From: Eledone cirrhosa
Lineage: Eukaryota
NCBI GenBank assembly: GCA_964016885.1
Contig: OZ024741.1
Coordinates: 175,026,001-175,090,000 of the forward strand
DNA: 64,000 bases
Reading direction: 5' to 3'
Part shown: positions 1 through 64,000 of the stretch, one piece after another
Layout of the letters: each line of letters begins with the position of its first letter
Numbering within the stretch: position 1 is the stretch's first letter
Program-made: the position numbers and the translations under genes
Notes under the pieces: model-generated
Database searches by the model: none
What the model was told of the DNA's origin: nothing
Seen by the model: the letters and a program-made list of their open reading frames with translations, nothing else

Positions 1-1569
1 TGAGGGTGGGGTGTTTTTGATTGGAGTTGGTGTTTGTGTGTGGGTTATTTGTGGTGTGCTGGGTGTGTGTTTTCTTTTTTTTCTTTTAACTTGTCTGAAG
101 GCTTCTCCTCCTTCTTCTTCAGAAGTTGGGGGAAACTCTTCAGCGCTAGGTGGGAGGGACGTGTTGTGTGGTTGTTTTTTTTTGCGGGAGGGGTAGATTT
201 GTTACTGTTTTTTTAATTATTTGTTTGGAATGGGTTTTGTGGTGGTGGTGGTAATGTTTGTGTCGTGCTTGTGGTTGGTGATGGTGGTGTTTGTGTTGTG
301 GTTGGTGGTGGTGATTTTTGTGTCGTGCTTGTGTCTGGTGCTGGTGGTGGTGATGTTTGTGTTGTGTTTGTGGTTGGTGGTGTCTGTATTTTGTTTGCTG
401 TGTGTGGTATTAGTGTATTTTTGGAGGTGGGTGGTGTTGGTGTACTGTTTGTGGTGGGTGTGGGCAATAGTCCTTTTTGGGGGATACGTTTCGGGCAGTT
501 AGCCTTAACGTGTCCCCTTTCCATGCATAAATAGCATGCTGGTCTTCTCCCCTCTACAATTATGTCTATTGGGGTAAGGTCATCCAGCCAGATGCGATCC
601 GGGATTTGTGCTATTCTTTCGGGCCTCATTTGGACTAGTATGTCGAGGCCCATTCCCAGGAACGCATCTCCAGTTGCCTTCCCCATTGACAGCATTGTGT
701 CTTCGCCCATATCAATGAAGCCAGCAATAGCCCACCAGAAGTCCATTGTGGGCAGCATTGTTTTTACTTTTACTCTCTGTGTTCTTCTACCCATTTAGGA
801 GGGATAGAAGCTATATGTTGTCGATGAGAGTGGGCTTAAGGAAAGCTTCTCCGCCGTTTCCTTGTCTCTTGTTAGGACCGAAATGCTGCCATAGAGTCGG
901 TCCTTTCGTATGAAGAGAATATTCTTCATATAGTCTTTTAGGACTAACTCTATTTCCATTTGGCTGGGCTGTGTTGGCGTTCTTGTCTGGTTCAGTATAG
1001 TTCTGTAGAGAACTGTGTTTTCTGCTCTGGCTTTCTTGAATTCTGGGGGGGCGAGTTAATGGAAAACATTCCGTTCTCCCCCAAAACAATGTGTTTCTTT
1101 GCTTCGGCCAGTTTTTCTCTGGCGGCAGTTAGGTCAATTGGTGTGTATGTAATGGATTGTTTTGTTTTCTGGGCGAAAGTTGCCCTGTTGTTATTTGTAT
1201 TATTTTCTGTTTGTTTGTTTTCTGTTTGCTCATTTTCCTTAACATTTGTTTTTTCATTTTCTTTGTTTGTTTCATTGTCTAATTTTGTTGTAATTATTTT
1301 TTGTTCTTCAGACTTGGGGGGCGTGGCAGAGCTAATGGCAGACATGTCTGCCATCTTTTCCGCCATGCTGCCAAGAAAGAAATTTTTCGGCAAAAATAGA
1401 TATTTATTTTACCCCCTAAAAAGGGGGTAAATGCAAAAATGTTTCCCTAAAAAACAGGGGTTAGTGTTCCAAATGTGTTGCACTGAAAAATTTATCCGTT
1501 ACTTACAATAGTAAGGGTAAATCCCGATGGAATAGCGGAGCCGATGTGAAGCGTGTCTTACTCTATCAA
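1..1569 (-). mobile_element. Tx1-clade non-LTR retrotransposon copy A: 5' UTR plus disrupted gag-like ORF1, running off the window start
   Basis: Nearly identical to 5730-7299. ORF1 pieces 992..1393, 811..1089 and 213..794 include the zinc knuckle CYLCMERGHVKANC. The 5' end abuts (GATA)n at 1570-1593. Confidence 0.85.
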
Positions 1570-1824
1570 GATAGATAGATAGATAGATAGATAAATTTCT
1601 ATTTATTTGCCACGAGGGCACAAAAGAAGGGGACAAATACACAGTGGGGGAGTTTACATAAATCGAGTAAAGAAAAAGGAATAACAATAATAATATAATA
1701 ATAAAAAGTCCTCAAAAGGGAGGGGGCGTGTTCGGGATTGCACATACCCCCGAAAAGTGTGCAACCCTTTTCGCGGGGGAAGCCCAGAGAGGAGGCGCTC
1801 CCCCTTTCCTCTTCACTTCTTCAC

Positions 1825-4800
1825 CTACAGAACAATGTAGAGAGAAGGCCCATTTACACGAACCATTCTCGCTTCTTTCACCCACCTTTCATAAAACTGT
1901 CTGGGGCCAAGCACTTCTCTCTCCATCCTGATCCTTCTTCCGAAGTGGTATCGGAAGAAGTAAACCAGGTGATGGCCGGAGAGAAAGTCACCCGACCTCA
2001 GACCTTTCAGGTGCGTCCACCACACAACCTCTTTCATCATGGCTATTACGCACAGAAAGACCGCCTCTGCATCGTTTCTGAAGGGAGGCGGCGGCTTGAT
2101 GTTCACCACAGACTCGGCGGTTAATCGAATCGGCGCCACACGCGACAGCAGTCGTTCGATGTAGCCCCACAGATCGGCAACGCCCGGGAAGTGTACCAGT
2201 GCATGCGCAACGGTTTCCTCGTCGCGCACGCATCTGGGACAGATCTTTTTCGCGGGATCCCTGCCCGGGCGCCCGTATCTGTAGAGCTTTTCTCGAACGG
2301 GCAGAGCCCCCCGGTAACACTGCCAGGCTAGGGACCTCTGGAAGTTGTCCATGGGTCCCGGGCCGAAAGTTCTACCGAACAGGCTGGCCAGTTCGTCCTC
2401 CTCCATGCCTAGCGACTCTCCAAGGGTGTCGTCGCCCTGCTAGCCACCAGCCCTCTATAGAATGTCGAGGTGGATTCTCCACTGACAGTCGGGTCCGCTT
2501 GCCAGATAGCCGTGAGCGCCTGGGCACACTCGGTGTGCCAGTTGCCCAGTTTTCTCGGTCTTTGCTTCACCCAGGATTGCAGCTCGGTGAGCGAGACGAG
2601 CTGTGGGAAGGCTCGCCTCACAAACGGGGCCCACACCGGCTGACCGGTGAGGAATACCTGTAGATGCCGTAGCCTTAATGCGTGCCTACGCATCAACAGC
2701 CACGGCATACCCAGCCCTCCTTTCGAAGGGTGCTGGCAGCAGATGGATCTCCTCACCTCACCATGGGAGGCCGCTTCTTCCAGAGGAACTGGAAGAGCAT
2801 GCGTTCCATGATGGTGATCTTTTCCTTGGGGCAAGGCACGACGGTCAGGCGGTAGCAGATGACGGACGCTATGTAAGCGTTCGTCACCTCCGCCCGACCT
2901 TTCAGTGATAGTTTGCACTTGGCCCACTTCTGGGTCAGCGCAAACACCCTGCTCGTCACCTCGCCCCAATTCTTCTCCACCTGGAGGTCCGGTCCGAACC
3001 AGACCCCGAGCAGCTTCACCGGGCCCTCCGTCCACCGCCCGACGACACCGTCTAACGGCATCGGTTTGCCCCTCCACGTTCCGAGTTGCAAACCGACTGA
3101 CTTGTCCCGGTTCAGCCTAGCCCCCGTCAGCCTTTCGTATTCCTCCAGTAGGGTGGCGATCGCCCCGATTTCCGAGGCGTCCGCCACCATTACTGTTACG
3201 TCGTCGGCATAGGCCGAGACCGCTTTGTGCAATCCCGGTTCCAGGGGTATGCCCCGCAGCAACTCCAACTTCCGCAGCAGTGGCTCGAGAGTCAATACGT
3301 ACAGAAGGGAGGAGAGGGGGCACCCCTGTCTGATGGACCGGGTGATTTGAAACGGCTCCGAGAGGTAGCCGTTTACTTTAATCCTAGAGTAGATGTTGCC
3401 ACTGTGCATGGCAGAAATCCAGCGCCTGAAAACGTGTCCGAAGCCCGCCGCCGCTAGCACCGCATCCAGGTAACCATGGTCGACCCTATCGAACGCCTTA
3501 GATTGATCCAAGTTGATCAGGGCCCCACCAAAGCCGGGTTCGTTGCCAACCCTCTCTATGATGTATCGCATGAGGTGGAGGTTGTCGTGAATGGACCTGG
3601 ACGGGATAGCGCATGTCTGCGCGTCTCCCACCAAACCACCCACCACAAGCGCCAACCTCTTCGCCAACACCTTGGCCAAAATCTGTAACTCTGCATTCAG
3701 CAGAGTTATGGGCCTAAAGTTACTTAAGTCGTCCCCCTTGCTCTCGTCCTTCCTCACTAGCGTGACCACGCCCTTGGTCACAGAACAGGGAATTCTCCCG
3801 TTCTGTTGCCAGTTGCAATAGACAGCCTCGAGGAGTTCGGAGAACAAGACCGGCATAGCTAAATAAAGTTCGTATGGTAAACCATCGAGACCCGGGGATT
3901 TGCGTCTGCTGCATTGGCTGAGCGCTTCCCCGATTTCAGTGGCTGTGATTGGCCTTTCGCAGCACTCCGCTTCGCCGCTCGAAAGACGCGGTAGACCGTC
4001 GAGGTATGGACCGAAGTCCACATCCCCGTCCGGCCCCCCGCCACCTCCGAACAGTCGAGCAAAGTGCCTTTGAAAGGTCTCGCACATTCGCTCAGGTTCA
4101 AGGATCACCCGTCCATCCTGGTCTCGCAAAGACCGAATGGTGGATTTAATCCCACTCTTGGCTTCTGTCACGCGGGCCCAGCTAACAGCTTTGGTCCCCT
4201 CGTTTCCTAAAGCACGTATTTTACTTCGGACAACGCAGCCTTCGTGCTTCGCGTCAAAGAACTGGCTCAACGCCGTTCTCGCCGCTAACACTCTGGCTAC
4301 GTCTCCGCTCCTAATCGCCTCTTCTAGTTTATCTGTTAACTCCCTTTCCTTCCTATTTCTATTCGCCGCTAGTTCCTTACTGTAACCTATCGAACTTACT
4401 CTAATCTCTCTCTTTAGAGATACCCACCACCTACTGTTGACGATCGCTCCCGTCAACCGCATCTTAACTAAGCTACTAATCCGGTTCCTGTAATCTTTCT
4501 TTGCCGGCAAGGACAAGTTCATCTTCCAGTAACCGGGACCCTGTCTATGCGTTCTATCAAGGTTGACCACGTAGGTCACTAATTTGTGATCTGAATAGCC
4601 AACCATGATCAATTCTGGACAACTAAATACGTCCCTATCCTTACTCCTAACCAAAAACCTATCTAGGTACGATCTAGATTGTCCACTGCGGTTTGCCCAG
4701 GTCCAGGTTGGCGCAGTTGGACAATCTAGTCGAAATCTATCGACCAGGTCGAATCGATCGAGTAACCCCTTGAGGCTGCTACACCCCCCTCTATCGGGAC

Positions 4801-5259
4801 AGGCCCCTGCATAGTCCCAACGCGCATCTAGGATTCCATTCCAGTCCCCCACTAAAAGCAGGGAACGCGACGTTCCTAGAAAAGTCTCCAGACGCTGGAA
4901 GAAGTCGGATCTTTCAGCCCCGAAGGGGGCATAAACACCGACCAGTCTGAAAGCCCCGCCTTCACCGCCTCCGACGTCCAGCACCAGTAATCGACCCCCC
5001 GGGTCCGAGTGAACAATCTGTACGTCGAGAGCCAGACGTTTATCCAGCAGTACGGCAACCCCCCCCCCCCGCCTCCGGGTTGACAGAGAGATGCGTGCAT
5101 CTCAAAGTCATCGAAGGCGGGAGCCAGCTGTCGCACGCTGCTGATCCGACTCTCGCAAACAACCATCACATCTATACTTCGTGACCTGAGGTCACTTAGT
5201 AGCTTTGCTTGCTTCCAAGCTGAGCCCAGGCCACGCGCGTTCAAACAGCCAACTCTCAA
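1825..5259 (-). pseudogene. Tx1 ORF2 (APE endonuclease - reverse transcriptase - zinc finger), frameshifted
   Basis: Motifs CLNARGL, GVYAP, LVGDWN, YLDRF, SDHK (APE); PGLDG, FRPITLLN, KAFDRVDH, IRQGCPLS, AYADD (RT); CPRC..EETVAH. Split over ORFs 4876..5259, 2753..4984, 2409..3077 and 1825..2406. Confidence 0.9.
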
Positions 5260-5688
5260 TTGATCTATTTTGGTGTTGAAAGTGAAGAAAGAAAAGCACC
5301 TACCTCTCCGGGTTGTGTGATTTCCATGGCGTCAGGTGTGTTGGGTGGAGGGATGTTTTGTGGTGGTGTGGGGGTGCCCGAGTGTGGTGGGGTTGGGGTG
5401 TTTGGAGTTGTGTCAGGGAGAGGGGAGGTTATGGGGAAATCTTTCAAGAGGACGCGATTTAACGGTTTTAAACAGGGGGGGGGGGACTCACGTCCTGTCT
5501 AAATTGTTCTTTTAAGGAACGATAAAGGTCCAGAGGGACCTTTATCATTTTTAAATGGGTGAAGTTCTCTGTTGAGATAAAGTTTGGCCCTTCGGTCTGC
5601 ACCAAAGGGCTATTGTTTATTAATTTAAACAGTTTTTTGTTTTCTTTATTTATATATGTGTATTGCAATGTCTTTTTTTGTGATGCTG

Positions 5689-7125
5689 TCAATGTTTCGG
5701 AGAGGGGAGGCGCAGATTTATTTTTGTTTGTTGAGGGTGGGTGTTTTTTATTGGAGTTGGTGTTTGTGTGTGGGTTATTTGTGGTGTGCTGGGTGTGTGC
5801 TTTCTTTTTTTTTCTTTTAACTTGTCTGAAGGCTTCTCCTCCTTCTTCTTCAGAAGTTGGGGGAAACTCTTCAGCGCTAGGTGGGAGGGACGTCGTGTCT
5901 GGTTGTTTTTTTTTTGCGGGAGGGGTAGATTTGTTGCTGTTTTTTTTTTATTATTTGTTTGGAATGCATTTTGTGGTGGTGGTGGTGCTGTTTGTGTCGT
6001 GCTTGTGGTTGGTAATGGTGGTGGTGGTGTTTGTGTTGGTGATGGTGGTGGTGATTTTTGTGTCGTGCTTGTGTTTGGTGCTGGTGGTGGTGATGTTTGT
6101 GTTGTGCTTGGTGGTGTTTGTATTTTGTTTGCTGTGTGTGGTATTAGTGTATTTTTGGAGGTGGGTGGTGTTGGTGTACTGTTTGTGGTGGGTGTGGGCA
6201 ATAGTCCTTTTTGGGGGATACGTTTCGGGCAGTTAGCCTTAACGTGTCCCCTTTCCATGCATAAATAGCATGCTGGTCTTCTCCCCTCTACAATTATATC
6301 TATTGGGGTGAGCTCATCCAGCCAGATGCGATCCGGGATTTGTGCTATTCTTTCGGGCCTCATTTGGACTAGTAGGTCGAGGCCCATTCCCAGGAACGCA
6401 TCTCCGGATGCCTTCCCCATTAACAGCACTGTGTCCTCGTCCATGTCTATGAAGCCAGCAATAGCCCACCAGAAGTCCATTGTGGGCAGCATTGTTTGTA
6501 TTTTTACTCTCTGTGTTCTTCTACCCATGTAGGAGGGATAGAAGCTGTATGTTGTCGATGAGAGTGGGCTTAGGGAAAGCTTCTGCGCCGTTTCCTTGTC
6601 TTTTGTTAAGACCGAAATGCTGCCATAGAGTCGGTCCTTTCGTATGAAGAGAATATTCTTCATATAGTCTTTTAGGACCAACTCTATCTCCATTTGGCTG
6701 GGCTGTGCTGGCTTTCTTGTTTGGTTTAGGATTGTTCTGAAGAGAACTGTGTTCTCTGTTCTCGCTTTCTTGAATTCTGGGGGGGAGTTAATGGAAAACA
6801 TTCCGTTCTCCCCCAAAACAATGTGTTTCTTTGCTTCGGCCAGTTTTTCTCTGGCGGCAGTTAGGTCAATTGGTGTGTATGTAATGGATTGTTTTGTTTT
6901 CTGGGCGAAAGTTGCCCTGTTGTTATTTGTATTATTTTCTGTTTGTTTGTTTTCCGTTTGCTCATTTTCCTTAACATTTGTTTTTTCATTTTCTTTGTTT
7001 GTTTCGTTGTCTAATTTTGTTGTAATTATTTTTTGTTCTTCAGACTTGGGGGGCGTGGCAGAGCTAATGGCAGACATGTCTGCCATCTTTTCCGCCATGC
7101 TGCCAAGAAAGAAATTTTTCGGCAA
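5689..7125 (-). CDS. Tx1 ORF1, gag-like nucleic-acid-binding protein (probably continues by frameshift to about 5265)
   Basis: 478-aa ORF with CX2CX4HX4C (CYLCMERGHVKANC) followed by a Pro/Thr-rich tail. Confidence 0.8.
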   Translation of the reverse strand: MPKNFFLGSMAEKMADMSAISSATPPKSEEQKIITTKLDNETNKENEKTNVKENEQTENKQTENNTNNNRATFAQKTKQSITYTPIDLTAAREKLAEAKKHIVLGENGMFSINSPPEFKKARTENTVLFRTILNQTRKPAQPSQMEIELVLKDYMKNILFIRKDRLYGSISVLTKDKETAQKLSLSPLSSTTYSFYPSYMGRRTQRVKIQTMLPTMDFWWAIAGFIDMDEDTVLLMGKASGDAFLGMGLDLLVQMRPERIAQIPDRIWLDELTPIDIIVEGRRPACYLCMERGHVKANCPKRIPQKGLLPTPTTNSTPTPPTSKNTLIPHTANKIQTPPSTTQTSPPPAPNTSTTQKSPPPSPTQTPPPPLPTTSTTQTAPPPPQNAFQTNNKKKTATNLPLPQKKNNQTRRPSHLALKSFPQLLKKKEEKPSDKLKEKKRKHTPSTPQITHTQTPTPIKNTHPQQTKINLRLPSPKH

Positions 7126-7310
7126 AAATAGATATTTATTTTACCCCCTAAAAAGGGGGTAAATGCAAAAATGTTTCCCTAAATAACAGGGGTTAGTGTT
7201 CCAAATGTGTTGCACTAAAAAATTTATCCGGTACTTACAATAGTAAGGGTAAATCCCGATGGAATAGCGGAGCCGATGTGAAGCGTGTCTTACTCTATCA
7301 AGATAGATAG

Positions 7311-7745
7311 ATTTCTTTATTAGCCACAAGGGCGCAACAAGAAAGGGGACAATACAAAGACATGCCGGGGATTTTACATACAGTCGTGTAAAAATATAAA
7401 AACAAACAATTTCAACAATCGAAATCCCCAATAGGGGGGAGGCACCACAAATGGGTTGTTTAATACCCCGTCGATAGAACAACCCTCAACTCAAGGAGCG
7501 TGTTGTGCAAGTGCTCCTTTCTTCCTTTTGCTCTCTTCCTCAACCTACAGGCTTATAAACAGAGAAGGCCCAATCACTCGGGCCATTTTCGCTTCATTCA
7601 CCCACCTTTCAGTAAATTTACTGGGGTGCAGTGCCTCTCTCTCCACCCTGATTCTCCTTCTAAAGTGATACTTAAAGAATGGAATCAATTGTTGTCCGGA
7701 GAGAAAGGCATCTGTCCTCAGTCCTCTCAACCTCGTCCACCATAT
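7311..7745 (-). mobile_element. 5'-truncated Tx1 copy of a related subfamily (ORF2 C-terminus + 3' UTR)
   Basis: ORF 7545..7730 (FLSGQQLIPFFKYHFRRRIRVERE) is homologous to the end of 1825..2406. The 3' UTR resembles 1594-1680 and ends AATAAA-(TATC)n. Confidence 0.85.
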
Positions 7746-7932
7746 ATAGATATTTATTTTACCCCCTAAAAAGGGGGTAAATGCAAAAATGTTTCCCTAA
7801 ATAACAGGGGTTAGTGTTCCAAATGTGTTGCACTAAAAAATTTATCCGGTACTTACAATAGTAAGGGTAAATCCCGATGGAATAGCGGAGCCGATGTGAA
7901 GCGTGTCTTACTCTATCAAGATAGATAGATAG
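7746..7932. repeat. About 185-bp direct duplication of 7128-7312 (Tx1 5' UTR), flanking the truncated insert
   Basis: Identical by eye from atagatatttattttacccc to ctctatcaagatagatagat. Confidence 0.9.
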
Positions 7933-8099
7933 ATAGATAGAGAGAGGAGGTGAGATTGGAAATAGCACAGATAATATATTTAAGCAGAGTTGCTCATAGA
8001 AAAAAAATTACTTTCTGAAGCAGTTGCCAAGCTTGAAGCTAACACACTTAGCAATAATATATAGCATTCCAGTTGTTGTCTTCCTGTTTCTTCTACAAC

Positions 8100-11030
8100 A
8101 ACTACAACGGTACGCGATAGGGCCCACCCACAGCCCCGGCGGACAGAATGGAGAAGGCGTTTCCCCGGAAGACGGCAAGGGAGACGCGCTGGAAAAGCCA
8201 CTCCAATCGCGGGGATCACACCTGCGGCTGGCCAACTCAGCGCCTATGGTGGTGAGTAAGGGGGTAGCCCTGGGGTCGAGGACACCAGAAGTCTCCACTG
8301 CCAGGGGTACGACCGCAAACCTGTTGGAGAGCGACCGGTATTTGAGGAGTTTGGCCCCCTCAGCCTGACGTGCAGCAGAACCTGGGTCAGTCGCAGACTG
8401 CACCAGGTTGCAGCTGCAGAAAGTGTCGTTGCAAGTGGCATCCCAGACGAGAGGTTTTCCACCGCGGAACGGGAAGATATTCATGCCATCTGGCCCTTTG
8501 CCGTCCCCTCGATCCAGCCCCACGGGCTCGAGCTGGGAAGGGAAGCCTGCAGCGTCCAAGCCATGCTTAATGACTTCGTTGAGGGCAGCATAGCGTGGAA
8601 TGCGGCCGGCACTGTGGCGACGGGAAAGCGGATGGAGCCCGAAAGAGTCCACGGTGGAACCGCAGCGACATTGATGTGGCTGGCAGATCCGGAGGCCGAG
8701 CCTCAGGGAAACGCCGATGCACAGGCTATTGTTGTCTAGCTGCGTGTCAGTGGAGAAGGAGGGCAGGGCATGGATCCAGGCACCACTGTGGGGTTTGGAG
8801 GCCGCACGAAAACAAGCAAGGCGGTGCTGGTCGAGCTGGCGCATGAGCCTGTCTGAGGCCAGGCTGCACTGGATGGCATCCCAGTGCGTTGGAGACACTT
8901 GACGTCAACAGGGGAAAAGGAGGAGGGACGTCTACTGGGCTAAGTCCCAGCCGGTCCCACGTCTCACAGGCGGCCTCACGTTCTCTGAACACAGAGGGTT
9001 CTGTTGTATTTTGAAATATCCTGCTGACGAGGACGCGGCACGAGGTTACCGACGAAATATACGCCGCCAAAGCTAGTGAGATCGGGGACCGGAGGCCAAG
9101 GCCGCCATACCTGACAGATAAAGTGGCCTGTTGCCACCCTATGTCGTCAAACTTGACGTTGCATATCTCCTCGGCTGCTGCTCGGATACAAGTATCGAGG
9201 TCAGCGAGGAGAGATGTCTGTGTGTAGCACGGAGCGCTGCGGAGTGTATAGAGGAGCTTCGGCATGGCGCAGCAGTTCCTCAGCAGAAAGAGAGCTGCGT
9301 GGCCGTTAATCAAGCCCAGTCGGCTCGTGAGAGTCTGGACCTGATGGTGGAGCAGATGGCCGGCGGGTGGATCGGTGACCCGAGGATGAGGACATCCTCT
9401 TTGGGGGTCACCTGAACCTGGCGGAGAATGGACCGCACGTCTAAGACGGAGGCTGCAAAACTCGCAGCATCGAGGCTGACATTCACCACCTCCGACTTGG
9501 CCGAGTTGACCTGGAGGCCGATTCCCGCCAGGGCAGGAACCACCGATTGAAGGTCATGGCAGACTGTCCGTACGGGCCCGCCCAACGTAGCATCATCCAG
9601 ATACCAAACGTTGCGAGGAGCCGTGATACTCCGGGCGATGTGGTCAATACCAAGGGCGAACAGGAGGGGTCCCAAAGGGTCGCCCTGTTGGACCCCAGTA
9701 GCCGAGGGTATGATCGTATCAGCAGCAAGGAGCATGCTCGGGGCTCCATGTGACAGGTAGGCCAGCGGGTAGGCAGAGGGGGCTCGGCTGAAGCAGGCGT
9801 AAAGAGTTGAAGGCATTCCTCATGTCAAGCTTGACAATGAGGTGCCTGGACTAAACTCCTCACCCAGTTCGTGTGTTACGGACTTGCAGATCACCTTGGC
9901 AGCCAGCCCCCAGAAGACATTGCCCACAGCAATGGGGCGTATGCCACCCTCTTTCTTCCTGAGAGCGGTGAGGCTGGCCAAAAAAAAGAGGCCTTGGGCG
10001 TAAGGGTCCAGGGCGCCATGGATGAGCCTATTGGTGAGCGCCACAATTGCACTCAGAAGGCGGCGCCCCCCTCAGCAGAGAGGGGGGATATCAACTCCGT
10101 GAGGTGGCCTGGTCGGACACCATCAACACCTCCGCAGCTGCTAGTTGGGAAGGACCTGATGGTGGACATGATGACTGCATGAGAAGCCACAAGGAGCAAG
10201 TGGGGGTCGGGTGGGGGTATGGGTCTGAGATCAGTGGGTGACTCAGGGTGTTTGAGTCGCAGAGCAGCCAGGACCTCCTCGGTGGGTTGGAGGACAGTGT
10301 CCTCTGAGGCAACAACTCTGACTGCGGCCGAGACATCACCCATGATAAGCTTGGCGCTGGTCTCGGAGGTGGAGGATAGGGGGTACCTGAGGGTGGGGTG
10401 TGTGGCGTCCCTGGGCACGCTTGGAATGGGCGCTCGCCCAAAGGACGAGACATTGGCCTTGACGAAGGCTGCTGTTGACCGGCCGCCCCGGTCAGCGCCA
10501 GAGCTGGGGAGGCCGAGGGCGAGTGGAGCGAAATAGAACAGCCGCTCCCAGTCACTGGATCGATTGGAGTCCAGGGCGTTCTCAATCGAGGAAGCGAGAG
10601 CATCGGCCACCGGCACCCGTGCCGCTCTCGGGATCCTGAGTGGGATCTTCCGGAACCGCCTGAGCCAAGCGATGTTGACTAGTGAGGCTTGGGCGCCAGG
10701 CGAGCTCGCTGTCCCATCTGGTGGTGTGCCAGACGGCCGTGGCTGGGAAGACGTGGGGAAGAGGCAGCTCCTGCACCTCCACGCTGCGAGGGCATTGGAA
10801 GCTCGACGAGTCAAGCCAACGCAGGTGAGGTGGTGGAAGCAGCTGCACCCCAAACAATTCCGGCCCCTCTTCCGTTTGTTAGTGGTGCTGCAAGTGCTGC
10901 AAATGTCGGCTTGGAGGGATGGGGGATGGGGCGTGGGGCCGGGGACTAGGACACCGAGTGGCATCAGGGGAGGGTGGCTGGAGTGTGTGGGTGGAAGGGA
11001 AAGAGCTGGTAAGAGGGCCTCATAGCTCAC
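8100..11030 (-). pseudogene. CRE-clade non-LTR retrotransposon ORF (PHD finger - RT - restriction-like endonuclease), disrupted
   Basis: Motifs GGIRPIAVG, GVQQGDPLGPLLF, WYLDD, GGLGL, HSGAWIHALP, CRCG...H, PDG...VWDAT, VPLAVETSG and, frameshifted, WLFQRVSLAVFRGNA. These are typical of CRE/SLACS/Cnl1-type elements. Spread over ORFs 10053..11030, 9820..10044, 9310..9816, 8747..9313 and 8008..8898. Confidence 0.85.
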
Positions 11031-11451
11031 CTATATATATAGAGTTGTCAGAAAACAAGAGAGAAAAGAAGGGGCTGCATGGAGGGGGACACACAGAAAG
11101 GTAGAATGTTAGTAAATGAATGAGTGAATGGATGAATGTACAAAAAAGGGGTGAGGGAGAAAACAGGGGGTTGTTCCCAGCGGAAAGACCCAGAGTTCAG
11201 CACGCACACATGCGAGCAACTTAGCAGTTTGTCATAGGACCTAGTGGCTGGAGGTGAGTCACTGATACTGGGTTGGCTTCCTCTTGTTAATGGTAGAGTT
11301 GTTGTTAAAGTCACAGTTGATGTCGTTGACTTCCTCTTGTTAATGGTGGTGGAGATGAAACTGATACCAGTTCGGGCTGCCAGGCAGTATGCTGAGGCTC
11401 GAGTGCCTTCTTTTACCGAAGATGCGGGGCCGATGTTATTATCCTGTTATT

Positions 11452-11632
11452 GTGGATTGGCAGTATCGGTAGAGGGTCGGACGCCATGCTTTCCAGCATA
11501 GTTACGTCCCTTTACGATCTGAGTTCAAATCCCGCCGAGGTTGACTTTGCCTTTCATCCTTACGGGGTCGATAAAATAAAGTACCAGTAATGCACTGGGT
11601 ATTTGCTGGCCTTGTGCCTAAAGTAGAAACAG
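11452..11632 (+). mobile_element. tRNA-derived SINE, family 1
   Basis: A box TGGCAGTATCGG, B box GAGTTCAAATCC, central GCCTTTCATCCTTACGGGGTCGATAAAATAAAGTACC; TSD ttattatcctgtt on both sides. Confidence 0.85.
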
Positions 11633-11754
11633 TTATTATCCTGTTGCTGTCGCCTTCTTGACCGGAGATGCGGGTCAGTGGCTTTCGGCATTTGGCAGCA
11701 CAACGGCAAATAAATATATTCTCTATTTTTTGGGGGGTCTTTTCTTTCTCTCTG

Positions 11755-12790
11755 TCTAATCCGATTCAAATTATTTGGCAGTGAATTGGTGGTCGGTTTG
11801 GTTTTGTTTTGTTTTATGTTTCCATTTGTTTTTATTTATTTCTCTCGCTCTTCTCGTATGTTTCGATGCGTTAAATTTGTGAGGGTCCTAGCAGTTATTA
11901 TTTGAGGTTATATTTCCATTCTAGGGTGTATTCCATCATAACAGCACATACTGCTTCCCAGCATCATGGATTAAACTGTGAGTTAATGCCGCGGCTGTTT
12001 GACTATTGGGTAATCAGATAAGCCAAGAGTACAATCATCAATGTAGATATAGATAGAGTCTAGTGGATTTGAGAATGTGTTAGAAGTGATGAAGCAGCGT
12101 GGTAAATGATTAAGATAAACATTCATTAACTCAAGAGGATTGCTGTCTGATGCAGGCAAATTTCCTTCATCAATGTCAGGATCAACATCTTTATGGGCTT
12201 CGCGTGTTGAGTTACGTATGGCGGACTATAATGTTTAATAATTCGCGACTAGTATAACAGCTCTATACGGCTCTCATTACAATGGGATGAAAAAGCCTGT
12301 AAATGGGTATGCTTGCTCCATGGAACGGTATAATATTAGCATACCACATACATATATACACATACATGTATGCCCACGAACATATGTGTGTTGGTGTGTC
12401 AAATACACACATACTTGTGTGTATATCTGTGTGGAGAGCAACACGTGTTGGTTTGTTTTTAATTTCTTTTTCTTCTTTCTTTGTAATCCGATTCAAAAAA
12501 TTATTTGGCAGTGAATTGATGGTCGTTTTCTTTGTCCCCTTCTTTTTATTTTGTTTCCTTCTCTCGCTCTTCGCGTATATTTTGGTGCGTTATATTTGTG
12601 AGGTTCATATCAATGGTTGATAGCATTTATTATTTGTGGTTATGTTTCCATTCTAGGATGTATTCCATCATAGCAGCACATTCTGATTCCAGGAATCTTG
12701 TATTAGACAGTGAATTAATGCCGCGAATGTTTGGAACGCAAACGTATTTGAGTAATGGGTAATCCAAGCGTAAGATCATCAATGTATGGT
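11755..12790. repeat. Diverged direct duplication (about 11755-12045 vs 12484-12785)
   Basis: Both copies share aatccgattcaaa..ttatttggcagtgaattg and ttccattctagg.tgtattccatcata.cagcacat, about 730 bp apart. Confidence 0.7.
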
Positions 12791-13030
12791 AAACAAATCT
12801 TAAATAGAGTTTGGAGCAGATATTACGTTAAGAGAACATTCAGACAGAATGGATGTGGAAAAGTTGAAAATGTTTACCTCGTTTGGTGTTGAAGTTGTAG
12901 GTCCAGAAATTTTTTTTTTTCAATCACAGGAAAGTCCACACACATACATATATGTATATATACAAGTACATATATTAATGAACATGTATTTCACGTTAAA
13001 CACAGAGGGACATCAGTAAATAATAATAAC

Positions 13031-13769
13031 TGTAACAGAATAAAATGTGTGGTTGTAACGATAAGTGGATGGATGGATGTAACTGTTGGTATGGTGGTTT
13101 CGATGTAAAGAAAAATACCAGGATTGTGTTGTTACAAAGTTTATTTTATTATAACAATATTCAATTTGAATATTGAATGATAAAATCAATAACACAAAAT
13201 ATTCATACAATAATTTGGTGGCTCTTCGAGCTACGTAAATTCAATTATCACAGAATACGATTATAATATAATTTGTACTGTATCAGAAAGGTACAATATG
13301 TGTAAACAGAAATGAATGGTGCGTGTAAAAATACTGAACTCACTATGAATGCGTGTGTGCGTATCAGTATATTTACTTATTTGTATTGCAGGAGTCAGCC
13401 AGGAAGGTGAGAATAAGTGGCAGACTGGTTTTTCGTGACGAGAGCTTGTAAATGCGACTTGTCTTGTCTGTATATCACTTCTTTTCTGTCGGGGCGTGAA
13501 CAACCTCTGTATTTATAAGAGTTGAAGTTAGAAGGATAGATATATCCTCTGAACTTTGGTTAGTCTCTCCCAAGGGATTAGTTTGCCAAGCGTAAACAAG
13601 TCAGAAAGATGGATATATCCTCTGACCTATTTTTTGTCAGGCGTAAACACCTCTGACCTGTGTTTAGCCTCTCCCAAGGGGTTAGTCTCTTGAGCGTAAA
13701 CAAGTTACCACGGCTTGTCCCAGAGGCGGGAAAGCTCAGATTCGGTTTCGAATCTTCGCCGCCGTTATA
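13031..13769 (-). repeat. 3' LTR of the gypsy element
   Basis: Near-identical to 18218-18963 (a few substitutions and one 7-bp indel). Confidence 0.95.
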
Positions 13770-14144
13770 GTACCCCCTTCCAGTGAGAAAGCTAAGATTG
13801 AACGATCTAGGTGCATATGAAATGAAGATAGGTATGACTAGGTGTGTTGTTGAAGAAAATTAGTAAAAATAAAAAACACATGAAAGTCATTTACAAACAG
13901 GAGAAATGAAAGAAAACATGCAAAGCAAAAGAAATTTACATGCAGGAAAATGTACTGTGATGTTACATAAAATTGAAAATGTTCGTACGAAAAGTTTGTT
14001 GATTAAAAGTTCGTTCATTTCATAGAAACGGAAAAATGTTCTTTTGTCTGTTCTTTTGATGTGGGTGATGCACAGAGTTAATTGATTTGTGTGTAGCAAT
14101 AGTTCATGACCACAGAAATTGGCCGATTCGTTGAAATGTACAAA

Positions 14145-17100
14145 TTAGCCGAAATGTCGACCAGATGCATAATTTGTACTTACCCGATAAACTTGTACGT
14201 TTCGCGTGGGCCATCGGACTGTTCTTCCAGATTTGGTGTGTCGGGGTTGTGCAGAATTTGTCGTGTTTGTGTCGGGCAAAGTTGTTGGTGAGTCTGCTGG
14301 AGAAACGATAGGTACTGGTGGCAATTCCTGTTCTATGAACGCTTTTTTTAAACGATCAATGGAGACGGTATTTCGTTTCCCGTTCAAGTCGAGGACGAAA
14401 TACTTAGGGCGTTTCTGTATCACCTTATAGGGCCCGGAATACGGCGGACGAAGTTGCGATGGAATACCGTCATTTATAACGAAAACATGCGTCCATGTAT
14501 CGATGTCTTTTGGTATGTGTGAAGTAACGTGCTGTTGTTTAGGGGCTGAAGGAGACAGATGTGACATCGATGACCGTAAACGGTGCACATATTTTGTGGG
14601 TTTGGAAGTTCTTGTGGCGAAACAGGAGCGATCATTTGTCCGGGTAGAGTGAGTACGGTGCCATACAACATTTCAGCCGGAGAATGTCCGACTCCCTCCT
14701 TAACAGTGGAACGAATACCAAGAAGAATGAGTGGGAGGTATTCGAACCAGTTAGTGGAGTCTTCGTAAGCCTTGATAGATGCTTTTAGCTGGCGATGGAA
14801 GCGTTCTACCATGCCGTTAGTGGCAGGGTGATACGCTGTTGTACGGATGTGTTTGCACCCGAGGAGACGAGTCAGCTCGGTAAATAGGTGCGAATCGAAC
14901 TGACGTCCTCTATCCGTAGTGATGGTCGCGGGTGTGCCGAAACGCGAAACCCAGTGAAACACTAGCGTTTTGGCGACAGTTTCCGCAGTAATATCCGTCA
15001 GGGGAAAAGCTTCTGGCCAGCGAGAAAATCGGTCGATACAGGTGAGAAGATGAGTGTAGTTGTGAGAAGGAGGCAAAGGTCCAACGATGTCTATATGCAC
15101 ATGTTGGAACCGTGCATCAGGTGTTGCGAAAGAACCGATCGGGGCTTTGATGTGCCGGTGAATTTTCGCCTTCTGGCACGCGATACAGTTCCTAGCCCAT
15201 TCGCGGGTGCCCTTGTTGATGTTGGCCCACACAAAGCAGGCAACCATCAGTTTCTGCGTGGCGCGGACGCCAGGATGTGCCAGAGAATGCAGTGCCGAGA
15301 AAACGTTGCGTCGATGTTTCCGGGGCACGTATGGGCCCTCGTGGCCTGTGGAGATGTCGCACCAAATATAACCCGAAGAAGAGGGCAGCGGGCATTCCTT
15401 CAATTTCAAGGATGATTTCCGGAGTTGCAGCAGTTCCTCGTCATTCTGTTGATCCGCTGCAATCCTCTGGAGGTCGATAGTGGCAGTGGTGTGGATTGCG
15501 TTAAGCTCCATGCGCGATAGGGCATCAGCTGCTGAGTTGGTGGCACCCTTAATGTACCGAATATCAGTAGTGTACTGAGAAATGAAATCCAGATGGGTGA
15601 GTGTCGGTCAGGCTTGGCGTTGAACGCGTACACTAGTGGTTTGTGGTTGGTGTATATAGAGAACACACGACCTTCTAGCATGTGTCGAAAATGCTTGACA
15701 GCAAGGTGTGCTGCCAATAATTCACGACTGAATGTGCTGTACTTAGTTTCAGCGGGTTTTAATCGCTTAGAGAAAAAAGATACAGGTCGCCAAATATCGT
15801 CAGAGAGTTGTTGAAGCACACCTCCAACTCCGAAATCGGATGCATCAGTCAATAAACACATTGGGGCGTCAGGTTTGGGGTAACTCAGCATTGTAACCTC
15901 GGACAACATTTTCTTCAACTCAGCGAAAGCGGTACATTCTTTTTCGCTGAGCTTGATGTTTGCGTTTTTGGTTGTACGCTGCCGCAGCAAATCTGTGAGT
16001 GGTTGGGCTGTCTCTGCACAGTGGGGTATAAATCTTCTGTAGAAGTTTACCAGGCCAAGAAATTCTCGCAGTTTGCGGAGAGATGTAGGTTGTGGAAAAT
16101 CAATGATGGATTTGACTTTCTCCTTAAGTGGGCGAATACCATCTTTGTCAATGATGTGTCCCAGAAAATGAAGGGACGCAACTCCGAACTCACATTTGCT
16201 GGGGTTGATAACAATTCCGTATTCACGCAAACGTGTGAATAGGAGATCCAGGTGTTTCTCATGTTCTTCATCGGAGTTGCTGGCCACCAGTAAGTCGTCA
16301 ATGTATGCGTATACAAAAAGTAGACCTCTGGTGACTGTATCGATGAATCGCTGGAATGTCTGCGCTACATTTCGCAAACCGAAAGGCATACGCAGAAATT
16401 CGAATATTCCAAAGGGTGTTGTGACGGCGGTCTTTGGAATATCTGCGGGCTCAACGGGTATCTGATTGTAAGCTCGCACAAGATCGATCTTCGAAAATAT
16501 GCGAGCCCCGTGCAGCGAGCTAGAGAAGTCCTGTAGATGAGGCACTGGATAAGAATCAGGAACGGTGCAGTTGTTCAGTGCACGGTAGTCGCCACAGATT
16601 CGCCAGTCATTCGACGACTTCTTGGGTACACAGTGCATGGGTGAGGACCAGTTGCTGCTGGACGGACGTATGATGCCGAGATCCAGCATGTGCTGAAATT
16701 CTTGTTTGACGGACTTCAGCCGGTCTGGTGGTAGCTTTCTAGGTCGTGCAGCGACAGGTGGGCCGTGTGTTTTTATGTGGTGTGTGACGTCATGTTTTAC
16801 AGGGCAAGCGTTGAATAGTGGTCGAGCTACGTCTGGGTATTTGTTGATGATGTGGTTGTGCCGGGTTGTTGTTGTCGATCGTGAAATGACTGGACTGACT
16901 GTGGCTGTCCTAGCGGCTATGCCGCGCACAGCGAGACCAGTGGAGTTGTCAACGAGACGTTGGTTTTTCAGGTCCACTAGAAGCGAGAAGTGCTGAAGAA
17001 AGTCAGCTCCTAAAATAGGGGTCGGCAGCTTAACCACAACGAATACCCACTGGAAAGTGCGGCGTAGTCCCAAATTTAGTGTCAGAGACTGTTCTCCGTA

Positions 17101-17391
17101 GGTCGGAATATGTGAGTGATTCACCGCCTGGAGCCAGGCTGGTGTCTCTCTCCTTTTTCCAGGAACGCAGGAAACCGGGATGATGCTGACTTCAGTACCG
17201 GTGTCGACCAGGAAACGCGTGCCTGTGACGCGATCCTGAATGAAAAATAGGTGACTTTGGTTATGAGGGCCAGAAACGTCCGTCGCATTCAGTTTCTGGC
17301 TGTGTCGTTTCCCTGATTCGTTTTCGAAACAAATGAACATGGATGGCTGCACTTTTGCGCTCGTCTCCCGAATCTTTGGTGGTACCAACAC
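14145..17391 (-). pseudogene. gypsy pol (protease, RT, RNase H, integrase) with frameshifts
   Basis: FLVDTG (PR); [21 protein letters not shown] (RT); [12 protein letters not shown] (RH); H..HPG...[22 protein letters not shown] (IN); GPY motif. ORFs 15406..17391, 14474..15511 and 14145..14588. Confidence 0.92.
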
Positions 17392-17441
17392 ATTTCTGGT
17401 GAATCCCGAGATGCGCTCGGACTTCTTGAGCGACCACCAAA

Positions 17442-18190
17442 TCAGCGAGTTCGACTGTTGGACCGACGCGTGGCAGGGTTGCCCAGTGACAAGGCCTGAA
17501 TTTGTTGCGTCAAGGCCTGTATCTGTGTTGCTTGCTGTGCCAGTAACTGGTGTAGATCGGGCATCTCTGTGGCACTGGAGGGCTGAAGAAAAGGATTGGC
17601 GTAAGGCACGGCTGACGTCACATTCGCTAAAGTTGAGTGCGGATGTGGTACCTCCATGATCTTATCTGCCAGCTCGGCGAGTTTTTCTATGGTGGTGGAC
17701 TCCCTGGTGGATGCTAGTACAACTTGTGTGGCAGAAGGCAAACGCTGGAGGAAGAGTTGCTTGAAAATTTCATCCGGGAGTTTATGTTCTCCCAGAAGCT
17801 GCTTCATTCGCCGTAGGAGTTGCGTCGGCTTTTTATCTCCTAATTCCTCCGATATGAGGAGCTGGTGTAAACGCTTCTGCCGCGACTCCGACGTCCGCTT
17901 AACTAATGTTCTTTTAAATGTGTCATATGACACAGAGCCGGGTGGTGCTAAAATGAGGTCTCAAACCTCATTCATAATCTCCGGAGACATCGAACCGATG
18001 AGATGTGTGAGACGGGATGCCTCGCTAACGATCCGGTTCGATGCAAACTGCGCTTCGATGTGCGCGAACCACAGTGTTGGATCGTGCACCCAGAATGGTG
18101 GAATCCTTAATGCCGCCCTGACTGCTATTTCTGCCGTAGATGAATCGTCGTGTGCTAGAGAGATCGTTTGTAGTGGATGATCAGAAGGTT
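17442..18190 (-). pseudogene. gypsy gag, frameshifted
   Basis: IPPFWVHDPTLWFAHIEAQF motif near 18100, then ORF 17442..17933 ([29 protein letters not shown]). Confidence 0.8.
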
Positions 18191-18204
18191 GTATGTCTGT
18201 TTTA

Positions 18205-18215
18205 CGGGGTCACCA
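18205..18215 (-). promoter_or_regulatory. Primer-binding site, tRNA-Trp type (TGGTGACCCCG)
   Basis: Starts 2 nt inside the 5' LTR end and is complementary to the 3' end of eukaryotic tRNA-Trp. Confidence 0.8.
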
Positions 18216-18217
18216 GT

Positions 18218-18963
18218 TGGAACAGAATAAAATGTGTGGTTGTAACGATAAGTGGATGGATGGATGTAACTGTTGGTATGGTGGTTTCGATGTAAAGAAA
18301 CATACTAGGATTGTGTTGTTACAAAGTTTATTTTATTATAACAATATTCAATTTGAATATTGAATGATAAAATCAATAACACAAAATATTCATACAATAA
18401 TTTGGTGGCTCTTCGAGCTACGTAAATTCAAGTATCACAGAATACGATTATAATATAATTTGTACTGTATCAGAAAGGTACAATATGTGTAAACAGAAAT
18501 GAATGGTGCGTGTAAAAATACTGAACTCACTATGAATGCGTGTGTGCGTATCAGTATATTTACTTATTTGTATTGCAGGAGTCAGCGATCAGCCAGGAAG
18601 GTGAGAATAAGTGGCAGACTGGTTTTTCGTGACGAGAGCTTGTAAATGCGACTTGTCTTGTCTGTATATCACTTCTTTTCTGTCAGGGTGTGAACAACCC
18701 CTGTATTTATAAGAGTTGAAGTTAGAAGGATAGATATATCCTCTGAACTTTGGTTAGTCTCTCCCAAGGGATTAGTTTGCCAAGCGTAAACAAGTCAGAA
18801 AGATGGATATATCCTCTGACCTATTTTCTGTCAGGCGTAAACACCTCTGACCTGTGTTTAGCCTCTCCCAAGGGGTTAGTCTCTTGAGCGTAAACAAGTT
18901 ACCACGGCTTGTCCCAGAGGTGGGAAAGCTCAGATTCGGTTTCGAATCTTCGCCGCCGTTATA
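18218..18963 (-). repeat. 5' LTR of the gypsy element
   Basis: Direct repeat of 13031-13769, followed on the minus strand by the PBS. Confidence 0.95.
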
Positions 18964-19392
18964 TAACGATATTTAGATATGAAAATATAGATGTACATAT
19001 CTTTATTTCGGGGATTATTTTTTTCCCCTGTGTGTGTAGCAACACGTGGTTGTGTGTGTTGCTGCTGACTCTAGCAGAGCCCAAGAAAACACGTCTATCC
19101 TTCAAGACGATATTTCAGTAACTGAAGATTGCGTCAATTAATACGAAACATCGTTGCATCCTTTGTTTCTAGAGACATACGATATTTTCCCACCTTTGTG
19201 TCCAAATGAACATTTAACCATTCCTATGAAGAATGTTTATATAGCAGAAGATATGGGGGACGGGAAAATTTAGGTTTGTCATTTCGGGGTTTAATATTTT
19301 TGAGATTAAGGCCAATTTTTCTAAAGTCAGCTATTCAGAACACTTTTAGTAGATTTTAAAGTATATTTGTAAGTAGTTTGTGCAGACCTGTC

Positions 19393-21550
19393 TATAACAA
19401 AATACTAGTGTGTATGAATATAACAGGAGACTCAGTTGTGTATATAAAGTTTAATTAACAAGTTGAAGTTATGTAGTATAGAATTGTTGACATGTCAAGA
19501 GTAGATGAAATATGAAGTAAAGTTATTTGTTACTTTTTTGAAGTTAGCTTGCAAGAGACCATGTTAGGGTTGCCAGAGAGTAGAGACTCGGCGAACGCGC
19601 CTGGCCGAAGGCCAGCAGCCGAAAGAGCAAATGAGAGAGAGAAGACGGAAGTGACAAAAAGGGTTCTGCCACTCCAACGGGAAGTAACTCCAGCTACTTC
19701 CTGTCTAGAGAGCGTTAATCTATTGGTGATGTGATCATCACAACAAGGGAGGCAACTCTTGCTACATTATCTCCCGTCAGATTTTTAAAACATAAAAATC
19801 GAATGAACCATGTATGAAATAAGATGGCGAGCATGTTGTAACTCCAACGTCCAGGCATGAAAATTACGAAAAAAATAATGTTTGCAATAAAAGGAAAACA
19901 GCAAAATATATGCATGAAAAAATCAATGATAGATATCAAGGTAGCCAACCACTCTTGGCCAGAGAACGACTGGACATCTATCTATCCATCACTCAAAGAT
20001 ACAATGTAATCAAAGTAAAAGAAGAGGTCAAAGTTCAAATGTTCAAAATACAGTTCACAGGTGTGCAATCACATGACAGCAGGAAAGAAAGTGTGTCCTC
20101 CAGAGAATGTATGCAGGTGGTCTCTAGACTGTGGTACAACGTGAAATTCGGTGGATTTTCTCACAGGAAGAGTGCTGCAAAAATAAATTCTCTGGCTTGT
20201 TCTGCTGGTTTTAGTTGTTGATGAAGCTGTGTTGTTGTTGCTGATGTTGTTGTCTCGCGGAGTGAGCGTATTCGATGTTGTTTAAATTCACAGTAACAAG
20301 TTTCCCATAAAAAATGAGTTGCGCAAAGTGCTAGAAATAACAGCCAAAGTTGATGGTCGATGTTGAGAATGCGTTGACCTGGAAGGGTCAAGAGGCCAGC
20401 GACCAAAGAAATAAGCATTCTGAATAAATGCGCAGTTTTCAACGGCAAATTTACGTGGTAAATTTTTAAACCGGCAAATAGGTGAATATAGCTTAAGGCT
20501 GGAGAATCCTTGTCAAGAAACATTATCTATGGTGTGTGTTATCTCAGTGAGTCGAGATGTGTGCTCCCCACACGTGCCGAAATAAGGTTAAAGTCAAGTT
20601 TAAAAAAAAAAATTTCTATTGCGCGAAAATGATAGTGCAACAGGTCGTTAGCAGCCATTTTGAAAAGTTTTTGTGTGAACGTGATAATATGATGAAAAAG
20701 AAAGAAAGGCTTCACTTGGTATAACAAATATGGCGAGTTCAACTTTTTTGTGAACGATGAAAAATGCTTGGCGGAAAGAATAAGCAATAGTTGAGATTGA
20801 GCGAAAATAAATGTTCATGTTGAAAACTGTAAAAAAAAAAAAAAAAAATTTTCGTTGTAAGAAAAAACGAAAAACATATATATATCCAGTGAAATGCGAC
20901 ACTTAGTTGATGTACGACACGTGCGTGAGAGAAAAAGAATCTGTCTGAACGAGAATTTCACATGTGCGTGTGTTCGTTTCTGTGTCTGCGTATTTTCCTA
21001 GTTTGTTAATAAAGTTTGCTGCGTATTCGAAATGTTGGTCGACACATTCCAACGAAAATGGGGTACTGCTAATTAATTTTCTTTTTTCCATACTCACACA
21101 ACACCAGATTCTGTTATTTTTTTCTTTTCTATTCGGGGTCACCACTTATAACAAAATACTAGTGTGTATGAATATAACAGGAGGATCAGTGTGTATATAA
21201 AGTTTAATTAACAAGTTGAAGTTATGTAGTATAGAATTGTTGACATGTCAAGAGTAAATGAAATATGAAGTAAAGTTATTTGTTACCGTTTTGAAGTTAG
21301 CTCGCAAGAAACCATGTTAGGGTTGCCAGAGAGTAGATACTCGGCGAACGCGCTTGGCCGAAGGCCAGCAGCCGAAAGGGCAAATGAGAGAGAGATCGCT
21401 CTGAGTATCCCTTTTATAGGGTCACAAGACGAAAGTGACAAAAAGGGTTCTGCCACCCCAACGGGAAGTAACTCCAGCTACGTCCTGTCTAGAGAGCGTT
21501 AATCTATTGGTGATGTGATCGTCACAACAAGGGAGGCAACCCTTGCTACA
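19393..21550 (-). mobile_element. Non-autonomous LTR retroelement (TRIM/LARD-like)
   Basis: LTRs at 19393-19766 and 21147-21550, 4-bp TSD TGTC, PBS TGGTGACCCCG (21134-21144), purine tract GGGAGATAA before the 3' LTR, and about 1.4 kb interior without recognisable gag/pol. Confidence 0.9.
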
Positions 21551-22335
21551 TGTCAACTCTCTCAGTCCGACGAGAAGATCACCCACCCACTTTGGGGTGG
21601 GTGAGAGATGTCTTCTCTTGTGGAAATGAGTATAGCTTTCATTATGTAAAATCTCCCAAGGGCGGTGGATTGGCAGTATCAGTAGAGGGTCGGACGCCAT
21701 GCTTTCCAGCATAGTTACGTCCCTTTACGATCTGAGTTCAAATCCCGCCGAGGTTGACTTTGCCTTTTATCCTTGCAGGGTCGATAAAATAAAGTACCAG
21801 TAATGCACTGGGTAATTGCTGGCCTTGTGCCTAAAGTAGAAACAATTATGTAAAATCTCCCTATTTTACCCCATTTCTCCCCGTTTTGGGGCACTCTTTT
21901 TCATGGTATTCCCCGTTTGGAGTTTAGAGGTTGGCAGGTCTGGCGTGTGTCCACATGGCTTTCTGGCTTATAGACTCAGCCATATGAGATTTACCCCCAC
22001 AAATCGTGCAAATTTAGAATCAGAGGCTTTTTGAAGTGATGTGATGGGGCTATGATCAAAATAGACCTGTCAACTCTCCCCGTCCGACAGGGAGATCTCC
22101 CACCCACTTTGGGGTGGGTGAGAGATGTTTTCTCTTATGGAAATGGGTATAGCTTTCATTATGTAAAACCTCCCCATTTTGCCTCACATCTCGTTTTGGG
22201 GCCCTCTTTTTCATGGTATTCCCTGTTTGTAGTTTTAGGGTTGGCAGGCCTGGCGTGTGTCCACATGGCTTTTTGGCTTATAGACTCTGCCATATGGGAT
22301 TTACCCCTACAAATCGCGCAAATTTGGAATCAGGG
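21551..22335. repeat. Tandemly duplicated unit of about 270-290 bp, containing imperfect inverted repeats (AGACCTGTCAACTC...GGTTGGCAGG(T/C)CT)
   Basis: Copy 1 = 19385-19392 + 21551-22025 (interrupted by the LTR element and a SINE); copy 2 = 22063-22335. Confidence 0.7.
21658..21844 (+). mobile_element. tRNA-derived SINE, family 1
   Basis: Same sequence as 11452-11632; 17-bp TSD attatgtaaaatctccc. Confidence 0.9.
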
Positions 22336-24752
22336 GAATTCCGGGAGTATTTCTATTTTTGAACGTTGAAACTCGTCAGGCTCGGAGCTTGTTTTTAATA
22401 TCATACCCCGCGGTTATCCATTTGCAGTCTACACATTCTCCCTAAACATACTTCTCTTGCCTTTGGTCCTGTATTAGTCTCTATTTTTATTTTTACTTCG
22501 TTCTTAGTAATATCGTTTTATTTCAGTAAGACTGTTTTGTTCAAAGAAACGTTGTTGCTTTTCTAAATGACTGAATTTATTTTTGGCGACAGAGCAAATA
22601 ATATTTCACGTTGGCGTTCTTTGATGTCGGTTGGTTGTGTGTAACTTTTGTTATTTTGTATTATATATTTTTGTCTATCTTTAATTTTGCACTTGGTTTA
22701 CTTTTCCTTTTGATCACGTTAAGGATTACAAGATATTTTCTTTCATTTTATATCTTTCTTTGTATGTTTGTTTTCCTTTTTGTTAGTTATTTTTAATAGT
22801 TTGTTTTGGAAAGAACCTTTAAAGGCCCTTTGTGACCAATGAAATCGTTGTGGTTAGTATTCACTTTGAACAGTTGCGTAGAAGTGGCTATTATTGGCGA
22901 TGATTGAAAGTAAGTTATTCTTATGTAGGAGGTAGAATGTGAGAACAAAACTTCATTTTGGGGCGCCCCAGAGTTTATTTGTGAGAGGGTTTCTCACAAC
23001 CAGCATAGATAAACCGGCGGCGGGATGTCGAGGCTTTTATACATCAATAGCTTGTCAACAGCTTGATAATGATTTAACATCGCAAATATATTATGATAGT
23101 GAAGAGAATAGATTGCTGATGCGTTGACCTAAAGTCAATAGATACACTCTGCACACTACAACATTAAAACATAATAATATGAACACATGTTTATGAATAT
23201 AATGTATATATAAAGATGTTTACACTAGTCTATACATGCATTGTTGAACAAATATATAGATATACTCTGTTGTACAGTACAGTATTAAAACAAAGCCGTG
23301 TCAACTCATGTCTATGAAGATATCGTATATGTAGACAAAGAGTATACATTTGTCTATATATGCTTTGTTGGCTATCAAATCTATATACTCTGCGGCGTAG
23401 TACAGCAGAGAAGAGAATGTGTCAACCAGTAAAAGATAACTAATAATTATCACTTTTCTCTTTTATAACACGACTGAGAATAAAATTTAATATATTTTCC
23501 AGCCCCTTTCCGCCAACAAAGAAACAACCAAAAAATAACTCATCATTACAAAAAATATAAAACAAAAGCAGTATACTCTTCCTGCATAAAAAACAAACAA
23601 ACAAGCAAATCGAGAAAAATCAAAAACGCAAAGAAATAATCAATATCCTGTATTGTCTTGAGATTATATATTTACCATTCTCCACAGCCGGCTTTGGGGA
23701 TGATAGTCACAGAGTCGCCGCTTGAATTCATGTTCTTTACACTTAATATCCTGATATTTCTTGAGGTGAAAAGGTTTGGCATAAAAAGAAAATGGCGATA
23801 GAATCATTGAACGAGCAATAAATAACGTACGACCATCGATAAAAATTACAGATACCTAATGCTTTCACTTTGTGTAAAAATCATTCATCTATAACCTTTT
23901 CCAACATTTATATTTGAATGCTACGATTTGATTTTGTCAGAGGAAAAGAAAGGCTTAATAATAATAATAATAACACTATTACCATCTTCAATTCCCTATC
24001 ACCATCTTATGCTAACTTTATCATTAATCATTGCTGTCGTTTGCAACAACTGAACCGCCAACCGCTCTGTTAACTGTGTAACAGCTAGCTCTCATTCAAA
24101 TTTTCACCTTGTCAGTTTATGTTGCCATTGATGGTGTTTTTATTTCCAGCTAATACGTCTTCGTTATTCCTGCAATTTTAATTACAATTATTAGCCGTTA
24201 TATTTCATCCTTGGATTTGGCAATCTTCCATTTAGGTGTGATGATCTCTGCAAATGTTGGCAAAAATGTTTTCAGCTATTTCTCTTAGTTGGATGTTCAA
24301 TACAATATTATTATTATAACTATACATTATTTACTTATTCAAGGTCGATTGAATTGGCCAAATCTGCAACAGCTGGAACTTATAGCTGTGATATTCAATG
24401 GCTAATGTCTTGTGCTGCATCGAAATAGAATCAGTTAACTGTCAATCTATTCAACAATCTCCCTCTTTCTCGCTCTTCCAACACCTACTTATACACACTC
24501 ATACACACACATACAGTATGATTGTAGAGGAAGAATATAATATGTATTTATTATAGAGCGCTATATACGTTTGTTTGTTAATTTTCTTAAAACACTGATA
24601 TATGTGTGTATATTATTTTGTTCTTTAGTTTGTTTTAAGCGTCACGGCTAAAGCCATTCTGGAGCATTACCTTCAGAATTGAATGGTTTTGTGTGGCCTC
24701 CCTTTGCATGAGCAAGGAAATACGTATACATGCATGCATACGTACATGCATG

Positions 24753-24990
<238 letters not shown>

Positions 24991-25003
24991 TGGAATTAAT
25001 ATG

Positions 25004-28000
25004 ATATACACCATTAATGTAGTTCATGTAGACATATGCTCCATTAATGTAGTTCATGTAGACATATGTCCCATTAATGTAGCTCATGTAGACATATACA
25101 CCATTAATGTAGTTCATGTAGACATATACACCATTAATGTAGCTCATGTAGACATATACACCATTAATGTAGCTCATGTAGACATATACACCGTTAATGT
25201 AGTTCATGTAGACATATGTCCCATTAAAGTAGTTCATGTAGACATATGTACTATTAATGTAGTTCATGTAGACATATGTACTATTAATGTAGTTCATGTA
25301 GACATATGTCATATTAATGTAGTTCATGTAGACATATGTACTATTAATGTAGTTCATGTAGACATATGTACCATTAATGTAGTTCATGTAGACATATGTA
25401 CTATTAATGTAGTTCATGTAGACATATGTACTATTAATGTAGTTCATGTAGACATATGTCCAATTAATGTAGTTCATGTAGACATATGTCCAATTAATGT
25501 AGTTCATGTAGACATATGTACTATTAATGTAGTTCATGTAGACATATGTACTATTAATGTAGTTCATGTAGACATATGTCCAATTAATGTAGTTCATGTA
25601 GACATATGTCCCATTAATGTAGTTCATGTAGATATATGTCCTATTAACGTAGTTCATGTAGACATATGTCCTATTAATGTAGTTCATGTAGAGATATGTC
25701 CTATTAATGTAGTTCATGTAGACATATGTCCTATTAATGTAGTTCATGTAGACATATGTACTATTAATGTAGTTCATGTAGAGATATGTCCCATTAATGT
25801 AGTTCATGTAGACATATGTACTATTAATGTAGTTCATGTAGACATATGTCCAATTAATGTAGTTCATGTAGACATATGTCCTATTAACGTAGTTCATGTA
25901 GACATATGTCCTATTAATGTAGTTCATGTAGATATATGTCCTATTAACGTAGTTCATGTAGACATATGTCCTATTAATGTAGTTCATGTAGACATATGTC
26001 CTATTAACGTAGTTCATGTAGACATATGTCCTATTAATGTAGTTCATGTAGACATATGTACTATTAATGTAGTTCATGTAGACATATGTACTATTAATGT
26101 AGTTCATGTAGACATATGTACTATTAATGTAGTTCATGTAGACATATGTACTATTAATGTAGTTCATGTAGACATATGTACTATTAACGTAGCTCATGTA
26201 GACATATGTACTATTAATGTAGTTCATGTAGACATATGTTCCATTAATGTAGTTCATGTAGACATATGTTCCATTAATGTAGTTCATGTAGACATATGTC
26301 CTATTAATGTAGTTCATGTAGACATATGTACTATTAACGTAGTTCATGTAGACATATGTCCCATTAAAGTAGTTCATGTAGACATATGTCCCATTAAAGT
26401 AGTTCATGTAGACATATGTACTATTAATGTAGTTCATGTAGACATATGTACCATTAATGTAGTTCATGTAGAGATATGTACTATTAACGTAGTTCATGTA
26501 GACATATGTCCTATTAATGTAGTTCATGTAGACATATGTACTATTAATGTAGTTCATGTAGACATATGTCCTATTAATGTAGTTCATGTAGGCATCTACA
26601 CCATTAATGTAGTTCATGTAGACATATGTACTATTAAAGTAGTTCATGTAGACATATGTCCTATTAATGTAGTTCATGTAGATATATGTCCTATTAATGT
26701 AGTTCATGTAGACATATGTACTATTAACGTAGTTCATGTAGACATATGTCCCATTAAAGTAGTTTATGTAGACATATGTACCATTAATGTAGTTCATGTA
26801 GACATATGTACTATTAATGTAGTTCATGTAGACATATGTACTATTAATGTAGTTCATGTAGACATATGTACTATTAATGTAGTTCATGTAGACATATGTA
26901 CCATTAATGTAGTTCATGTAGATATATGTCCCATTAACGTAGCTCATGTAGACATATGTACTATTAATGTAGTTCATGTAGACATATGTACTATTAATGT
27001 AGTTCATGTAGACATATGTCCTATTAACGTAGCTCATGTAGACATATGTCCCATTAACGTAGCTCATGTAGACATATGTACTATTAATTTAGTTCATGTA
27101 GACATACGTACTATTAATGTAGTTCATGTAGAGATATGTCTCATTAAAGTAGTTCATGTAGACATATGTCCTATTAATGTAGTTCATGTAGACATATGTA
27201 CTATTAATGTAGTTCATGTAGACATATGTACTATTAATGTAGTTCATGTAGACATATGTTCCATTAATGTAGTTCATGTAGACATATGTACTATTAATGT
27301 AGTTCATGTAGACATATGTACCATTAATGTAGTTCATGTAGACATATGTCCCATTAACGTAGCTCATGTAGACATATGTCCTATTAATGTAGTTCATGTA
27401 GACATATGTACTATTAACGTAGCTCATGTAGACATATGTACTATTAATGTAGTTCATGTAGACATATGTCCTATTAATGTAGTTCATGTAGACATATGTA
27501 CTATTAATGTAGTTCATGTAGACATATGTCCTATTAATGTAGTTCATGTAGACATATGTCCTATTAATGTAGTTCATGTAGACATATGTACTATTAATGT
27601 AGTTCATGTAGACATATGTCCTATTAATGTAGTTCATGTAGACATATGTCCTATTAACGTAGCTCATGTAGACATATGTACCATTAATGTAGTTCATGTA
27701 GATATATGTCCTATTAACGTAGCTCATGTAGACATATGTCCTATTAACGTAGCTCATGTAGACATATGTACTATTAATGTAGTTCATGTAGACATATGTA
27801 CTATTAACGTAGCTCATGTAGACATATGTACTATTAATGTAGTTCATGTAGACATATGTCCTATTAATGTAGTTCATGTAGACATATGTACCATTAATGT
27901 AGTTCATGTAGACATATGTCCCATTAACGTAGCTCATGTAGACATATGTCCTATTAACGTAGCTCATGTAGACATATGTACTATTAATGTAGTTCATGTA

Positions 28001-28232
28001 GACATATGTCCCATTAATGTAGTTCATGTAGATATATGTCCCATTAATGTAGTTCATGTAGATATATGTCCTATTAATGTAGTTCATGTAGACATATGTC
28101 CCATTAATGTAGTTCATGTAGATATATGTCCCATTAACGTAGCTCATGTAGACATATGTACTATTAATTTAGTTCATGTAGACATACGTACTATTAATGT
28201 AGTTCATGTAGACATACGTACTATTAATGTAG
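25004..28232. repeat. 30-bp minisatellite, about 107 copies (consensus ATTAATGTAGTTCATGTAGACATATGT[A/C]C[T/C])
   Basis: Perfect 30-bp phase throughout; accounts for ORFs 25001..28240(+), 24938..27067(-) and 27089..28147(-). Confidence 0.97.
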
Positions 28233-28289
28233 ATCTCTAGGAGTGTCACCTTGATACAATGTGGTAAATATAGGTACAACTAATTCTTC

Positions 28290-28405
28290 CTAGCTGAGTG
28301 AACTGGAGCAACGTGACAAAGTCTTTCTCAAGGACACAACAGATCGCCTAGTCTTGGAATCGAACTGACAATCATATAATCATGAACTGAGCATCTAACC
28401 AATAA
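28290..28405 (-). mobile_element. Fragment of tRNA-derived SINE, family 2
   Basis: agctgagtgaactggagcaacgtga...acacaac...aatcgaact matches 42063-42145. Confidence 0.65.
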
Positions 28406-28434
28406 GCGACAGGCTTTCATGCACACACTCACGT

Positions 28435-28606
<172 letters not shown>

Positions 28607-29505
28607 CAGACAGACAGACACACACACACATAAATGTATACCTACATATAATATGTTATCTCCGTAACTATATATGTTTACACTCTTTACAAATTATCCC
28701 CTGTAATTGTTTGATATGTTTACTTTATATATAAATACTCGGATTTATTACTTGGAATCTTTGAGCTTATTCCACAGGTGATATGCCGCATGCTTCTGAT
28801 ATTCTTAGACATGGCATCTTTAATCTAATTTTGGTAGTACCTTCATATATATACATTTGTAATATAGAAACTACGTAATACAATGACTGAAAAAGTCGAG
28901 ATTGGCTAAAATATAAATAATTAGAATCGTTAGCGTCGAACGAGATGCCTTGCGGTATTTGTTCTGATACTTTGTGTTTTGATGTGAAATCCTACCTTGA
29001 CCTATTTCTATCGTAGACTTGAACATATGTTTGGTTTAATACCATCACTTGGCTCCTGGGGGGGCCTTCAATGAAGTCTACTCTGTGTTGCAAGTATTCG
29101 TAGCATGTCCTCGGTTTGAGAATACCTTCTTCCCTTCCACAATTTTCGGAGGAGGGTCATGGGAACAGCTCTACCTATTCCTACGAAATAGTAAAAAAAA
29201 AAAAGAAAAAATCACTGGTGCATTTAGCTATGTTGTCAAGTGTTTAAGTTGTCCGGATAAGTTGTGGTTTTCAGGTAAAGAAAGAGACAATTTAACATGC
29301 ATTCTTCAAATCCAACCTGTAAGTGGAACAATAAAAATATACAAAAGATTTTTCTTTCTACAATTTAGCATATGGTTCTACGTTGTGGTTAATATCTAAA
29401 TTTCAATGGTGGAGTTTTTCTTTGTCAGAAACCATCCCCTTTATGGGAATAATGCCAAGAAAAAAAAAAAAAGATAATACATATACGTATGTAACGCACA
29501 CACAT

Positions 29506-29643
<138 letters not shown>

Positions 29644-29920
29644 GCAGACACACACATAACACATATATATAAACACGTTTGTGTATATACACATACATAC
29701 TTGCATGCATACGTACATGTATGTATGTATGCATGCATGTATGCACGCATGTATGTATGTTGAAAAGTGTATAATAACGTTATAATAACGTTATATCTGT
29801 ATAAATACAGAGTGTGTAACCGAGACTACACCAGCGTGTATAAACATATACAGATATCTATGAGGGAGGTATGTACACATAAGAAAGTACGAATTTCCCT
29901 GTAAATTGAAAAAATGATAA

Positions 29921-29970
29921 ACACTTTTAATCGATTTTCGGATCTAATTGGACCCTCATCAGAAGGTGTG
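29921..29970 (-). ncRNA. Minimal type I hammerhead ribozyme motif
   Basis: Minus strand reads cacctt CUGAUGA GGGUC caauua GAUCC GAAA AUCGAU UA aaagug. Confidence 0.75.
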
Positions 29971-29981
29971 TATAATAACGT

Positions 29982-30074
<93 letters not shown>

Positions 30075-30087
30075 GCACACACAGACG

Positions 30088-30118
<31 letters not shown>

Positions 30119-30144
30119 ACAGACACACACACACAGACACACAG

Positions 30145-30180
<36 letters not shown>

Positions 30181-30213
30181 ACAGACACACACAGACACAC
30201 AGACACACACACA

Positions 30214-30271
<58 letters not shown>

Positions 30272-30274
30272 CAG

Positions 30275-30316
<42 letters not shown>

Positions 30317-30440
30317 AGACACACACAGACACACACACACAGACACACAGACACACACACAGACACACACAGAGACACACACACACAGACACACACAGAT
30401 ACACACACACACACACACAGGCACAGACACAGACACACAC
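29982..30440. repeat. Long degenerate (CA)n/(CAGA) microsatellite (similar tracts at 28420-28630 and 29495-29760)
   Basis: Directly visible. Confidence 0.95.
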
Positions 30441-30727
30441 ATAAACACGCTCGCGCGCGTTTATATGCATGCGTACATCGCCACATGCATGCACACAGAG
30501 GTAAATCTCTAGGTATATATGTACGCAGATATACAATGACAAATGCATTTGTAATAACAACGACAATAATAATAAATAAATAAATAAACAAATAGATAAA
30601 TGAACACAAACACACACAGACACCCGGATGTGGTGCATGCGCAAACTGAGCACACAACACACACACAGAAACAAAATGGCGTAGGACAGAAGAAAGGAAA
30701 GGCACAGAAACAAAGAAAGGAATCCCC

Positions 30728-30772
30728 AGTCACTGAAGAGGTCACAGAGTGTGTGACGAAAGGACTATGACT
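30728..30772 (+). ncRNA. Minimal type I hammerhead ribozyme motif
   Basis: AGUCA CUGAAGA g GUCAC agagugu GUGAC GAAAG ga CUA UGACU; stems I and II are perfect. Confidence 0.75.
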
Positions 30773-31204
30773 ATATATAAACAACTATCTGGTTGTGGAA
30801 CCAACCAACCAACCAGAAATTTATAAGTTTGTAGATTTGTAAATTTATAAATTTATAAATATATAATAAATTGAAGTGAAAGCAACTGGTGCGTGTGTTT
30901 CTTATTGGCAACATGACCCTCCCAAAGTATAACAATATCGGTTTCAACACACGATTTCAGATAAAGAATCTTGCTAAACAAATTCAGAAACGAAATAATA
31001 ATAATAATGATTTCTTTATAATAATAATAATAGTGCGTAGTGAGAGGGGAAATCTGAGTTGGTGCTGATAAATTGCAGTGAGCAATGGACATGTTCAATT
31101 TCTTATCAAAGAAATAAAAGATTCTATTTTGAAATTTTCATTGATAAAAAGCAATGAAGACATTCATCAAATTCTCGCTGGTTGACTGATCAATTCAGTC
31201 CAAT

Positions 31205-31965
31205 GACATCTTATTTCTCTTATTGTTTCTCTTACTGTCTTACTCTCTCACTTATCCCTCTCTCTTGCTATCTTACTCTTTCACTTTCCCTCTCTTTTGC
31301 TGTCTTACGCTTTCACTTTCCCTCTCTCTTGCTGTCTTACGCTTTCACTTTCCCTCTCTCTTGTTGGTACTCTGTCTCAACTTCTTCCTTTATCTCTCTC
31401 TCTCTCTCTCCCCCTCTCTCTCTTATTGTCTTACTCTCTCACTCTCTCTCTCTCTCTTACTGTCTTACTCTCTCACTTTCCCTCTCTCTTGTTGGTACTC
31501 TGTCCCCCCCCGTCTCTTATTGTGTTATTTTCTCACTTTCCCTCTCTCTTGTTGGTACTCTGTCTCAACTTCTTCCTTTCTCTCTCTCTCTCTCCCCCTC
31601 TCTCTCTTATTGTCTTACTCTCTCACTCTCTCTCTCTCTTGCTGGTACTCTGTCTCAACTTCTCTCTCTCTCTCTCTTACTGCCTTACTCTCTCACTTTC
31701 CCTCTCTCTTGTTGGTACTCTGTCCCCCACCCCTCTGTCTCTTGTGTTATTTTCTCACTTTCCCTCTCTCTTGCTGGTAATCTGTCTCAACTTCTTCTTT
31801 CTCCTCTCTCTCTTACTGTACTCTCTCACTTTCCCTCCCTCTTGCTGGTACTCTGTATCACCCCCCCCCCCCTCGCTCCTCCTCTCTCTCTTACTGTCTT
31901 ACTCTTTCACTTTCACTCTCTCTTGCTGGTACTCTGTTTCAATTTCTTCCTTTCTCTCTCTCACT
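31205..31965. repeat. Pyrimidine-rich degenerate minisatellite
   Basis: Recurring ttactctctcactttccctctctcttg(c/t)tggtactctgtc units. Confidence 0.85.
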
Positions 31966-32289
31966 AATGAAAATGTTTTCCCCTTCATCATGTCACTAAT
32001 TTATCCTCTCCTTCTCTCTTTTCCTATGTCTTTCTTTTCTCTTTCCCCGTCTCTATCTCTTTCTTTTCTCTTTCCCCGTCTCTATCTCTCTTTTCTCGTT
32101 CCCCCGTCTCTTTCTTTCTTTCCCCTTTCCCCCAACCCCTTTCCCTCTTTCTTCATTCCCCGTCTTTTTTCTGTCCCTTCTCTTTCCTGGTCTCCTTCTA
32201 TCGTTTGACCCCATCTCGCTCTTTCTTTTTTCGACCACGTGCACAAATCATTGAAATATGCATATATTTGTATGCCAGTATGCGTATAG

Positions 32290-33570
<1,281 letters not shown>

Positions 33571-33906
33571 ATGTGAAACTTTGAAAATATCTGAACAGTG
33601 ATGAAATAGATTTTAGTAACTTTTTCCTTCCTTGGTGTCTAACGTGAAATTTGGTCGTTAACGGTCTATACAAGCTGAGAGGGAGAAAAACTGACAGGAA
33701 CGGTTTTCGTTTTTAAGGAACATTTCTGCTCAATGGCGGGTAATGAACTCGAGAGAAAATAACACGATTCTGGTTACAAACATAATATGTTTTCGTTTAA
33801 AGACGTTTCTTGTTGGAATATATTAATAATAGTTATTGTGGCTGTGTTTTTAGCTTTTTTTTTACTATTATTATCATTATTGTTGTAACTATATATTATC
33901 GAGTTG

Positions 33907-33948
<42 letters not shown>

Positions 33949-34068
33949 GGATCTTCTTCTCGGTGTAACATCACCCCCTTTATTGTTTCTTGTTTGTTGT
34001 CTTCATTTCAATATTTTGTCCTTGTGACCAATAAAAGAAATTTTCATTTTACTATTATTATTATTAAA

Positions 34069-34710
34069 TGTGGATTAGCAGTATCGGTGGAGGGTCGGAC
34101 GCCATGCTTTGTAGCATAGAGTTACGGCCTTTTATGATATGAGTTCAAATCCCGCCGAGGTTAACTTTGCCTTTCCTTCTTACGGGGTCGATAAAATAAA
34201 GTACCAGTCACGTACTGGGATCGATTTAATCGACTTTCCCCTACCCCAAATTTACTGGCCTTGTGCCTATACAAAGAATCATTATTATATATAAGCGTGA
34301 GGGTGGTGAATTGGCAGTATCGGTAGAGGGTCGGACGCCATGCTTTGACGCATAGAGTTACGGCCCTTGCCATTCTGAGTTCAAATCCCGCTGAGGTTAA
34401 CTTTGCCTTTCATCCTTGCGAGGTCGATAAAATAAAGTACCAGTAATGCACTGGGTAATTGCTGGCCTTGTGCCAAAAGTAGAAACAATTATTATATATA
34501 AGCGTGGTGGATTGACAGAATGGCTGGAGTGTCTGAGAGAATACTTTGCAGCATTCAGTTACGTCTCTTTACATTCTGAGTTCAAATCCTGCTGAGGTCA
34601 ACTTTGCCTCTCATCCCTCGGAGGTCGATAAAATAAAGTACTGGGGTTGATTTAATCGACTTATCCTTTCCTTTAAATTGTAGGCCTGGTGCCTAAATTA
34701 GAAATTGTTA
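34069..34710 (+). mobile_element. Three tandem family-1 SINE copies (34069-34280, 34300-34487, 34505-34710)
   Basis: Each has A/B boxes and the central domain; the middle copy has the TSD attattatatataagcgtg. Confidence 0.85.
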
Positions 34711-34764
34711 TATGTACATGTGTATGTATGCATGCATGGTCAAATGGGTGATGTATGTATGTAT

Positions 34765-35297
34765 GTCAGGTCACTCTCGAGTGCTACTGGTAACATGTAA
34801 CCCAGTACAACCTGTCTCATGGTCGGGTCGTCGGTAACTAAACCGTCAACCCCACCAAGTTTGCTTGGTGAGGAGGGTGATACTTGGATACTCTGCGGGA
34901 TGAAATACAAGACCCGGCAAAGGGCGGAGGAACTCAGCAGAGTCAATGGCCATCCAAATAGTACTTTTTTTTTTTCACCTGGGAGTGAAAGGCCTCCAGT
35001 TGTTGTCACAGAACCTTTCTAGAAGGAAACCCTGGAAAACAAACAAACAAAAAAACCGTGCTTTGGAAGCATCTGATGATGTTGACCAGTTCTCTTTTTC
35101 GGGTAGTGTTTTCGATGCTCAGCGAGTGGGATTGGTCGAGTGTAAGGCCTTTCCCCACTTAAAAAAACCTTCAAAGCACAGGCATTGGTTATTCAGGATA
35201 TGTTACAGGCTCGTGTGGCTGGCCGTAGCCTAAAAGTGCACCAAACTCTATAATCTAACAAACGATTGCAATACTCCTAGCAGAGTTTGTAGCCATC
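34765..35297 (+). mobile_element. Interspersed repeat resembling an RTE-type LINE 5' region; diverged inverted homolog at about 40130-40400
   Basis: Both copies share ccccaccaag.ttgcttggtgaggagg...gggatgaaa.acaa.acc...agagtcaa..gccatccaa. The family assignment is tentative. Confidence 0.5.
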
Positions 35298-35379
35298 ATG
35301 TATGTATGTATGTATGTATGTATGTATGTATGTATGTATGTATGTATGTATGTATGTATGTATGTATGTATGTATGTAT

Positions 35380-36050
35380 GTTCTTCTGGTTTTATAACTT
35401 CACAAAGTTTTACCAATAGAGAGAGAGAGTCGGTTTCTAACATAGACACAAGATTCTCTCATTGGAATGTACACAACATCAACTAGGTAGATTATGTATG
35501 TATGCATGCATGTGTAGATATGGATGTTATTGTATGTGTGGATGTGTATGTTTTGAGTTGTATGTGTGCATGTGTATATGCTTTGTATCTGTACATGTGG
35601 ATATGCAGTTATTAGATGCAAAATTTTGGAATGTTTTACATATTTTTACTGTTCCATTAATGGATTGAACTTGTAATTTCCTAACTAGTTGTGTTCTTTC
35701 TGTTCCTGTGAAGCCTAGCTTCTCAAGATTTGTATTGAGGCAGTTACTATGTATGTATGTATGTATGTATGTATGTATGTATGTATGTATGTATGTATGT
35801 ATGTATGTATGTATGTATGTATGTATGTATGTACGTATGTATGTATGTATGTATGTATGTATGTATGTTCTTCTGGTTTTATAATTTCACAAATTTTTTC
35901 ACAATAGAGAGAAAGTCGGTTTCTAACATAGACACAAGACTCTTTCATTTGAATTTACACAACATCAACTAGGTAGATATGTATGTGTGTCTGCATGCAT
36001 GCATGTGTAGGTATGGATGTTATTGTATGTGTGCATGTGTATATGCAGTA
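35380..36050 (-). mobile_element. Two 5'-truncated 3' ends (35380-35748, 35867-36050) of the adjacent RLE LINE, each with a (CATA)n tail
   Basis: Both repeat the 3' UTR of 36090-36315; the first also repeats the last about 45 codons. Confidence 0.88.
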
Positions 36051-36089
36051 TGTATGTATGTATGTATGTATGTATGTATATATGTATGT

Positions 36090-39000
36090 TTGTTCTTCTG
36101 GTTTTATAATTTTACAAAATTTTACCAATAAAGAGAGTCGGTTTCTAACATAGACACAAGACTCTCTCATTGGAATTTACACAACATCAACTAGGTAGAT
36201 TATCTATGCATGCATGTGTAGATATGGATGTTATTGTATGTGTGGATGTGTATGTTTTGAGTTCTATGTGTGCATGTGTATATGCTTTGTATCTGTACTT
36301 GTGTATATGCAGTTATTAGATGCAAATTTTTTGGAATGTTTTACATATTTTTACTGTTTCATTAATGGATTGTACTTGTAATTTCCTAACTAGTTGTGTT
36401 CTTTTTGTTCCTGTGAAGCCCAGCTTCTCAAGATTTGTATTGAGGCAGTTACTAACATACCCCAGTGCCCCAATAATCACAGGCATAAATCTGAAGGTGT
36501 AATCAAGGTGGAGTATCTGCAGATTTCTCATCAGTTCTGCATAAATATTCTCCTTTTCGCTAATCTTTGATATTATATTGGCATCTGCTGGGCAGCTAAT
36601 TTCCACTGCTGTGCATGCTTTCTTCTTCCTGTCCCATATCATAATATCTGGTCTGTTATGCCTGCATTTTATTGGGGTTTTTACTGGAACATTCCACCAG
36701 TACTCTTTCATATTATGTACGTGGATGTCTTCCACATTGCTGTAGCTTTTATTGGGTTTATTATCGGGGCTATCTCTTTTACGGACTGCATTGTACAGTG
36801 TTTTGGCCACCACATCATGCCTCATAGGTAGATAGTACCGCGATGACATCTTTGGACAGCTGCTGAAGACATGGGTGATATCCTCGATGTTAGTTCTGCA
36901 GAGTCTGTACTTGTTATCACATCTAGGTGTTTGCCTGCATCCCTATCTCTTTTGTGAATCAGGTATTTCGTGTTAATTTCCTGTTCTTGGATTGCAAAAG
37001 CGTATCCTTTAAAGTGGGAGCCTCTATAGCGGTTGTTGGTCCAAGATAGACTACTTTCCTTATCTATATTACTCTCACTCTGGAGCTTCCTGGCAACATA
37101 TTCATGCATGATATTTTGCTGATAAGCATGCAGTTTTTCATCCATGGATTCACTGCGATGCTGCTGAGCTACTTCCCTGGGTGTGAGTTTTTGATTATCA
37201 CACAGGGAATATCTGTCGAGGAGTTCCTTCCCAACTCTCATGATCTTATCTGTTTCATGCAGATAGACTTGCTCGAGAAGCGGGCTCCTACGCTTCGAGG
37301 TTCGTAGATGTTGTCGGAGGGATATGATGCGACATTCAAATGTTGTCTGGACTGATGTTAGGCCTCTGCCTCCCTGCTTACGTTTCAGGTAAAGGCGGTC
37401 TATGTCACTGTTGATGTGGAAGTTTCCGGTGTTGTTTAGTATTTTTCGAGTTCCAACATCAATTGTTCGGATTTCGTCTATCGTCCAATTGAGTATTCCA
37501 AACGTTGGTTTTAGGACAAGCACAACAAACACATTGTGAGCCACTGTTTTGTTTTGCGCAGAGAGTTCTGATGACCAAATATTTCTTAATCGGGTGTAGT
37601 ATTCCCTGGTTACGCGTTCCTTATTACAGATACCATTATAGGATATGTTCTCATCTATCCCCAGGTATCTGTAGCAGTCCTCATCAGATATCGATGAAAC
37701 AGTTAGGCCATTGATGACAATGTTGCTAGATTGGGTTGTTGTTTTTCCCCGCTTTACAGTCATGTATGAGCATTTATCTTGGCCAAACTCCATTCCTATA
37801 TCCTTTGAGAACGTTGTAACCAGGTCAAGATTTTTCTTCATCCCATCCATGTTCTTGGCATAGAGTTTCAGATCACCCACAAAGAAATTATGGGTTAGGT
37901 TCGTTTTTCTGTCCTCCTGTGAGCCAATGATGTATCCCTCACATTTCTTAAGCAGAAAGGACAAGGGGTTTAATGACAAGATGAATAATATCACAGAGAG
38001 ACTGTCTTCCTGAAATATGCCCCTGCGATATTTTATTTTATCAGTGAAAATAGTCCTCCCTCTCCGTCTTTAACCTTAGGATAGTAGCCCAAGAAGACAA
38101 CTTCTCTATGGCTCTGCCAATAATGTCTGGGACTTTAGCAAGTTTGAGGGCGTCTATCATCCAAGAGTGGGGAACAGAATCGAAAGCTTTCCTGTAGTCC
38201 AGCCAGACTGTAGCCATATTCCTCCTAAGTTGTCGCACCTCCGACATCGTAGTTTTGTTGATTAGGAGTTGTTCAGCACACCCAAAACCCCTTTCTTTCC
38301 AGCTGCTTGTTCATCTGTGATGAGGTTATTATTTTCACAGTGATCTTGGAGGAATAGGTTCAGGAAGGCTGTATACATATTTTACATCAGGTTCTGGCAT
38401 GCAATGGGTCGGTAGTTTTTGCCAAGTGGGTGTCTTTGTTCTTGGGGACCAGTAATATTTGTGCTAATATCAACCATTCTGGTATAAGTGTATCTCCCTT
38501 AAGAACTTTTTGGTAGAGGTCAGTAAAATACCTCCGATAGAATATCAGTTTTTTGTACCAGTAGCCGACAATCATGTCTCTTCCTGGTGTTTTCTAATCT
38601 TGGAGTTTTACTATCACAGTCTCAAGGCTACCCTCACTTATTTCGTATATTTTTGTTGTAGTGTAGGAGCAATAGTTCTTTCGGATTTCTCTTAGCCACA
38701 CTGCATCTTGGTTGAAATTCTTCTTTTCACCCCATATTTTGCTCCAAAAGGAATCTGTCTTTCTGGGATGGGGCCTCAGTGACACTTATTATTTTGTTCT
38801 TCATATCTCTATAGACTGATGTTTGGTTTCGTCTGAATCTTTTATTAAGCACTTTTCTCTCATCTACCTTCTTCAGGTATCGGCGTTTTTCGCTAACAGC
38901 TCTCAATTCTCGTTTGAGGGTGATCAGCTTATATTGGAGAGTTCTGGTTCTACTGTTACCAAACATCGTCTCTATTTTATTTTTCACTCTTTGTTGGTGA

Positions 39001-39810
39001 GGAGTGAAGTTTTTTTGTGTTTGTTTGCATGTAAGGAGCATTGTCACATATCCTATGGTTTTTCGTAGGTCAGCAATCTTTTTTTCTATTTTAGTTATAT
39101 ATGATGGCATTTTTGGTGGTGTTTTGTTCTTGTTAATATCTCTGCTATCACCAAGATAATGCTTCACTGTCGTTGCTAGGTCATATAAACACACGTTGAT
39201 TTGCCAAAATGTTGGGGTTTTTATCCGTCGTATATATTCATCCCCTATTTCGTCAATAACACGTAATATTTCATTATTTGTTTTATTTATTAAACATTGT
39301 CGATTTAATACGTTCAGCAAGAGAGATATTTATACATGAATTAATTTCTCTCTGGAAGATTTCGTTGAGGGAAATTTTCAAATAGTATTTTCCACAGCAG
39401 TCGAGATAGACTCGGAGGTACACGTGGTGTCAAATTTCTTTGATTATTATTATTATTATTTCTTCGATTATTATTATTATCGATAGTGTTTTCCCCAGCA
39501 TTCGAGGTAGACTTAGATGGTACAGGTGGTGTCAAGTTTCTTACAGGCATAGTTGTTTCAAGGCGCTGTTCGACCTGGCTGCTAGGAAGTCTAATAGCAC
39601 GTGTTGTTGATCCCATGTTTGTTGTGGAGGACTTACAATTAATATTTGTTTCTACTTTTGGCACAAGGCCAGCAATTACCCAGTGCACTACTGGTACTTT
39701 ATTTTATCGACCCCGTAAGGATGAAAGGCAAAGTTAACCTCGGCGGGATTTGAACTCAGAATGACAAGGGCCGTAACTCTATACGTTAAAGCATGGCTCG
39801 TAATAATATT
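36090..39810 (-). mobile_element. R4/Dong-like RLE non-LTR retrotransposon, decayed, embedded in (ATAC)n
   Basis: Motifs WLDYRKAFDSVPHSW, LSLNPLS, NFFVGDLKLY, YRYLGI, GGRGL, AIQEQEI, RHD, RPDIMI, VEISCP, KENIY, PVIIGALG over ORFs from 38727..39320 to 36316..36849. Confidence 0.85.
39645..39797 (-). mobile_element. 5'-truncated family-1 SINE at the 5' end of the RLE LINE
   Basis: Reverse complement of the SINE B box, central domain and tail. Confidence 0.85.
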
Positions 39811-40401
39811 GTATGTATGTATGTATGTATGTATGTATGTATGTATGTATGTATGTATGTATGTATGTATGTATGTATGTATGTATGTATGTATGTATGT
39901 TCCTGTCCTCATTGCTGAGGCTCAGCTATCATAGTCGTTTACATCAATGCTCATCTATATGATGCTGTATGTTCATGATTCTCATCGGGAAAAATGACGT
40001 AAATGGGTCACAAATCCTCGTCCGACCATTACTTAGAAGCTGGCTACTGAGCCGTAGATCGTCCGCCTTCATCACAAAGATGAAGTCGTTTGCCACATGA
40101 AAGATGACTAAGGAATCCTATCTACCCCGGTTTTGAAATCAGTGAACCTTCTCCTAGATAGACTGACAACAAAAGGTGATGGGTTCTGTCTACATGCTTT
40201 TTTTAAATACACTATTGGATGGCTGTTGACTCTCTCCTGAATTCCTCCATCCATTGACAGGTTTTGTTTTTCATCCCACTGAGGGTCCAAAAATCCTCCT
40301 CCTCACCAAGCAAGCTTGGTGGGGTTAGTTACCAACGATCCGACTATGTGACAGGATGTACTAGTTTACATATTACTAGTAGTACCTGAGAACGACCTGA
40401 C

Positions 40402-40501
<100 letters not shown>

Positions 40502-40502
40502 C

Positions 40503-40714
40503 ATATAGAAACTACTTCTACAGGACTAAAACTATTTCATTAGTTTGAAATCATCAGGAATGGATATTCCTGAGGATTTCAAACGAATGAAACAGTTCTA
40601 GTCCTGTAGGAGTAATTTCTATATAAGGTATATATGTATCTTCCCTACTAATATATTGTGTTCCTTATTTAACTAGGGTTTCTTTCCGTTCCCATTCGAA
40701 AGACCATTCTTAAT

Positions 40715-40715
<1 letters not shown>
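40503..40715. mobile_element. Fold-back cassette (arms about 40503-40560 / 40567-40624) with a hammerhead-like motif in each arm
   Basis: Plus arm uauuc CUGAGGA uuucaaacgaau GAAACAG..CUGUA ggagua; the minus arm has CUGAUGA...GAAAUAG..CUGUA. Flanked by (CA)n and (TA)n. Confidence 0.65.
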
Positions 40716-40761
<46 letters not shown>

Positions 40762-40848
40762 GTAAAAGGTAAACAGAAATAACAACACAATCGGTACAGT
40801 ATATGGAAGGTATATATTAGGTTAACGCTTGATATAGCAGGAAGAGGG

Positions 40849-40884
40849 TCTTAACGTTTCGGACGCTAGTCCTTCATCAGAAGA
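40849..40884 (-). ncRNA. Minimal hammerhead ribozyme motif
   Basis: ucuu CUGAUGA a GGAC uagc GUCC GAAAC GUU aaga; loopless palindromic stem III. Confidence 0.75.
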
Positions 40885-41045
40885 AAGAATGAGAAATAAA
40901 ATAGATTAAGGGGACGGGCGGGATGGAATTGGAAAAAAAAAATATATATAGTATGTGTGTTTGTACATCTATATAATATATATCTATATGTAGATAGTAT
41001 ATACCTATATCTATATAGTATGTGTGTCTATATATATGTATATAT

Positions 41046-41617
41046 ATATCAACTAGAAATAGATTGACATATATATATATATATGAAATAAACATATGGA
41101 ACAATCACAGGGAATAATTTGTAAAGTATGTACGCACACATAGCTAGGTAGGTAACTAATTAAAGTTTAACTAGAACTTCAAATATAGATACCTTTTAAA
41201 ATGATTAATCTCCTTTGTATATATTTCTTTAAATAAAAAATATATTTCACCAATTCACTGGGATGACGCTGTGCGATGTGTGTATTTTTTTAAAATGCAA
41301 CACGTGGTTCAAGTCATTCACAGATTTGCATTTGCTTTGTAAACGCAGATGGTTGGATCTTCTCCTTTGGTGACCATCCAGGATTTGACTACTGTTATTT
41401 ATTGATTAATTGGTGAAATATATTTTTTATTTAAAGAAATATATACAAAGGAGATTAATCATTTTAAAAGGTATCTATATTTGAAGTTCTAGTTAAACTT
41501 TAATTAGTTACCTACCTAACTATGTGTGCGTACATACTTTACAAATTATTCCCTGTGATTGTTCCATATGTTTATTTTATATATATATATATATGTCAAT
41601 CTATTTCTAGTTGATAT
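41046..41617. repeat. About 210-bp near-perfect inverted repeat (41046-41255 / 41408-41617) with about 150-bp spacer
   Basis: The arms read as reverse complements with only about 2 mismatches. Confidence 0.9.
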
Positions 41618-41859
41618 GAAATGCTCGGATCTATTCATTGGAATCTTTGAACTTATTCTGCAGTGGATATGGCGCATGTCTCTCAGACATGACAACCCTT
41701 AATTTAATTTTGGATATATATGTATATATATCTATATATCTATATCTACATAATATGTGTGTCTGTATGTGTCTATGTCCCGCAACCTATGGTGTGACAA
41801 AAGAGAAATCGAGAAAATAAGCACCAGACTTGAAAACAATAGGTACTGAATTTGGTAAA

Positions 41860-42170
41860 GGGTAAGAGTAAAGACCCCATTTCGGTCACGAATGACCATG
41901 GGATTTACACCTAGAAAGTTCCCCTCTGAGGCAAGGTTGTTTGTGGGAGACCAGCAGTCGTCCATGCATACCAGCCTCCCCTCTCCACGCCACCAATGTT
42001 GTCCAAGGGAAAAGCAAAGGCCGACGCAGCTTGACACCAGTGACGTCACTACTCATTTCTACAGCTGAGTGAACTGGAGCAACGTGAAATAAAGAGTCTT
42101 GCCCAAGAACACAACGCAAAACCCGGTCCGAGAATCGAACTCACAACCTCACGATTGTAAGCCCGATGCG
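41860..42170 (-). mobile_element. tRNA-derived SINE, family 2
   Basis: Minus-strand B box GAGTTCGATTCT, followed by ...cttgggcaagac...tgctccagttcactcagctgtagaaatgagta. Confidence 0.75.
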
Positions 42171-42219
42171 AGACAGTGCTCAAGTGAAGCCGCAGTCTAT
42201 TATTATTGACTGTGAAATT

Positions 42220-42553
42220 GGTGGATTGGCAGTATTGGTAGAGGGTTGGACGCCATGCTTTCCAGCATAGTTACGTCCCTTTATGATCTGAGTTCAAATC
42301 CCGCCGAGGTTGACTTTGCCTTTCATCCTTACGGGGTCGATAAAATAAAGTACCAGTAATGCACTGGGTAATTGCTGGCCTTGTGTCTAAAGTAGAAACA
42401 ATTATTATTGACTGTGAAAAAACTAAAATAATTGTTTCTACTTTAGGCACAAGGCCAGCAAGTACCCAGTACATTACTGGTACTTTATTTTATCGACCCC
42501 GTAAGGATGAAAGGCAAAGTTAACCTCGGCGGGATTTGAACTCAGAATGTAAA
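42220..42553. mobile_element. Two family-1 SINEs tail-to-tail (42220-42400 +, 42430-42553 -)
   Basis: The plus copy is flanked by the TSD attattattgactgtgaaa; the minus copy is 5'-truncated. Confidence 0.88.
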
Positions 42554-42872
42554 GTATATATATATTATATATGTGTGTGTATTGTGTTGAGAAAATCGAT
42601 GTCGCTATAGTGTAAAGATGCCGAAATCTCTCGGTATTCATTGCCTTATTAGATTTTCCTAACAGTGTTTAGCAAACTTACAAGTGTATCTTAACTTGAT
42701 TGTTTTTACTAGAATGTTATACATTATATGCTATAATGAAATAGAATTTAATTAAAAAAAAAAAAAAAAAAAAATTAATCCACCGGTATGTTTTCAATTT
42801 TCTTAAGTTTTCAACACAATTCAACAGTACATCTAATCAATTAATTAAATTCTTCTTCTTCTCCTCATCGTC

Positions 42873-43075
42873 CTTCTTCTTCTTCTTCTTCTTCTTCTTC
42901 TTCTTCTTCTTCTTCTTCTTCTTCTTCTTCTTCTTCTTCTTCTTCTTCTTCTTCTTCTTCTTCTTCTTCTTCTTCTTCTTCTTCTTCTTCTTCTTCTTCT
43001 TCTTCTTCTTCTTCTTCTTCTTCTTCCTCCACCACCACCACCACCACCACCACCACCACCACCACCACCACCACC

Positions 43076-43141
<66 letters not shown>

Positions 43142-43158
43142 GTTGCTGCTGCTGCTGC
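42873..43158. repeat. Compound trinucleotide microsatellite (TTC)n(CAC)n(TAC)n(TGC)n
   Basis: Directly visible. Confidence 0.95.
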
Positions 43159-43358
43159 CACAAAGTTATAATACATAAATTCAAACACAGAAAGATATGC
43201 AGATACACATACGCATATATGCTCTGATGAACATAGATATATAACAAATACAAATACTTCTACACAACTGTTACTTGTGCCATGACGAAGTTCTGCTTCC
43301 ACCTTACCTTGTCCAGCATTGCCACGTAAAGTTCCCTTGCCTCTAAACTATTACCATC

Positions 43359-43750
43359 GTCAGTTGTATTAAAATACTTAATTTTATCAAATCGTAGTTC
43401 AAATATTATGGTGTCAGTTGTATTAAAATGCTTAATTTTATCAAATCGTAGTTCAAATATTATGGTGTCAGTTGTATTAAAATGCTTAATTTTATCAAAT
43501 CGTAGTTCAAATAATATGGTGTCAGTTGTATTAAAATACTTAATTTTATCAAATCGTAGTTCAAATAATATGGTGTCAGTTGTATTAAAATACTTAATTT
43601 TATCAAATCGTAGTTCAAATATTATGGTGTCAGTTGTATTAAAATACTTAATTTTATCAAATCGTAGTTCAAATAATATGGTGTCAGTTGTATTAAAATG
43701 CTTAATTTTAATGCAACTGACACCATATTATTTGAACTACGATTTGATAA
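43359..43750. repeat. 54-bp minisatellite, about 6.5 copies, ending in an inverted partial unit
   Basis: Unit gtcagttgtattaaaat(a/g)cttaattttatcaaatcgtagttcaaata(t/a)tatggt; 43714-43750 is the reverse complement of part of the unit. Confidence 0.92.
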
Positions 43751-44293
43751 GTGTTATATATTATCTGTTGTTCTTGAATGATTTGTATTGATATTTAATT
43801 AATCGTTTTGGATTTTAATTAAACTTTGATGATCTCTATGGTTAATGTTAACTAATAAATAACTAATTTCTCTATATAAATTCCTGCGATTCTGACACAA
43901 CACGTAAAGTGAGAGGAGGAGTTTGACTACTTCTTACTACTCTTCTCTCTTTACGTCTGCTGCCTGCGTGAATGTATGTGTGTAAAAGGAAAGCAGGGGG
44001 TGGTGAAAACACTATAGCAAAATAGCGTCTGGCGTTCCATTTGTTATGCTGTGTATGTGTGTATGTGTTTGTGTGAATGTATGTCTGAGTGTCTTTTTGT
44101 AAGCGTGTCTGTGTTTGCGAATTTATATTTATATACTTATACACATAAATGTAAGCATATGCATCAGCGTGTTGAAAAAAATCCTAGTAAATAAAATAAT
44201 TTGCTGTCTGTAGTATATTACAATGGGAATAAACAATTGCCAGTGATTAAAGACCTTGAACTTTTAATTTTTGGTTTCTAAGCACATTGTACG

Positions 44294-44358
<65 letters not shown>

Positions 44359-44488
44359 TTAGTTATGTAATAAACAACATAAGATAATTATTTCATTTAC
44401 CAGTGGTTTCTTGAAGTCAGATGTTATATCTGTCTTCAGTCGTCAGAATGAATAAATTACATGGTGTAAATAAATAACATGTTATTTA

Positions 44489-44549
44489 TTCATTCTGACG
44501 ACTGAAGACAGATATAACATCTGCCTTCAAGAAACCACTGGTAAATGAA
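44489..44549 (+). ncRNA. Hammerhead ribozyme motif (mirror copy at 44392-44452, minus) in fold-back cassette 44359-44646
   Basis: UUCAUU CUGACGA cUGAAG aCAGAU auaac AUCUG cCUUCAa GAAACC acu GGUA AAUGAA; all three stems pair. Confidence 0.82.
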
Positions 44550-44697
44550 ATAATTATCTTATGCTGTTTATTACATAACTAATAAGCTCTGTAGCCTACA
44601 TAGAGCACTCATTTTTCCTGTACCTTTCCGACGGAAATACTTCATTTATATATATATATATATTTAATTAGAAAGTGAACAACACAATATATAATTA

Positions 44698-44767
44698 CTC
44701 CATTACCAAAGGTTTCAGGACCCTCGAAAATTTTTTATTATACGTCTAGATCGTTCGTCAGACAGAG
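44698..44767 (-). ncRNA. Hammerhead-like motif between 30-bp inverted repeats (44665-44694 / 44771-44800)
   Basis: cucugu CUGACGA ...GAAACC uuu GGUA auggag; stem II is degenerate. Confidence 0.6.
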
Positions 44768-44859
44768 ATGTTATATATTGTGTTGTTCACTTTCTAATTA
44801 ATTAGCTCTTTCTATAAATAGAGCACTCTTTTTTCCTTTACCTTTTCTTCGGAATTATC

Positions 44860-45123
<264 letters not shown>

Positions 45124-45150
45124 CCTAACTCGTCCTATGGACTGAGTGCT

Positions 45151-45211
<61 letters not shown>

Positions 45212-45235
45212 GGATATAACCCTCCATTGTTCTAC

Positions 45236-45317
<82 letters not shown>

Positions 45318-45319
<2 letters not shown>

Positions 45320-45940
45320 AAAACAAATAACGAAACGAAATTAAATTTCGTTTCGTTTGTAACTCACTTTTGTATGACTGACGCTTATGTATACGTGTGT
45401 GTATTCATATGCATACTAGTATTTCAGTATACTAGTATTTCAGTATACATATGTGGATGTACATTTTTAACTTAATTGTTTAAGCGTCAGTCATACAAAA
45501 GTGAGTTACAAACGAAACAAAATTTAATTTCGTTTCGTTATTTGTTTTTATCGTCTCCGTTGAACCGGTACGTACTCACACTCTATGCAAATTAGTCTGC
45601 CCACTACTAATTTTCATAGAAAAGGCATATAACGATATGTGCTTTTACGATTCTCCAGAAAGGCCGGTAGATAGGTAAATATTGCTGATAAGTTGTAACA
45701 ACAACGAAACTAGTTCAATATTCCTTGTCTGGCTTTCTGGAGAATAGAGGAAAGGTGTTTCCTCAAAAACCAGTATGACTCTAAAAACCGGTTTGTCTGT
45801 GTGTTTACATACAGAATAGCTGGCCACTCACAGTAAAGTGACCAGTGAAAGACTTGGTACATCTACATATGTATACGTGTGTGTATTCATATGCATACTA
45901 GTATTTCAGTATACATATGTGGATGTACATTTTTAACTTA

Positions 45941-45945
<5 letters not shown>
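45318..45945 (+). mobile_element. Cassette with 70-bp inverted arms (45318-45387 / 45481-45550), a terminal direct repeat (45388-45478 similar to 45870-45945) and a hammerhead-like motif
   Basis: At 45678-45722: AAUAUUG CUGAUAA GUUG uaacaa CAAC GAAAC ua GUU CAAUAUU. Flanked by (TA)n on both sides. Confidence 0.65.
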
Positions 45946-46038
<93 letters not shown>

Positions 46039-46052
46039 TAAAAATCGACCAC

Positions 46053-46143
46053 GGCGCCAAGCAGTTTCGACTTGTGTGTTCAGCAATCCCTTTCAACCCA
46101 TGAAAAGCTTGCTTGAACACACAAGTCGAAACCTCTTGGCACC
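46053..46143. repeat. 30-bp inverted repeat cassette between microsatellites
   Basis: ggcgccaagcagtttcgacttgtgtgttca pairs with tgaacacacaagtcgaaacctcttggcacc. Confidence 0.75.
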
Positions 46144-46260
46144 GCTATCTGAGTTTTACATATCGCTATACCTACTCTGCATCTCCCCATGTATTGAGTA
46201 CTCCCATGATTAATAGTCTCCTCGGTCTCAGCACCGCAGACCCCCCCTCTCTCTCTCTCT

Positions 46261-46318
<58 letters not shown>

Positions 46319-47792
46319 GATTTAGGATTTATACAATATATAAAACAGTCGAAAGTTATGTAAAGGATGATAACTGCTTGGATTTCTTTTTTTCGTAGTC
46401 AACTATTGATATTTCCTGAGTTTCCTTGTGGAAATTCCTGCATCATTTCCTCGCTCCGGTAGACCATGCTGGAAATCCATATAGATCACTTCAACGTTTT
46501 TCCCCATTTTCCCGGTCATTTCGCAGAAAACGTATTTTCCATAGAAATTTCTGAAAAAGAAACGAAAAAATATTCACTCTCATTATCTTTATAAACCGTT
46601 TTCATTATTCCATTTGTTCATTCAGCCTATTGAAACTTCTGTGCTTCACTCTTTTGCAATGGTCGTTGAAAGGATATTGTATTAGTACATTACATCCAAA
46701 CAGCACTGTTATAAATCGTCTCTGAATATTTGCTTTTATTATTGTACTATCTATATACTACGTGTAGATATCTGAAGTCACTGCTAATCTTCTTTCGTGC
46801 TCTAGTCTCAGGTAGGCGATAAATCACACTTAGATTAAGTTTCTTCAGCCATCACAACCACATCATAAATCTAAAGATTTGGCAGGCTAAGTCTATCGTC
46901 TGCTATATACAATTCTAATACCAGCCAATAAACCAAAAACAGACAAGCCAAGTTAAGATACTAACTGATTATCTATCTAACTAGCATCGTTCCAAATATC
47001 ACTTCATCTCTCTCTTTTTATTCTATTTTGCTAGTATCGAACATATTGTTAATATGCGATTTCAATGATGGTTTTACAAAGTTTCGTGAGAGCAAAGCAT
47101 ATCACAATTCTTCAATTTTCTAACTACTCTTTCATCTCTTCTTTTATGGTGTCGTTTGCACCACTAGTCTCCACCATCCTTATCACCAACAAACATATTT
47201 ATAATACTGCTATCATTCACCATCATCTTCACTACCAGCTCTAACATTACAATTACCCTCACCAGACTAAATAAAACAAAACTAGTAATGTTATAAAGCA
47301 AACGAGAGACGTATTTGCTATTATGGTGTTGCTAGTGTTGCTGATAGTGACACGGTTGAATATAATTTGGCATTACATTCCGAAAATAATTGACCACATA
47401 GTTATTAGCATAGAATTTCATACGTAAAAAAAAAAGGAATATAAATCCTTCATTATTCATTAGATATATCATATGAAAGAACATTATCACTAAATTTGCT
47501 TAGATTCTAACAAGAAAATATCAATATTTCTTCAGTGAAATCGAATGCCATTATTTAAGAAGCAAAACGATACAAAAGGATGTACAGAATTGACCAAAAT
47601 GATTTATCAAGCGTTCATTCAAGAAATACTTTAATGTTAGGTTGCTGATATCTTCCCTAAAGAAATTTATCAGAAATCAAAGACAAATCTGGATAGATGG
47701 AAAATAGTTTGTTAGGTCTTAAGGGAAACATTAATGTTTATTATGTTATTTCAGTATTATTATAGGTACATACAAGATACATAGCTGCCTGC

Positions 47793-47870
<78 letters not shown>

Positions 47871-48289
47871 GTCTATCTATCTATCTATCTATCTGTCTGT
47901 CTGTCTGTCTGGTTGGCTGGACTGGCTGGCTGGGATGGCTGGCTGAGATGGCTGGCTAAGATGGCTGGCTAAGATGGCTGGCTGGCTGTATCAACAACCA
48001 TTATCGGTATGTTTGTTAAACGAGTAATTAGACGAATAAACATATTTTAATGTATATATATATATACATTATATGAATAAGATTTCAACACATGCATACT
48101 ACTTAGAGTTTCAAACTTCAACTAGCATAGGATATAGATATTCTGTATCTGCCAGTTTAGTTATCTTTAGGAAAACCAAGATGGCTGAATGTTATTTTAT
48201 ATGAGATCTCATCATGATTATATCACCCTGAAAGATCATAAAGAGGACTTTAATAACAGACGTACTTGTAGTTGTAGATTAATTAACTG

Positions 48290-49930
48290 CGCTAGAACCG
48301 AAATGGGATTAGCCAGTTAGAAGATATTAAGAAAGGTAAATACACATATTAAGAACAATACTAACCTATTACAGTGGAAGAATACTTCTTCAGCGATAGG
48401 TTAGATAAATAATTGTTTCTACTTTAGGCACAAGGCCAGCAATTACCAGTGCATTACTGGTACTTTATTTTATCGACCCCGTAAGGATGAAAGGCAAAGT
48501 CAACCTCGGCGGGATTTGAACTCAGATGGTAAAGGGACGTAACTATGCTGGAAAGCATGGCGTCCGACCCTCTACCGATACTGCCAATCCACCGCCCTTA
48601 GGTTAGATAAATAATATTCCAGAAATATATAAGGCCAAGTTCACACAGAGGTTTACCTCTTTATCCCTAGATCATTATTAGTTAAGGCTCTAGAGTTCGC
48701 CCGCCGATTTGGTCCAATTACTGACCAAGAGATAGAAGTCATTACGCACACTATTAAGACGATCCTATTTACTAATGAGGTTACATGGGTTAAAAATCAA
48801 GTCCAGAGGATCCCTTCGATATATCGATGGGATCTTATGATAGAGCAGATGTGTGCGATTTGATTGGACTTTTTATTCTCCATACCATTAAAAGAAAATT
48901 CCCCAACCACGCCGTAATGACGGTTTGGCAGTATTCCATAACTGTAATGTGCATTCCATGGATAATTTCCGCAAAGAACTACTACACACATTTAATAACT
49001 TAGAACTTAAAATAACCGTAGAAACTAAACTAACCAATGACAACTTCTTGGATGTAAACTAGGATTTTGCTACAGGTATCCACAAACCCTATCAAAAGCC
49101 TAACGAAACATTAAAATACATTAATAGAGGATCCTGCCAAGCTTCATCTTTAAAAATCTCGTCACTTATATTAACCGTAGGATCTCCACCTTATCTTCCT
49201 CCAGGGAAATTTTTAATTGGACAGTAAAGCACTATAATAAAGCACTCACGGATAAAATTAAATATATACCTAATACCGCCACTCAAAATACACGCAAAAA
49301 TAAGAAAAGAGAGGTCATTTGGTTTACAACACTCTTCTCCATAGCAGAGAAGACTAACATAGGTAAAATATTCTTAGAGTTATTAGATAAACATTTCCCT
49401 CCTGAACATAGTTATGTGAACATTTTCAACTGGCAGTCGGTGAAGATCAGCTACTCCTGTGGTCCTTCCATGAAAGCAAAAATTACATATAGAAATGAAC
49501 TTGATGTAAACCCGGGTTTTTCATGCAGGATAAAAGAAGAATACCCTCTGCAACAAAAATGTGACACGAAGTCAGTCATATATGAAGCCACTGTCACACC
49601 AACTGTAGCCAATTACATAGAAAGCAGAGAACGATATGTGTGTATGACACCGGATTGGTTAATATAACAGTACGACTCACATATCATATATTTCAAACAT
49701 CTAGAAATGAGGACGTCCACGGCACTGGCAAAATCCTGTGTGGGACCTGAAGGATAAAGAGATTCCATATACAATTAATTGGAATATTCTCAATAATTCA
49801 CGCTCCTACAGGAAAAGAACGAAGAGGTGTTCATTTTGTTTAAATGAAACATTTAGAATATTACTTATTCTGAAGTCCCCCGAGAAACATTTAAATACAA
49901 AAAAAAAAAAAGAATTGTAGGCCCGGTTGC
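48290..49930 (+). pseudogene. Decayed Penelope-like element ORF (RT + GIY-YIG endonuclease)
   Basis: Translated fragments LLQWKNTSSAI, FDISMGSYDRADVCDLIGLFIL, RNDGLA (from YRDDGL), NFLDV, KPYQKPNETLKYIN, KISYSC, CDTKSVIYEATV, WDLKDK..YTINWNIL, RCSFCLNE. Confidence 0.85.
48414..48598 (-). mobile_element. Family-1 SINE inserted in the Penelope ORF
   Basis: Full copy with a 17-bp TSD taggttagataaataat. Confidence 0.92.
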
Positions 49931-49990
49931 CGCTTGGTATTCTACGTTTGATATTACACCGTTGTCGGTATCCTTAAGAAGCAGTGTGTT

Positions 49991-50053
<63 letters not shown>

Positions 50054-50077
50054 TTAATATATATTTTTATTATATAT

Positions 50078-50533
50078 TGTGTTGACATATTCCCGAAAAA
50101 TTTGAATTAAACATTTTGTTAAAATTTGAGACAATAATAATAGTAATTATTATTATGATGCTGGGATTGATGGCGGTGGTGGTGAAATTGCCGTTATCTG
50201 GCTGTTATATTTAGTGTGAATGGATAGGTGGTGTATCAAGTTTCTGGTGTTGGTGAAATTGCTGTTATTTGGCTGTTCTATATAGTGTAGACAGAGGGTA
50301 TTTTCTTCCATTTATAACCATTTTCTTTTTTTGAATACAAAATATATAATACAAAATTGAATATTTGAGCGATACAACAATATAATATGGATCCGAAACT
50401 TTACGGGACCTCATTCGGTGGTTTATGCAACAATTGTACTAAGAATTGTTATTTCACAATTGATTTAAATATGTTAAAAATCAAAAACTTACGGGAGCGA
50501 TTTCATGACCTTCTACCACCTCGTGCGTCTTCT
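50078..50533. repeat. Left arm of a long inverted repeat (partner 57577-58050)
   Basis: Reverse-complement match across about 460 bp with moderate divergence. Confidence 0.85.
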
Positions 50534-50576
50534 TCCCTTATTTCTTCTTCTTCTTCTTCTTCTTCTTCTTCTTCTT

Positions 50577-50607
<31 letters not shown>

Positions 50608-50608
50608 T

Positions 50609-51524
50609 AAGTAACTGCAAAGAAAGAACTGCTACAGAAACTGGCTAAGAAATGGCAAGAAAAGCCTCTGTATGGAAAATACCCAGAGCGAGCTAACAAT
50701 CCTGATATTGACAAAACTTTAACCCATCAGTGGTTGGCATCCTCTGGACTGAAATCGGAGACTGAAGGACTGATTATATCAGCACAAGATCAGTGTCTGC
50801 CAACAAAAAATTACCAAGCCAACATAATAAAAAATGGGTGCAGCCCATTATGCCGTGTATGCAAAAAATAACCAGAGACCATTGACCATATAATTTCAAT
50901 GTGCAGTCCTATAGCTCCAACCGAATACCTAAACAGGCATGACAGAGCTGCACAATACATACATTGGATAATGTGTAAGCATTTTGACCTGCCCCATCAA
51001 AAGAATTGGTGGGAGCATCAACCACCTCCCAGACTTGAAAAAGATCACATCTCAATCTTGTGGAACTTTAGCATCCAAACAGACCGAAAAATAGATGCAA
51101 ATAGACCTGATATAATATTGAAGGACTTTCAAAAGAGGGTATGCCTGCTAATTGATATGTCTGTTCCAATAGACAAGAATGTATGTATAAAAACATTTGA
51201 AAAATTGAGCAAGTATAAGGACCTGGAGATAGAAATTGGAAAAATGTGGAAATTGAGAACTAAAACAATACCAGTGGTTGTAGGCGCTCTGGGAATGATA
51301 CCTAAGGGGTCTAATGATTACATATCGCAAATACCAGGAAACCCGCGTATAGGAGAAATACAAAAGATAGTACTAATGGGAACTGCCCATATACTAAGGA
51401 AGATTCTGTCAATATAAGTACATCACAAGTCTAAACACTAAAGATGCATGTGTGAATATGTATGTTCTTTCTTGAACATGGCGGACCTTGTTGTCTCTTG
51501 AGGTCACTGGTTGTGACTTGGTGA
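50609..51524 (+). mobile_element. RLE LINE 3' fragment, near-identical duplicate of 56606-57523
   Basis: ORF 50899..51417 (RHD, RPDII, IDMSVP, KYKDL, PVVVGALG). Confidence 0.88.
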
Positions 51525-53789
51525 ACCAGACCCCTAGTAATTTAACCGGTCCGTCCGTCCAGCGTCCGACGACGCTGTTGGACGGCATGGACCTGCCTCT
51601 CCAGGTGCCGAGCTGCAGGCCCACTGACTTTTCCTGGTTGATCATTGCTCCTGTCACCGCTTCGTATTCTCTTAGTGTAGTGCCGATCGCCTCGATGTGT
51701 TTGGCGTTCGACACCACTACGGTGACATCGTCCGCATATGTTGACACGGATCTTCCGCATCCTAGTTCGCGCGGGACCCCCCTCAACGTCTCCAGTTTGT
51801 GCAGTAATGGCTCGAGAGTCAATACGTACAAGAGGGACGAGAGGGGACATTCTTGGCGGACCGAGCGCATGATGTTGAACGGTTCCGATAGGTGACCGTT
51901 CACTCTCACCACAGAGCAGATGTCGCTGTGCATGGCAGCGATCCAGCCTCTGAAGACGGGCCCAAAGCCAGCCGCCCTCAGGACTGCCGCTAGGTAACGA
52001 TGGTCGACCCTATCGAAAGCTTTCGACTGATCTAAATTGATCAAGGACCCACCCGTGCCAGGTTCCCTAGCTACCCTCTCTACGATGTATCGAATGAGGT
52101 GGAGGTTGTCGTGGATGGATCTGTCGGGAATGGCGCATGTCTGCGCCTATCCCACCAGACCACCAACGACAAGCGCCAACCTCTTTGCTAGCACCTTGGA
52201 CAAAATCTTGAACTCTGTGTTTAGCAGAGTTATGGGCCGGAAATTATCTATGTTATCCCCCTTGTTCGGATCCTTTCTCAGCAGTGCCACCGCTCCTCGG
52301 CTCATGGACTGGGAATTCTCCCGTTCTGTTGCCAGTTGCAGTAGACGTCCGCCAAGAGGCCTCCGAACAAGTCTGGCATCTGTACGTAAAGTTCATAGGA
52401 CAGACCATCCAAACCAGGCGATTTACCCCTTGTGCAGCCAGTCATTGCCTCCCTTACTTCAGCGGCTGTTATCGGCTTTTCGCAACACTTCGCCTCAGTG
52501 GCCGAGAGCCGCGGCAGTCCGTCGAGGTAGACACTAAAGTCCATCCCTCGACCCGGCCTACCGCTGCCCCCGAACAGCTGAGCGAGGTGTCGCTGTAAAG
52601 CTTCACACATTTGCCCGGGATCGAGTAGCATGCGCCCGTCGTGATCCACCAAAGACCGGATCGTGGCTTTGTTGCCACGACGCGCCTCCGCCACTCCGGC
52701 CCATTGAACGGCTTTCGTCCCCTCGTGTCTGAGAGCACGCACCCTTGCTCTCACAACGCAGCCTTCGTGCTTTGCATTGAAGAATTGGTCAAGGGCCAAT
52801 TTCGCCGCAAGCACGTCGGTCGCAATGCCTTTGCTAAGCGCCTCGTCTAATTTTCTAACTAGTTCTCCCTCTGCTCTATTTTTCTCTATTGCTAAAGCCT
52901 TACTAAACCTAATCGATTCTATTCTAATCGCTCTTTTCAGAGCAAACCACCACTTGTTGTTGACGATGGCCCCCGTCAACGCCCGCTGAACTAGTTCGCT
53001 AATCCGGTCTCTGTAGGCCTTGCGTGCTGGTAAGGACGCGTTTAGCTTCCAGTAGCCGGGTCCTCGTCTATGAAGCCTATCTAAGTCAAGCACACAGATC
53101 ACGAATTTGTGGTCCGTGTAGCTGACTATCTTGAATTGTGGACAGCCTATGCTAGACCTATCTATTTCCCTACAAAATACTCTATCTAGATATGATCTGG
53201 ATGAGCCTATGCGATTTGTCCAAGTCCACATTGGCACATTCGGGAAATACAATCGGTACCTGTCAGACAGTTCTAAACGCCTGAGCAGGTTGGTGAGGCT
53301 CTTGCACCCTCCACCCCTATCCGCTAATCCCACACAGTCCCAGCGTGCATCTAAGATCCCGTTCTAGTCGCCCACTAACACTAAAGAGCGGGACGTTCCA
53401 AGAAAGGTCTCCAGACGCCGGAAGAAATCAGGCCGCCCTGCTCCTGTTGGGGCATAGACGGCCACTAGCCTGAAAGCTTGCCCGTCTCCGCTGGTCACGT
53501 CCAGTACCACCAACTTACCCTCTGGGTCCAGGAAGATGGCCCGTATGGCGAGATCCAAACCTCTCCGAAAAAGCACAGCAACTCCACCCCCCGATCCAGG
53601 ACGGCTGGGAGATGCGTACACATCGTAGCCGCCGAAGATCGGTGCGAAGGCCCGTGCTTCGGAGATTCTGGTCTCGCTGATGGCCACTAAATCTATGTTT
53701 AGTGACCTGAGGTCGTTGAGCAGGTGACCCTGCTTCCATGACGACCCCAAGCCACGCGCATTTATGCTGCCTATTCTGAGTGAGGTCAT
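51525..53789 (-). pseudogene. Tx1 ORF2 (APE + RT), interrupted and 3'-truncated
   Basis: ORFs 53364..53789, 52302..53333 and 51409..52044; homology ends abruptly after LLGVWF. Confidence 0.88.
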
Positions 53790-53824
53790 GTTTAAAATAG
53801 AGAGGAAAAGATGGGAAAGACCAC

Positions 53825-55771
53825 TTACCGTACTTTTCGTAGAGGAGGGATGGTTTTTACATCCCTTTTCACTTGATCGTCTGGTGAAGGGACCGTTGAA
53901 TCGTCCCTTCGGCTGGTCGTCGGCTCTTCTATGAGTATGTCCGAATATACTCTTCGGTTGATAGTTCTTCCTAGGTCCCTGAAATCACCAACTGCGTTGG
54001 GGAATTTCGTTTTAATGTTTGTGTATTGTTTCTGTGCTATTTTTAGCAGTCTTATGTTAGTTGGCGTTTTGATTGGTGCTGGTATTATGTAGTCGTGTTG
54101 TGAAATGTCTGTGTGTTCAATTATGTAAGTCATTAGTTTCTTGTTGTGTGTATTTATTGCCGTGCATTTGTTTTTCTGGGGGTGGGGTGTGGTTCTGCTA
54201 TTTTCTTGTCGTTTTTGCTGGGTGTGTGTGTTTTGTTGTTGTGTTTGCGATGTTGGTGCTTGTGGTGGTGGTGTTGAAGGTGTTGTTGTTGTTGTTGGCG
54301 GTGGGGTTGTCGCCGGTGGTGATGGTGGTGCTAGTGTGGGTGGTGATGGTGTTGGCGGTGTTGCTGCTGTGAGTCTCTTTGCAGTAGACTTTACCCTTTT
54401 TTCATTTCTTTCCTCCCTTTTCAAAGGCGACGATGCGCTGCTTCTGCGTTTGTGCCTTCTTACGACCTTTTGCCATCCCTCTCCCACCTCACACTCCATG
54501 TCTGATTCTGTGAGGTCGGGGAGGTGTACCAGCTCCACTCTTTCACTTGTTGTTGTTGGTGATGTTTGCACTGGAGTCTCTGTTGCAGCTGCATTTGGTA
54601 TTGCTGTTGTTGTTGTTGTTAATACTTCCACTGCTGCTGCTGTTTTTGATTTCCGTGGCGTGGGTATGGGTGCCACGGACCTATCGTTCCTGGTTGCCGC
54701 TTGTCCTGTTGCTGGTAACCGTGGAGCCGGTTTCGGAAGGAGGGGGGTTTTCTCCTTTCTCAGGGTCTTCTCGTTGCAGAAGGCCCTGAGGTGAGTCTTC
54801 GATCCACAGCGAAAGCATTTCGGGCGTTTGCCCTCAACACTTATGGGCAGTTGAGTGCCGTTATCGAAGTCTATCACATCCGGGATAGCTTCGATGCACT
54901 CCTGGTTGGTTTGGATTAACATCTCAATGGAGGTGCCAACCCAATCTTCTCTTACTTTTTTCTGTACTTGCAGTACAGTTGTTTTGTCCTCGATTCCGAC
55001 GAGGACAGACGCGGCCAGCCAAGAAGGGGCCATCCCGGGGGGGACGTGGGTCAGTTTGACCCTCACAATTTTTTTCCCGCAGTAGGAGGGCACCAACACC
55101 ATTTCCTCGCTCCTTAGGGTCACTACGGATTGAGCCTTTGCCTCCTGGGGTGTGGCAAAAAGTACGTCTACGGTGGCATATTTCTTGCCTCGGGGGATGT
55201 GTGTTTTCCGCTGCCACACAGACCCCAAGGCTTTTTGTATTTGAGCCTCTGTGGCTCTTTCCACCCTACGGGATTTTGTACTTACTGTACGGTACGTGAC
55301 CGTACAGTGCTGTTGGGTTTCGAAACATTTTTCCGCTGCCTTGCAGATTGCTCGGTGTCCAGTTTTTGTCACCATCTTCTTCGCTTCCTCTAATTCCTCA
55401 TTTGTTATGAGGATTGTTTCCAGGTTCTTCGCGATACCTGCAAACGAGATTGGTTTTTCTTTGCTGCTGTTGTTGTTGTTGTTGTCGTCAGAGCTGCTGT
55501 TACTTTTGTTGTTGCTGCGGGTACTACGACTACTGCCGCCGCCGCTGTTGCTGTGGTTGTTGTTGTTGTTGCTGCTGCTAATGTTGTTGTTGTTTATGCT
55601 GCTGCTGATGCTGTTGCGGCTGCTACTGTTGTTTTCATTGTCACTGTTGCTGTTGTTATTACGGCTGCTACTGCTATTATTCCCGACGTCAAACGAATGA
55701 AATGGGTTTTCGTATTTCCCGCACACCTGTTTCGTCGTCGTCGTCGTGGAGAAATCTTGCATGCTTTGCAC
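53825..55771 (-). CDS. Tx1 ORF1 gag-like protein
   Basis: 648-aa open frame with an Asn/Ser-rich N-terminus, VEGKRPKCFRCGSKTHLRAFC knuckle and Pro/Thr-rich region. The start codon is uncertain. Confidence 0.8.
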   Translation of the reverse strand: MQSMQDFSTTTTTKQVCGKYENPFHSFDVGNNSSSSRNNNSNSDNENNSSSRNSISSSINNNNISSSNNNNNHSNSGGGSSRSTRSNNKSNSSSDDNNNNNSSKEKPISFAGIAKNLETILITNEELEEAKKMVTKTGHRAICKAAEKCFETQQHCTVTYRTVSTKSRRVERATEAQIQKALGSVWQRKTHIPRGKKYATVDVLFATPQEAKAQSVVTLRSEEMVLVPSYCGKKIVRVKLTHVPPGMAPSWLAASVLVGIEDKTTVLQVQKKVREDWVGTSIEMLIQTNQECIEAIPDVIDFDNGTQLPISVEGKRPKCFRCGSKTHLRAFCNEKTLRKEKTPLLPKPAPRLPATGQAATRNDRSVAPIPTPRKSKTAAAVEVLTTTTTAIPNAAATETPVQTSPTTTSERVELVHLPDLTESDMECEVGEGWQKVVRRHKRRSSASSPLKREERNEKRVKSTAKRLTAATPPTPSPPTLAPPSPPATTPPPTTTTTPSTPPPQAPTSQTQQQNTHTQQKRQENSRTTPHPQKNKCTAINTHNKKLMTYIIEHTDISQHDYIIPAPIKTPTNIRLLKIAQKQYTNIKTKFPNAVGDFRDLGRTINRRVYSDILIEEPTTSRRDDSTVPSPDDQVKRDVKTIPPLRKVR

Positions 55772-56153
55772 GAGACTTTTCTTTTCTGTCGTCGCTTGCG
55801 AAAGAGAAGGGAGAGAGAGAGAGACACATTTAAAGAAGGGAGGGAGAGAGACAATCTTCTCTCTGCTGTAGTGACGATTGAGGAAGAAGAAGACGGAATG
55901 AGTGGGAGTGACCTATGAAAATTATTTTTCGTAGCCATGTTGTTTTTTTGTTTAAAATAAATATTGGGCACAAAACCCCAATAAGCAGTTATTTAACCCC
56001 GAAGGGCCAAATAACGGGCAGAAAGACCCCTCTCACGAGGAGGAGGGTGTTTTTGTCTACAAGTTGGTAAAAGTTTTAAACAATTTACAATTGTTATAGC
56101 GGTCAAAATTTACAATACCTTACAGAGCCGAGCCTCCGTCAACCATAGCCTTC

Positions 56154-56189
<36 letters not shown>

Positions 56190-57576
56190 TCGACAATGAG
56201 GGAAAGGTTAAGGAAGGAATGTTACCGCAGAGTAAGAGCAATCTTAAGAACGGAATTGAACGCAAGGAATAGGATCGATGCCATAAACACGCTTGCCATA
56301 CCAGTAGTAACCTACAGTTACAATGTCATCAACTGGTCAAGCACAGAGATCCGTAGGCTCGATACAAAAATTCGAAAATTCTTAACCATGCACAGAATGC
56401 ATCACCCTAAGGCAGATATAGATAGAATATATCTCCCTAGGAAAGAAGGAGGACGTGGGTTAATCCAGTTAGACATTGCGTTGAAAACTGCAACAATTGG
56501 ATTATCTACATATCTAAGGGAATCACATGATTGGATGATCAAACTCGTTTTGAAACACGAAAGCATCAAAAGATCAGAAAAACACAGAAAAAGCAAAGCA
56601 GGTAAAAGTAACTGCAAAGAAAGAACTGCTACAGATACTGGCTAAGAAATGGCAAGAAAAGCCTCTGTATGGAAAATACCCAGAGCGAGCTAACAATCCT
56701 GATGTTGACACAACTTTAACCCATCAGTGGTTGGCATCCTCTGGACTGAAATCGGAGACTGAAGGACTGATTATATCAGCACAAGATCAGTGTCTGCCAA
56801 CAAAAAATTACCAAGCCAACATAATAAAAAATGGATGCAGCCCATTATGCCGTGTATGCAAAAAAAACAACCAGAGACCATTGACCATATAATTTCAATG
56901 TGCAGTCCTATAGCTCCAACCGAATACTTAAACAGGCATGACAGAGCTGCACAATACATACATTGGATAATGTGTAAACATTTTGACCTGCCCCATCAAA
57001 AGAATTGGTGGGAGCATCAACCACCTCCCATACTTGAAAAAGATCACATCTCAATCTTGTGGAACTTTAGCATCCAAACAGACCGAAAAATAGATGCAAA
57101 TAGACCTGATATAATATTGAAGGACTTTAAAAAGAGGGTATGCCTGCTAATTGATATGTCTGTTCCAATAGACAAGAATGTATGTATAAAAACATTTGAA
57201 AAATTGAGCAAGTATAAGGACCTGGAGATAGAAATTGGAAAAATGTGGAAATTGAGAACTAAAACAATACCAGTGGTTGTAGGCGCTCTGGGAATGATAC
57301 CTAAGGGGTCTAATGATTACTTATCGCAAATCCCAGGAAACCCGCGTATAGGACAAATACAAAAGATAGTACTAATGGGAACTGCCCATATACTAAGGAA
57401 GATTCTGTCAATATAAGTACATCACAAGTCTAAACACTAAAGATGCATGTGTGAGTATGTATGTTCTTTCTTGAACATAGCAGACCTTGTTGTCTCTTGA
57501 GGTCACTGGTTGTGACTTGGTGATAACTCGTATGAACATAAAGCAAGATAAATGCAACTGTAATAATAATAATAAT
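56190..57576 (+). mobile_element. 5'-truncated R4/Dong-like RLE LINE flanked by (TAA)n on both sides
   Basis: ORFs 56196..56645 (DRIYLPRKEGGRGL) and 56790..57416 (RLE); the 3' UTR ends in (TAA)n. Confidence 0.88.
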
Positions 57577-58050
57577 AGAAGACGCACATGGTGGATAGAA
57601 GGTCGTGAAATCGCTCCCGTAAGTTTTGATTTTTAACATATTTAAATCAATTGTGAAATAACAATTCTTAGTACAAATGATACATAAAACATCCGGCTTG
57701 AGTCCCAAAAAAATTCGGATCCATAATATATTGTTATATCGCTCAAATATTCAATTTTGTATTATACATTTTATATTCAAAAAAGAAAATGGTTATAAAT
57801 GGAAGAAAACCCCCTCTGTCTACACTATATAGAACAGCCAAATAACAGCAATTTCACCAACACCAGAAACTAGATACACCACCTACCCCATCACCCCTCT
57901 GTGTACACTAAACACATCAGCCAGATAACGGCAATTTCACCACCACCACCACCACCACCAATCTCAGCATAATAATAGTAATTACTATTATTATTGTCTC
58001 AAGTTTTAACAAAATGTTTAATTCCAATATTAAGGTAATATGTCAACACA
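57577..58050. repeat. Right arm of a long inverted repeat (partner 50078-50533)
   Basis: Reverse-complement match to the left arm. Confidence 0.85.
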
Positions 58051-59078
58051 TATACGCGACTAACCCCATAGATTCACCGATCAAACAAAAATACAGTTCA
58101 TTCAACAAAACTCAGTAACGACAACGCCATCACTACAGTTACCGCCACCGCCGCCCATCCATCATTACTACCACTATCCCATCACCGACGCCACCACTCC
58201 TTCATTGCTACCACCGCTATTCCCCCATTACCTTCTGTTAACTTACGAAAGGGGAAGATGGCGATATCACTAGACAATATTAATAAACAAGAGTAATATT
58301 TAATTTTGGATCAGGAATGTTAGAGTCGAAAAGGAGGAAAATGACAAAATGACTAAATAACTAAAGATAATTTCACCACCAACACCACCACCACTACCAC
58401 GATGAAAACTCTGGTTAAGTCGACTCAACCGCTATTTCTACTCCAACTTCAACACCATCACTATAGTAATACGACCACATCACCACCACTACTGCCTAAT
58501 AATGATGTATCGCTACCGCCGCTATTCTCTCCCACTACCTCCTGCTAGTTGCTGCTAGCACAGCACCACCACCACCACCACCACCACCACCACCACCACC
58601 ACCACCACCACCACCACCACCACTGCCTCATTATCACTACCGCCGCTATTCTCTCCCGCTACCCCCTGCTACATCGTAGAAACCCCACTAAAAGAGGAAG
58701 GCATCAAAATATATAAATAGACTGAATTGATGACACGGTCAAAATCAAAAAAACAAAAATCAAAATCAAAGCAGCACAGCAACAACGAAAAACGTAAAGA
58801 AAATAAGAATGAAGAGAAAAACAAACAGACGGACAGAGAAGGGAAGGGAAAAACTAAGTCAGACCTTCAAACACTACATTACAATGAAACTTATGCTTAT
58901 TCATTTTTTGGGTTTTTTTTGCCTGTTTTTTTTTTTTTGCCTGTTTGTTTATTTATGTTCGTCTACAGCGTGATAATACCACACAAAAATCACGTGGAGT
59001 GACGGAACCACCGGAGACGATGAATTCACCGGTGGTTATGTAACCATACATTCGCCAATCCTCGATAAGAGTGTTTAA

Positions 59079-62000
59079 ATGTCGAAACTAAACAGTTCGA
59101 ATAACGGTGAAATGGAGACTAGAATGTCATGTGACAGACTCTCACCCAACAGGTGCTCCCTGGCTCAGCAGCAGGGACTTGGCTGTCAACCAAATACTGC
59201 TGGTGTCGGAGGAAGAAGAAGAAGGAAAGGGACCAGAACCAACTGGACGAAAGAATTGAATAGAACTGTTATGCAATGTTACCTGAAGAGTAACCCCAAG
59301 GAGAAAGGCTATAGGAAACGGATGCATAACATCTGGAACGAGATTGGTCTATTTAAATTAGATGAACAAAAATTGGCCGGGCAGGCTCGGGTAATAAGAA
59401 CTAATGGGTGGATAAGCGAGCTGGAACTGGAGGAACTGAGCAGAGAGATTAGCTTGGAAATGGAGAGTGGAGTATGCCAGGCAACCGAGCCAGTGGGAAA
59501 TGAAGGTGAAGAGGTCGAGAGAACGGAGGAACCACCCGAAGCAGACAATGATCTGAATGTTCAGATAAATAATACCTGGAACAGAGATACGGCCACTGAG
59601 GAAATGAATGCTGACGGGCTAGGACAAGATTTGGTTGATATCCTAAACTTAGTGGTAGATGAATTGAACAATGACAGTGGGAGACCTATGCACCTAAGAT
59701 TTGTAGACAGGAAAAAGTTAAAAGAAACAACAGCTAAGGTAAACAAAGTCATCCCATACCTTGAGGCGAGGAGCCTTCACCAGTGCAACAATATCCTCAA
59801 AGCAACAGCAAATACGGTGAGGAAACTACTTGGTATAAAAGCGAGAGGAAACAACAGACAAGAAAGAGCAGAGCCTTGGTGGAAGAAACGACTGAGTGGT
59901 CAAATCAGGGAAATGAGAAATGACATTGGAAAGCTTGAGTCCCTACTGAATGGGACACTAAAAAACATAGACACTAAAAATAGACTGGAAATAAAGTACA
60001 AAACTAGGAGGAAAAAACTAAATATTATCATAGAGGAACTGAAGCAACGCATTGTAGCAAAGAGTGCAAAAATCAGGCGATACGAGAACAGAGTCAGTCA
60101 GTATAGACAGAACCGCATGTTCGACAACAACCAGAAGATGCTGTTTGGACAGCTTGAAGGGAAAGAAAGAGGGAACAACTTGATCCCTGAGGCGGAACAA
60201 ACTAAAACATTCTGGAGAGGAATATGGGAGCAGGATGTTAAACATAATGACTAGGCAGTGTGGATTGAGACAGTACAGAAGGAGATTAGTGAACAGACAC
60301 ACCAACAAACTGATTTGAGTATCACAGTTGAAACTCTTAAGAGGCAGGCCAAAAAACTAACCAACTGGAAATCACCAGGCCCAGATGGTGTGCAGGGGTA
60401 TTGGATTAAAAATATAACATCCCTCCACCCGAAACTGACAACCATGTTCAATGAATGCTTGATGTCAGGTGAGGTACAAGAGTGGTTGACAAAAGGTACC
60501 ACAGTTCTGATAATGAAAGGCCGAATCAAGGGTAATGATGTTACCAACTATAGACCTATCACATGTCTGTCCGTAATGTGGAAACTGTTGACAAGCATTA
60601 TGTCTGAGGAAATCTACCATCACCTCCACACAAACAACCTGTTACCGGACGAACAGAAAGGATGCCGAAAGAAGTCACGTGGTACAAAGGACCAGTTACT
60701 TATTGATAATATGGTAATGAGGAATTGCAAGAGGAGACACACTGGTCTTGCCATGGGATGGATAGACTACAAAAAGGCATTTGACATGGTGCCTCATTCT
60801 TGGATCACCAAAAGTCTGGAGATCTTCAGGGTGGCAGATAACATCAGACAGTTGTTGGGCAAAAGTATGAAGTCCTGGGAAACAGAGTTAACATCAACTG
60901 GAGAATCCTTGGGAAGCGTGAAGATCAAGAGAGGTATCTTCCAGGGAGATAGTCTGTCCCCTCTGTTGTTTGTCCTTGCCCTGATGCCCCTGACCAGTGT
61001 ACTGCGAAACGTGAGAGCAGGATACAGGTTGGGAAAGGGAGGGCTTACCACCAATCACCTCCTCTTCATGGACGATCTTAAGCTCTTCGGGAAGAGTGAG
61101 AAGGAGTTGGATGTGCTTGTTGACACTGTCCGTATTTTCACCAATGATATATGTATGCAATTTGGTATTAGTAAGTGTGGAGTCATTGTGATGAAGAGGG
61201 GTAAGTTGAGCAGAAGTAACGGAATCCAGGTACCAACAGGTGAGATGATAAAGGAAATTGACTCTGAAGAAGGATACAAGTATTTGGGCGTTCTGGAGGC
61301 TGATGACATCAAGAACAAAAAATGAAGGAATTGATAAGAACTGAATACATTCGGAGAGTAAGGAGCGTATTAAAGTCACATCTGAACAGTAGGAATGCCA
61401 TAAGTGCAGTAAATTCCCGAGCTGTGTCAATTATTAGGTACAGTGCGGGAATTCTGAGATGGAATGTTGCTGAACAGAAAGAAATGGATAGGAAGACTAG
61501 GAAGCTATTGACTATCTACAACATGTTCCACAAGAGGAGTGATGTCGATAGACTCTACTTAAGGAGATCTGAGGGTGGAAGAGGTCTTATCAGCATAGAG
61601 GACTGTGTTCAGATGGAGAAAAACAACCTACACAAATACGTGACTGATAGTAAGGAGCCAATGCTCAGAATTGTACTGAAGGAGGGGACAATAGGCCAGG
61701 GGATGTCCAAGGAGGAAATAACATCAAGGAGAAAGAGCAGCCTTCAGGAAAAATCCCTTCATAGTACCTTCTTTGAGAAAACTGAATTTAGAGATCCACA
61801 GACATGGAACTGGTTGAAAATAGGAGACCTTAAAAAGGCTACAGAAGGAATGTTAATGGCTGCGCAGGAGCAGGCCCTCAAAACGAAGTGGTTGAAACAC
61901 CATATTTACAAGGAGGAGGCTAGCCCACTGTGCAGGATCTGTGGAGAGAGAGAGGAGACTGTGGCTCACATTGTATCCGAGTGTAAACACCTAGCCCAGA

Positions 62001-62502
62001 CTCACTATAAGGGCTGGAGACATGATGTGATGGGCAGGGTGATCCACTGGCACCTATGCAAGGTAAACAATTTACCACATTCTGAGAAGTGGTATGAGCA
62101 TAAGCCAGAGGCGGTGATAGAAAACGATCAGGTGAAGGTGCTATGGGATTTTAGGATACAGACGGACAAGAAACTGGAACACAATAGACCTGACCTGGTG
62201 GTTGTGGACAAAGAAAAAAGATCGTGCCTGATTGTGGATGTGGCCTGCCCATTCGACACGAGAGTGCAAGAGAAGGAGAGGGAGAAAATTAACCGATACC
62301 AGGATTTAAAGTAGGAGGTAAAAAGGATTTGGAACTGCCATGAAGTCAAAGTGATCCCGATTGTCATAGGCGCACTAGTGACTATCTCAAAAAGTTTCCA
62401 GGGATGGTTAAAGAAAATTGGCCCCTTCACGCTTTTTGGAACGCTTCAAAAGGCATGCTTGTTGGGAACAGCAAGAACCCTCCGATACGTCCTGAATATT
62501 TG
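59079..62502 (+). pseudogene. Near full-length R4/Dong-like RLE LINE ORF (RT + CCHC + PD-D/ExK nuclease) with two stops and one frameshift; (AAT)n tail to about 62650
   Basis: Motifs WTKELNRTVMQCY, PWWKKRL, NWKSPGPDG, YRPITCL, GIFQGDSLSP, FMDDLK, CRICGE..H..C, RHD, RPDLVV, DVACPFD. ORFs 59079..60254, 60258..61325 and 61322..62314. Confidence 0.92.
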
Positions 62503-62586
62503 AGGCTGCAGGTAGTGGCTTGATATTCATTTCAACAAACTTTCTAGTTAAATAACATCAATGACTGAGACTCAAAGAACAACAAC

Positions 62587-62651
<65 letters not shown>

Positions 62652-63301
62652 GGAACGAGGTATCACTATAATATCATTATGTTTATTTAGGTGTGATACG
62701 CAATTCCCGATCGACCTGCTCGAGGTACGATCGGTATCGATCGGACCCGACTCTGCTGGAATCGATAGGTCATCAGACTTATGAATTCCCTAATATGTAT
62801 GTATATATGCATATATATATATGTAATAAAAATTTGTGAAGTTTTTACTGTGATATACTTTGTCGCTATTAACTCTTCCCCTTTCTTTCTCTCCCTTTCA
62901 CTTTTACTCACCCTCTCTCTGCTAGCTACCCCGCTACTTCCGCTGTTTCTCTTTACTTTGCCTCTTGTTTTTCTACTCTCGCGGAAGTCAGACCTGTATT
63001 TTTTCGCTCCGTTTCACTGTCTACACAGCCTCGTTCTTAAGTCCAGTAGCTGATGTTGACAGCCTTTTCTTTCTCTTCCGCTGCTACTACACGTGCTTCT
63101 CGTGTTTCCCTCTTCGGTATGTTTTTCCGTTATTTTTTCCCTTCTGTTATATATTTTTCTCTCTCTCATCCCCCTCCCCCCATAACTTCCTTTAGTTATT
63201 GACGCACTGGAGCTAAACATCTTGTCTTTAATGCGTAGAAATGTCCGTGACCTCTAGAAGACAACTGATGAAAGGGAAATTACCCCCGTTCGTGCTCTCC
63301 T

Positions 63302-63341
<40 letters not shown>

Positions 63342-63348
<7 letters not shown>

Positions 63349-63879
63349 TTAGTCCTTCATCAGTGATCTGCCAACCTTCATTGGCATTTCATCGCTTTAA
63401 AGACCATATACCTCCGGTTGGTGCGAGCAACGGCTAAAGAAAGTAGTTGGGACACGTAAATAAGGGGAACGAGCGAGACTGTAAACAATCAAAGATGGTA
63501 ATGCAACGAATCTCTCTCGTCTACGATTTCACAGAACTTATGTTCACCGATTTCAGGGACTTGACTCCTTCTTCCTACCGTTGGACCTGTGCGAAATTCT
63601 TTCCTTGTTCACATTTCGACCAGCTTTGATGGTCTTTATTCTCTCTCGTCCACGATTTCACAGAACTTATGTTCATCGATTTCAGGGACTTGACTCCTTC
63701 TTCCTCACTTTTCGTTGCATTACCATCTTTGATTGTTTACAGTCTCGCTCGTTCCCCTTATTTACGTGTCCCAACGACTTTCTTTAGCCGTTGCTCGCAC
63801 CGACCAGAGGTATATGGTCTTTAAAGCGATGAAATACCAATGAAGGTTGGCAGATCACTGATGAAGGACTAAATTTATT
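63342..63879. repeat. Fold-back cassette: 169-bp inverted arms (63342-63510 / 63711-63879) enclosing a 66-bp direct repeat
   Basis: The arms are reverse complements; the direct repeats are at 63511-63576 and 63640-63705. Each arm ends in CUGAUGAAGGAC (partial hammerhead core). Confidence 0.88.
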
Positions 63880-63917
63880 CATATGTAACCCATTTGCAAT
63901 CACGCAGCACGCCATGT

Positions 63918-63987
<70 letters not shown>

Positions 63988-64000
63988 ATACATGTATATG

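What the first reader, a model, noticed from the sequence alone, without database searches (positions are those of the whole stretch)
44359..44646. Best-formed case: two back-to-back intact hammerheads in one 224-bp palindrome
Each arm encodes a full motif: stem I UUCAUU/AAUGAA, core CUGACGA, long bulged stem II, GAAACC-acu-GGUA. A transcript from either strand would contain one ribozyme and its antisense. That could give cleavage in both directions, or a long hairpin that blocks it or feeds siRNA production (inference).
Basis: partly seen in the sequence, partly recalled or inferred. Interest (0 to 1): 0.7.

Follow-up and report, generated by a model that had tools for sequence, protein, structure and literature searches.

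The report
Head-to-head Penelope retroelement end relic
The palindrome holds two mirror-image hammerhead ribozyme motifs that are most likely short leftover ends of a Penelope-like jumping gene, and any RNA read across it is predicted to zip into a hairpin that blocks both ribozymes, so it is likely an ordinary relic of a known kind.

Summary
44359-44582 is a 224-bp palindrome (arms 102/105 identical), and each arm carries a type I hammerhead motif (2 hits against a mean of 0.017 in 60 shuffles). 'Intact' is overstated: position 10.1/11.1 is a C·A mismatch and helix III is a weak, dimer-type stem.

The element is very probably a head-to-head, 5'-truncated insertion of a Penelope-like element (PLE) end module, probably Hydra clade:
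- It is a high-copy family whose copies end at two points, the arm end and the end of a one-sided 64-nt tail, each followed by (TA)n.
- 12 of 12 Hydra-type ORF ends fetched have a hammerhead core downstream, and 6 keep the same tail hairpin.
- L005 holds a 217-bp double-hammerhead palindrome 97% identical to an ORF-linked end.
- A model built only from those ends ranks this arm first in the window.

On either strand the antisense arm is transcribed first, and the hammerhead fold is predicted to cost more than 80 kcal/mol, so two-way cleavage of a read-through RNA is unlikely. No RNA data were obtained. Opposite-strand hammerhead pairs in PLEs are published (PMC4209133), and this scan noted similar palindromes before in another genome. 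Ordinary; low interest.

The parts
44296..44358 (.). (CA)n then (TA)n microsatellite, left target flank
   Evidence: sequence; (TA)n is the stated target of Hydra PLEs (PMC8557442 section 11)
44359..44463 (-). Tailless inverted arm: 5'-truncated copy of the PLE end module, ending at the family's short 3' end
   Evidence: family contigs end at 44578/44581 followed by (TA)n (table 7)
44392..44452 (-). Type I hammerhead motif, C3 at 44446, H17 at 44398
   Evidence: the hammerhead fold is the MFE of the isolated minus arm
44464..44477 (.). Junction spacer; a perfect 22-nt palindrome spans 44469-44490, centred on the CATG where the right arm begins
   Evidence: junction palindromes described in PMC3846280
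44478..44582 (+). Tailed arm: 5'-truncated copy of the PLE end module
44489..44549 (+). Type I hammerhead motif: stem I 44489-94/44544-49, core 44495-44501 and 44531-34, stem II 44502-44530 (C·A at its base), helix III 44534-44542, predicted cleavage after 44543
44583..44646 (+). 64-nt one-sided 'tail', opening with a 7-bp hairpin at 44586-44606 (GCTC...GAGCAC type) shared with Hydra-type PLE ends
   Evidence: (second family end at 44645)
44647..44663 (.). (TA)n right target flank; a target-site duplication cannot be resolved inside it
   Evidence: sequence
44661..44862 (.). Neighbour B, a related element with the same layout: tailless minus arm carrying a whole hammerhead (C3 44761), 34-bp plus arm carrying the related tail

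Best explanation
The 224-bp palindrome with its one-sided tail is most likely a dead head-to-head insertion of two 5'-truncated copies of the hammerhead-bearing 3' end of a Penelope-like retrotransposon, probably of the Hydra clade, and a transcript across it is predicted to fold into a long hairpin that keeps both ribozymes inactive. Shown: the anatomy, the high-copy family with two 3' end points, and the same end module and palindrome form attached to Hydra-type RT-GIY-YIG ORFs elsewhere. Inferred from published PLE biochemistry: the element's protein cut a (TA)n tract and began reverse transcription at two internal sites of an uncleaved RNA, one just before the tail hairpin (44581/2) and one at the end of the tail (44645/6). 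I favour (about 0.55 within this explanation) two cDNAs primed from the two target strands, both stopping 17-21 nt upstream of the hammerhead core and joined at a CATG with a short fold-back. The hammerheads are doubled as passengers; the pair is not a built device. The arms have since picked up separate substitutions.
For: (arm plus tail laid on 4 of the 15 listed runs): 2489 contigs in X1 and 4056 reads in X13 (another study, same species label); loose ends at 44578/44581 and at 44645, each followed by TA-type repeats in X1; 6 opposite-strand joints at different places in X13; one 185-nt contig of organism B holding a head-to-head pair; 13 loci with Hydra-type ORFs from 6 assemblies; 12 of 12 ORF 3' ends scored have a hammerhead core 97-200 nt downstream; 6 of 12 (3 assemblies) keep the GCTC...GAGC(A/G)C hairpin 54-71 nt after GAAA (window: 51); 4 others run into TA at 41-57 nt (window short end: 48). 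L009's 758-bp inverted copy stops just before the hairpin. L005:4597-4813 is a 217-bp double-hammerhead palindrome with a one-sided tail and TA flanks, 97% identical over 181 nt to the ORF-linked end of L011. Model R1, built from 7 such ends with no window sequence, ranks 44485-44617 first of 16 window hits, over the full model, 22.1 bits, E 0.0037 (rough). Literature: dual hammerheads 100-700 bp apart on opposite strands (PMC4209133); inverted 5'-truncated copy, one-sided tail and (TA)n (PMC8557442); head-to-head junction palindromes (PMC3846280); two RT start sites make the tail, both strands are cut and extended, and cleavage is not needed for insertion (PMC11167929). Folding.
Against: No ORF is joined to this family in the window or in the reads. 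The decayed Hydra-type ORF at 48207-49905 has no hammerhead end module found behind it, so the parent element is not identified. Direct blastn of the element to the 13 ORF loci gives only chance-level hits; the link rests on shared motif order and on a weak model score. The model's segments and the hairpin pattern were chosen after I saw the likeness. The tail is 64 nt, longer than the 30-40 bp in the papers. No target-site duplication can be resolved. X1 may be the source sample. The G10.1-C11.1 pair typical of PLE hammerheads is absent.
Confidence: 0.88

Rival explanations
1. Same PLE origin, but the mirror arm arose by fold-back self-priming of one cDNA at the junction palindrome rather than from two primed cDNAs.
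For: A perfect 22-nt palindrome sits at the junction. Self-priming was proposed for such junctions in PMC3846280. In L005:4597-4813 the tailed arm matches the ORF-linked upstream sequence further than the tailless arm, and in L009 the inverted copy is shorter at both ends, as a copy would be.
Against: In neighbour B the tailless arm has about 73 nt of 5' sequence, the whole hammerhead, that the tailed arm lacks. In this element the tailless arm continues 4 nt (ACAC) that match the family's upstream consensus and are missing from the tailed arm (table 7, 14 contigs, agreement 0.74; a 4-nt match is weak). Neither arm can then be a plain copy of the other, unless the palindrome centre was deleted later.
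Confidence: 0.33
2. The short palindrome is itself the mobile unit: a non-autonomous, retrozyme-like or MITE-like element copied whole.
For: High copy number. The junction in the organism-B contig and one X13 joint (44484/44491) lie near the same place as here. TA flanks on both sides.
Against: The other five X13 joints pair different places, and the family has two 3' ends. Neighbour B has unequal arms. Non-LTR retrozymes are defined as direct tandem repeats (10.64898/2026.07.22.740005); here there is one inverted pair. L005's palindrome is traceable to an ORF-linked end.
Confidence: 0.07
3. A selected bidirectional ribozyme device or hairpin-RNA gene: cleavage in both directions, or a purpose-kept siRNA source.
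For: Both cores are unbroken. Each isolated arm can reach the hammerhead fold. None of the 36 variant sites shown for the family falls in the 20 core and helix III positions (p about 0.006; 15 rows were not shown). A read-through RNA would be about 100 bp of near-perfect duplex, so small RNAs or editing as a by-product are plausible (inference).
Against: The antisense arm comes first on both strands and the fold costs more than 80 kcal/mol. Core conservation is a family trait from the mobile phase, not a trait of this locus. The arms carry 3 separate substitutions and the tail at least 1, as in neutral decay. At least four more inverted relics lie within 4 kb. Single metazoan PLE hammerheads showed no or only protein-assisted cleavage (PMC4209133; PMC11167929).
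Confidence: 0.03
4. An assembly or library artefact (fold-back chimera).
For: No listed contig piece spans the stretch; depth over 44464-44477 is low.
Against: The arms differ at 3 sites. At 44564 the left arm has the family base and the right arm a rare one; at 44524 the left arm has a base not among the family variants shown. The left arm ends exactly at a family-wide end point. The same form occurs in other assemblies.
Confidence: 0.02

Closest known systems
Inverted 5'-truncated insertions of endonuclease-positive Penelope-like elements (PMC8557442 Fig. 2 legend; PMC3846280)
   Same: Head-to-head inverted copies, palindrome at the junction, tail on one side only, microsatellite target, hammerhead near the 3' end
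   Different: Both copies are cut down to about 105 bp, with no ORF left; tail 64 nt instead of 30-40 bp
Hydra clade of C-terminal EN+ PLEs (PMC8557442 section 11)
   Same: Canonical-type hammerhead with helix III, (TA)n insertion; same order of hammerhead, short end and tail hairpin as in 6 of 12 Hydra-type ORF ends fetched; a decayed Hydra-type ORF lies 3.6 kb away
   Different: No direct sequence identity to the fetched ends; stem II longer (29 nt against 12-24) and closed by C·A (fetched: G-C in 9 of 12, U·U in 3 of 12); parent ORF not identified
Dual opposite-strand hammerheads of Schistosoma PLEs (PMC4209133)
   Same: Two hammerheads close together on opposite strands, long helix II, weak palindromic helix III suited to dimers
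   Different: Cores are 48 nt apart rather than about 100-700 bp; the G10.1-C11.1 pair is missing
Non-LTR retrozymes of animals (PMC7229834; 10.64898/2026.07.22.740005)
   Same: Short, non-coding, high-copy, type I hammerhead, PLE-derived
   Different: Retrozymes are direct tandem repeats that allow cis dimer cleavage and circular RNA; this is a single inverted pair, which cannot do that

Membership tests
Type I hammerhead ribozyme | Core CUGANGA, GAAA and UH in a three-helix junction with open helix I | tested here: met
   both arms
Type I hammerhead ribozyme | Paired base of stem II, usually G10.1-C11.1 | tested here: not met
   C·A at 44502/44530. Natural mismatches here exist (U·U in PMC3088659, and in 3 of 12 Hydra-type ends); one family loose-end consensus has U at 10.1, another C
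Type I hammerhead ribozyme | Rfam hammerhead model match | tested here: not met
   no hammerhead family matched the arms, E up to 1 and up to 10
Type I hammerhead ribozyme | Structure kept across family variants | tested here: met
   0 of 36 shown variant sites in the core and helix III; of 9 variants in paired positions 6 keep or restore a pair on their own, and G44507A is matched by C44525T as separate rows (linkage not shown); A44492T and T44513C break a pair
Type I hammerhead ribozyme | Self-cleavage after H17 | not testable with these tools
   needs in vitro transcription; no RNA reads were available
EN+ Penelope-like element insertion | Inverted 5'-truncated copy, head-to-head | tested here: met
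EN+ Penelope-like element insertion | Optional tail, with two family-wide 3' end points | tested here: met
   table 7: ends at 44578/44581 and 44645
EN+ Penelope-like element insertion | Hammerhead in the pLTR, sense towards the 3' end | tested here: met
EN+ Penelope-like element insertion | Upstream RT-GIY-YIG ORF in full-length copies of this family | tested here: inconclusive
   none adjoining in the window; the host genome is not held; shown only for analogous ends in other organisms
EN+ Penelope-like element insertion | Target-site duplication | tested here: inconclusive
   both ends lie in (TA)n
Hydra clade PLE | RWK, DKT and CxCX5C motifs in the encoded protein | tested here: inconclusive
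   met by homologues of the nearby decayed ORF (15, 19 and 19 of 21), but that ORF is not linked to this element
Hydra clade PLE | (TA)n target and canonical-type hammerhead | tested here: met
Non-LTR retrozyme | At least two direct tandem units, each with a hammerhead | tested here: not met
   no direct repeat of the arm in the window; tandem copies elsewhere in the genome were not testable
MITE | Fixed terminal inverted repeats at both ends, uniform internal structure | tested here: not met
   tail outside the inverted repeat, variable inversion joints, unequal arms in neighbour B

The most novel reading that the evidence does not exclude
Hydra-type PLEs carry a clade-wide end signal, a GCTC...GAGCAC hairpin 50-70 nt behind the hammerhead, with one reverse-transcription start just before it and one at the end of the tail. 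A dimeric PLE protein primes both target strands from these two sites at once, so the head-to-head palindromes with one tailed and one tailless arm are the footprint of twin priming. Both cDNAs tend to stop just upstream of the hammerhead, and each such insertion yields a ready-made hairpin RNA against its own family.
Probability: 0.4. Interest if true: 0.42.

Novelty: new member of a known kind. Interest (0 to 1): 0.17.

Why it matters
As a ribozyme device it matters little: the doubling follows from how Penelope-like elements insert. Its use is as a footprint of a mechanism that is still open. PMC8557442 names the formation of PLE tandem and inverted structures as unexplained. A tiny insertion with one tailed and one tailless arm, in a family with thousands of sequenced pieces, lets anyone with the genome count which arm extends further 5' and so decide between twin priming and fold-back. 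The shared tail hairpin gives a minimal candidate cis element for Hydra-clade reverse transcription. It is also a caution for genome scans: double-hammerhead palindromes in animal DNA are usually PLE ends.

Tried and rejected
Rfam: whole window and isolated arm gave only sub-threshold microRNA-type hairpin hits here, rejected as generic hairpin matches; no hammerhead match. Host genome: not held, so no genome-wide copy or junction count. Sequencing runs: no RNA holder listed; this says nothing about expression. Pattern scan of metagenome contigs: 2 hits (L001, L002), rejected as chance, since stem I does not pair beyond its first base and the context is unrelated. Viral contigs: 0 pattern hits and no relative of the ORF. 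Pfam: no hit on 6 fragments of the decayed ORF and only one weak RVT_1 hit among 7 full homologues, so its clade call rests on motifs. Direct blastn of the element against the fetched loci: chance level. The bacterial promoter and terminator scan does not apply to an animal genome and is not used, except that it marks the tail hairpin. An alternative core at 44502 (CUGAAGA) fails the descriptor. A relaxed core scan of the other inverted elements found no convincing hammerhead in those at 41046, 42279, 44971, 45317, 46030 and 63334. L013-L015 were left out of the 12 ORF ends because they lack the ORF's C-terminus, and two further C-terminal matches on the minus strand (L003, L011) and the inverted copy in L009 were not scored as separate ends. 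Look-ups in earlier findings by place, by sequence and by Hydra words returned nothing. Paper searches: 'hammerhead, Penelope, inverted, palindrom' (16), 'octopus, hammerhead ribozyme' (18), 'Hydra, Penelope-like, tail, stem-loop, pLTR' from 2021 (68) and 'Penelope, twin priming, inverted' (72) listed no paper whose title or abstract start describes the tail hairpin or twin priming in PLEs. I did not open any supplements; files S1 and S2 of PMC8557442 (Hydra consensus sequences and hammerheads) may already show the hairpin.

Full report
OBSERVATION. The window is AT-rich, microsatellite-rich DNA filled with retrotransposon remains. It resembles a cephalopod genome by my recall of its SINE, which I did not test. 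At 44359-44582 there is a 224-bp palindrome: arms 44359-44463 and 44478-44582, 102 of 105 bases identical, 14 nt apart. A type I hammerhead descriptor finds one motif in each arm (C3 at 44495 plus, H17 44543; C3 at 44446 minus, H17 44398) and a weaker third at 44761 minus. Under strict settings the window has 2 hits against a mean of 0.017 in 60 shuffles. The two hits are one motif duplicated, not two independent events. Rfam does not match the arm.

HOW INTACT. The catalytic core is complete. The base of stem II is C·A (44502/44530), there is a second mismatch at 44508/44524, and helix III has three pairs around a near-palindromic loop. Helix III does not fold alone but pairs between two molecules; an explicit dimer structure is 9 kcal/mol below two monomers. 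In the isolated arm, helices I and III form with probability about 0.2. PMC4209133 (parts 1-2 of 4 read) reports that such metazoan PLE hammerheads work as dimers, that a single motif showed no cleavage, and that G10.1-C11.1 is highly conserved. PMC3088659 (passages) and PMC7229834 (one passage) record natural U·U mismatches at that position. 'Intact' therefore holds for the core only.

GEOMETRY. The arms are head-to-head, so on either strand the antisense copy is transcribed before the ribozyme. Forcing the hammerhead fold costs 86 (plus) and 82 (minus) kcal/mol in the full RNA, against 2.8 and 1.2 in the isolated arms. In folds of growing plus-strand prefixes, 54 of 55 hammerhead bases are already paired upstream when H17 appears. 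These are equilibrium predictions, not kinetics. Cleavage in both directions would need transcripts that start in the 48 nt between the cores, and nothing here shows those.

THE FAMILY. I laid the right arm and tail (44464-44646) on 4 of 15 listed runs. X1 gave 2489 contigs and X13, from another study with the same species label, 4056 reads; X5 and X6, other organisms, gave 8 and 15 contigs. It is a high-copy repeat. In X1, copies end at 44578/44581 and at 44645, each followed by TA-type repeats: exactly the end of the inverted arm and the end of the tail. X13 shows six opposite-strand joints at different places (3-6 reads each), and one 185-nt contig of organism B holds a head-to-head pair with its junction near the same spot. 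Of the 40 variant rows shown (15 more hidden), none lies in the 20 core and helix III positions (p about 0.006 for 36 sites; weaker if hidden rows fall there), and most stem variants keep pairing. No variant at 44502 is among the rows shown, and one X1 loose-end consensus also has C there while the main X13 one has U, so the C·A pair looks like a subfamily trait. At 44564 and 44611 the window differs from nearly all family reads, and the left arm differs at two other sites, which fits independent decay after insertion.

LINK TO PENELOPE-LIKE ELEMENTS. A decayed ORF at 48207-49905 matches 43 proteins. Of 21 full-length ones, 15 have RWK, 19 DKT and 19 CxCX5C, the marks of the Hydra clade in PMC8557442 (section 11 read), which also inserts in (TA)n and has canonical hammerheads. 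An alignment of 17 homologues fetched 13 loci from 6 assemblies; these are probably host DNA in symbiont bins (inference from titles and microsatellites), and 6 of the 13 come from one assembly. All 12 ORF 3' ends scored have a hammerhead core 97-200 nt downstream. Six keep a GCTC...GAGC(A/G)C hairpin 54-71 nt after GAAA, and four run into TA repeats 41-57 nt after GAAA. In the window the hairpin lies at 51 and the short end at 48. The hairpin pattern occurs three times in 64 kb, two of them in this element and neighbour B; it appeared in 23 of 100000 shuffles of the stretch, but the pattern was chosen after the fact. L009's 758-bp inverted copy stops just before the hairpin. L005:4597-4813 is a 217-bp double-hammerhead palindrome with one tail and TA flanks, and its tailed arm is 97% identical over 181 nt to the end module 147 nt behind the ORF of L011. 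That is the finding's twin with its parent in hand. A covariance model from 7 such ends, with no window sequence, ranks 44485-44617 first among 16 window hits (22.1 bits, E 0.0037, rough), then neighbour B and the palindrome at 40490-40637. Against: there is no direct sequence identity to those loci, and no ORF is attached to this family in my data.

MECHANISM. PMC11167929 (parts 1-2 of 4 read) shows for a Poseidon PLE that the protein cuts and extends both strands of AT-rich DNA, starts reverse transcription at two internal sites whose spacing makes the optional tail, is predicted to be a dimer, and does not need hammerhead cleavage. I infer the same here: uncleaved RNA was copied from the two start sites. 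Both arms keep the whole hammerhead, which a 3' cleavage product would lack. For the mirror arm I favour two primed cDNAs, because in neighbour B the tailless arm has about 73 nt of 5' sequence that the tailed arm lacks, and here 4 nt. Fold-back self-priming, proposed in PMC3846280 (passages and discussion read), remains a strong rival: the junction has a perfect 22-nt palindrome, L005 and L009 fit it, and a later deletion of the centre could explain B. Arms in three of four pairs measured start within about 20 nt upstream of the core (shared extents 17, 4, 11 and 54 nt), too few to call a rule.

COMPARISON AND NOVELTY. It works like, and on the tested features belongs to, the inverted insertions of EN+ PLEs (PMC8557442, passages). 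Opposite-strand hammerhead pairs are in print. It is not a retrozyme, which needs direct tandem units (10.64898/2026.07.22.740005, part 1 of 5 read), nor a MITE. PMC13282606 (passages) lists Penelope families in an octopus genome and has no occurrence of 'hammerhead'. Earlier notes of this scan describe similar palindromes in a shark-like genome; they came after my reading and I did not check them. What I did not find in the listings is the shared tail hairpin or a twin-priming account for PLEs; supplements were not read.

VERDICT. A real feature and a new member of a known kind. Interest 0.17. The twin-priming and hairpin-signal reading has probability about 0.4 and would deserve about 0.42.

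Noticed in passing
window 44661-44862: Neighbour B: related PLE end with unequal arms; the tailless minus arm has a whole hammerhead (C3 44761), the 34-bp plus arm starts about 9 nt past the cleavage site and carries the tail.
   Followed up: yes
window 40490-40637 (tail to about 40715): Second, more decayed double-hammerhead palindrome (82% arms, cores 12 nt apart, stem I cut short) between (CA)n and (TA)n; third-best hit of model R1.
   Followed up: partly
window 48207-49905 (+): Decayed, frameshifted PLE ORF whose homologues carry Hydra-clade motifs; a SINE interrupts its 5' part and no hammerhead end module was found behind it.
   Followed up: partly
window 44971-45152: 153-bp palindrome (93%) with a one-sided extension that holds the GAGCACTC motif on the minus strand, pointing into the arm, the reverse of the layout in the finding; no hammerhead core found.
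   Followed up: partly
window 41046-41617, 45317-45551, 46030-46167, 63334-63887: Further local inverted repeats beside (TA)n or other microsatellites; the last ends both arms in a half hammerhead core. Probably more PLE relics.
   Followed up: partly
window 42220-42554 and 43359-43750: A SINE copy and a 54-bp tandem array that each end in an inverted copy of themselves, so inversion is not limited to hammerhead-bearing elements here.
   Followed up: no
window 29920-29972 (-) and 40835-40890 (-): Two solo minimal hammerhead-like motifs of the PLE type, with very short helix III.
   Followed up: partly
window 45667-45738 (+): Sub-threshold Rfam Hammerhead_HH9 match (35.7 bits, gathering 52) with an altered core, inside another short inverted repeat.
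   Followed up: no
window 25001-28240: Tandem array with a 30-bp period, about 108 registers, open in one frame for 1079 codons; probably a minisatellite.
   Followed up: no
L003-L015: Several bacterial genome bins contain eukaryote-type PLE ORFs and microsatellites, probably host DNA contamination; L005 alone holds two double-hammerhead palindromes (4597-4813, 5286-5631).
   Followed up: partly
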